A DNA stretch of 64,000 nucleotides from Gammaproteobacteria bacterium (GTDB lineage: Bacteria; Pseudomonadota; Gammaproteobacteria; Pseudomonadales; Azotimanducaceae). A program made the translations under genes and the position numbers. The stretch spans positions 84,363 through 148,362 of the forward strand of contig JAPPMF010000009.1 of NCBI GenBank assembly GCA_028819195.1, given 5' to 3'. Every line of letters begins with the position of its first letter. The stretch's first letter is position 1. Positions 1-64,000 of the stretch are shown here, in pieces. The notes below the pieces were generated by a model, which was not told the DNA's origin, ran no database searches, and saw only the letters and a program-made list of their open reading frames with translations.

Positions 1-17699: not shown

Positions 17700-19064
17700 T
17701 TACTTCTTCCTCCGAGATGGCGGATTCCAACGTTTTATTGAGCGTTGGCGCGAACGACCGACGACTAAAGCGCGTTCTTTAACATCATGGGTAATCGTTG
17801 AACCTGCCGCGATAAACGACTCAGCTTCAATATACAACGGCGCTACGAGGGTACTATTGGTACCGATAAACACATCCTCACCAATTATCGTCTCGTGTTT
17901 GGATTGTCCGTCAAAATTGCAGGTCACCGCTCCGGCCCCAATATTCACGTTATCGCCCAGAGTCGCATCCCCTAAATAAGCCAGATGACTAGCACGCACG
18001 CGTTTCCCTAGTTTGCTATTCTTAATCTCCACAAAATTACCAATTCGCGAGTCCTCACCAATATCAGTGTCTGGACGAATACGCGCGAAGGGGCCTATCG
18101 AACAACGGTTTCCAATAATGGCTGAATCAAGTATTGAGTAAGCTTGAATGCTGACATCGTCCCCGATTTTCACATCTCGTAATATACATCCTGGTCCGAT
18201 ATAGCTTCTATCACCCAAAGTTACCTTTCCTTCAATAATCACATTAACATCGATAGTGCAATCTATACCTGTTTTAAGTTTCCCTCGTAAGTCGAATCGA
18301 AGAGGATCGCGTAAAGTTGTGCCAGCTAACATAACTTCGTGTCGGCATCTGTTTAAGAGAATTTGTTCAACTTCGGCAAGTTGTGAGCGATCGTTGATAC
18401 CTAACACTTCCATGGGATTTCCTACCGCGACTGTGTGAACTTTTTCTCCCCGATCGGCGGCCAAACGAGCAATTTCGGTAAGATAAATTTCATTTTGACT
18501 GTTGAGGTGAGTAGCACCTCTCAGTAACTCGGTAATGAGGTTTGCTGGTCCCCCGATAATTCCACTATTAATTTCGGTAATCGCTTGTTGGGACTCATTC
18601 GCATCGCGATCCTCAACAATAGAAGTTACTGTTCCGTTGTGGTCTCGCACAATACGGCCGTAACCTTTGGGGTTTTCCATGTCGGCTGTAACAATCACTA
18701 GTTCGCGTTCAGCCAGCAACTTAGCTCTTTTCAGGATGTCTGTCGAGAGAAGAGGACTATCTCCAGTAACAATCAGTACGTACGAGGCCTCCTGCAGATG
18801 TGGAAGCACTTGCTGAAAAGCATGACCGGTCCCAAGCGGTTCGTGTTGGCACACCCAATGAAATTCATTCCCAAACAATTTGCTGGCTTCAGATTCCATC
18901 GACGGATTGATCACAACATGAATGCGATCTGGCTCAATGCATTCAATAGTGTCTAACACATACCCCAAGATGGGTTTGTCAAGTAAATGATGGAATACTT
19001 TAGGTATCTCAGTTTTAAATCTCGAGCTTCGACCCGCGGCTAGTACAACTACCTCAAACATCAA
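17700..19064 (-). CDS. glmU: Bifunctional UDP-N-acetylglucosamine pyrophosphorylase / GlcN-1-P acetyltransferase
   Basis: VLAAGRSSRF nucleotidyltransferase motif, C-terminal left-handed beta-helix hexapeptide repeats, and conserved position between atpC and glmS. Confidence 0.93.
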   Translation of the reverse strand: MMFEVVVLAAGRSSRFKTEIPKVFHHLLDKPILGYVLDTIECIEPDRIHVVINPSMESEASKLFGNEFHWVCQHEPLGTGHAFQQVLPHLQEASYVLIVTGDSPLLSTDILKRAKLLAERELVIVTADMENPKGYGRIVRDHNGTVTSIVEDRDANESQQAITEINSGIIGGPANLITELLRGATHLNSQNEIYLTEIARLAADRGEKVHTVAVGNPMEVLGINDRSQLAEVEQILLNRCRHEVMLAGTTLRDPLRFDLRGKLKTGIDCTIDVNVIIEGKVTLGDRSYIGPGCILRDVKIGDDVSIQAYSILDSAIIGNRCSIGPFARIRPDTDIGEDSRIGNFVEIKNSKLGKRVRASHLAYLGDATLGDNVNIGAGAVTCNFDGQSKHETIIGEDVFIGTNSTLVAPLYIEAESFIAAGSTITHDVKERALVVGRSRQRSIKRWNPPSRRKK

Positions 19065-19191
19065 ATTTGCTTCCTAATTTTTAGCAGGATCGCTTCAATA
19101 AAACCGTATTGCTTGGAAAGAACATGAAGGTCCACTTGCGATTCCCTAGTAACCAGTATAGACCAGTTAAAGTACTCCCGGGTTCATCGTA

Positions 19192-19614
19192 TTAGCGTTT
19201 GTGTTTCTTTAGTTCTTCAAGAGTTTGTTGTTGTGCTAGCGCATCAGCTAACAGCGCCGAGGCTCGTGCGAAATCTATTTCCGATGTTTGTTCATCCATC
19301 AGCCGTTGGGCACGTTCCTGATTTTCCTTGGCTTTTGCTTCGTCTAAATCATGTGCCCGTATCGCGGTATCGGCCAGGACAATCACACCATTAGGTTGTA
19401 CCTCTAAAAATCCTCCGGAAGCGAAAAACAGTTCTTCGGTGCCATCTTCTAAACGCAACCGCACCGGTCCGGGGTTTAACCCCGTGAGTAGTGGTGCGTG
19501 ACCCGGATAGATGCCGAGTTGTCCATCACTGCCATTAGCAACAATCATCTGCACGAGTCCAGAAAAAATTTCTTCCTCGGCATTTACGATGTCGCAGTGC
19601 ATTGTCGAAGTCAT
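19192..19614 (-). CDS. atpC: F0F1 ATP synthase subunit epsilon
   Basis: 140 aa with [14 protein letters not shown]...; last gene of the atp operon. Confidence 0.92.
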
Positions 19615-19616
19615 GG

Positions 19617-21026
<1,410 letters not shown>

Positions 21027-21043
21027 TTACTAAATCGGCTCAG

Positions 21044-21904
21044 TTAGGTTGCAGCTGCTCCACCGACGATTTCGGCAATTTCTTGTGTGATAGAAGCTTG
21101 TCGAACATTGTTGTACAACAAGTTAAGTTCGTCAATCATGTTGTCAGCATTATCCGTAGCATTTTTCATCGCGATCATGCGTGCTGATTGCTCGCAAGCA
21201 ACATTTTCGATCACTGCTTGGTAAATCTGTGACTCAATGTACCGTTGAATCAACCCGTCAATCAACAGGTTAGCTTCCGGTTCGTATATATAGTCCCAAT
21301 ACTGTGAGGTCAAATCTTCGGTCTTCGTTAGTGGTAACAATTGTCGAATAACAGGGCGCTGTGTCATACTGTTAACAAACGTGTTTGCTACAACGTTGAC
21401 TCGTTGTACGGCACCTTGTACAAATTGATCTAACACAATTTTTATGCTGCCGATGAGCTCTTTGAGTTCGGGGAGTTCACCAATATCATGCACTGCTGCG
21501 ATGACATTGCCACCGACTGAACTGAAGAACGTAGCAGCTTTGTTTCCAATCAATGCTAACTGGGAGTCGATTGATCGATCTTGTTGCTCTTGCATTTCGT
21601 GTAAAAGTACACGAAACAGATTAGCATTGAGTCCACCACACTGACCTTTGTCGGTGGAAATAACAACGTAACCGATATTGGCGACTGAATCAGGTTCATT
21701 CATGAACTGGTTACTGTACTCTGGGTTCCCTTGTGCTAGATGCCCAATAATGGCGCGAATTTTCTGTGCGTACGGCCGCGTTTGTCGCATCCGTTCCTGC
21801 GTACGGCGCATTTTGCTCGCAGCAACCATTTGCATCGCGCTCGTCACTTTGCGGATGTTTGCGATACTACCGATCTTTTTCTTGATCTCGCGGCCGGCAG
21901 CCAC
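21044..21904 (-). CDS. atpG: F0F1 ATP synthase subunit gamma
   Basis: MAAGREIKKKIGSIANIRKVTSAMQMVAASKMRR ... ITQEIAEIVGGAAA. Confidence 0.95.
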   Translation of the reverse strand: MAAGREIKKKIGSIANIRKVTSAMQMVAASKMRRTQERMRQTRPYAQKIRAIIGHLAQGNPEYSNQFMNEPDSVANIGYVVISTDKGQCGGLNANLFRVLLHEMQEQQDRSIDSQLALIGNKAATFFSSVGGNVIAAVHDIGELPELKELIGSIKIVLDQFVQGAVQRVNVVANTFVNSMTQRPVIRQLLPLTKTEDLTSQYWDYIYEPEANLLIDGLIQRYIESQIYQAVIENVACEQSARMIAMKNATDNADNMIDELNLLYNNVRQASITQEIAEIVGGAAAT

Positions 21905-21906
21905 TG

Positions 21907-23457
21907 TTAGTCTCCGTAGTCGTGAGTTGACATGAAGTGATCAAGTGCCGTCCGCATATACTGCACGATATCATCGTTGTAGGCACCACTCTTGGTAATC
22001 TCAGTCATCCATTCGGCATGTTCTGAGTTCATATAGGTGAGTAGATCACGTTCAAAATCTAACACCTTTGAGACGGGTATCTTTTCTAGATAGCCCTGGG
22101 TTCCAGCAAACAACACAACACCCATTTCGGCAACACTCATCGGTGAGAACTGTGTCTGTTTCATTAACTCTTCGATTCGTTGCCCGTGTTCTAGTTGGCG
22201 CCGCGTTGAATCGTCTAAATCTGACGCAAATTGTGAAAATGCGGCTAGCTCTCGATACTGTGCGAGGGCAAGTTTCACACCACCAGATAGTTTTCGGATA
22301 AAGTCTACTTGCGCTGCACCACCGACACGTGAAACTGAAATTCCTGGACTCATCGCCGGTCTCAAACCAGCGTTAAAACGATCGGTTTCCAAGAATATCT
22401 GTCCATCCGTAATGGAGATTACATTGGTCGGAACAAAAGCCGAAACATCGCCAGCTTGGGTTTCTATGATTGGCAAAGCGGTAAGTGAACCAGTTTTTCC
22501 TTTAACTTTACCGTTGGTTACTCGCTCGACGTACTCAGCATTCACACGCGCGGCTCTTTCGAGTAACCGCGAATGCAGATAGAAAATATCCCCTGGGTAC
22601 GCTTCTCGACCTGGTGGGCGTCTGAGCAAAAGCGAAATTTGCCGGTACGCCCATGCTTGTTTTGTCAAATCATCGTAAATGATCAGTGCATCTTCTCCGT
22701 TATCGCGGAAGTATTCACCCATACTACAACCAGAATACGGAGAAATGTACTGTAATGGCGCGGGATCGGACGCGGAAGCCGCGACGACGATCGTATTTGA
22801 CAATGCGCCGTTCTCTTCTAATGTACGCACGATATTAGCAATCGTTGACATTTTTTGACCAACGGCGACATAAACACACTTTATGCCTTTGTCTTTTTGG
22901 TTAATTACTGTATCAACTGCGATTGCAGTTTTGCCAATTTGTCGGTCCCCAATAATCAACTCTCGTTGTCCACGTCCTAGTGGAATCATGGAATCGATAC
23001 ACTTAATGCCGGTTTGTACTGGTTCGGTCACCGATTGTCGCGCGATTACACCCGGGGCTACTTTCTCAATGGGCGCAGTCTCTGCCGCCTGCAATGGTCC
23101 TTTCCCATCAATAGGGTTACCTAAAGCATCGACGACCCTACCCAATAACTCAGGACCGACCGGTACTTCCGCGATACGTTTCGTACAGCGTGCGGTCATG
23201 CCCTCTGACAAATCTTTGTAGTCGCCAAGAATGACCGCTCCAACAGAATCACGTTCGAGGTTCATTGCCATGCCCATGACCCCGCCGGGGAATTCGATCA
23301 TTTCACCGTATTGAGCTTCAGCGAGTCCATAGATGCGAACGATACCATCGGATACATTGACGATCGTTCCTTCATTTTGTGGTTGAGAAGAAGGATCAAA
23401 ACTAGTGATTCGATTCTTAATGAGATCGCTAATTTCTGAAGGATTTAGTGCTTGCAT
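21907..23457 (-). CDS. atpA: F0F1 ATP synthase subunit alpha
   Basis: [11 protein letters not shown] Walker A; 516 aa; operon position. Confidence 0.97.
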
Positions 23458-23470
23458 AAATTTCTCTAAC

Positions 23471-24010
23471 TTAGGTTTTTTGCAGTGTGTTTCGTAAACG
23501 GTCGAGCTTCCCGCGTACCGTATTGTCTAAGACAATATCGCCGGCGCGAATGAGCGCACCGCCGAGAATACTTTGATCTACGGTAGTAGTCAATTGAATT
23601 TGTTGTTGGAACTTGCTCTGCAGTTGCTCAGTAAATTGTTCAATCTGCTGGTCAGAAAGTGAAATCGCGGAGGTTATTTCCACAGCCAGCGTGCGTTTGA
23701 GTTGGGCCAACCTTGCAGCAAACTCTTGTTGAATCGCAGGAATCAAAGCTAGGCGCCGATTTTCGGCCAATATACGAACAAAAGTTCGGGTGTATTCATC
23801 CAATTGGTCTTCAAACAAATCCATCAAAACTTCGGCTTTCTGCGTTGGTGTTTTCGTTGGTGATGCAATCAAACGTTGGACGGTTTCGTCTTGTACGGTG
23901 TCACTCAACAAGGACAGCGCATGTGACCAACGTTCGATGGCTTCTCGTTCCATCGCAGTCGCGAACGCAGCACTCGCGTAGGGACGGGCTAAAGTCGCTA
24001 GCTCGGACAA
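23471..24010 (-). CDS. atpH: F0F1 ATP synthase subunit delta
   Basis: 179 aa with [10 protein letters not shown]... N-terminus; operon position. Confidence 0.9.
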
Positions 24011-24013
24011 AAC

Positions 24014-24487
24014 CTAGAGTCTCTGTGATATTGAATTCAGCATAAGTTCATGCTTTTTAGGATCGACTTCAGCTTCTAAGATTTGTTCTGCCGCGAGAAT
24101 CGCGAGATCAGAAATTTCAGTTCGTAGTTTTTCGCGCGCACGATTAGATTCTTGCTCTATTTCAACCCGTGCCGCATCAAGTAGCCGTTCGCCTTCTTCA
24201 CGCGCTTTGACTTTGGCATCCTCAACGATATTCGCAGCTTGGGCGCGCGCTTGCTCGATCACTTTCTGACCTTCAGACTTGGCTTCCTGCAAGAGTTGCT
24301 GAGCATGTGTTTCAGATTCAGCTAACTTTGCATCTGCTTTATCAGCTGTTTCTAATCCTTCGGCAATTCGTTCGCGCCGTGCTTGCATTGCATTGATTAA
24401 CGGTGGCCAGATAAATTTCGTGACAAACCAGACAAAAATGACGAAAACTACAAGCGTGCCGACGAATGTTGGTAAGTTAAAGTTCAT
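24014..24487 (-). CDS. atpF: F0F1 ATP synthase subunit b
   Basis: N-terminal TM helix followed by a long charged helix; operon position. Confidence 0.9.
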   Translation of the reverse strand: MNFNLPTFVGTLVVFVIFVWFVTKFIWPPLINAMQARRERIAEGLETADKADAKLAESETHAQQLLQEAKSEGQKVIEQARAQAANIVEDAKVKAREEGERLLDAARVEIEQESNRAREKLRTEISDLAILAAEQILEAEVDPKKHELMLNSISQRL

Positions 24488-24514
24488 ACTTTAAACCTTG
24501 GTTGTCGTGATTGC

Positions 24515-24769
24515 TTAATTAGGTGTGAACGGATTGCCGAACAAAATAAACAATCCCATACCGACACCAATCATTGGTACCGCATCCACCAAGCCTAGCA
24601 CGATGAACATTTGAATGCGTAGCATCGGTAGCATTTCGGGTTGTCGTGCGATTCCCTGCAAGAAACTATTTCCAATGTTTCCCACACCCACGGCCGCGCC
24701 AACTGCGCTTAATCCAAGTAACACCCCTGCGCCTATGTAGGTTAGGGCTAGTTCTAGCGGAAATTCCAT
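24515..24769 (-). CDS. atpE: F0F1 ATP synthase subunit c
   Basis: 84-aa two-helix hairpin with a GIARQPE loop. Confidence 0.93.
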
Positions 24770-24793
24770 AGATTCTCCTATTTTGTTTAAAAG

Positions 24794-25657
<864 letters not shown>

Positions 25658-25692
25658 CTACAAATCTGTACAAATGGTGTTAGAACTTTTCA

Positions 25693-26007
25693 TTATTTGG
25701 GTGCATGACCCACTTTAAAGTTTTGTAGACCTAGACTGGCTAACACAAAGACGATATGAGCGCCGATTAAACTACAAGCGCATATTAAAGGATCTTGTTT
25801 CAGAAAGTAAATCACACAAAAAGCCCCCACCACATACAATAAAAATCGCACCATGTGTAACGCAAAAATTCGATTCATCGAGTCGACATTGCGTACCACC
25901 CAAGCAAACCACAGATTTGCAAGGAAAACAGCCCCACCACTCAAGAATATTGCTTTGGCAATCGCGCCGTTAGTGAAACTGAATCCTATACACACGCAAA
26001 ACACCAC
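25693..26007 (-). CDS. atpI: ATP synthase protein I
   Basis: Small hydrophobic ORF immediately upstream of atpB. Start (GTG) uncertain. Confidence 0.7.
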   Translation of the reverse strand: MVFCVCIGFSFTNGAIAKAIFLSGGAVFLANLWFAWVVRNVDSMNRIFALHMVRFLLYVVGAFCVIYFLKQDPLICACSLIGAHIVFVLASLGLQNFKVGHAPK

Positions 26008-26203
26008 GATTCCCTGAATCGCGACTGCCCATAAGTGTGCTTGATCTTTGTGTTTTGAGTTCAGAAATTTTTACTAAACTTGGTGTGATTCCCCAGCCGG
26101 GACACAATCCAGCCCAAAGGAATGGGGTTCAGGATTGCGCGTTCAAAAATTATACGAAACCTACATTTCAAATATCTGAGGTTTTAACGAGATGAAGCAC
26201 TTG

Positions 26204-27085
26204 CTACTTCTGCTGACTGCCACGTCGTACATGGTCAATAACCCCGTTGAGTTCATCTAAAGAATGAAATTTAACCACCAACTCTCCTTTCTGTTTACTC
26301 TTACCGCTAAGCCGAATAGTTGTTGGCGCCCCAAGCGTATCGGACAATTCTTCCTGCAACTTTAATACATTTGGATCAACTTGGCTTTCACTTTTTTTAC
26401 CCCCTTTTATACGCTTGAGAAGTTGTTCGGTTTGCCGTACAGAGAGACGGCGCTGTACCACACTTCTACAGACCTGCACTTGTTCGGGCTGAGGTCGTCC
26501 GACAAGTAACTTGGCATGTCCTAATTCGATTTCGCCACATCGTAGTGATTCAAGTACACGTGGCGATAACTCTCTCAACCGAATGAGATTTGTGATTGTC
26601 GACCGCGCTTTTCCTAGTAGTTCACCTATTTCCCCATGCGTTAAATGAAACTCTTCTTGCAATTGAACGTAGGCTTCTGATTCTTCAACGGCATTCAAGT
26701 CTTCACGTTGCAAATTTTCCACTAAACCTACTAGTACAACTTCCTTGTCGGTTAACGCTCGTACAACGACCGGAACATGATCTAGTTGCGCCAGACCCGC
26801 CGCGCGCCATCGACGTTCTCCTGCAACCAATTCAAAACCACCCGCTGGATTCGACCTTACAACCAGTGGCTGAATAAAACCATTTTGTTTGATTGATGCT
26901 GCTAATTCGGATAAACTAGCGTCGTCGAAAGTTTTTCGTGGTTGTCGAGGATTCGGTCGAATTTGCTCGATCGGTAATTGTTGGATATCGAGGTTTGTAT
27001 CCTGGGAATCATCATGTCTGTTCGCCGAGATCGAAGAATTCTTCAGTAACTCTCCTAAGCCCTTACCTAGAGTTTGTTTTACCAC
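26204..27085 (-). CDS. parB: Chromosome partitioning protein ParB
   Basis: QPRK..., LVAGERRWRAA (ParB box), HTH segment; lies downstream of parA. Confidence 0.95.
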   Translation of the reverse strand: MVKQTLGKGLGELLKNSSISANRHDDSQDTNLDIQQLPIEQIRPNPRQPRKTFDDASLSELAASIKQNGFIQPLVVRSNPAGGFELVAGERRWRAAGLAQLDHVPVVVRALTDKEVVLVGLVENLQREDLNAVEESEAYVQLQEEFHLTHGEIGELLGKARSTITNLIRLRELSPRVLESLRCGEIELGHAKLLVGRPQPEQVQVCRSVVQRRLSVRQTEQLLKRIKGGKKSESQVDPNVLKLQEELSDTLGAPTTIRLSGKSKQKGELVVKFHSLDELNGVIDHVRRGSQQK

Positions 27086-27094
27086 TTTAATCTC

Positions 27095-27865
27095 CTATGT
27101 GATTGAACGGCTCTGCCGAGTCAACAGCTCCTGACCCAACGCTATATGCGCTAGCGCCCCGCGTGAAAGCGGAGCATACTCCAAAATCGTGAGCCCATGA
27201 CTAGGCGCTTCCGCAATTCTTACATTACGTGGAATGACCGTTTCATATAACAAGTTTTCGAAGTGTTCGTGTAATTGATTCGAAACTTCCTTCGTCAAAC
27301 GGTTACGTTTATCGTACATCGTGCGCACGAGCCCTTCAATTTTGAGGCTCGGATTACCAGAACCTTGTATCGCAGTAATCGTTTCCATCAACGAACTAAT
27401 CCCCTCTAAGGAGAGATACTCACATTGCAGAGGAATAAGTACATGTGTGGCCGCCATTAACGCATTGATTGTCAAAATGTTTAAGCTTGGCGGACAATCA
27501 ATGATTGTGTAATCATGCTCCCGGGAATCGTTTAGCATTTCTCGTAGACGTATGGTCCGGTTTTCTTCACTTAACAGTTGTAGTTCCACTGCAGTTAAAT
27601 CTGTGTTAGAACAAACTATATCAAATCGCGGACTAAACGATTGCGTGATTGCCGAAAGTGTTTCATTTCCTTGAAACCAATCCCAAGTTGTAAGTGGTCG
27701 CTCGGGTAAGCGGCTTGATACATGCGCGGTGGAATTACCTTGTGGATCTAAATCTAACAGCAAAACCGACTTTTTTAATTGTGCTAACGCGGCTGCTAGG
27801 TTGACTGCAGTAGTAGTTTTGCCTACACCTCCTTTTTGATTAGATACGGCGATCACAAAGTTCAT
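27095..27865 (-). CDS. parA: Chromosome partitioning ATPase ParA/Soj
   Basis: Deviant Walker A in NQKGGVGKTTTAVNLAAAL; LLLDLDPQGN. Confidence 0.95.
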   Translation of the reverse strand: MNFVIAVSNQKGGVGKTTTAVNLAAALAQLKKSVLLLDLDPQGNSTAHVSSRLPERPLTTWDWFQGNETLSAITQSFSPRFDIVCSNTDLTAVELQLLSEENRTIRLREMLNDSREHDYTIIDCPPSLNILTINALMAATHVLIPLQCEYLSLEGISSLMETITAIQGSGNPSLKIEGLVRTMYDKRNRLTKEVSNQLHEHFENLLYETVIPRNVRIAEAPSHGLTILEYAPLSRGALAHIALGQELLTRQSRSIT

Positions 27866-27866
27866 A

Positions 27867-28382
27867 CTAGTTGTTCACTAAACCTACCTTAGTTATCAGT
27901 CCTCTTTCAGTCTGAAATACTTTGTCTATTCTGCTGTTTTCTAAATCGCCATCGCTCAATTCCACGCTTGTTTGTAGAAACACCGAGCCATTTTCGTGTA
28001 AGTGAGTTCGCGCGAGCAACCAAGCTTGGGTAGGCCGTGCGACACTCCTAATAGTTATCGACTTAAATCGTGTTCCAGCCGGATTCGGTTCTCGAATGTC
28101 CTGTTCGACCACGATTACATTATGTAGTTTCAGGTGTGATTTGACTTCACGCAAAAATCGGCATTTTTTACGACTACGATCATTTAAGACTATCTTTTGA
28201 AGAGGTCTGTAAATAGCTATTGGTATACCGGGAAAACCTCCACCAGAACCGATATCAAGATGTGAGTCAATTTTCGGAAGATACGGTAATAACGAGAGGC
28301 TATCGGTGACATGGTCGTGCAGCCTATGTAGTACATCGTTCGAGGAAACCAAGGAATATGCGGTATTCCAATGGCGAATCAA
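27867..28382 (-). CDS. rsmG: 16S rRNA m7G527 methyltransferase RsmG (GidB); true start probably upstream of 28382
   Basis: GSGGGFPGIPIAI SAM motif. Family homology (..EQQIALYLDLIRHWNTAYSLVS) continues upstream of the TTG used in the ORF track, but I see no ATG/GTG/TTG in that open frame. Confidence 0.85.
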   Translation of the reverse strand: MIRHWNTAYSLVSSNDVLHRLHDHVTDSLSLLPYLPKIDSHLDIGSGGGFPGIPIAIYRPLQKIVLNDRSRKKCRFLREVKSHLKLHNVIVVEQDIREPNPAGTRFKSITIRSVARPTQAWLLARTHLHENGSVFLQTSVELSDGDLENSRIDKVFQTERGLITKVGLVNN

Positions 28383-28471
28383 ATCTAGATACAGAGCAAT
28401 TTGTTGTTCTGGGTTGTCGGCAGACCGCGTATCGCTGTCGGCGAGATCACCAATGTCGTTAACGCTTCCCG

Positions 28472-30376
28472 TTACGCTGATTTCCGTAATGATCTTTCTC
28501 TTTTGGCATGGATGGCGAGCAATGAAAGTGCTGCTGGGGTAATCCCTGGAATCCGTGCGGCAGCAGCGAGCGTGGTTGGTCGCGCTTCTCGTAGTTTTTG
28601 TTTCAACTCAGTCGATAACCCGTCCACGGTTTCGTACTGCATTTGATCTGGAATAGTTATTTTCGCCGCAGTTCGCGAACGTTCAATTTCTTTATCTTGA
28701 CGCACCAAATAACCCTCATACTTAATATCCGTTGCAGCTTGTTGGAGGAGGTTCGGCGGTAAATCAGTTAGATAACCGCACCGCTGCAGTATGTCCGCCG
28801 AGAATTCTGGTCTTTTGAGGATTTCAAAAATCGTAACCGAATATTGAATATCAGCATCAACTAGCTGAGCTAATTGTCGTGAACGAGAATCACCCGTTCG
28901 AATCGTTGTTTGTTGTATTCGCTGGCGACACTCTTTGAGAACTTTCGTCTTGGCTAAGAATTGTTGCCATCTTTCTGTAGGTACAACACCTAGTTCATAC
29001 CCTTTCTCTGTCAGACGAAAATCAGCATTGTCTTGTCGAAGGCGTAACCGATATTCAGCACGACTGGTAAACATTCGATAAGGCTCGTTGGTGCCGGACG
29101 AAGTGAGATCATCGAGCAAAACTCCAAGATAGGCTTCGTGTCGTTGCGGATACCATTGAGCCAGCTCTTGTACCTTACGCGCGGCATTCAGACCCGCGAG
29201 CAAACCCTGGGAGGCCGCTTCTTCGTAACCAGTGGTACCATTTATCTGTCCAGCAAAAAACAGACCTTCAATGACCTTGGTTTCAAGTGTCGGATAAAGA
29301 TCTCGTGGATCAAAAAAGTCATACTCGATTGCGTAACCTGGACGAGTGAGATGCGCGTTTTCGAACCCAGGGATAGATTGCACCAACCGGATCTGAACAT
29401 CGTACGGCAGACTCGTAGAAATCCCGTTGGGATACAGTTCAACCGTTCCTAAACCTTCTGGTTCAACAAAAATCTGGTGCTGACTTCGACTGGAAAATCT
29501 TACTACCTTATCTTCGATGGACGGACAATATCTCGGCCCCACGCTTTCAATAGCGCCCGAATACATGGGTGAATCATGTAGACCGTCTCGAATGATTTGA
29601 TGAGTTTTCTCGTTGGTATGTGCGATGTGACACGGTACCTGTTCGGGGTGCATTTCTGGGTTTCCCAGGAAAGACATCGTAAGCTGTTCACTATCTCCGG
29701 GTTGTTTAATGAGCTGAGAAAAATCGACTGTAGTTCCATCAATTCGCGGGGGGGTACCAGTTTTTAAACGACTAACTCTAAGTGGAAAAGAGCGCAGTTG
29801 TTTTGCGAGCGGGTTTGATGGTGGATCGCCGGCTCGTCCACCTTCGTAGTGTTGTCGACCAATATGAATTTTACCACCTAGAAACGTCCCTGTTGCTAGG
29901 ACAACTGACTTGGCTTCAATCGTTATACCATTACCAGTCCGTACACCTGTAACCCTATCGCTACTTATTTCAAGTTCAGTGACAGTATCTTGTAGGACTT
30001 TTAAGTTTTCTTGGTTTTCGATACAGCGACGAATCGCCAGCCGATACAGGTTTCGATCTACTTGTGCGCGTAATGCTTGCACTGCTGGACCTTTACTTGC
30101 ATTCAAGGTGCGGAATTGAATACCCGATTGGTCGGTGGCTAATGCGATCGCACCGCCAAGGGCGTCGACTTCTCGTATGAGATGGCTCTTTCCAATACCA
30201 CCCATAGCAGGATTACAGGACAGCACCCCTATGGTCTCGATGGCTTGTGTGAGCAAAAGTGTATTCGCACCCACGCGCGCCGAGGCTAAACTAGCTTCAA
30301 CTCCAGCATGCCCGCCGCCGATAACGACCACGTCGAATGAATCTGGGTGACGTATGTGAGCTTCAGTTTGCGACAT
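28472..30376 (-). CDS. mnmG: tRNA uridine 5-carboxymethylaminomethyl modification enzyme MnmG (GidA)
   Basis: VVVIGGGHAGVEA FAD motif; 634 aa; conserved position. Confidence 0.96.
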   Translation of the reverse strand: MSQTEAHIRHPDSFDVVVIGGGHAGVEASLASARVGANTLLLTQAIETIGVLSCNPAMGGIGKSHLIREVDALGGAIALATDQSGIQFRTLNASKGPAVQALRAQVDRNLYRLAIRRCIENQENLKVLQDTVTELEISSDRVTGVRTGNGITIEAKSVVLATGTFLGGKIHIGRQHYEGGRAGDPPSNPLAKQLRSFPLRVSRLKTGTPPRIDGTTVDFSQLIKQPGDSEQLTMSFLGNPEMHPEQVPCHIAHTNEKTHQIIRDGLHDSPMYSGAIESVGPRYCPSIEDKVVRFSSRSQHQIFVEPEGLGTVELYPNGISTSLPYDVQIRLVQSIPGFENAHLTRPGYAIEYDFFDPRDLYPTLETKVIEGLFFAGQINGTTGYEEAASQGLLAGLNAARKVQELAQWYPQRHEAYLGVLLDDLTSSGTNEPYRMFTSRAEYRLRLRQDNADFRLTEKGYELGVVPTERWQQFLAKTKVLKECRQRIQQTTIRTGDSRSRQLAQLVDADIQYSVTIFEILKRPEFSADILQRCGYLTDLPPNLLQQAATDIKYEGYLVRQDKEIERSRTAAKITIPDQMQYETVDGLSTELKQKLREARPTTLAAAARIPGITPAALSLLAIHAKRERSLRKSA

Positions 30377-30473
30377 TCTTTGAGGTTACCGAGGTTGGTA
30401 TTTCAGTACGTGCGATAACGTATGCCCTATCGATTATAGAAATGGTCCGTTTATTTTTCAATGGTGGGAACGA

Positions 30474-31775
30474 TTACTTGCCGATACAAAATTCAGAAAA
30501 TATGGAACTGAGTAAGTCTTCAGTGGTGGTTTCACCGACTACCTCTCCTAAACAGCGATGAGTTTCGCGTAATTCCTCAGCTACTAGCTCGCCGTGTTTT
30601 TGCTTGCATTCTTTAATCGCGCGCTCAAGACTCTTTTGCGCTTGTTTAAGCGACTGAATATGTCGTGGTCTACCAGCAAATACTCCATCGGCCGCGCTAA
30701 TCCCGGTTGAATCACGTATAACTTTCCGCAGCGCATCCAAGCCTTGTCGATTGGTCGCGCTAATCCGTACTGTTCGTGCATCAATCTCCGCAGCCGCGCG
30801 GTCGGTAAGGTCACACTTGTTCAGCACTACTATGGGACTAATTACTTCGTCAGGTGGTAGTTCTGGTGTTTCATCTTCCGTTACCCAAAGTACAACGTCA
30901 GCTTTTGTTATCGCTTCCCGAGCCCTAGCGATTCCAGCCGATTCAACTAAATCATCACTAGGATGAAGCCCGGCTGTATCAGTTAAATTAATCGGTACAC
31001 CGTCAATCTGAATTACTCCGCTCAGGGTGTCCCGAGTGGTACCGGCGAGTTCGGTTACGATGGCACGATCTTCATTTAACAGAGCATTCAATAAACTCGA
31101 TTTACCCACGTTCGGGGCTCCGGCAATCACGACCTCTAATCCTTGCCGCAACATCGCGCCTTGCTGTACTTGCGTTAACAAACGCGCTAATTGATGCTGA
31201 ATGGTTTCCAACTGTGCCAATACAGAATCATCAAACTCTCCATCAACGTCATCCGTAAAGTCAATCGCAGCTTCCATGAAAGTTCTCGCCTTCATGACTG
31301 CACTGTCAATGTCTCTCACCGCTTGCGAAAACTCGCCCGTTAACGATCGTGCAGACGCTTTAACGGCTGCGTGTGTGGTAGCATTAATTAAGTCAGCTAC
31401 CGATTCAGCTTGCGCTAGATCGATTCGGTCATTCAGAAACGCTCGCAATGTAAACTCACCCGGTTCGGCTGCGCGTGCTCCGAGCTTAGCCATGCGTTCA
31501 CAAAGCAGTTCTTGTACGGCGATTCCACCGTGCCCCTGTAACTCTAGGACATGTTCACCAGTAAATGACTTCGGCGCTTCAAAATAAAGCGCGACGCCTG
31601 AATCTATTACAGTATCGTCGGAATCGGAGAAATCACAAAAAGTAGCGCGGCGGGGAGTAGGACAGCGACCGATTACTGCCTTAGCTATACACGGGACTTG
31701 TGGACCGGATACACGTACAATTCCAATTCCTCCGTAACCTTTCGGAGTCGCAACTGCATAGATCGTATCTTCCAC
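30474..31775 (-). CDS. mnmE: tRNA modification GTPase MnmE (TrmE)
   Basis: GAPNVGKSSLLNAL G1 motif, DTAG, NKCD, C-terminal ...FCIGK. Confidence 0.95.
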   Translation of the reverse strand: MEDTIYAVATPKGYGGIGIVRVSGPQVPCIAKAVIGRCPTPRRATFCDFSDSDDTVIDSGVALYFEAPKSFTGEHVLELQGHGGIAVQELLCERMAKLGARAAEPGEFTLRAFLNDRIDLAQAESVADLINATTHAAVKASARSLTGEFSQAVRDIDSAVMKARTFMEAAIDFTDDVDGEFDDSVLAQLETIQHQLARLLTQVQQGAMLRQGLEVVIAGAPNVGKSSLLNALLNEDRAIVTELAGTTRDTLSGVIQIDGVPINLTDTAGLHPSDDLVESAGIARAREAITKADVVLWVTEDETPELPPDEVISPIVVLNKCDLTDRAAAEIDARTVRISATNRQGLDALRKVIRDSTGISAADGVFAGRPRHIQSLKQAQKSLERAIKECKQKHGELVAEELRETHRCLGEVVGETTTEDLLSSIFSEFCIGK

Positions 31776-31793
31776 AACCGTGTGTTAGATGAA

Positions 31794-33509
31794 TCAGGTG
31801 GCTCCGGCTTTCCTCAAGGCGTAGTAGTGGTGAGCCATCGAATAAAGATTATTGATGAACCAGTATAGGACTAACCCAGCTGGCATGAACACACAAATCA
31901 AACCAAACATGATGGGCATAAACATCATGACTTTCTGTTGCATGGGATCGGCCATAGGAGGATTCAGTCGTTGCATCAAAAACATCGACACGCCGTTCAA
32001 GATTGGAAGAATCAACCAAGGATCCATCGCACCCAAGTCTTGAATCCACAACATGAAAGGCGCTTGCCGTAGTTCGACGCTCTCGATTAATACCCAATAC
32101 AGTGCAAAGAAAACTGGCATTTGCAATAGTAATGGCAAACAACCAGAAAACGGGTTCGCTTTTTCTTTACGGTACATCGCCATCATTTCTTGCCCCATTT
32201 TCTGCCGGTCAGAACCGAAACGTTCTTGTAAACGTTTAATCTGTGGAGCTAGTTTCCGCATTTTCGCCATTGACCGATAACTCATCGCTGACAACGGAAA
32301 CAGAACAGTTTTGATCAAAATGGTTAGCAAAATAATTGCTACGCCCCAATTTACGACAATCGATTGAATCCACGCTAGCACCTTGAATATGGGGATGGAC
32401 AACCACCACAAAAAGCCGTAATCGACTGTTAGATCTAAATGTGGAGCAAGGGCATTGAGCGCGCTCTGTCGTTTCGGTCCCATATAAAGAGTTGCCGAAA
32501 AGGCAGCCTCGGTGTTGGGGGTAATTACGGTTGCTGGACCCGTGAAACCAAATCGGTAATGCCCGTTTTGATCCTGATTACCAAAATAACGATAGGTAAC
32601 CGCTGGATCCCCCGGTATCCAGGCCGACAGGAAGTAATGCTGTAAGATGGCCACCCAACCACCGTTCACAATCTCTTGATATGGTCTCTTGGCTATTTCC
32701 TTGAACTTTAACTTCCGATAGTTTTTCTCGTTGGTACTGACCGCAGCACCCAAATATGCCCGGGGACGGAAAAAACCTGTATGTTGATCTTCGGGGGGGA
32801 GTGAATCGCGTTTCAACTGAGCGAAAAAACTCATCGATAAATCGGCTGTCGTTTCATTTGCGACAACATACCGAACCTGTACATCGTGTTTGTCAGCAGT
32901 AAAAACGTAAGTTTTCGTCACAGTAATCCCGTCGCGGTCATACACAAGGGGGACTTCTAAAGTACCTTGCTGAAGCTCCCATTTGGTCTTCGCAACTCGG
33001 TAAATTGGACGAGAACTGCTTTGATCTAAGCCATCTTGTCCGATTAACCCGCTTTGTGCAACATACACTCTTCCCACTTTTTGATCAAGCAGTTTTGTTG
33101 GTTGGTCTGGTACCGATATGTCTATTGGATAAGTGGGTAATTTCGCACTAACTACATCCCCACCGACGGGATCAATACTAACTATTAAAACCGGTGTTTC
33201 TACGGTAATTAACTGCTGACTTTCAACTTGCTGTCCAATTCCGGTTTCGGTTGTCGGTGGAGGAATCAGCGAAGAATCGGGAACGTCGCTTGTTGTTACC
33301 TCGGGATCATTTGTAGTCGCAGTGGGAATGTCTGAATTATCCGCTTTGTCATCTGGAAAAGTCTGGTCAGAAACTATTGGTGGTACCGGTGGTTCATTTA
33401 AGCTTATGTTGCGTTCCCGGGAGTCATCCACCCAAGCGCGCGCCATAAAGTAAACTGTTACTCCGATCGCAATAAGCAGTACATAGCGAAGAATGTCGTG
33501 CTGTGACAT
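31794..33509 (-). CDS. yidC: Membrane protein insertase YidC
   Basis: Large periplasmic domain plus a conserved C-terminal 5-TM region (...KLAPQIKRLQERFGSDRQKM...). ATG at 33509 (MSQHDILRYVLL...) lies 1 nt after the yidD stop. The ORF-track start 33560 would overlap yidD. Confidence 0.93.
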   Translation of the reverse strand: MSQHDILRYVLLIAIGVTVYFMARAWVDDSRERNISLNEPPVPPIVSDQTFPDDKADNSDIPTATTNDPEVTTSDVPDSSLIPPPTTETGIGQQVESQQLITVETPVLIVSIDPVGGDVVSAKLPTYPIDISVPDQPTKLLDQKVGRVYVAQSGLIGQDGLDQSSSRPIYRVAKTKWELQQGTLEVPLVYDRDGITVTKTYVFTADKHDVQVRYVVANETTADLSMSFFAQLKRDSLPPEDQHTGFFRPRAYLGAAVSTNEKNYRKLKFKEIAKRPYQEIVNGGWVAILQHYFLSAWIPGDPAVTYRYFGNQDQNGHYRFGFTGPATVITPNTEAAFSATLYMGPKRQSALNALAPHLDLTVDYGFLWWLSIPIFKVLAWIQSIVVNWGVAIILLTILIKTVLFPLSAMSYRSMAKMRKLAPQIKRLQERFGSDRQKMGQEMMAMYRKEKANPFSGCLPLLLQMPVFFALYWVLIESVELRQAPFMLWIQDLGAMDPWLILPILNGVSMFLMQRLNPPMADPMQQKVMMFMPIMFGLICVFMPAGLVLYWFINNLYSMAHHYYALRKAGAT

Positions 33510-33510
33510 G

Positions 33511-33801
33511 TCAGGAAGTTTCTTCTTGTGATTTGCACGGCGGTACAAAATCGACACCACCAGGATGCAACGGATGGCACTTACATATTCGCAAAAAGGT
33601 GTACCCGAATCCTTTTAAGACACCATGAGTGGTGAGAGCTTCTACGGCGTATTGTGAGCAAGTTGGATAAAAACGACAATGAGGTCCCAACATCGGTGAA
33701 ATCAATTTTTGATACCACCTTATAACGCGAACAGCCGACCGGAGTAGTATGCTTTGTCGTTGCGCCGTGTTCTCGACCATTTGTACCGATTGTTCATTCA
33801 T
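33511..33801 (-). CDS. yidD: Membrane protein insertion efficiency factor YidD
   Basis: [23 protein letters not shown]...[12 protein letters not shown] at 33801 overlaps the rnpA stop (ATGA). An internal ATG at 33780 is also possible. Confidence 0.88.
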
Positions 33802-34145
33802 AGAACTTGAGGCCATTGCTTATGTATTGCTGTTAACGATTCAACTAAATTGTTACTAGATTTAGAGTGAGAATGAACAAGTACCACGATATCATACGCG
33901 CCAAAAGACGAGTGTCGAAACCATTCTCTAACGATCCGTCTAACTCGATTGCGGTGTACTGCTAAACGAACCCGACGTTTCGGTACTTTGATACCTAACC
34001 TAGGGTGTCCACAATTATTCGGTACGGCTAAGACTCGAACCGGTTTCACAAATAGATTGATTACTGGCTTCTTGAAAACTAGGTTGTAATCCTCTGCTAG
34101 ACTTAATCTTTTTCGAGCCGGAAATCGTCTCGGACGAACGGACAC
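33798..34145 (-). CDS. rnpA: Ribonuclease P protein component
   Basis: Basic protein ...[15 protein letters not shown]...[30 protein letters not shown] at 34145 lies 19 nt downstream of the rpmH stop. The ORF-track start 34205 overlaps rpmH. Confidence 0.88.
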
Positions 34146-34164
34146 CTGTCGAGTCGTATGATGC

Positions 34165-34299
34165 TTAGACTGCGAGTCTTTTTCTGCCCTTAGCGCGTCG
34201 AGCATTCAGTACTCGTCGACCGTTTTTCGTAGACATTCGTTTACGAAAACCATGAGTGCGCTTACGGGAAACTACGCTAGGTTGAAAGGTACGCTTCAT
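34165..34299 (-). CDS. rpmH: 50S ribosomal protein L34
   Basis: [44 protein letters not shown] (44 aa), the internal Met of ORF 34165..34374. Confidence 0.97.
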
Positions 34300-34374
34300 G
34301 CAGTGCTGCTTTGAAAATGTAGTAGTCGATAGGAATGAAACATGAAATTTTAATCCACCTTGCACAAGTGTCAA

Positions 34375-34904
34375 ATCACGGAAAGTTCGAGTCTATTAAA
34401 TACTCGAAAACCATTTGTGTAACATAATCAAAAGCGACTACTGAATAGCTAGGATTCTCCACCGTAGGAAAACAAAGGAATCCTCTTTTTTTAAAGTGGA
34501 AAAATTTGCATAAATTGTTGTTGTTGTAGGTGGTTTTTTTAAGGATAAGTCTTAACTTCGTAGATTATTTCGTTAGTCGCTGGCTTTGTAGAAAATTGTA
34601 TAACTTGGGGAAAACGTTGTAAAACCACTACAAAAAAAGTTTTCCACAATTTATTCCACAATTTATACCCATAGTTTTTAAGAATGTGCTCTCAAGGAAG
34701 AGAAAACAAACAACGTTTTGGTTAAAAATTTCAGGTTCACCAACGCAAGTAGATCCATCCGGTGAAGTCGCAGAAGTTCATGAATTGTCGGGGATTTCGT
34801 GAGAAATTGCAACACAACGGTTTTCAAAGGAGGGAAATGTTGTATCTTACAATTTATAGTAGTTAAACCCATTAATCGCTGACAGAGAGGAGGAGAGAGA
34901 ATCG
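34375..34904. other. Probable chromosomal origin (oriC) / dnaA promoter region
   Basis: 530-bp AT-rich non-coding spacer between divergent rpmH and dnaA. DnaA-box-like 9-mers: TTTTCCACA (34640-34648), TATTCCACA (34652-34660), AGTGGAAAA (about 34495-34503, reverse orientation). Gene strand bias switches here. Confidence 0.6.
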
Positions 34905-36233
34905 TTGGCTGAACCGGATGTATGGAAAAAGTGCGTGTCGCAGTATAAATCAGAGGTCACGACACGAGATTTTGAGCAATTTATCCGCCCCCTACGCGCA
35001 ATAAACACCGGCGAACGGTTAATTCTGGAAGCACAGAACGAATACGTAACTAAACAAGTTCATCAACGGCACTTGCAAAGAATCTGTGAACTTGTTGCGC
35101 AGCATTGTGATCCAGGTCACACAATCTTGGAAGTCCAAGTCAAGACTTCGGATCAAGTCGAACCACTACCAGTTTCCGTCAAGCAATCAACCGAGAAACG
35201 GTCGGTATTAAAACGCGAATATACATTCGCTCGTTTTGTTGAAGGTAGTTCCAACCAATACTCGAAACAAGTAGCCCAAGAAGTTGCCAAGAAACCAGCT
35301 TCAAAAATTAATCCGTTACTAATCTATGGTTCTACAGGGTTAGGAAAAACCCACTTAATGCAGTCTATTGGGCATTACATACTTGGACGTAACAATCAAG
35401 CGAATGTCTGTTATATGAACGCCCAAACGTTTGTTACCGAGATGGTTTTAGCTCTGACCAGAGATAATGCATCTAAGCGCGTTAGACGATTCACCAAACA
35501 GTTTCATCAAGCTGATGTTTTATTGGTTGACGATATCCATCTCTTTGCTACCAAAGAAAAATGTCAGGAAGAATTTTTTCATGTGTTTAACGATTTAATT
35601 GACAAAGAAAATGTACAGATTGCTTTAACGAGCGACCGCTATCCACATGAAATAGAGGGATTAGACACCCGCTTGCGATCGCGCTTTGTGATGGGGTTTT
35701 GTACTGAGGTTAAGTTACCGGATTTAGAGACTCGGGCGGCGATCTTAGTACAGGTAGCGCGCGAACAAGGCATCAAACTTGAGCCGGATGTCGCTTTATT
35801 CATCGCAACTCACGTAAAAAGTAACGTACGTGAGTTAATCGGGGTGCTCAACAAGGTGATTTTTGATGCCGAGTATCACAGTTATCCGACGATCACCATC
35901 GAACGAGTTAAAGAAAACTTAAAGGATCTCTTTGCGGTTCATCGCCGGCGTATAACAATTGAAAAGATACAAACAACTGTTGTGGAATACTTTCATATAC
36001 GATTATCGGATATCTTAGGGTCTTCTAGGCTACAGAGTTTTGTTCGACCCCGGCATATTGCGATGGCGCTAGCGCATGAGTTAACTTCGCTACCTTTACA
36101 AGCAATTGCGCGACACTTTAATCGAGATCATACCACTGTGATGAGTGGTATTGAAAGAATTCGAAAGTTACGTAAAAGCGACATGCGTGTTGAAGAAGAT
36201 TACACTAGTATTTTGAGAAAATTAGTCAATTAA
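34905..36233 (+). CDS. dnaA: Chromosomal replication initiator DnaA
   Basis: TTG start after ggaggagagaga. GSTGLGKTHLMQSIG Walker A. C-terminal ...FNRDHTTVMSGIERI DNA-binding signature. Confidence 0.96.
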   Translation: MAEPDVWKKCVSQYKSEVTTRDFEQFIRPLRAINTGERLILEAQNEYVTKQVHQRHLQRICELVAQHCDPGHTILEVQVKTSDQVEPLPVSVKQSTEKRSVLKREYTFARFVEGSSNQYSKQVAQEVAKKPASKINPLLIYGSTGLGKTHLMQSIGHYILGRNNQANVCYMNAQTFVTEMVLALTRDNASKRVRRFTKQFHQADVLLVDDIHLFATKEKCQEEFFHVFNDLIDKENVQIALTSDRYPHEIEGLDTRLRSRFVMGFCTEVKLPDLETRAAILVQVAREQGIKLEPDVALFIATHVKSNVRELIGVLNKVIFDAEYHSYPTITIERVKENLKDLFAVHRRRITIEKIQTTVVEYFHIRLSDILGSSRLQSFVRPRHIAMALAHELTSLPLQAIARHFNRDHTTVMSGIERIRKLRKSDMRVEEDYTSILRKLVN

Positions 36234-36264
36234 CCCCATTTAATTAGAGTTAGAGGAACTATCC

Positions 36265-37371
36265 ATGAAATTCACGATCAACACCGAGAAATTACGAGAC
36301 GCGCTCCAATATGTCACGAACGTTATCGAAAAACGTTTTACTTATCCGATACTAACTAATGTGCTGTTTGATGTCGATGAAAACAACACGCTCCGTTTAC
36401 GCGCTACAGATCACGATATTTCATTGATGGCAGAGATTGAAGTGGAGAATCTGGAGGCGGCTGGTTCCGTTACGATACCAGGTAAAAAGTGTTTAGATGT
36501 AGTAAGAACTGCCGCGAATTCTAGCGAAGTGATGATTGATGCAACAGGCGACAGTGCGATACTCACGATCGGTCGGTCCACCTTTAAGTTAGCCACTATG
36601 CCTGCGGCTGAATTTCCAGCAGCGCCGACCGTCGAATCGCAAGCGGACTTCTCGGTACAGATTAAAGTGTTTATTCACTTACTGCAAAGTGCTGCTTCGT
36701 CGATGGGGGTCGGAGATGTACGTCCCCATCTCAATGGTACTCTAATCGAGCTCACATCGGTCCACTTCCGCTCTGTCGCTAGTGATGGTATGAGTATGTG
36801 TATTTGCACTGATACCGATAACACTTGGGGCGGAGACGAAAACGTGACCGCGCTAGTACCGCGAAAAGCAGTATTGGAATTGATCCGTTCTTACTCGGCG
36901 TCAGATGGCGATCTCAACGTTTCTATTGCCGAGAATGTGTTCCGCGTCGAAGGTTTGGGGCGAACCCTTATTACCAACTTGATTGGTTCACCGTTCCCTG
37001 CTTATATGCGTGTGGTACCAGACGCTAGCGATTCGATTTTGCGTTGTGACCGAACGGCTATGATACGCGGACTTGATCAAGCCGCAACTCTTTCAGATCA
37101 GAGTCAGCGGGTCTATTTCGAAGTTGAAAAAGATCATGTCAAGATACTGGCAACAACCGAGGCTGGCGATCGGGCAGACGTCCAAGTACCAGCAGAATTT
37201 ACTGCGGATAGTACTAAAGTAGCGTTCAAACATGATCGGTTACGCCGTATATTGGATGCGTTTGATTGTGATGAAGTGATTCTTCATCTGCCAGAACCAA
37301 GGGATGTGGTACGAATCGAATCTGATCAACAAGAGGATCTACTCTTCGTCGTTTCGCCAATTAGAAGTTGA
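36265..37371 (+). CDS. dnaN: DNA polymerase III beta sliding clamp
   Basis: 368 aa, MKFTINTEKLRDALQYV...; position between dnaA and recF. Confidence 0.95.
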   Translation: MKFTINTEKLRDALQYVTNVIEKRFTYPILTNVLFDVDENNTLRLRATDHDISLMAEIEVENLEAAGSVTIPGKKCLDVVRTAANSSEVMIDATGDSAILTIGRSTFKLATMPAAEFPAAPTVESQADFSVQIKVFIHLLQSAASSMGVGDVRPHLNGTLIELTSVHFRSVASDGMSMCICTDTDNTWGGDENVTALVPRKAVLELIRSYSASDGDLNVSIAENVFRVEGLGRTLITNLIGSPFPAYMRVVPDASDSILRCDRTAMIRGLDQAATLSDQSQRVYFEVEKDHVKILATTEAGDRADVQVPAEFTADSTKVAFKHDRLRRILDAFDCDEVILHLPEPRDVVRIESDQQEDLLFVVSPIRS

Positions 37372-38462
37372 GGTTCGCACGGGTTGAGGTCAACAATGTC
37401 CGCAACATCGTAACTGCTACTCTCACTCTAGCTCCTACATTCAATCTGATTACCGGTCCGAATGGTGCCGGTAAAACCACACTACTGGAATGCCTGCATT
37501 TGCTTTCTCGTGCTAGGTCATTTCGCAGCGGTGTCTTAAATTCCTTGATTTCACATGACGAAAGTCACTTGCTTGTTGCAGCGAATTGTGTTCAAGAAGA
37601 ACGAACTGTTCGGGTCGGCATACAGAAGACACGTAGTACAAATATTCAACTACGAGTCGATGGAGTCAATGTACGTCAAGTATCGCAGCTAACCCGTCTT
37701 GTGCCGCTGCAGACATTTTTACCGGACGCACCTGATCTTGTGTTTGGTTCTCCAGCTTTGCGCCGTTCTTGGTTAAATTGGAGTATATTTCACAGTGACT
37801 CTCACTTCATTGATCTACATCGGGTATTTTTGCGGTTATTGCAACAACGCAATCGCGCTATTCAACACCGCTCCAACGATTTAGCAACGTGGACCGCTAA
37901 ATTTGTCGAAAAAGCTGAGGCTATTACTGCTTTGCGAAAACAACATTTGCTCGGTCTTGACGAGCATTTTCAACGACTAATGAAGAAGTTGAATCCCGAT
38001 CTACATGTAAGTTTGCAGTATTTACCAGGTTGGTCTGAAGATTCTTTATTAGAAAGTCTTAACAAAGATCACAATTTTCAGATAAAATATAGAGTAACAA
38101 GACTAGGACCACATCGCGCCGACGTACGGATCGATGTAGTTGATGGAAAAGGTGGTAAACGTTTAGGTTTAGCTTCGCGGATATTATCGCGTGGACAGGG
38201 AAAACTAGTCGCGTGTGCTCTTAAGTTGGCACAAACTGAATATGTCAAGCAGTTTGGGTCCGCGAGTGTGTTATTGTTGGACGACGTTGCCACCGAATTT
38301 GATGAAGAATTTGCTCGACGGTTTTACCGCACGGTCGCAGAAATGGGCACACAGATTATTGCGACTACAGCACAAGATCCAGAAAGTGTCCTCAGGTCAT
38401 TGAAATCCACGAATAGTCAAAAACTTTTTTCTATACAACAAGGACGGTTGACTTCCTATTGA
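37368..38462 (+). CDS. recF: DNA replication/repair protein RecF
   Basis: GPNGAGKTTLLE Walker A; LLLDDVATEFD Walker B; the start overlaps the dnaN stop. Confidence 0.93.
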   Translation: MRFARVEVNNVRNIVTATLTLAPTFNLITGPNGAGKTTLLECLHLLSRARSFRSGVLNSLISHDESHLLVAANCVQEERTVRVGIQKTRSTNIQLRVDGVNVRQVSQLTRLVPLQTFLPDAPDLVFGSPALRRSWLNWSIFHSDSHFIDLHRVFLRLLQQRNRAIQHRSNDLATWTAKFVEKAEAITALRKQHLLGLDEHFQRLMKKLNPDLHVSLQYLPGWSEDSLLESLNKDHNFQIKYRVTRLGPHRADVRIDVVDGKGGKRLGLASRILSRGQGKLVACALKLAQTEYVKQFGSASVLLLDDVATEFDEEFARRFYRTVAEMGTQIIATTAQDPESVLRSLKSTNSQKLFSIQQGRLTSY

Positions 38463-38521
38463 TAGCTCAGTAATGAGCTCTTTTTACAAGTTTGAACTCC
38501 CTTTTCACGAATAGGCATTGA

Positions 38522-40957
<2,436 letters not shown>

Positions 40958-41000
40958 GTTCGCCTTAGTACGGACGACGAGCATTCTTTCGTTTGTCTAG

Positions 41001-42224
41001 TTAAATATGGGTAAACGGTACCGCTGCAACCGTCTTACTAAGTGGCAAGCACTCATTTCCAAGATGAATTACAAAACCTTGTTTGGCTAGATTACCAAAA
41101 TCCCGTTGGAAGTTCTCAATTCCTGTAGCCATCGTTCGTCTGGGAGTTGCGGACGCTTTCACTTCAATAGGAACTAAACCCGATCTGGAACGGACAACGA
41201 AGTCAATTTCAGTTCCGGCAACAGTTCGCCAAAAGAACACTTCTGGAACTTCACCACTATGGGTAATTGTTCGCATGATTTCTGCCAAGACGGCGGTTTC
41301 AAAGATTGCTCCACTTAACGGGCCGTCGCGGGCATGATGGAAGTCTCGCAATCCTACCAAATAACAAAGCGTTCCTACATCCGTAAAGTATATCTTTGGT
41401 GTCTTCACGAGACGTTTGCCAATGTTCGCGTAGTAAGGACGCAGAATTACGATTTGGTAACTTGCTTCGAGCACCGATAACCATACTTTGATGGTATTGA
41501 CAGCTAGCCCGAGGTCGCGAGCGAGACTAGTCAAATTCAGTAACTGCGATGAACGTGCCGCAAGCATGTGAAGAAAGTTCTGAAATTGCGATAGATCACC
41601 TACGTTTCGCAACATACGAACGTCTCGTTCTAGATAGGTTTGAACATAACTCGAATGCCAAAGTTGAATGTCACGTTCCGGTTGACTCACAAGTTCTGGA
41701 TAACCCCCGCGTAAAAAGTTTTCCCATAAGTTCGTAGGAGACGAATGTGTTCTCGTTGTATCACTCGCAACATTTTCCCAAACTAGGGGTAGCTGAGGAT
41801 AACCTTCTGTTTCACGATGCGAGAGAGGCAACAAGCGCAATATCGCAGCGCGACCTGCTAAAGACTCGGTAACATTTGCCGAGAGCAACAAGTTTTGTGA
41901 CCCCGAAAGTAGATACTGCCCCGTTCTTGTCCGTTCGGCGTCTATTTTTTCTTTGATGTATGGTAATAATTCAGGTACGTATTGGATTTCGTCCAAGATG
42001 ATTGGTGACGGGTAGGAGTCTAAGAAACCTCGCGGATCTGCTGTTGCGAAAGTTCGAATATCTGGAATCTCAAGCGACTGGTAGGTGTGCGTCTTTCCGA
42101 ATACCTGTTTCAGTAGGGTTGTTTTTCCTGATTGTCGTGGACCGGTTAGTACCACCGCGGGGAATTCACGTGCCGCCCGGTCGAGCACCGATTCCATCGA
42201 TCGAGTTGTATAAGAAACGCTCAC
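41001..42224 (-). CDS. AAA-family ATPase of the AAA_14 / DUF4143 type
   Basis: VVLTGPRQSGKTTLLKQVF Walker A, ILDEIQ Walker B, and a C-terminal region resembling the DUF4143 (restriction-endonuclease-like) module (...FWRT..G.EIDFVV...IEVK). Family names are from memory. Confidence 0.7.
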   Translation of the reverse strand: MSVSYTTRSMESVLDRAAREFPAVVLTGPRQSGKTTLLKQVFGKTHTYQSLEIPDIRTFATADPRGFLDSYPSPIILDEIQYVPELLPYIKEKIDAERTRTGQYLLSGSQNLLLSANVTESLAGRAAILRLLPLSHRETEGYPQLPLVWENVASDTTRTHSSPTNLWENFLRGGYPELVSQPERDIQLWHSSYVQTYLERDVRMLRNVGDLSQFQNFLHMLAARSSQLLNLTSLARDLGLAVNTIKVWLSVLEASYQIVILRPYYANIGKRLVKTPKIYFTDVGTLCYLVGLRDFHHARDGPLSGAIFETAVLAEIMRTITHSGEVPEVFFWRTVAGTEIDFVVRSRSGLVPIEVKASATPRRTMATGIENFQRDFGNLAKQGFVIHLGNECLPLSKTVAAVPFTHI

Positions 42225-42422
42225 AAGTGAATATTATGCATTTTAAATGCACAATTTAAATCAAATCAAGAGAAAATAGCAGAAGCCACTGAAGTTGGTA
42301 TAACATGAAAGAACGATCAACCTACAATAATCGTAATCCAAATTGTGACAGGTCATTGGTCTATGGATTCGAAAAGAAAGATTGCCTCCAAGATCATTCG
42401 TCTCGACGACAAAGCGGACAAA

Positions 42423-44150
42423 ATGGTTCGACGAATTCTTTTTTTGCTTGCGGTTGCCTTGATTTCGACAACATTCACTAGTTGCCAATGGTTGGGTTCT
42501 AAGACGGTATTCACTTACTTCACGATTTCTGCTGAAGCAGTGCGACTAGCTCCAGACTCACCAAAACATCCTATATTCGTCGAGATTACCTACGAAACTA
42601 CCAATGAAATCGATGAAACAGAGACTATTCAATTGGCAGCAGGGTCGCTGGGCGATGGCGACATAGAGTTTAAAGAACAAGTAACTGAATCCATTGAAGT
42701 TCTAATAAAGGTAAGCGAGCTTCCCGAAAGGTATAGCGCTTCAACCAAAGCTATTCTGAGACCGAATTTCACGATCGATTTGCAATATAGGAGGTCAAAC
42801 TATGACACCGAAATCGGCGAATTGATATTTGAAAGGGTACACGATCTTTCTCTAGAACCTAATCGTAGATTTTCATTCACCGGAGATCGTCGTAGTTTGA
42901 GTGAAGGATTCTTCGATATGAGTGTTGTCAGAGCTTATTCAGATCTAGACACCTCAGACGAAAACGACACAGTACAACACTTTGGTCCGTTATTTTTCGA
43001 AGATGGTGAGTTTTTGATTGTCGGAGATGTAGATGAGCCTACATTGTTTACTATCGAAATTTCAAGACCATTTGAGTTTCTAGCCCAAAAACACTTTGCG
43101 ATCTTTGAACCTGGCGTCAATTACCGTCTTGTTCCGTTGGGTAATAGCGGAGAAATTGCGATCGAGGCTGATCGAGAAAGTACCCATACTAAACTGATTT
43201 CAAGTTGGCAAAGGGATCCAGCATATATAGAAATAGTTGAACAGTTGATCCAAGCCCAAAAAGACGAATCTAATAGCAATGGCAAGCGGCACGCGCAGCA
43301 TTTGGAAGAATTTGTAAAGAACTATAAAGTTGCGGCTGAATGTGAACATATTGTTGTTACAAAAACACAGCTGTCGCCTCTTGTTACAGACTATATTCCT
43401 TCCTCGTTATTGATGCGAACAGAACTAGTCAGGTTGCGGTCTGCCGCGCTTCGCAAACTTATGGACGAAACCACAAACTTTAAATTAAGTGAGTTGATTT
43501 CTACATTGGGTTCGAAGATGCTTGATGAAGATTCAGCTTGGGGTTTGAATGTGCGTTACGAAAGAGAAACATTTTTTCTGCAGTGGTGGTTGAATCGAGG
43601 GTTAGAAACCAGCAACGGCGACGTACAAAAGCGATTAGATCGTAATCGAGTCTTACAAGAAGAAATCTGGTCCACACAATTGTCTGAACAAAAATCACAG
43701 CAATCGCTACCAGGCCAAATTGCACCCGCGTTCCTTCTACCTACAAGTAGTGGCGAAAAAGTCGACTTGAATGATCTACTTCAGGATAACAAATTCGTGT
43801 TCATTGATTTCTGGGCGTCTTGGTGTGGCCCGTGCATCGATAGTTTTCCTGAACTAAAAAAAGTGTACTCAACCTTCCACGAACGAGGATTGGAGATTGT
43901 TAGCATCTCTATTGATAGCGACCACGAAGACTGGGAACAAGGTTTGGTCGACACTGATCTTCCATGGGTAAACCTTGTTGCTGCGGCTGAAGATGGAGAG
44001 CTGTGGGGATGGACTGCGCCAACGGCACTTGCTTACGGGTTAAACTTCATACCCCAAGGTTTTTTAGTTGATGAACATGGTTGTATCGTACAAAAAAACA
44101 TGTCTACCAACAAACTCGAATATTTTCTTGCCCGTAGTCTACAGGATTGA
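42423..44150 (+). CDS. Lipoprotein paralogue (no. 7) of the multidomain TlpA/ResA-like thioredoxin family, isolated from the main array
   Basis: MVRRILFLLAVALISTTFTSC (lipobox-like TSC). Repeats ...DIEFKEQVTESIEVLIKV and RFSFTGDR...FLIVGDVDEPTLFTIEI. THTKLISSW. ECEHI at 43338-43352. IDFWASWCGPC. The ORF-track start 42345 adds 26 aa with no signal-peptide character. Confidence 0.82.
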   Translation: MVRRILFLLAVALISTTFTSCQWLGSKTVFTYFTISAEAVRLAPDSPKHPIFVEITYETTNEIDETETIQLAAGSLGDGDIEFKEQVTESIEVLIKVSELPERYSASTKAILRPNFTIDLQYRRSNYDTEIGELIFERVHDLSLEPNRRFSFTGDRRSLSEGFFDMSVVRAYSDLDTSDENDTVQHFGPLFFEDGEFLIVGDVDEPTLFTIEISRPFEFLAQKHFAIFEPGVNYRLVPLGNSGEIAIEADRESTHTKLISSWQRDPAYIEIVEQLIQAQKDESNSNGKRHAQHLEEFVKNYKVAAECEHIVVTKTQLSPLVTDYIPSSLLMRTELVRLRSAALRKLMDETTNFKLSELISTLGSKMLDEDSAWGLNVRYERETFFLQWWLNRGLETSNGDVQKRLDRNRVLQEEIWSTQLSEQKSQQSLPGQIAPAFLLPTSSGEKVDLNDLLQDNKFVFIDFWASWCGPCIDSFPELKKVYSTFHERGLEIVSISIDSDHEDWEQGLVDTDLPWVNLVAAAEDGELWGWTAPTALAYGLNFIPQGFLVDEHGCIVQKNMSTNKLEYFLARSLQD

Positions 44151-44335
44151 CCCGTTGCTGAATCAGGACGTTTACCAAGGTTCCCACAGTGCTAGGGGAT
44201 TCTCAGGACACTTAAGACTTACTATTTCTTTGTGAAGCGCTTAATTGATGGAATAATTGGATCTTTTGTGAGAATTCAACTTAAGTGGCTAGTTTGCATC
44301 GACAGACTGAACACCCGCACTCATAAGGGTACAGC

Positions 44336-46198
44336 CTATTGGAAAGGAAGTTGATTCGATGTGTTTTTTAGAAATACTGGTTGCATGGTCTCGTCCCCTT
44401 CAACTAACCTTTTAAACTCGTTGATGTCTGTTTTGAATTCGTGATGGTTCACGTAGAGGTATCGCCAACAACTGAAGGTTGGTCGATACCCAACTAAAAA
44501 CTGAAGAGATTTTTCTGCGTATTCCAAAGCTTTAGTTCCATCTCCCATTGCCCAGTACGCTAAACCAATACACTGCAGATAGTTGGCGCTGTCATGTCTA
44601 TCCTCATCCTCTTGATTTGCTTCATGTATTTTGATGACGTTTTCAAAATCTAACTTAGTGTGGTTCCGGCTTTCTCCCCACGCAGCCATCGCCAGATTGA
44701 ATGTGGTTGTAATTTCCAATGTTGCCTGCGCTAAATCGTCAAACAACCTTTTTGCAAGTTGAAACTTACCTATCGAGATGTAAAGTAATCCTAGCTCTTG
44801 CTGTAAATGTTTATCTGATATTGAAATTATTTCGTCAGATATTAGTGGTTGTACCAACAGATTTGCAAGGCTACGTATTGCTCCACGTTCAGAAAAGTAC
44901 AGTTCAGTAACGAGTTGGACTCTTTGTTCTATATTTAAAGAAATTACTGACTTACATTTAAGTACCTGAATATATGTTTCGGATTGAATGAGTCTCAAAG
45001 CACCAACAAGCAATCGAAAGGATGGGATTTCTAAATCGAGTACCTGAAAAGCAACCCCACTAGCTTTTTCTTTATCTCCAAGTTCCGACAGTGCCCGCGC
45101 CTGGCCTAAGTACACATTCGGATTGTTAGTACTCATGTCTATTGCGTTCTGGTATAGTGAGATCGATCGTTCTAACTCCCGTTCACGAAAATAAAATCTA
45201 CCTAGCTGATACAGGATCTCTGGATCTTTACTGTGAGCCGCTTCAATCTTATCTAAGGAATTCTTGTTGTTCGGCATCCAACTCTCTTTTTCCCACGGTG
45301 AATTGTGCTGCATATCTAATCTGAGCTTGTTCAGAAAATTTAGTGCGCCATCACGATCTTCTAAATTTACATTGACGACTTGATTCACGATATTGCAGTA
45401 CTCTTTAGCTAATCGACTGTTCGGTCGACTCAGGGTAAAAATTGCTTGGTTGAGTAACGAGAGACTATCGTAACGGTGTACGATTAGCGGTTCTTTATCG
45501 AATGCAAGTTGGAGCTTAAACTTCAAAATCTCCTCTTCTAGGATTTGGTGTTCATCGTCCAAGTCAGGAACGTTGGACATAACAAAGTGCAATTGAATCT
45601 CTTTATTTCTTGGGGCGTATTTTTCAGATCCTATGTCTTTGACTAATTTCCGAAGTCCTCGAAGATTTTGTTCGTTTGGAAAATAGAAAATCGTTACTGC
45701 ATCGGGAAGTTGCCGAGTGCAAATTCCTCCAACATCGGTGTGACCAGTTCGTGAGTCAATTAGGACATAATCTGGATTGAGTTTGTCCTTCCACTGTTGT
45801 TTAAGATCCTCCATCAGAAGAAAACCATCTCGGTTAGCGTAAAGGTCCCACCAGTCGATACTTTGAGACAAATTAGCAAAACTCTGTTCTTTCCCACCGG
45901 CAGCCATCAACCAGATATTTCCAGCATCTTTGGCAGGAAAGTCTGGCCTACATTCGACCAAATACTTTTCAAACTCATCCGAAACACCGGTAGTAAGGTA
46001 TGAGTTGACAAAGTCCACAAGACCGAGAGTAGGTTTTTCCAGATTTAATGAGTTAAACGTGTCGAGACCCGGAGCTTCAAGGTCAAAGTCTATTAGAAGT
46101 ACACGACGGCCTCTACGTGCTAGTTCGACTCCAGAGTTAACTAACGCCATAGATCGCCCAACTCCCCCTTTAAAAGAATAAAAAGTAGTCACGTACAT
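44336..46198 (-). CDS. ParA/MinD-like ATPase with a variant KGGVGR Walker A, fused to a ~330-aa TPR-like helical-repeat domain
   Basis: MYVTTFYSFKGGVGRSMALVNSGVELARRGRRVLLIDFDLEAPGL, with Walker B in DYVLIDSRTG. The C-terminal half is helical with TPR-like units (ILYQLGRFYFRERELERSISLYQNAID..., ANYLQCIGLAYWAMGDGTKALEYAEKSLQ). The start overlaps the upstream stop (TGATG). Confidence 0.8.
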   Translation of the reverse strand: MYVTTFYSFKGGVGRSMALVNSGVELARRGRRVLLIDFDLEAPGLDTFNSLNLEKPTLGLVDFVNSYLTTGVSDEFEKYLVECRPDFPAKDAGNIWLMAAGGKEQSFANLSQSIDWWDLYANRDGFLLMEDLKQQWKDKLNPDYVLIDSRTGHTDVGGICTRQLPDAVTIFYFPNEQNLRGLRKLVKDIGSEKYAPRNKEIQLHFVMSNVPDLDDEHQILEEEILKFKLQLAFDKEPLIVHRYDSLSLLNQAIFTLSRPNSRLAKEYCNIVNQVVNVNLEDRDGALNFLNKLRLDMQHNSPWEKESWMPNNKNSLDKIEAAHSKDPEILYQLGRFYFRERELERSISLYQNAIDMSTNNPNVYLGQARALSELGDKEKASGVAFQVLDLEIPSFRLLVGALRLIQSETYIQVLKCKSVISLNIEQRVQLVTELYFSERGAIRSLANLLVQPLISDEIISISDKHLQQELGLLYISIGKFQLAKRLFDDLAQATLEITTTFNLAMAAWGESRNHTKLDFENVIKIHEANQEDEDRHDSANYLQCIGLAYWAMGDGTKALEYAEKSLQFLVGYRPTFSCWRYLYVNHHEFKTDINEFKRLVEGDETMQPVFLKNTSNQLPFQ

Positions 46199-46755
46199 CA
46201 GCTAGCTATTCTCAGTTCAAACTCTGTGTGGGTCGATCTGGACTCGCGACTTTGTTGAATATGTCTGAAAGGAATTATGTTTTCGTCTGAATCCAGATCA
46301 CGCAGTTCAAGCAGATGAACGATGCACTGTAATTGCTTAAAAATTTCTGGATTTCTCAGAAGCCGTAGATACCGATCGTTAGCAATATTTTGTATGTTGA
46401 GACTTTTCTCCCACCGGCTGAGCGACGCTTCACCAATACCGGTTAACTGGGCAAATGCGTTTCGTTTCATTTGGTACTTCTCGCGTATTTGTCTGATTTC
46501 GTCGGGGTTGAGTACGCCAAAATGTTTACACAATGCGTTGTGTTCAATTTCCTCTGCTTCCCAATTTTTGTACTCAATCTCACATTGTGGGCAGTTATAT
46601 ACAGGGGTTTTGACCCATATTTTCGCCGTAGATTTTCCAGTACCGTACTCCATGTCATAACCATGAATCGTACGAATAACTCGATCGGTTCCGCATAAAG
46701 GACATGTTTCCTTTGGAGCGGTATCCGTGCTAGGGGTTATTGCATGTTTGTTCAT
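46198..46755 (-). CDS. MqsA-like Zn-ribbon + XRE-type HTH protein (antitoxin-type regulator) with a C-terminal extension
   Basis: CPLCG...(32 aa)...CPQCE zinc-ribbon spacing, then DEIRQIREKYQMKRNAFAQLTGIGEASLSRWEKSLNIQNIANDRYLRLLRNPEIFKQL. This aligns by eye to E. coli MqsA (CPVC...CVHCE; VRKKLSLTQKEAAEIFGGGVNAFSRYEKG...LLRVLDKHPELLNEI). Confidence 0.8.
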   Translation of the reverse strand: MNKHAITPSTDTAPKETCPLCGTDRVIRTIHGYDMEYGTGKSTAKIWVKTPVYNCPQCEIEYKNWEAEEIEHNALCKHFGVLNPDEIRQIREKYQMKRNAFAQLTGIGEASLSRWEKSLNIQNIANDRYLRLLRNPEIFKQLQCIVHLLELRDLDSDENIIPFRHIQQSRESRSTHTEFELRIAS

Positions 46756-46783
46756 TTTTATGTATTGCTCCGTAAATCATAGT

Positions 46784-47130
46784 TCAATCATCGTAATGGA
46801 AGCTTCGACCGTAGATCTTTCCGGTACCAAGCTCTATTTTTACATATATGACGGGGTCATTAGTTTTTAAATCAATTTTCATAGCATAGCCAGTTCTACC
46901 AGGTGGATTTCGCAATTTGACTGGTTTTAATTCAAACCTGCCTCAATGTGGTTTACGATCAAATCCCACGCAGTAGAATCTGTGAATTGGGTATCTAAAA
47001 TCCCATTTGGATTGCGAACCTTATTTGGCTTCCATTTATTCCGACGTTTCCGTGTCCACTCGGTTGTTCGAGTACGTCGACTTTTAGCCAACGAAATTAT
47101 TTGTTTGAGTATCGAAGAATCGACGCTCAC
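46784..47130 (-). pseudogene. MqsR-like toxin gene apparently split by a -1 frameshift (or two small ORFs)
   Basis: ORF 47130..46927 reads MSVDSSILKQIISLAKSRRTRTTEW...AWDLIVNHIEAGLN*. A second frame, open from 46942 to the stop at 46784, reads GRFELKPVKLRNPPGRTGYAMKIDLKTNDPVIYVKIELGTGKIYGRSFHYDD*. Joined, they resemble E. coli MqsR end to end (TRLSQVKKLVNAGQVRTTRS...; ...GQVYLKITVIHDVLIVSFKEK). The toxin-first gene order matches mqsRA. Confidence 0.5.
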
Positions 47131-47367
47131 TACAAACTTCCAATAGCATTAGAAAAGCCACCGCAATCTACAATCATATGAGTATTTTACACATCACCAA
47201 ACAACAATCTAAAAGTTAACAGCAGTCATATAAGTGTTTTTAGATTTATACTCGAAAAGGTGTTTGACTTGGTTTTATATGTAAGAGATTTCACCGTTCG
47301 TGTACATGAGTTTTTGTTCCCTGCTATATAATAATACACAGAAGATTTGAAGTAGTATTCTTGAAAT

Positions 47368-48225
47368 GTGAGGAGGAAAGGATTGACACAGCAATTCGGC
47401 GGTAAATGGACAAAAGAAAAACTCGCGATTTTGGATGGCTATTTGAATGCGTACACCTCTGTATTCAAGAATAAAAAGTTCAAAATCGTTTATATCGACG
47501 CTTTTGCAGGAACTGGAAAGATTCAAACTACAACAGATCTTGGCATGCAGCAATTTTTGCGAGGCTCAGCAAGTATTGCACTAGAGGTTTCAGATAGACC
47601 TTTTGATACACTTGTATTCATTGAGCAGGACTCAAATAAATGCAAGGTTTTGGAAAACAAGTGTGCAGAACCTAAGTACGCGGAACGCAATACAAGAATA
47701 ATCAACGACGATGCAAATACTTATTTGACTAATCTCAAGGTTGACTGGAGCACATGGCGAGGTGTATTGTTCTTAGATCCGTTTGCAACTGAAGTGAACT
47801 GGCATACTATCGAAACAATCGCGAATTTCGAAGCGTTGGATACATGGATATTGTTTCCAGTTTCGGCGGTATCGAGAATGCTGCCTGTCCAATGTTTACC
47901 AGAAAAAATTTCTGAGAAACTTTCAACAAGTTTGGATACTATCTATGGAGACGACAGTTGGAAGAACCTTTATGGCAAACCTCCAACTCGAGATTTGTTT
48001 GACTTTGATCAATCAGCGCGCGTTAGACTGCGCGGAGTTGAAGGGTTGCTTTCCATTTATAAAGCTAAATTGAAACGTGAATTCGGTAAACGATTTTTAG
48101 CAAGATCTAAAACTTTGAAGAATTCAAAGAACTCAGCAATGTTTGAGTTGATCTTCTGCGTTGGTAACTCTGACGGTATAGCAGTAGCTAAACGAATCGC
48201 GGATCATCTTCTCAAAGATTTGTAA
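47368..48225 (+). CDS. tcmP: Three-Cys-motif partner protein (TcmP-like)
   Basis: ...FGGKWTKEKLAILDGYLNAYTSVFKNKKFKIVYIDAFAGTG... matches my recollection of the TcmP family N-terminus. It lies immediately upstream of a Gp37/Gp68 three-Cys protein. Start is GTG 47368, or TTG 47383 six nt after AGGAGG. Confidence 0.65.
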   Translation: MRRKGLTQQFGGKWTKEKLAILDGYLNAYTSVFKNKKFKIVYIDAFAGTGKIQTTTDLGMQQFLRGSASIALEVSDRPFDTLVFIEQDSNKCKVLENKCAEPKYAERNTRIINDDANTYLTNLKVDWSTWRGVLFLDPFATEVNWHTIETIANFEALDTWILFPVSAVSRMLPVQCLPEKISEKLSTSLDTIYGDDSWKNLYGKPPTRDLFDFDQSARVRLRGVEGLLSIYKAKLKREFGKRFLARSKTLKNSKNSAMFELIFCVGNSDGIAVAKRIADHLLKDL

Positions 48226-48259
48226 TGGTTAATGTGTCATATGTTAACAAGGATGTAAG

Positions 48260-49162
48260 ATGGGATACTTATCTAAGATCGAGTGGACGGATCATACTTT
48301 TAATCCATGGTGGGGTTGTACTAAGATTTCACCTGCGTGTGACTTTTGTTACGCAGAATCATTTTCTCGTAGATTAGGGATGGATATCTGGAGTTCACGT
48401 AACAAACGGCGATTCCTGAGTGAATCTAATTGGAAACAACCGCTCAAATGGAATGCCAAAGCCGCCGCAAAAGGTGAGCGAGCACGAGTGTTCTGTGCTT
48501 CAATGAGCGATGTTTTCGAATATAAGAAGGGACTCACAGCACTCAGAGACAGACTTTGGTCTTTAATCGACAGTACACCCTCTTTGATTTGGTTACTGCT
48601 CACTAAGCGACCTCACTTAGTAAACCGTATGGTGCCCTGGAGTGAAGATTGGCCGAGTAATGTGTGGATAGGAACCACAGTAGAAGATCAGAAATGGTTA
48701 CAGAAACGGCTACCACACGTGGAAAAGATTCCAACAACCAACCGGTTTTTGTCGTGTGAACCACTATTGGGGAGCATTGACTTGGGTTCTTGGTTAGCGC
48801 GTGACATCATCCGATGGGTGATCGCTGGCGGTGAAAGTGGTAGTTGCGCGCGACCAAGCGATCCGCAATGGTTTTACTCTCTTCGTGATCAATGTCAACA
48901 GTATCAAATTCCGTTTCACTTCAAGCAATGGGGAAATTGGGCTCCGATAAATTCAGTCAAAGAAGGTGTACCGCGAGCTACTCTGAACGAAAATTTTTCT
49001 ACGTCAATGGGAAGATTTCCCAAAAAAATAGCAGGAAGAAGTTTGGAAGGGCGATATTGGAATCAATTACCAAAGGAATTATTCATAGGGGGAAGGGGCA
49101 ATGGGACAGCGCCATTCCTAAACAAAAAATATGGTAAACACTGCAGAAATAAACCTATATAG
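48260..49162 (+). CDS. Phage Gp37/Gp68 family (DUF5131) three-Cys-motif protein
   Basis: SKIEWTDHTFNPWWGCTKISPACDFCYA (C-x6-C-x2-C at 48317-48349), ...VFCASMSDVF..., LLLTKRP, FLSCEPLLG, WVIAGGESG, FHFKQWG. Confidence 0.8.
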   Translation: MGYLSKIEWTDHTFNPWWGCTKISPACDFCYAESFSRRLGMDIWSSRNKRRFLSESNWKQPLKWNAKAAAKGERARVFCASMSDVFEYKKGLTALRDRLWSLIDSTPSLIWLLLTKRPHLVNRMVPWSEDWPSNVWIGTTVEDQKWLQKRLPHVEKIPTTNRFLSCEPLLGSIDLGSWLARDIIRWVIAGGESGSCARPSDPQWFYSLRDQCQQYQIPFHFKQWGNWAPINSVKEGVPRATLNENFSTSMGRFPKKIAGRSLEGRYWNQLPKELFIGGRGNGTAPFLNKKYGKHCRNKPI

Positions 49163-49200
49163 TGTGTTCCAATTCTCGTACTCAACGAAATTTCACGAAA

Positions 49201-49216
49201 TGTTCCACGTGGAACA
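49201..49216. other. parS centromere-like site (perfect TGTTCCACGTGGAACA)
   Basis: Perfect 16-bp palindrome (18 bp counting the flanking A/T, 49200-49217), identical to the pseudomonad-type ParB-binding consensus as I recall it. It lies between the convergent DUF5131 gene and trkH. parAB are encoded at 26.2-27.9 kb. Confidence 0.75.
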
Positions 49217-49237
49217 TTGAACCTAGTTTGTTGTGTG

Positions 49238-50710
49238 TTAACGCCGCCAATATCGCGGTGCAAACAAAACCAACAATGTGAAAATTTCTAAACGGCCCAA
49301 TATCATCGCAACAACGAGTATATATTTCTCGATACTACCTAATGATTGATAATTGTGAGCCAGTTGCCCTAAACCCGGTCCTAAATTATTCAAACACGCG
49401 GCAACGGCCGAAAAAGCCGTGTCCAAGTCCAAAGATGACACAAACATTAGCGACCAAAGTAGAACAATAAAAACTGCTGCATACATGGCAACGAAGCCAA
49501 CCGTCGATTCCAAAATTCGCTCACTAATCCTTTGGTTATTCAACTTAGCATAGAAAAAAGCTCCGGGTTGAATTAGTTGTTGAATCTCTCGGACTCCTTG
49601 TTTGAATAAGATTAAGATTCTGAACACCTTGAAACCACCACCAGTAGATCCCGAACACGCTCCAGTAAAACTCACGAAAAGTAACATCACCGGACACATC
49701 ACAGGCCACATGGAAAAATCGGCAGTGCTAAACCCAGTTGTGGTCATAAAAGACACCGAGTGAAAGATGCCATCTCTTAATACGTTCCCGTCGAAACCGG
49801 GAGAAATCCATAGTTTTCCACAAATTAAGAAACACACAATCAACAGACACAGAAAATAAAAAAGAACCTCGTCGTCTTTGAAGTATGTTTTGAAGAAATG
49901 CCTGATTCGTCCGATATCTCCTGTCCGATGGATCGCTACATGATGAAGAACAAAATTACATCCCGAGATTATGACAAACACAATGATAGCTGTTTCAACA
50001 GCAGCGCTATCAAAGTATCCAATATTTGCGTCATGGGTAGAAAACCCACCGATTGAGACGGTAGAAAAGGCATGTGCGATCGCATCGAACGGTGACATAC
50101 CGACTATCCAAAAGGTTATAGCACATGCCACAGTCAAGAACAAGTAGATTTTCCAAAGCGCGAGAGCAACCTCTCGAACACGAAGTTGCACCGGTACTTC
50201 CTTGGCGTCACCTGGTAGTTCGGCTTTGACTAGTTGTCTTCCGCCGATGCCAAGCATAGGTAAGATAGCGACGGTAAGTAGGATAATGCCCATACCTCCA
50301 AACCAACAGACAAATTGCCGATAAAACAGGAGGGAACGCGGCATATCGTCAAGACCAACCAATACCGTGGCACCGGTCGTAGTTACGACGGACGCAGCTT
50401 CAAAAACCGCATCCGCAAGTGTTGGTACAGTATTCGGAATGAGTAAGAATGGTAAAGACGCTAAGCCTGACAAGCACACATAAACGGTACTGACGATTAA
50501 AAACGAGTCTCGAGTTCTCAAGCTATTATTCTTACCACGTAATCGGAAACCAGCGTACCCTAACCCTAAGGCAAGGAGTGAACAAATCGTAAACGCTACA
50601 ATCGTGGGGTCTTGGAAAATTATCGCCAGAATTAACGGGACGATAAAGACTGGGCTAAATAGGAGTATCGCTACTCCTAAAACACCAATTATCGTACGAC
50701 GAACTGACAC
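49238..50710 (-). CDS. trkH: Trk-type K+ uptake protein TrkH
   Basis: 490-aa polytopic membrane protein with repeated pore-loop-like segments (TTTGFST, VSIGGFST); adjacent to trkA. Confidence 0.88.
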   Translation of the reverse strand: MSVRRTIIGVLGVAILLFSPVFIVPLILAIIFQDPTIVAFTICSLLALGLGYAGFRLRGKNNSLRTRDSFLIVSTVYVCLSGLASLPFLLIPNTVPTLADAVFEAASVVTTTGATVLVGLDDMPRSLLFYRQFVCWFGGMGIILLTVAILPMLGIGGRQLVKAELPGDAKEVPVQLRVREVALALWKIYLFLTVACAITFWIVGMSPFDAIAHAFSTVSIGGFSTHDANIGYFDSAAVETAIIVFVIISGCNFVLHHVAIHRTGDIGRIRHFFKTYFKDDEVLFYFLCLLIVCFLICGKLWISPGFDGNVLRDGIFHSVSFMTTTGFSTADFSMWPVMCPVMLLFVSFTGACSGSTGGGFKVFRILILFKQGVREIQQLIQPGAFFYAKLNNQRISERILESTVGFVAMYAAVFIVLLWSLMFVSSLDLDTAFSAVAACLNNLGPGLGQLAHNYQSLGSIEKYILVVAMILGRLEIFTLLVLFAPRYWRR

Positions 50711-52087
50711 CTAAACAAAAGAAAAGGCACTTGGTTGTAAGAACGCGAGAATTTTGCGAACATCCGTTCCGTCCGCAACAAAGAAGATTAGATGGTCATT
50801 TTCTTGGAAGGTTGTTTCTTCAGCGATTTCTATCATTTGGTTCCCGCGGATTATCGTACCTAAACGTGCATTAGCTGGTAATTCGAGATCGGCAACGAGG
50901 GAACCTACGACTTTATTTGCTTTAGACGTTCCGCGTAGAACGGTTTCAAATATTTCACTTGTGCCAAGGCGCAATCGCCGCGCTGATTGAACGCTTCGTG
51001 AATGGAGTTGCGCTAAAACCGAACTCGCCGTAGAACGTTGAGGAGAAAAAGCCACATCTATCGAAGTTTCACTGATGAGTCTCAAATAATTGTCGTGACT
51101 CACGAGTGATACCGCACGTTTCGTTCCTTCCTTTTTAGCAGTGAGACAGGACATGAGATTAATCTCGTCGTTATTAGTAACTGCGATAAACATATCCGTA
51201 TCTTCCATTTCACACTCGTTCAATAGAGTTGAATCCGTCGCATCGCCCGTATAAACTATGCCATTATTAAGCACATGTGATGCTTCACGAGCGTGTACGG
51301 GGTCTTGTTCAATCAATCGCACAGTGTTTTCTTTTTGCAATGCTAAAGCTAGTTTAGTGCCAATGTGGCCACCTCCTGCGATACATATTTTCTTTTTCTT
51401 TTTTATTTCACCATGACATTTTGTCATAACTCGTTCAAGCTCTTGATCGGCTACAAGCAGATAAACCTCGTCATCTTCTAAAACGACATCATTGTTTTCT
51501 TCGGACAACCATCGGTCAATCCGAAAAGCAGCCAAGAAACGTGTATTGGGTGTCGGTCGCCAGCCAGAAATACTAGCTAAGGAAATGCCGGTAGGTGCAT
51601 AACCCAATCGAGTCTTGAACCCAACAATCGTAATTTTTGCATCTTGGAACGAAGCTATTTCAAGTGTATGTGGATATTTTGCTAACTGTTCGATTTGTTC
51701 GCCAATTACCCGTTCGGGGTTAATTACCAATACATTTTTTAGGTATGCTGACTTAAACTTTGTACAAGCTTCATATTCGTCGGATCGCAATCGTGCAATT
51801 ATGTTTGTTGTTGAATAAACCTCTCGGGCAATTTCCGCAGCAATGATGTTGACCTCGTCGACTCCGGTAACGGCAATAACCATATCGGCATCGTTAGTGT
51901 TTGCTTTTTCAAGGACGCTAGGGCGTGCTGCATTCCCTTGAATGGTGGTACAACCATCATACTTTCGTTCAAAAGACTTAAGAGTTTCGGCGTTTTCGTC
52001 TACGACCGTCATTTTGCTCGCATGACGATGCAATACGTCGGCAATCGAACCACCGACTGCACCACCACCTAAAATCACTACATACAT
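50711..52087 (-). CDS. trkA: Trk system NAD-binding protein TrkA
   Basis: Two Rossmann repeats (VVILGGGAVGGSIA; ICIAGGGHIGTKLA); 458 aa. Confidence 0.92.
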   Translation of the reverse strand: MYVVILGGGAVGGSIADVLHRHASKMTVVDENAETLKSFERKYDGCTTIQGNAARPSVLEKANTNDADMVIAVTGVDEVNIIAAEIAREVYSTTNIIARLRSDEYEACTKFKSAYLKNVLVINPERVIGEQIEQLAKYPHTLEIASFQDAKITIVGFKTRLGYAPTGISLASISGWRPTPNTRFLAAFRIDRWLSEENNDVVLEDDEVYLLVADQELERVMTKCHGEIKKKKKICIAGGGHIGTKLALALQKENTVRLIEQDPVHAREASHVLNNGIVYTGDATDSTLLNECEMEDTDMFIAVTNNDEINLMSCLTAKKEGTKRAVSLVSHDNYLRLISETSIDVAFSPQRSTASSVLAQLHSRSVQSARRLRLGTSEIFETVLRGTSKANKVVGSLVADLELPANARLGTIIRGNQMIEIAEETTFQENDHLIFFVADGTDVRKILAFLQPSAFSFV

Positions 52088-53376
52088 GCGTTAAATTTCT
52101 TAACCTTTCTCAGTCTACAAAAGTAGAAACCATCTGAACCACCTTCTTGTGGAATTGTTTGCCAACCATATTTTGTTGAAACCCCATACGGTAAGGTAAT
52201 TGCCTCGTTCGTGACGTCTTGATATTCCATTAAAAAACATTCAATAATTTCATCATTTTCGGCTTGGAATATCGAGCATGTCGTGTAGATCATACTTCCT
52301 CCATACTCCAGCATTTTCCACAACTTACGAATGAGTTTTCCTTGTAATTCTGCGTTTTCTTTCACACTTTCCGTAGTACAGTGCAGTTTAATGTCAGGAT
52401 GGCGGCGTAACGTGCCGGAACCTGAACATGGTGCGTCTAGTAGAATTCTTTGGAATCGCATGTCGTCGATTTCAGTTTCATTCGTCAGATCGGCTTGGAT
52501 GTAGGTGTGTTCGTGGAGAACATTATCGTTCGTTCGAATGTTCCACGTGGAACATCTAGTTTTGATATCTACTGAAATTATCTGGTTTTGTGGGTATAAG
52601 TCACGTATTTGACGCGTTTTTACACCAGGAAACGCACAGGCATCAAGAATTATGTCCGACGGAAGCGAATCTAAGAGTGGAACTGCCAGCTGTGAAGATA
52701 GATCCTGAACAGCAAAGTAATCTTCCTCGAATCCAGGTAACGTTTGCATCCGTTTGGGGTTAAGTACATTGATCGCATTGGGAACAACGGTTTTGCCGAA
52801 CTCAATCTGCTGTTCCTCTAGTAAAGCGCAATACTCCTGCACGGAAATCTCATTCACATTGATTCTGAGTGTCAATGATGGGTGTTGAGTATTATTTTCA
52901 AGAATTGATACAGCATGTAGTGGATATTCTGTTTGAATCCAATCAATGATCCAGTTAGGTAGTTCGTACTTTGAAGTGTTTTCCTGAATAGGAGTGGTAT
53001 TGTCGTATTTTCTTAGTACTGCATTAATCATCGAACTTGCCGAAGTTTTACCCAATTTCTTTATCGATTCAACTAAGTTATTTACACAAGCTGCCCGAGG
53101 GCTTGATGAAAATTGCAACTGACAGGCACCAATCAACAACACTGCCCACACTTCACGGTCAAGGGTTGTGTGATTACGGTTCAATAACATTCGAAGCCGT
53201 TCAGCTAGCGAGAAATAGTGTCGAAGTGTTTGAAAACAAAGGAACGAGACATTAGGATAGTGCTTAGACTCTCGATAACGTTGCAACGAAGTCTCTAGTG
53301 GTTGGCCATTGAAAACACGTAACAAAGCGCGCACGGCCAATACGGTGGCGCTGTGATTAGGTTTCGAACTGCACAC
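52078..53376 (-). CDS. rsmB: 16S rRNA m5C967 methyltransferase RsmB (Sun)
   Basis: N-terminal NusB-like domain, DACAFPGVKT SAM motif, DAPCSGSG, YTTCSI catalytic Cys; follows fmt. Confidence 0.92.
   Translation of the reverse strand: MCSSKPNHSATVLAVRALLRVFNGQPLETSLQRYRESKHYPNVSFLCFQTLRHYFSLAERLRMLLNRNHTTLDREVWAVLLIGACQLQFSSSPRAACVNNLVESIKKLGKTSASSMINAVLRKYDNTTPIQENTSKYELPNWIIDWIQTEYPLHAVSILENNTQHPSLTLRINVNEISVQEYCALLEEQQIEFGKTVVPNAINVLNPKRMQTLPGFEEDYFAVQDLSSQLAVPLLDSLPSDIILDACAFPGVKTRQIRDLYPQNQIISVDIKTRCSTWNIRTNDNVLHEHTYIQADLTNETEIDDMRFQRILLDAPCSGSGTLRRHPDIKLHCTTESVKENAELQGKLIRKLWKMLEYGGSMIYTTCSIFQAENDEIIECFLMEYQDVTNEAITLPYGVSTKYGWQTIPQEGGSDGFYFCRLRKVKKFNACM
52539..52554. other. parS centromere-like site (perfect TGTTCCACGTGGAACA) inside rsmB
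   Basis: The same 18-mer ATGTTCCACGTGGAACAT as at 49200-49217 occurs at 52538-52555. It encodes ...CSTWNI... of RsmB on the minus strand. Confidence 0.75.
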
Positions 53377-54292
53377 CAGAAGTAAACAACGTCTTATAGC
53401 CGTTTTTTGCTTGCTTAATCGACATTGGTATTCCTTTGCCTAAATTCAATTGAACTGCATGGACCCGTATCCCACCCTCTGCGGTACCAACGAGAACGTC
53501 GGAGTTCTGACAATAAACTACACCAGGCTCAAAGCTCCCAGGGATCACATTGGCACTGAGAATCCGAATTCGCACATCACTTTTCGAGGTGAAGGCAGGA
53601 TTGTGATCATAAAAAGCGCGGATTTGACGATCAATTTGGGTAGCGGAGTTTAACCAATTGATTCTTGCGTCTTCTTTCGTTAAACGCTTTGCATAGCTGG
53701 CTTGATTCGAATCTTGTGGTGTTGGTTCAGGGGTCGAATTGTTCCGTCTTTTAGACAAGTGTTCAATGAGCAGTTGAGCACCTTCTTGAGCTAGGATCTT
53801 GGTTAAACTGCGAGTGGTCTCGTGTCCCGTTAGATTTACACTACACTGGGCATATACCGGTCCAGCATCCAGTTGTTTTACTACTTGCATGATGCTTACA
53901 CCTGTCTTAGTATCTCCGGACAAAATCGTATGTTCTACAGGTGTGGCTCCTCGCCAACGTGGCAACAGGGAAGGATGTACGTTTACACATCCAAACCGGG
54001 GCGTCTTGATAACGTTTTCAGGGAGTATTTGCCCGTATGCTGCGACAACTAACAAGTCTAACCCTGCTAACAGAGAAAGTTGTTTGGTAATATTTGGTGG
54101 GCTTCCTACCGATATATTGCTAGACTCAGCAAAATCATGTACTGGTGTTTTCCGGATACGTTGCCCGCGACCTGTAGGTTTCGGTGGTTGAGTGAATACA
54201 ACGATAGGGCAAAATTCGGTTTGGACTAAGGCAGCTAGAATTGAAACAGCAAAAGCTGGGCTACCGGCGAAGCCCAATTTAAGTTTTGTCAA
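53357..54292 (-). CDS. fmt: Methionyl-tRNA formyltransferase
   Basis: FAGSPAFAV..., NVHPSLLPRWRGATP motif; def-fmt order. Confidence 0.95.
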   Translation of the reverse strand: MTKLKLGFAGSPAFAVSILAALVQTEFCPIVVFTQPPKPTGRGQRIRKTPVHDFAESSNISVGSPPNITKQLSLLAGLDLLVVAAYGQILPENVIKTPRFGCVNVHPSLLPRWRGATPVEHTILSGDTKTGVSIMQVVKQLDAGPVYAQCSVNLTGHETTRSLTKILAQEGAQLLIEHLSKRRNNSTPEPTPQDSNQASYAKRLTKEDARINWLNSATQIDRQIRAFYDHNPAFTSKSDVRIRILSANVIPGSFEPGVVYCQNSDVLVGTAEGGIRVHAVQLNLGKGIPMSIKQAKNGYKTLFTSGVQFET

Positions 54293-54294
54293 GC

Positions 54295-54795
54295 TTACGC
54301 GGCTGCCTTCATTTTCACTAGTTTTCGTCGAATTCGAGATTGTTTCAACGTCGATAAATAGTCGACAAACAACTTACCATCAAGATGGTCGATCTCATGT
54401 AAGATACAAGCAGCTTCTAACCCTGACGCGGATTTGGTAAATGGTTTCCCATGAATATCGACAGCCGAAACCTGAATGGATTGTGCGCGATTAACTTTTT
54501 CGAAAAAGCCGGGTACTGACAAGCAACCTTCTTCGACTGTTTGAGCTTTTTCTTGGGTTTGAATTTCTGGATTAATGAATGTTTGTAGTGCCTGGTGGTC
54601 TTTGGATAGGTCGATCACAAGAACGCGTAGTGGAACGCCGACTTGAATCGCGGCTAGCCCGATCCCATTTTCGTGATACATCGTATGTGCCATGTTCTCG
54701 ACCAGTGTTGCGAGATCGGCATTGAAATCCGTCACGGGTTTTGCAACGTGTCGTAATCTTGGGTCTGGATGGACTAATACTGAGAGTAACTGCAT
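54295..54795 (-). CDS. def: Peptide deformylase
   Basis: GIGLAAIQVG, EGCLSVPG and HEIDHLDG motifs. Confidence 0.97.
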   Translation of the reverse strand: MQLLSVLVHPDPRLRHVAKPVTDFNADLATLVENMAHTMYHENGIGLAAIQVGVPLRVLVIDLSKDHQALQTFINPEIQTQEKAQTVEEGCLSVPGFFEKVNRAQSIQVSAVDIHGKPFTKSASGLEAACILHEIDHLDGKLFVDYLSTLKQSRIRRKLVKMKAAA

Positions 54796-55136
54796 AAGCT
54801 TAGTGTGAGATTCGACGAAATGGAGTTAAGTCGTTATATCTCAAAAATCTTCATTATTTTATCCGTGAGGGGTGTCACAACGGGATTGTTCGTATTGACA
54901 ATCGTAGTTACGCGCGATATTCCTTCAGATTTCAGCGATGTTTAACCGGATACCACGAGAAACAACTACGAAAATAGAGCAAATGGCATGGAATTTAGAC
55001 AAACACCACGTTAGCAATGGGTTTATAGTCGGGAGAGACGCCCCGTCGCTGAGAACGAGCTGTACTTACGAACTTGCCTGTGCGACGGGTTTTAGAATTG
55101 AGTTGATACCTTAGTCGAGCGCCAAAAACGGGTTAC

Positions 55137-56150
55137 TCAATCATCTAAAGCGTCTTTCGTGGTCCGAACAATAACTGACGCCACTTTGTAAGGATCGGCA
55201 TTCGAGGCAGGCCGACGATCTTCTAATCTACCTTTCCAACCGTCTTCTACCGTAGCAACTGGGATTCGAATCGAAGCACCCCGATCGTAAAGCCCGTAAG
55301 TAAACTGGTCGATCGACTGTGTTTCATGTAATCCGGTTAGACGTTGTTCGTTATCGGCACCATACACATCTATATGTCTGCGAATATTGCGACCAAACTC
55401 CTCACAGATTTTGGTAAACAGCGATTCATCGCCCTTAGAACGCATAACACCATTCGAAAAGTTGGCGTGCATGCCGGAACCATTCCAGTCGGTTTGCCCC
55501 AATGGTTTAGGATGCCAATTGATTCCGTACCCCCACTTCTCAGCATTTCGTTCCGCCAAGTAGCGTGCGACCCACGTTTGGTCGCCGGCACTTTTCGCAC
55601 CTCTGGCGAAAATTTGGAATTCCCACTGACCAGCGGCGACTTCTGCGTTGATACCTTCGACATTAATGCCAGCTTCAAGACACTGATCCAAGTGATCTTC
55701 GACACATTCACGTCCGAAGTTATTTTCCGCGCCTACCGAACAATAATACGGTCCCTGTGGTCGCGGGAAACCTTTAACGGGGAAGCCAGGGGGTAAAGAG
55801 GTCTCAAGATCCCACAGAAAGTACTCTTGTTCAAATCCAAACCAAAAGTCGTCATCGTCGTCATCAATAAGCGCGCGCCCGTTAGAATCGTGCGGTTCGC
55901 CGTCAGCATCGAGAACCTCCGTCATAACAAGAAAACCATCTTTTCGCGCCGGATCGCGGAAGATAGCGACCGGACGTAGTATTAAGTCGGAGGTGCTCCC
56001 TTCTGCTTGGGCGGTTGAACTACCATCGAATGACCAATCTGGACAAGACTCAAGACGTCCATCAAAGTTAGTTTCGATGCGGGTTTTGCTACGGAGACTC
56101 TGTGTGGGTACATATCCATCGAGCCAAATATATTCAAGTTTTGCTTTCAT
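55137..56150 (-). CDS. glnII: Glutamine synthetase type II (GlnII-like, 337 aa)
   Basis: KLEYIWLDGYVPTQSLRSKTRI...WSFDGSSTAQAEGSTSDLILRPVAIFRDPAR...FWFGFEQEYFLW is collinear with rhizobial and eukaryotic-type GSII as I remember it. Confidence 0.88.
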   Translation of the reverse strand: MKAKLEYIWLDGYVPTQSLRSKTRIETNFDGRLESCPDWSFDGSSTAQAEGSTSDLILRPVAIFRDPARKDGFLVMTEVLDADGEPHDSNGRALIDDDDDDFWFGFEQEYFLWDLETSLPPGFPVKGFPRPQGPYYCSVGAENNFGRECVEDHLDQCLEAGINVEGINAEVAAGQWEFQIFARGAKSAGDQTWVARYLAERNAEKWGYGINWHPKPLGQTDWNGSGMHANFSNGVMRSKGDESLFTKICEEFGRNIRRHIDVYGADNEQRLTGLHETQSIDQFTYGLYDRGASIRIPVATVEDGWKGRLEDRRPASNADPYKVASVIVRTTKDALDD

Positions 56151-56281
56151 ATTAAAAATTGTTTAGTTGCTGTTAAAAAATATATCCAATCCCACGACGG
56201 GTACTGGAAAAACAAGTCATTTGTACGACGTAATCTGCTTTTTCGCAGACTAGACATACGGCTATAAATTTTACTGAATTA

Positions 56282-56995
56282 CTAGTCGGTCGAAAATCGA
56301 GGGCTGCGTGATACTTCAGCGGCGTATACATCCGAACGATTTTGGTAGGGTTGATCGTCTAATTTGAAATATCGTGAACGCATGACGCGGTCCCGATTGT
56401 ATGGTGGAGTGAATATATCGATCATACGGGTAAATTTCTCGGCATGGAGAGAATGGATGTTACCACGAGTTGCCGTAAGTATCGCTGAGTCTCCATTTGT
56501 CATTACCAGTGAGCGTTCTTTTTGTAGTAATGGTCGATTGTTGTCGCTTGTCTCTTCCAATTTGTCAAAGTGTTCTACTTTGACACGACCTTCTACACAC
56601 AGGATAACGCCAGTCATATCGGGATGGTCGTGCAGTGGAATGAGTTCGTCTTCGGCAAACTCTATAAGCGAAATTTCAAACTGAGATTCGCGGTGGAGTG
56701 CCCTAATTTCTGGGAAGTACGGATTGCGATCTCGATAATTCTCGACAAATCGTTGAATGTGCCCATCTTGGACATGCAGTTTTTGCAATATCTTCTCGAT
56801 TTTGAGGGTATACTCATCTTGGTCCCAATCGGTTTCAAATTGCACGGTGGAAAGTTCAGCACAATGCTGTAGAAAGTCTTCCCAACTGAGCAGATCTTCT
56901 TTCGCCATAGTTTTTTTAATGATGGGGAATGCTGATAGTGCGAGCAAAGCTCCGCCGCTGAGTTTGATAACGGAACGACGAGAAACGAGGGACAA
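56282..56995 (-). CDS. Tat-signal cupin-fold protein (cysteine-dioxygenase-like 3-His motif)
   Basis: Twin-arginine motif SRRSVIKL plus a hydrophobic stretch and TMA-K. Cupin motifs PLHDHPDMTGVILCVEGRVKVEHF and GNIHSLHA. Confidence 0.5.
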   Translation of the reverse strand: MSLVSRRSVIKLSGGALLALSAFPIIKKTMAKEDLLSWEDFLQHCAELSTVQFETDWDQDEYTLKIEKILQKLHVQDGHIQRFVENYRDRNPYFPEIRALHRESQFEISLIEFAEDELIPLHDHPDMTGVILCVEGRVKVEHFDKLEETSDNNRPLLQKERSLVMTNGDSAILTATRGNIHSLHAEKFTRMIDIFTPPYNRDRVMRSRYFKLDDQPYQNRSDVYAAEVSRSPRFSTD

Positions 56996-57047
56996 ATCGA
57001 AATCTCAATCCAACAATGAGGTAGGGAATTTTAACGAGTACTTAACT

Positions 57048-58013
57048 TCAGTCATTTGTGATCGACGCACTTTGAGTCACGAGACTAAGGTAATTGTTGA
57101 AGCGGCGTTCTTCAAGAATTCCATCTTGTCGCGCTGCTTGGATTTGACAGTCAGGTTCATTTGTGTGTGAGCAATTGGAGAAATTACAACGCGCGATCAG
57201 GGACTCGATATCAGGAAAGGTCAGTTCAAGACTGACTTTCGAATTTGCTATAGCGAGTTCTCGCACACCAGGAATGTCAATGATCAATCCGCCATCTTGA
57301 AGTAAAAAAAGTCGTCGTGACGATGTCGTATGTCGACCTTTTTGATCGTGAGCCCGTGTTTGCGCCGTGCGTTGCACCTCGGCGCCGAGTAAGGTGTTGA
57401 TTATCGTAGATTTACCGACACCAGACGCCCCCATAAACAATCCGGTAACCCCTTCTTTTAGCAAACTTCGAAGGGGATCCAAATCCGCGCGCTCGCGACA
57501 GTCGACAACAAACAAGGAAGCACGATAAGCAAGGCGAAGAATACGTTTGACAAACGAATTGAAATTCGGGACGAGATCTCGTTTGGACAAAACAATATGG
57601 GGTAAAGTATTAGAAAGCTCAGCAAGCGCAAGGTATCGTTCAAGCTTGGATTCGTTGATATCTTCCGTGCACGAGATAACGATAAAGATCAAATTGACAT
57701 TAGCGGCGATGGTTTGTGGTTCAGGTTGTTGTGGAACGTTACGTTTGATAGCATTCAGTCGTGGAAGTAGCTCTGTGAGATGTGGTTGATCTTTTGAAGC
57801 TAAGACCCAGTCGCCCACCGCGGGTCGCTGAGAATCTTCACTACTGAACCATCTCCCTCGGATGGGGAGTTCGTAATTGGAGTTTCCGTCATGAACTCGC
57901 AACTGGTGACGATGAATTGTTACAACTCGCGCGGGTTTGAGAGCTGCATTGGTTTGCCGAAGGCGTGCTTGGGGCTCGAATTGCTCAGACCAACCAAGAT
58001 TTTTTAGAGACAT
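57048..58013 (-). CDS. rsgA: Ribosome small-subunit-dependent GTPase A
   Basis: Circularly permuted GTPase (SKRDL ... GASGVGKSTIIN) with a C-terminal zinc knuckle, CNFSNCSHTNEPDC. Confidence 0.92.
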   Translation of the reverse strand: MSLKNLGWSEQFEPQARLRQTNAALKPARVVTIHRHQLRVHDGNSNYELPIRGRWFSSEDSQRPAVGDWVLASKDQPHLTELLPRLNAIKRNVPQQPEPQTIAANVNLIFIVISCTEDINESKLERYLALAELSNTLPHIVLSKRDLVPNFNSFVKRILRLAYRASLFVVDCRERADLDPLRSLLKEGVTGLFMGASGVGKSTIINTLLGAEVQRTAQTRAHDQKGRHTTSSRRLFLLQDGGLIIDIPGVRELAIANSKVSLELTFPDIESLIARCNFSNCSHTNEPDCQIQAARQDGILEERRFNNYLSLVTQSASITND

Positions 58014-58122
58014 CTGGTACTGCTATTGGCAGATTTCTCCATCGTTTTGACTTAATCCTAGTACATATTACGTTAGAGGCATAAAATTGAGTGACTGCTA
58101 AACACGCGAAACTACAAACCCG

Positions 58123-60735
58123 ATGTCTGACCGCCAAGATTCTTGGAATATAGAAAAACATGAATGGCATGCCGCCCTAGCCAACGTGATTCAAGAACGA
58201 GGGGAAGATGAAGCGCGACAACTACTAATTGATTTACTGCAATCCATCGACTATATTGAAAGTTCAGATATTTTTAATACCCCTTATTTGAACACTATAC
58301 ACCGGCAAGAAGAAATTCCGTATCCAGGTAATTTAGACCTAGAACAAAAAATCGAAAATATTTTGCGTTGGAACGCGGCTGCGATGGTCTTACGTGCTGC
58401 TGACAGTGGAACTGGCGTAGGCGGTCATATTGGTACGTATTTTTCTACTTCAACGTTATTGGAAGTCGGCTTTAACCACTTCTTTGATCGCAATCGGGGA
58501 GACCAAGTTCATGTTCAGGCTCATGCTTCTCCAGGCGTATATGCACGAGCTTTTTTAGAAGGTCGATTAACACAAAAAAACCTGGAAAATTTCAGACGGG
58601 AAGGTGAGCAGGGTGGTGGTTTGCCCTCCTATCCTCACCCTCGGCGCTTACCTGAATTTTGGACGATGCCAACGGCGAGTATGGGGCTATCCACCCCACT
58701 CGGCATCCACCAAGCTCGAATGATCAAATATTTGGAAAACCGCGGATTGATTGAGAAAAGTGACGCCAAGATTTGGTTGTTCGTCGGTGACGGTGAAACC
58801 GACGAACCGGAAGTTATCGGTTCTTTAAGTGTCGCAGCACGCGAACAACTCGATAACTTAATCATGGTGGTGAACTGTAATTTACAGCGATTAGACGGTC
58901 CAGTCAGGGGAAATGGCAAAATCATTCAAGAACTTGAACGGGCCTACCTTGGGGCTGGTTGGCACGTCATCAAATTGGTTTGGAGTAGCGACTGGGATGT
59001 CTTCTTCGAGCGCGATCGCTCACAAACATTAGTTAGTCGGCTGAGCGAAATTGTCGATGGAGACTACCAGTTGTATAACGCATCAAGTGGTAGCGTGATT
59101 CGTGAGCACTTGCTGGGAAACAATGAACCAATTATTGACTTGTTTCGTGATTGTACGGACGACGACATCAAGTCTTTACGCGCAGGAGGTCATGATCCCA
59201 TCAAGATCTATAACGCCTTTGCTAGGGCGATGTCAGTACATGGGCAACCGTGCGTTATCTTGGCGAAAACTGTTAAAGGCGACGGAATGGGATCGAAATC
59301 TGTTGGTAAGAACACGATCCATCAGAAAAAACAACTGACCAAGACGGAACGGATGGAACTTGCTCACTCACTGGATATTCCATTGCCTGAAGCGTCAATA
59401 GCACAGGCTGAGTTTTATCAACCGTCGGAAGACAGTCCCGAAATGGAATACTTTCAAAGTCACCTGCGAAAGGCAGGTGGTGGTCTACCAGTACGTTCAG
59501 TTCAGTGCAAAGCATTGGATGCCCCTGCGAAAGACGCGTTCAAAGATCTGCTCGCTGGTTCTGGCGATCGAGAAATCTCGACCACTATGTCTTTGGTACG
59601 ACTGCTCCAGCGGCTATTACGGGATAAAACTTTTGGTAAATACATCGTACCCATCGTACCGGATGAAGCTCGGACTTTCGGTATGGATGGGTTGATCGCG
59701 CAAACGGGGATCTACTCCCCGCTTGGCCAACAATATACGCCAGTTGATGCCGATACCATTGCCCCATATCGGGAATCTACAGAAGGGCAAATTCTGCAGG
59801 AAGGCATTTGTGAAGCTGGAGCGATGTCAGCATTTGCAGCAGCTGGCACTGCCAATGCCATGCACGGTGTTCCGTTGGTACCGTTCTACTTCTTTTACTC
59901 TATGTTTGGATTTCAACGAGTTGGCGATTTAATTTGGGCTTGTGGCGACATGATGTGTAAGGGTTTTCTCATTGGCGCCACCTCAGGTCGAACTACCTTG
60001 AATGGAGAAGGTGTGCAACACCAAGATGGACATTCACACGTTCTCGCCTCTACGGTACCCAATCTGCGGAGTTATGATCCGGCATTCGCTTATGAGATCG
60101 CGGTGATCGTACGCGAAGGATGGAAACAAATGTTTAAGTACCACGACGACATGTTCTATTACTTGACTGTGACTAATCAGAACTATCGGATGCCAGCGAT
60201 GCCTGAAAACGTTGAATTGGGAATAATGAAAGGCATGTATCCATTGGACTACCACCAAAATGCAACGATAAATCTGTTTGGTAGCGGTGCGATCATGACC
60301 GAAATCCTGTCGGCCGCGAACACCTTACGAGAGTTGGGGTATTCGGTAAGTGTGTGGAGTGTCACAAGTTACGTCGAGCTGCAAAGAAATGCGTTGGATA
60401 CAGTCGCAGAGGATAGAGAGTACAACACGCAGGGTAAAGACACGCCATACGTCACTCAGTTGCTTGGCGAAGAGTCCGGAATATTTGTCGCCGCGAGTGA
60501 CTATCAAAAATCTCTACCGCTCATGATTGCACCATGGGTACCTGGTGAATACAGTGTATTAGGTACCGACGGGTATGGCTTTTCAGATTCACGGGAAGCG
60601 TTACGTAGTAGTTTTGCCGTGTCAGCAGATTGGATTTGTTATACTGCCTTACACACGCTCAACTGTCGCACACAAAAAGTACCATTCGAGGACATAAACC
60701 GGTTCTTCGACGCGTTGAACCTTGCATGCGACTAA
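58123..60735 (+). CDS. aceE: Pyruvate dehydrogenase E1 component, homodimeric type
   Basis: 870 aa. GGHIGTYFS, FVGDGETDEPE (ThDP motif) and typical E1p length. No aceF or lpd follows. Confidence 0.92.
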   Translation: MSDRQDSWNIEKHEWHAALANVIQERGEDEARQLLIDLLQSIDYIESSDIFNTPYLNTIHRQEEIPYPGNLDLEQKIENILRWNAAAMVLRAADSGTGVGGHIGTYFSTSTLLEVGFNHFFDRNRGDQVHVQAHASPGVYARAFLEGRLTQKNLENFRREGEQGGGLPSYPHPRRLPEFWTMPTASMGLSTPLGIHQARMIKYLENRGLIEKSDAKIWLFVGDGETDEPEVIGSLSVAAREQLDNLIMVVNCNLQRLDGPVRGNGKIIQELERAYLGAGWHVIKLVWSSDWDVFFERDRSQTLVSRLSEIVDGDYQLYNASSGSVIREHLLGNNEPIIDLFRDCTDDDIKSLRAGGHDPIKIYNAFARAMSVHGQPCVILAKTVKGDGMGSKSVGKNTIHQKKQLTKTERMELAHSLDIPLPEASIAQAEFYQPSEDSPEMEYFQSHLRKAGGGLPVRSVQCKALDAPAKDAFKDLLAGSGDREISTTMSLVRLLQRLLRDKTFGKYIVPIVPDEARTFGMDGLIAQTGIYSPLGQQYTPVDADTIAPYRESTEGQILQEGICEAGAMSAFAAAGTANAMHGVPLVPFYFFYSMFGFQRVGDLIWACGDMMCKGFLIGATSGRTTLNGEGVQHQDGHSHVLASTVPNLRSYDPAFAYEIAVIVREGWKQMFKYHDDMFYYLTVTNQNYRMPAMPENVELGIMKGMYPLDYHQNATINLFGSGAIMTEILSAANTLRELGYSVSVWSVTSYVELQRNALDTVAEDREYNTQGKDTPYVTQLLGEESGIFVAASDYQKSLPLMIAPWVPGEYSVLGTDGYGFSDSREALRSSFAVSADWICYTALHTLNCRTQKVPFEDINRFFDALNLACD

Positions 60736-60786
60736 AGTAAAACTACCGTTATTTGCGCATAACAGAGCACGCAACGCGTGTGTAAT

Positions 60787-60810
60787 GAGGTGAGATGTCT
60801 CTCTTACCTC
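60787..60810. terminator. Weak hairpin between convergent aceE and the transporter gene
   Basis: GAGGTGAGA-tgtc-TCTCTTACCTC forms a 9-bp stem with one G.U pair. No clear U-tract on either strand. Confidence 0.25.
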
Positions 60811-60845
60811 TGAGCCATCACTTTAAATCGGCTTGGAGAGTTTTC

Positions 60846-62177
60846 TCAGGCCGAACGAATTTTTTCCAGCTCTTCGCCCTCAGATCGCGCGACTAGTGCG
60901 GCGATCGTTAAATCACCGGTCACGTTCGTTGAAGTACGACACATGTCAAGAATACGATCGATAGCAAGAATGAGAACATACCATTCAACAGGTAGGCCAA
61001 GATAACTCAAAATAAGGACAATCGCCACCATACTTGCACCCGGGATACCTGCTACACCAATTGAAGTCAATAGTGCGAGAATAACGACCGTAATCTGATC
61101 ACCGATACTGATAGGATCGCCGCCGGAAGCGAAGTAGATTTGGGCAATAAAAATGACGACTACACATTCGAATAGAGCTGTACCGTCCATATTAACCGTT
61201 GCGCCGAGAGGTAAGACGAAACTACTCACATTCTTAGAAAGTCCCGCGTTTTCGGCACTTTGAATCGTGACGGGTAGAGTTGCTGACGACGAGGCTGTGG
61301 AAAACGCCATCAATTGAGCCCGTACGACTTTAGAGTAGTAGGCAAACGGATTGATGCCAGCCGCAAAACGTAGCAGTAGTGGTAACCACACGAAAAAGTG
61401 TATTGCCAATCCTAGCAAGACCGTCAGTGCAAACATCATGAGTAATGAAAGTAGGCTGGGAGCGCCTAGTTTTGTGACGGCACCAGCCACCAGCGCGAAG
61501 ACGCCGATGGGTGCAAAACGGATGATCCATAGAGTAATCAAGATCATGACTTCGTACACACCCGTCCAGAATGAATCCATCGTTTGGCGAATTTCGCCGG
61601 TTAACCTAGTGGTAAAAAATCCAACGATGACTCCCACAAATATGATTGCCAATAAGGCTGAGTTATCAGTCAATGCCACAAAAATATTCGGTGGCACTGC
61701 ACGCGTTATGATGTCAAACAGACTCCCCAATCCACTTGTATCACTGATTTCTCGCGTTCTCTCTAATTTTTGGACAAGCTCGTCATCTTCGACACCTTCA
61801 ATAAACGCAACGACTTCGGAGGCTACTTGTTCATCAACATTACCAGGCTGAAGGACATTCACGAGAACCAACCCAGTACCGATGGCGATGAAACCAGTAA
61901 GAACATAAAAACCTATCGTTTTAGCACCGATTCGACCAAAAGAATTCTGTCCAGCCATACTTGCCACTCCAACGACGACCGCGGATAGAACAAGGGGGAT
62001 TACTATCATTTTCAAGGCACTCATGAACAACCCACCAAAGAATTGGAAGATGCTGAGCCAAAACGTCTGGCCTTCGGTTGTTCCCGCGAGATTTAGTAAG
62101 GTACCCACGCCGAAGGCTAGTACTAAAGCAATGAGTATGTGCCAAACTAAGTTCTTGGCATCGAAAAAGTTAGACAT
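60846..62177 (-). CDS. Dicarboxylate/amino acid:cation symporter (DAACS family)
   Basis: 443-aa polytopic protein with the FSTASSSATLPVT signature and ...NMDGTALFE... Confidence 0.88.
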   Translation of the reverse strand: MSNFFDAKNLVWHILIALVLAFGVGTLLNLAGTTEGQTFWLSIFQFFGGLFMSALKMIVIPLVLSAVVVGVASMAGQNSFGRIGAKTIGFYVLTGFIAIGTGLVLVNVLQPGNVDEQVASEVVAFIEGVEDDELVQKLERTREISDTSGLGSLFDIITRAVPPNIFVALTDNSALLAIIFVGVIVGFFTTRLTGEIRQTMDSFWTGVYEVMILITLWIIRFAPIGVFALVAGAVTKLGAPSLLSLLMMFALTVLLGLAIHFFVWLPLLLRFAAGINPFAYYSKVVRAQLMAFSTASSSATLPVTIQSAENAGLSKNVSSFVLPLGATVNMDGTALFECVVVIFIAQIYFASGGDPISIGDQITVVILALLTSIGVAGIPGASMVAIVLILSYLGLPVEWYVLILAIDRILDMCRTSTNVTGDLTIAALVARSEGEELEKIRSA

Positions 62178-62289
62178 GAAATTCCCCCTCTGATTTCAAA
62201 ATAGGCTCAGGTACTATAGCGTACCTCAATTAAGCCTAAATAATTGTATGTACATATTCGATTTTGTGCACGTTCAGACATATTGAACA

Positions 62290-63000
62290 CTAGTTTCGTT
62301 TGACAATCGCGTTACGGTATAGTTGAATACAGATACGCATCAGTAGAGGAAAAGTACCTAACGCAAGCATGGCTAGTACAACCGACGGCGACCAAATATC
62401 TCCAAGCGATTTGATAGAACCCAATTCTTGCCCGGCATTCACACAAACGAGAGCTCCAGGAAGGACGCCTATCTGAGTAACCCAGTAGTAAGTCCGTAAT
62501 CGCAGAGGAGTGAGTGCAGCTACAAGATTCAAAATAAAGTAGGGCATAAAGGGCGCCAAACGTAAAGCAAAAAGATAAAACACCCCCTCTTTCTCTACGC
62601 CGCGATTGATAACGTCTATCTGTTTAGCAAATCGTCGCTGAATGAAATCTCTGAACAGAAAACGCGCGATCGAAAAAGCGATCGTCGCACCAATAGTACT
62701 CGCTAGTGCGACCAACAGAAACCCGGACCCTAATCCACAAATCGCCCCAACGAAGAGTGTCAGCGCAGTTGCACTAGGGATCGATAACCCTGTAAGCAAA
62801 ACATACAGAACAAAAAGTCCAACCCATGAAATCAAGGTGTTTTCTTGGTAGAACGTCGCCACAGCTTCACGCTGTTGCTGTAGGAAATCTATTGAAATGT
62901 ATTCATGGAGTCGAAAGTGGATAACGACGAATGTTAAGACGGCTGCTACCAGCAAGAAAAGGACTCTCGCCAGATCTGCTCGATGGGTGAAATTAGCCAT
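62290..63000 (-). CDS. TVP38/TMEM64 (DedA-related) family membrane protein
   Basis: 236-237 aa with 5-6 TM spans and a central RLAPFMPYFILNLVAALTPL motif typical of the SNARE-associated/DedA superfamily. ATG at 63000 (ORF track uses TTG 63003). Confidence 0.7.
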   Translation of the reverse strand: MANFTHRADLARVLFLLVAAVLTFVVIHFRLHEYISIDFLQQQREAVATFYQENTLISWVGLFVLYVLLTGLSIPSATALTLFVGAICGLGSGFLLVALASTIGATIAFSIARFLFRDFIQRRFAKQIDVINRGVEKEGVFYLFALRLAPFMPYFILNLVAALTPLRLRTYYWVTQIGVLPGALVCVNAGQELGSIKSLGDIWSPSVVLAMLALGTFPLLMRICIQLYRNAIVKRN

Positions 63001-63001
63001 C

Positions 63002-63038
63002 AAAAAAATACCACCTCAACAACCGGTCGAGGTGGTAT
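63002..63038 (-). terminator. Rho-independent terminator downstream of the TonB-dependent receptor gene
   Basis: The minus strand reads ATACCACCTC-gaccggttgtt-GAGGTGGTAT followed by TTTTTTT: a perfect 10-bp stem (63029-63038 / 63008-63017) and a U-tract (63002-63008). Confidence 0.75.
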
Positions 63039-63062
63039 CAATTTTATTTTCGATTAAATAAG

Positions 63063-64000
63063 TTACATTGAATAACGTAATGTAAGCCCGGCGACTTGTG
63101 GTTCAGTCATAAAGTAATTTCTGAAAAATCCCGATGTGTCTGAAGTTAGATACATTCCAGTGACGTTATCATTGTCTTGGACATTACGTACCCAGCCGCT
63201 AAGCATGAGTCTTCCATCAGAACTTGTGTAGGTTGCGCTTAAATTGATTTGACTCCAAGCATCGATTTCATCCCCCGGCGTATTGAATTCACGACTAAAC
63301 GATTCACTTTGCCAGTATAGGCTGCCACGTAAAGAAACGTCCCCGTCAAAAAAACCAGTACTAATAGGGAAGTTGTAGGTTGCACCAATGTTCAAGGTGT
63401 GTTCGGGTGAGTGCGGTAAAGAATTTCCGTCAAGTTCGGTTAGGACACCTTCACTGGTCTCAACCCCAATCGTGTTTAAGAACAATCTCGAAAAGTAGGC
63501 TGGCACCGAAACTCCAAATTCATTTGCGGGATATGACAGGGAATAAGGAGTTGTACGATTTCGGATATCAATCGTCGCTCCCGCGGCTAATGCTGCATCG
63601 ATAACCTGTTGAGTTAATTGTGCTTTACGCGCGACAAAATTAACCCCGGTAGTGGTCCCCGGATCGATGTTTTTGAGCAATACCCAGTCACTATTTCCGG
63701 CAGTTCGGTTGAGAGGATCAAGTGATGCTGTACCATCGACAGCCGTGTTAAGGAAACTGTATCCGTAGTCGAAGACAACTTGCGGCATCCCATCGAGTTG
63801 AAACGTTCCTTCAGCTTCTAATCCCCAAGCGTTGGCATCAATGTTTTCGTTGATAGACGCATTATTCTTGATGCGAGTCACTTGTAAACCGGAATACTGA
63901 TACGCGAAGAACGCGCCGTTAAACACTACCCTTCTATCCATCAGCAGACTCTTCGTACCTAATTCGAATGACGTAACTTCTTCACGATCAAAGGTAAAAG
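63063..64000 (-). CDS. TonB-dependent receptor, C-terminal beta-barrel part (gene runs off the right edge)
   Basis: The frame stays open to the window end (…EEVTSFELGTKSLLMDRRVVFNGAFFAYQYSGLQV…). Alternating beta-strand pattern, ...GWVRNVQDNDNVTGMY..., C-terminal ...AGLTLRYSM. Confidence 0.7.
   Translation of the reverse strand, partial: FTFDREEVTSFELGTKSLLMDRRVVFNGAFFAYQYSGLQVTRIKNNASINENIDANAWGLEAEGTFQLDGMPQVVFDYGYSFLNTAVDGTASLDPLNRTAGNSDWVLLKNIDPGTTTGVNFVARKAQLTQQVIDAALAAGATIDIRNRTTPYSLSYPANEFGVSVPAYFSRLFLNTIGVETSEGVLTELDGNSLPHSPEHTLNIGATYNFPISTGFFDGDVSLRGSLYWQSESFSREFNTPGDEIDAWSQINLSATYTSSDGRLMLSGWVRNVQDNDNVTGMYLTSDTSGFFRNYFMTEPQVAGLTLRYSM

Follow-up and report, generated by a model that had tools for sequence, protein, structure and literature searches.

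The locus lies on the minus strand of the 64,000-nucleotide stretch of DNA that was analysed (the window) and is one copy of a widespread three-gene operon, R-A-T; in this copy, R is broken by a frameshift. An earlier reading made from the DNA letters alone (the sequence-only reading) had placed all three genes on this strand; its positions hold with one correction, namely that the R gene is split. The genes, the domains of their products and the upstream elements are listed in the order in which they are transcribed, after the two palindromes:

47225..47234, minus strand: distal copy of an operator-like palindrome, CTTATATGAC, with 3 mismatches, 52 nt upstream of the proximal copy
47173..47182, minus strand: proximal operator-like palindrome, CTCATATGAT (family consensus ATCATATGAT), starting 52 nt upstream of the R start codon (47130)
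46784..47130, minus strand: R gene, encoding a putative MqsR-like/BECR-fold toxin, a pseudogene here (from ORFs and alignment to homologues)
46198..46755, minus strand: A gene, encoding a putative MqsA-type antitoxin/repressor of 185 aa, intact (TIGR03830, PF15731, family profile)
46582..46704, minus strand: zinc ribbon of A, aa 18-58, presumed to bind the toxin (C18, C21, C55, C58)
46330..46506, minus strand: XRE-type HTH of A, aa ~84-142 (HTH_3 and HTH_26 matches; HigA-2 and MqsA HTH matches)
46201..46329, minus strand: C-terminal tail of A, aa 143-185, absent from E. coli MqsA (alignment with 80 homologues)
44336..46198, minus strand: T gene, encoding a KGGVGR-variant ParA/MinD-fold P-loop protein with a TPR-like half, 620 aa, intact (NF047398, AF2, Foldseek)
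45359..46198, minus strand: ParA/Soj/MinD-fold nucleotide-binding domain of T, aa 1-280 (invariant columns, structural matches)
46151..46171, minus strand: P-loop of T, K10-GGVG-R15-S16, a motif within the nucleotide-binding domain
44399..45355, minus strand: all-helical TPR-like solenoid of T, aa ~282-600, presumed to be a sensor or partner-binding region (TPR Pfam matches)

The sequence-only reading described a single MqsR-like ORF (47130..46784) followed after 28 nt by an MqsA-like gene. The spacing is as described (R stop at 46784, A ATG at 46755, gap of 28 nt), but R occupies two frames: its N-terminal part (47130..46927, GTG start, 67 codons) ends in frame 1 at a TAA (46929..46927), and its C-terminal part (GRFELKPVKL...GRSFHYDD) can be read only in a different frame (46942..46784). 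Alignment to the syntenic relative L081 places a 1-nt gap in the window R near 46940. Since intact homologues of 115-130 aa can be aligned over their whole length with the merged translation, R is frameshifted in the window; it is a pseudogene, which leaves the local copy unable to function as a complete toxin-antitoxin system. The A stop and T start share one base (GCTGATGTAC, position 46198), and this overlap had been recognised correctly, as had the 620-aa ORF at 44336..46198 with TPR matches in its C-terminal half. The neighbours of the triad in the window are the PADLOC candidates PDC-M41 and PDC-S01.

Judged by its sequence, the middle gene is an MqsA-type protein. A passes the TIGR03830 and PF15731 cut-offs narrowly (62.0 bits against 61.8, and 33.3 against 30, respectively), and its family profile matches E. 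coli MqsA (3gn5) over residues 2-129, comprising both domains (A residues 16-140, E=5.5e-5); RefSeq labels homologues of A 'type II TA system antitoxin MqsA family protein'. The four cysteines of the CPLC (C18, C21) and CPQC (C55, C58) motifs are invariant in 40 sequences, and the HTH motif TGLGEA.L.RWE.G..IQN.ANDRYLRLL is conserved. The chain runs ~43 residues past the end of E. coli MqsA (~45 had been proposed), and alignment of 80 homologues shows this tail to be variable save for F163 and a terminal F179-x-L181-R motif, with the highest mean p-distance (0.77). TIGR03830, PF15731 and the 3gn5 profile match thus agree with the MqsA-like assignment that had been drawn from the CPLC/CPQC motifs, the XRE HTH and the extra tail. 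The arrangement is similar to that of MqsR/MqsA (E. coli ygiUT; PDB 3HI2, 3GN5) with respect to the toxin-then-antitoxin order and short spacer, the antitoxin architecture (N-terminal four-Cys zinc ribbon, C-terminal XRE HTH) and the presence of palindromic sites in its own promoter. In contrast to MqsRA, A carries the ~43-aa extra tail, and there is an obligatory third, translationally coupled gene, T.

R forms a separate protein family (497 representatives) with no sequence match in Pfam, NCBIfam, PADLOC, PHROG or PDB. The MqsR profile (PF15723/NCBIfam) matched neither the window fragments, nor merged R, nor any of 40 homologues (E<=1), and a PDB search with the R family profile gave no MqsR chain (E<=10). 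Structure prediction (AF2) was made for a homologue, P0121, that is 66% identical to the window R (pLDDT 86.4). Among the Foldseek PDB matches listed for this model, MqsR (3hi2_B) leads by TM-score (TMq 0.47, TMt 0.59, rmsd 4.2) and shares the top probability (0.87); it is only 24th by E-value (0.21), and many NTF2-like matches rank higher. Alignment of the R family with 13 bona fide MqsR sequences (hhalign) gave a score of 23.0 and P=0.0033 with a probability of only 9.8%, the score being reached by 0/200 column shuffles and 3/200 block shuffles. In the register of this weak match (probability 9.8%), the invariant R residues Y97-x-K99 (Y-V-K; numbering of the merged window translation) fall on MqsR Y81-x-K83, and S111-F112-H113 on MqsR S94-F95-K96; no counterparts of K56 and Q68 from the MqsR catalytic set (K56, Q68, Y81, K96) were identified in R. 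R is thus predicted to resemble MqsR in its order of elements (helix, helix, four strands), with aligned Y-x-K and S-F-basic motifs on the last two strands, and differs from it in lying outside PF15723/NCBIfam MqsR, in a conserved insert (RPTxWRPxxVxNP), and in having GRSFH where MqsR has VSFKEK. On the highest listed TM-score and the hhalign P value, the kinship of R and MqsR appears to be a distant, fold-level resemblance, weakly indicated. The 'MqsR-like' label of the sequence-only reading accordingly fails in the profile tests (Pfam, NCBIfam, PDB sequence profile) and survives as a weak, distant fold resemblance (Foldseek, hhalign).

The T protein, which starts MYVTTFYSFKGGVGRSMALVN, matches NCBIfam NF047398 ('KGGVGR-motif variant AAA ATPase', a family named in the sequence-only reading) over residues 2-189 at 166.6 bits, well above the cut-off of 90. 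In the AF2 model of T (pLDDT 86.2, pTM 0.81), a Soj/MinD fold is followed by a TPR solenoid, with DSSP helices at 282-599; Foldseek matches include Soj, MinD and FlhG (TMt 0.67-0.77) and also CTPR proteins, and the TPR half matches CTPR, LapB and OGT TPR. The proposed ParA/MinD-type fold with TPR repeats is therefore recovered by both family profile and model. There are >5,500 T homologues, of which the best 120 are all full-length, and the TPR half is more divergent than the ATPase domain (mean p-distance 0.68 versus 0.39).

In deviant Walker A motifs, the 'signature' lysine is the first lysine; what KGGVGRS lacks is the lysine of the canonical P-loop (GK[ST]). The sequence-only reading was thus right that a lysine has become arginine, but named the wrong one: the canonical P-loop lysine is replaced by Arg15 in the window T and in all homologues, whereas the signature lysine, K10, is retained. 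KGGVGR[ST] is kept in 74/74 homologous loci, and further motifs are present at Walker A' (D37/D39) and Walker B/switch II (D148-S-R-T-G152). Since the canonical Walker-A lysine is always arginine, T is probably a nucleotide-binding switch with weak hydrolysis or none. T is similar to the ParA/Soj/MinD ATPases in fold, in signature K10 and in the Walker A' and Walker B aspartates. Unlike these enzymes, every T member has Arg as the P-loop residue and a fused TPR domain, and T has no ParB, MinE or MinC partner; its operon partner is a toxin-antitoxin-like pair.

The N-terminal 190 residues of T are shared, above the family cut-off, with the other NF047398 proteins, in which the KGGVGR ATPase domain lies N-terminal to TIR or NACHT modules or occurs as the PADLOC candidate PDC-M28. 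In contrast to T, none of these relatives has the TPR half or is linked to R and A. T residues 4-218 match PDC-M28B at 5e-34 (profile positions 131-347 of 438); however, M28C is absent here, and a real M28B and M28C pair (L091) looks different. An 'inactive MinD/ParA-like domain' has been described in conflict systems (Kaur et al. 2020; PMC7159879), and NF047398 is probably its equivalent.

The gene order is highly conserved. An A-like gene lies directly upstream of the full-length ATPase-TPR gene in 88/88 loci, and R precedes A in nearly all. Among the genome loci, A adjoins T in 80/80 and R precedes A in 79/80 (phmmer), and the same triad is found in 2 plasmids and 4 IMG/VR contigs; the gap between A and T is mostly -1 to +20 nt. 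Most copies are chromosomal, others lie on plasmids or viral contigs, and many phyla are represented. Because the order recurs in 88/88 loci, the arrangement is far beyond chance, and the tightly packed triad for which the sequence-only reading had proposed a neighbourhood survey is a conserved unit. Clustering of all flanking ORFs from 80 loci revealed no conserved fourth gene, and no ParB or other partner gene is conserved beside T: R and A are the only conserved neighbours, and the flanks vary, consisting mostly of housekeeping genes and not of defence islands.

The operon is also preceded by a conserved cis-element. A 10-bp palindrome, ATCATATGAT, occurs upstream in 76/87 loci (at most 200 nt from R, <=1 mismatch), compared with 13 matches in 958 kb of background; two copies in helical phase are the usual arrangement. 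At least two sites are present in 66/87 loci, with spacings that cluster at 40-42, 51-53, 63 and 72-74 nt; the relative L057, for example, has two perfect sites 51 nt apart. A TTG-type -35 element lies 16-19 nt upstream in 33/76 loci, compared with 3/76 in an offset control; no such element was found in the window itself. The proximal palindrome in the window contains a -10-like TATGAT, and the distal site, with its 3 mismatches, is not significant alone. The E. coli mqsRA promoter (PmqsRA) likewise has two palindromes, and its operator is ACCT-N-AGGT, which differs from the sequence found here. We infer that the palindrome is a putative operator bound by A.

R is preferentially inactivated, a toxin-like pattern of decay. 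Of the 88 loci, 10 carry a disrupted R and 2 a disrupted T, the latter gene being five times as long, and A is never disrupted (0/88); the excess in R is significant (binomial P = 3.7e-7, counting nine R lesions among eleven with the degenerate L054 copy left out), and lesions per base are ~20-fold rarer in T than in R. The window's own lineage contains three different R lesions: the frameshift described here, a CGA>TGA change at an invariant Arg (L081) and a stop (L057). Assembly errors could account for some frameshifts in long-read MAGs, conceivably including that of the window. This doubt weighs less on the four lesions that are nonsense substitutions and on the degenerate L054 copy, whose N-terminal half contains stops. 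Where R has been lost, A and T remain intact, with omega values (0.16-0.19) that indicate purifying selection.

R and the zinc ribbon of A diverge together as one cassette. When the window is compared with the near-identical sister genome L081, R and the zinc ribbon have ~70% nucleotide identity, whereas the HTH has 97% and the flanks 99-100%; dS is 0.85 for R versus 0.03-0.05 for the flanks. This joint divergence lends indirect support to a neutralisation of R through the zinc ribbon. Across the family, the residual distance correlation is strongest for R and the zinc ribbon (0.46); that between the A tail and the TPR half is unremarkable (0.24).

TAC systems (including HigBAC and MqsRAC) share with this operon the order toxin, antitoxin, third component, and an antitoxin with a C-terminal extension, which is a chaperone-addiction element in TAC and in A comprises ~43 aa with a terminal F-x-L-R. 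Some MqsRA-type pairs are known as TAC systems, and phage defence by such pairs is also known (PMC9519451; 10.1101/2024.02.24.581848; PMC11980606). Unlike in TAC, the third protein is not SecB-like; it is a 620-aa protein composed of a KGGVGR ParA/MinD fold and a TPR solenoid.

We consider it somewhat better than an even chance (roughly 55%) that the locus is a mobile, autoregulated tripartite toxin-antitoxin-like module, degenerate in the window. In such a module, R (~115 aa, with a distant MqsR/RelE-like BECR fold) would be the growth-inhibiting effector, most likely an endoribonuclease acting via its invariant Y-x-K and G-R-S-F-H residues. The N-terminal zinc ribbon of A would bind and neutralise R, and an A HTH dimer would repress the operon at the phased ATCATATGAT palindromes, which overlap the -10 box. 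T would be a third, regulatory or sensor component, in which a nucleotide-binding switch is fused to a fast-evolving TPR solenoid, and may hold the variable C-terminal tail of A as a SecB-like chaperone holds the antitoxin ChAD tail in TAC. A trigger acting on the TPR domain (e.g. a phage protein), or a change of nucleotide state, could then free or destabilise A and unleash R. That a sensor ATPase would control the toxin via the A tail is suggested only indirectly, by the F-x-L-R motif of the tail and by the tail and the TPR half being the fastest-evolving parts.

The decay pattern also bears on a rather unlikely alternative, in which the locus is a regulatory or signalling module and not a toxin-antitoxin system, with A a transcription factor set by T, and R a harmless accessory (co-repressor, adaptor). 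The survival of A and T under purifying selection once R is lost would fit such a module, as would the lack of detectable toxin-family membership for R, the HTH and ATPase domain being the most conserved parts, and the strong conservation of the operator-like palindrome. However, disruption is specific to R and never affects A, R and the zinc ribbon form a hyper-divergent cassette, and the R fold resembles MqsR within a toxin-then-antitoxin order; furthermore, the unit is self-contained, moves among phyla, plasmids and viral contigs, and has no conserved target genes in its vicinity.

T, as the largest and best-conserved of the three proteins, might itself be the effector, for instance by disturbing cell division or the segregation of chromosomes or by acting through a TPR-bound target, with A and R as its regulators. 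A toxic T should gather inactivating lesions, yet these are ~20-fold rarer per base than in R, and the replacement of K by R in Walker A speaks for a switch, not a motor. MinD/ParA-like domains are listed among the 'effector' domains of ternary conflict systems (PMC7159879), and genuine effectors, TIR among them, are found fused to this ATPase domain, but in the TIR/NACHT fusions the domain sits at the regulatory N-terminal position and not as the effector; we regard an effector role for T as unlikely. That T is an ordinary plasmid or island partition ParA beside an unrelated mqsRA-like pair, a possibility raised in the sequence-only reading and to which the RefSeq label of T homologues ('ParA family protein'), the Soj/ParA fold and the plasmid location of some copies might point, is effectively refuted by the lack of a ParB, centromere-like repeat partner or other conserved neighbour, the mostly chromosomal location, the canonical lysine that is always Arg, the 330-aa TPR domain that is always attached, the obligate linkage to A with overlapping or near-overlapping stop/start in 88/88 loci, and a Massilia plasmid that has its own RepA region apart from the triad.

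A search of 8 million papers and of PADLOC v2 found no description of the R-A-T combination, as the sequence-only reading had supposed. Under the preferred reading as a tripartite toxin-antitoxin-like module, the frameshift in R means that the module in the window is no longer able to deliver the putative toxin, with A and T intact. The operon as a whole is apparently undescribed, and resembles a toxin-antitoxin or phage-defence system of a new, three-part type.

The three genes that constitute the module (the triad R-A-T) lie on the minus strand and comprise a small putative MqsR-like gene (R), an MqsA-like gene (A), and a gene encoding a KGGVGR ATPase with TPR repeats (T).

R, N-terminal frame: 47130..46927, minus strand; GTG start, 67 codons, ending in NHIEAGLN and a stop codon
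R, C-terminal remainder: 46942..46784, minus strand; other frame, GRFELKPVKLRNPPGRTGYAMKIDLKTNDPVIYVKIELGTGKIYGRSFHYDD and a stop codon
A: 46198..46755, minus strand; 185 aa, CPLC and CPQC motifs, XRE-type HTH
T: 44336..46198, minus strand; 620 aa, start MYVTTFYSFKGGVGRSMALVN

The TGA of A and the ATG of T have one base in common, and 28 nt separate the end of R at 46784 from the ATG of A. The coordinates and order that the sequence-only reading gave to an MqsR-like ORF, A, and T hold, but its single upstream ORF is in fact two frames separated by a frameshift. Joined in silico, the two R fragments give a 116-residue protein with 66% full-length identity to P0121, an intact 128-residue metagenomic homologue; it also aligns end to end with intact proteins of 115–130 residues that dozens of other genomes encode at the corresponding position. 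Relative to the syntenic locus of a near-identical sister genome (L081; GCA_009838145.1, contig VXSD01000090.1), the window shows a 1-nt gap near 46940. R of L081 carries a separate lesion, CGA to TGA in the codon of the invariant GRSFH arginine; in the next relative, L057, R has an internal stop. Programmed frameshifting, by which both frames would be read as one protein, is unlikely because no slippery heptamer (X XXY YYZ) was found at the R frame junction and because the relatives carry other lesions at other positions. Decay is the simplest reading, in which R of the window would be a pseudogene of a real family; the 1-nt deletion of the window itself may be an assembly error.

Searches of Pfam, NCBIfam, PADLOC, and PHROGs with the R fragments, joined R, and P0121 returned no match, and the R profile gave just two chance-level matches among PDB sequences (E = 1.2). 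By the MqsR models R thus lies outside the MqsR family, contrary to what its initial naming implied, and it represents a new, unannotated small-protein family (837 clusters at 90% identity; 497 representative clusters at 50% identity), of which a word-index homologue search with joined R as the sole query retrieved one protein and an alignment query more. The AF2 model of P0121 (pLDDT 86.4) consists of two helices (3–15 and 51–63) and four strands (69–113). Foldseek gave no match to this model at E ≤ 1e-3, and none among the BFVD viral structures; NTF2-like matches with TM around 0.3 rank above MqsR from the MqsR:MqsA complex (3hi2_B), which among the matches listed leads by TM-score (TMq 0.47, TMt 0.59) and shares the top probability (0.87). 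Alignment of the R family by hhalign to E. coli MqsR as a single sequence gave no match, and to a bona fide MqsR alignment assembled from 13 plasmid-borne genes a weakly positive one (score 23.0, P = 0.0033, probability 9.8%). Column shuffles attained that score in 0/200 cases and block shuffles in 3/200, and the reversed template scored 13.4. The relaxed alignment spans both proteins and places the R invariants Y-V-K on Y81-x-K83 of MqsR and S-F-H on S94-F95-K96, where Y81 and K96 are catalytic residues of MqsR. The similarity in fold lies below conventional significance, and R is at present best read as having a distant MqsR/RelE-like fold that aligns in the same register.

The assignment of A to MqsA was upheld, by a narrow pass (TIGR03830, 62.0 vs 61.8; PF15731, 33.3 vs 30). 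A profile of 40 A proteins matches both the zinc ribbon and the HTH of E. coli MqsA (3gn5; query 16–140 to chain 2–129, E = 5.5e-5), with further matches to HigA-2 HTH domains. The four cysteines and the HTH motif TGLGEA.L.RWE.G..IQN.ANDRYLRLL are invariant, and the tail of ~43 residues past the MqsA end is variable save for F163 and the terminal F179-x-L181-R. T belongs, as the sequence-only reading suggested, to the 'KGGVGR-motif variant AAA ATPase' family NF047398 (residues 2–189, 166.6 bits, cut-off 90), and several TPR-family Pfam matches within residues 305–570 agree with the TPR-like repeats proposed for the C-terminal half of this 620-residue protein. Its AlphaFold model (pLDDT 86.2, pTM 0.81) shows a Rossmann-like domain to ~280 followed by an all-helical solenoid to ~600, for which Foldseek retrieved Soj, MinD, FlhG, ParA, and NifH (TMt 0.6–0.77) and consensus TPR proteins, respectively. 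Invariant or near-invariant residues include K10 (the signature lysine), D37/D39 (Walker A'), and D148-S-R-T-G152 (Walker B/switch II), and the P-loop lysine is an arginine in 74/74 loci; the lysine replaced in KGGVGRS is hence the canonical P-loop lysine and not, as originally read, the signature lysine, which is kept. In P-loop NTPases such a pattern suggests that nucleotide is bound with impaired hydrolysis, and T is probably a nucleotide switch of this kind.

Homologues of T number in the thousands, the best 120 being all full-length and 43–57% identical. Scanning one genome per species gave 80 loci, almost all of them from MAGs; phmmer located A directly upstream of T in 80/80 and R upstream of A in 79/80, with −1 to +20 nt between A and T in most loci. 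When every flanking ORF of the 80 loci was clustered, no fourth conserved gene emerged, the flanks being unrelated and mostly housekeeping, and neither R nor A was ever found beside relatives having just the ATPase domain of T. This neighborhood survey had been set beforehand as a test of the module: T does not lie beside unrelated genes in most genomes, and the triad is kept. That T might instead be a partition ParA is dismissed by the conserved linkage of the triad as a self-contained three-gene unit. Plasmids that carry the triad are known from Rhizobium phaseoli, R. gallicum, Massilia forsythiae, and Polymorphobacter (R and A frames verified directly in R. phaseoli and Massilia only); in RefSeq, T is there a 'ParA family protein' or an 'AAA family ATPase', and A, for all but Polymorphobacter, a 'type II TA system antitoxin MqsA family protein'. 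Candidate intact copies are those of R. phaseoli N831 plasmid pRphaN831c (NZ_CP013566.1, about 24881–27630), M. forsythiae NZ_CP051687.1, and Colwellia marinimaniae MTCD1 (NZ_BDQM01000003.1). The triad is also present on four IMG/VR contigs. Hosts include Gammaproteobacteria, Alphaproteobacteria, Binatia, Acidobacteriota, Spirochaetia, Latescibacterota, Gemmatimonadota, and Planctomycetota, with many sponge-associated MAGs.

Sponge-associated lineages are prominent among loci L001–L080 (Poriferihabitaceae, Binatia, Latescibacterota, Azotimanducaceae, and SB06xx/CAR1/COS3/RHO1 bins), and the ATPases of these loci are only 40–47% identical across phyla, which suggests horizontal spread in the sponge habitat or sampling bias. 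An Azotimanducaceae MAG (L021, 3627–5001) has a 1.37-kb insertion between A and T, and a stop codon in its R.

In 76/87 loci, the 10-bp palindrome ATCATATGAT (≤1 mismatch) is found no more than 200 nt upstream of R, compared with 13 matches in the remaining 958 kb of locus sequence. It includes a −10-like TATGAT, and a TTG-type −35 lies 16–19 nt upstream in 33/76 loci vs 3/76 in an offset control. At least two copies (≤2 mismatches) are present in 66/87 loci, at spacings that cluster at 40–42, 51–53, 63, and 72–74 nt and so differ by roughly a helical turn each. In the close relative L057 two perfect copies are separated by 51 nt, and the window has the following two.

Proximal copy, CTCATATGAT: 47182..47173
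Degenerate copy, CTTATATGAC: 47234..47225, 52 nt upstream of the proximal copy

Phased palindromes over a promoter are a classical sign that a dimeric HTH protein represses its own operon, as happens in mqsRA; A would be the binding protein here. The element was recovered solely by cross-locus comparison: counts from a generic promoter/terminator scan and an inverted-repeat search of the window did not exceed those of shuffles, and the inverted repeat so obtained, AATCTAAAA/TTTTAGATT, differs from the conserved element. Rfam and tRNA scans of the triad region were empty. In helically phased pairs, ATCATATGAT constitutes a newly defined and precise putative operator.

A survey of lesions at 88 loci revealed a strong bias in decay.

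R, ~350 nt: disrupted in 10/88 (four nonsense, five frameshifts, one degenerate copy)
A, ~560 nt: disrupted in 0/88 (no lesions)
T, ~1850 nt: disrupted in 2/88 (one stop, one truncation)

Were lesions proportional to length, at least 9 of 11 would fall in R with a chance of 3.7e-7, a value that rests on nine R lesions and leaves out the degenerate L054 copy, recognized later; some frameshifts may be sequencing errors. Decay biased in this way is expected if the R product is harmful unless neutralized and if the neutralizer is not losable first. Decay of the whole module is seen at L051 (R frameshift and in-frame ATPase stop; 5604–5606, 4240–4245) and at L057 (R stop, ATPase truncated after about residue 290, from about 2945 onward). 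With R broken in the window, A and T alone therefore remain functional (omega 0.16–0.19), either as a possible anti-addiction remnant or because they may have a role independent of R.

Between the window and L081, the flanking TrkA, TrkH, and GyrB differ little (dS 0.03–0.05, amino acid identity 99.4–99.9%), as against dS 0.85 for R (67% amino acid identity), 0.46 for A (82%), and 0.17 for T (94%), with omega 0.16–0.26. An identity scan in 150-nt segments resolved this divergence as follows.

47193–46595, R and A zinc ribbon: ~70% nucleotide identity to L081
46594–46445, A HTH: 97%
46444–45845, A tail and N-terminal part of T: 88–91%
45844–44945, rest of the ATPase domain and first TPR part: mosaic, 87–99%
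Below 44945, remainder of T and downstream flank: 99–100%

The first block indicates that R and the toxin-binding domain, as located in MqsA, were therefore exchanged, or diverged, jointly as a cassette. The 97% HTH block stands between segments of ~70% (R and zinc ribbon) and ~90% (tail and N-terminal half of the ATPase), a mosaic that implies more than one recombination event inside 2 kb. Across the family all parts co-diverge, and after control for the ATPase domain the top residual correlation, suggestive as it is uncorrected for phylogeny, is that between R and the zinc ribbon (0.46); the mirror-tree residual for the A tail and the TPR domain is an unremarkable r 0.24. Evolution is fastest in the TPR half and in the A tail, likewise a suggestive result from distances without phylogeny correction.

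In the window the triad lies between genes matching PADLOC defense candidates, and the neighboring genes are as follows.

41001–42224, minus strand: AAA_14/DUF4143 ATPase, 407 aa; PDC-S01, 1.5e-116; 100% conserved in L081
42345–44150, plus strand: 601-aa protein; C-terminal ResA/TlpA-like thioredoxin domain (aa ~450–590), no family match for the N-terminal 450 residues
47368–49162, plus strand: TcmP (three-Cys-motif partner, TIGR04474) and DUF5131 pair; PDC-M41A/B, 1e-71 and 1e-58; divergent, adjoining the triad

L081, otherwise 97–100% identical, lacks window positions 47194–48943, has 522 bp of other sequence there, and retains only the last ~219 nt of the DUF5131 gene; the TcmP/DUF5131 spot is therefore variable between close relatives. 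The ATPase domain of T, and that domain only, matches the candidate PDC-M28B, and the same KGGVGR domain is found N-terminal to TIR (on a Sinorhizobium plasmid) and to NACHT, while viral contigs carry it in a genuine PDC-M28B/C pair. The TIR fusion, on the Sinorhizobium chiapasense plasmid NZ_CP133151.1 (L094, 3397–6193), is preceded by a separate small TIR ORF; the NACHT/NPHP3 fusion and the full PDC-M28B/M28C pair are among L086 (4998–8288), L091 (1651–4408), and L087–L090; and IMG/VR contigs carry an overlapping trio of a wHTH protein, a 740–780-residue KGGVGR ATPase, and an unannotated protein of ~490 residues. A predicted-inactive MinD/ParA-like domain has been described in ternary conflict systems, with no link to MqsA/MqsR (Kaur et al., 2020; PMC7159879). 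The housekeeping flanks at most of the 80 other loci argue against a defense role.

From the observed architecture, conservation, cis-element, folds, decay bias, and co-divergence we infer the following interactions and activities of R, A, and T. A sigma-70-type promoter would drive the operon, A would act as repressor by binding the phased palindromes, and the zinc-ribbon domain of A would keep R inactive. T, as a nucleotide-dependent switch, would engage A, probably via the A tail, a hold analogous to that of a SecB-like chaperone on the chaperone-addiction (ChAD) extension of an antitoxin. In toxin-antitoxin-chaperone (TAC) systems, which have this chaperone hold, the toxin is set off when a phage protein competes for the chaperone (10.1101/2024.02.24.581848; PMC9519451; PMC11980606). 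Here, a ligand of the fast-evolving TPR domain may release or destabilize A, and R thus freed would cleave RNA and stop growth.

The putative R-A pair would work like that of mqsRA, but R falls outside MqsR as modeled; the three-gene logic resembles that of TAC systems, but T is unrelated to SecB; and NF047398, to which T belongs, is a family without assigned function. Literature searches (KGGVGR, PDC-M28, MqsA with ParA/TPR, MqsR tripartite ATPase) and the PADLOC models yielded no description of the triad, in line with the initial view of the combination as undescribed, and the conflict-system and domain-centric defense papers do not mention it. We therefore rate the combination as a novel form of a known type, the tripartite toxin-antitoxin/defense module, which brings in a small-protein family not seen before and an operator defined here for the first time; it matters at the family level, although the copy in the window is degenerate. 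Tentatively, with a probability of roughly 0.4, R-A-T may be an unrecognized, widespread tripartite toxin-antitoxin/abortive-infection class, in which a hydrolysis-impaired ParA/MinD switch with a rapidly evolving TPR sensor, in the place of SecB, gates an MqsA-type antitoxin via its tail, releasing a new, highly diverged MqsR-like RNase.

If so, R-A-T would be the first toxin-antitoxin module in which a ParA-fold protein serves as the third component and senses the trigger. The model, if right, would add a new logic of toxin-antitoxin systems and phage defense, an NTP-binding ParA-like switch and repeat-type sensor placed over a classical zinc-ribbon antitoxin, and would provide the first functional context for the KGGVGR ATPases of NF047398, also found before TIR and NACHT. 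Cultured hosts of the triad are Rhizobium phaseoli, R. gallicum, and Massilia forsythiae, on plasmids, and Colwellia marinimaniae, and the decay of R with retention of A and T constitutes a natural experiment on the domestication or disarming of such modules.
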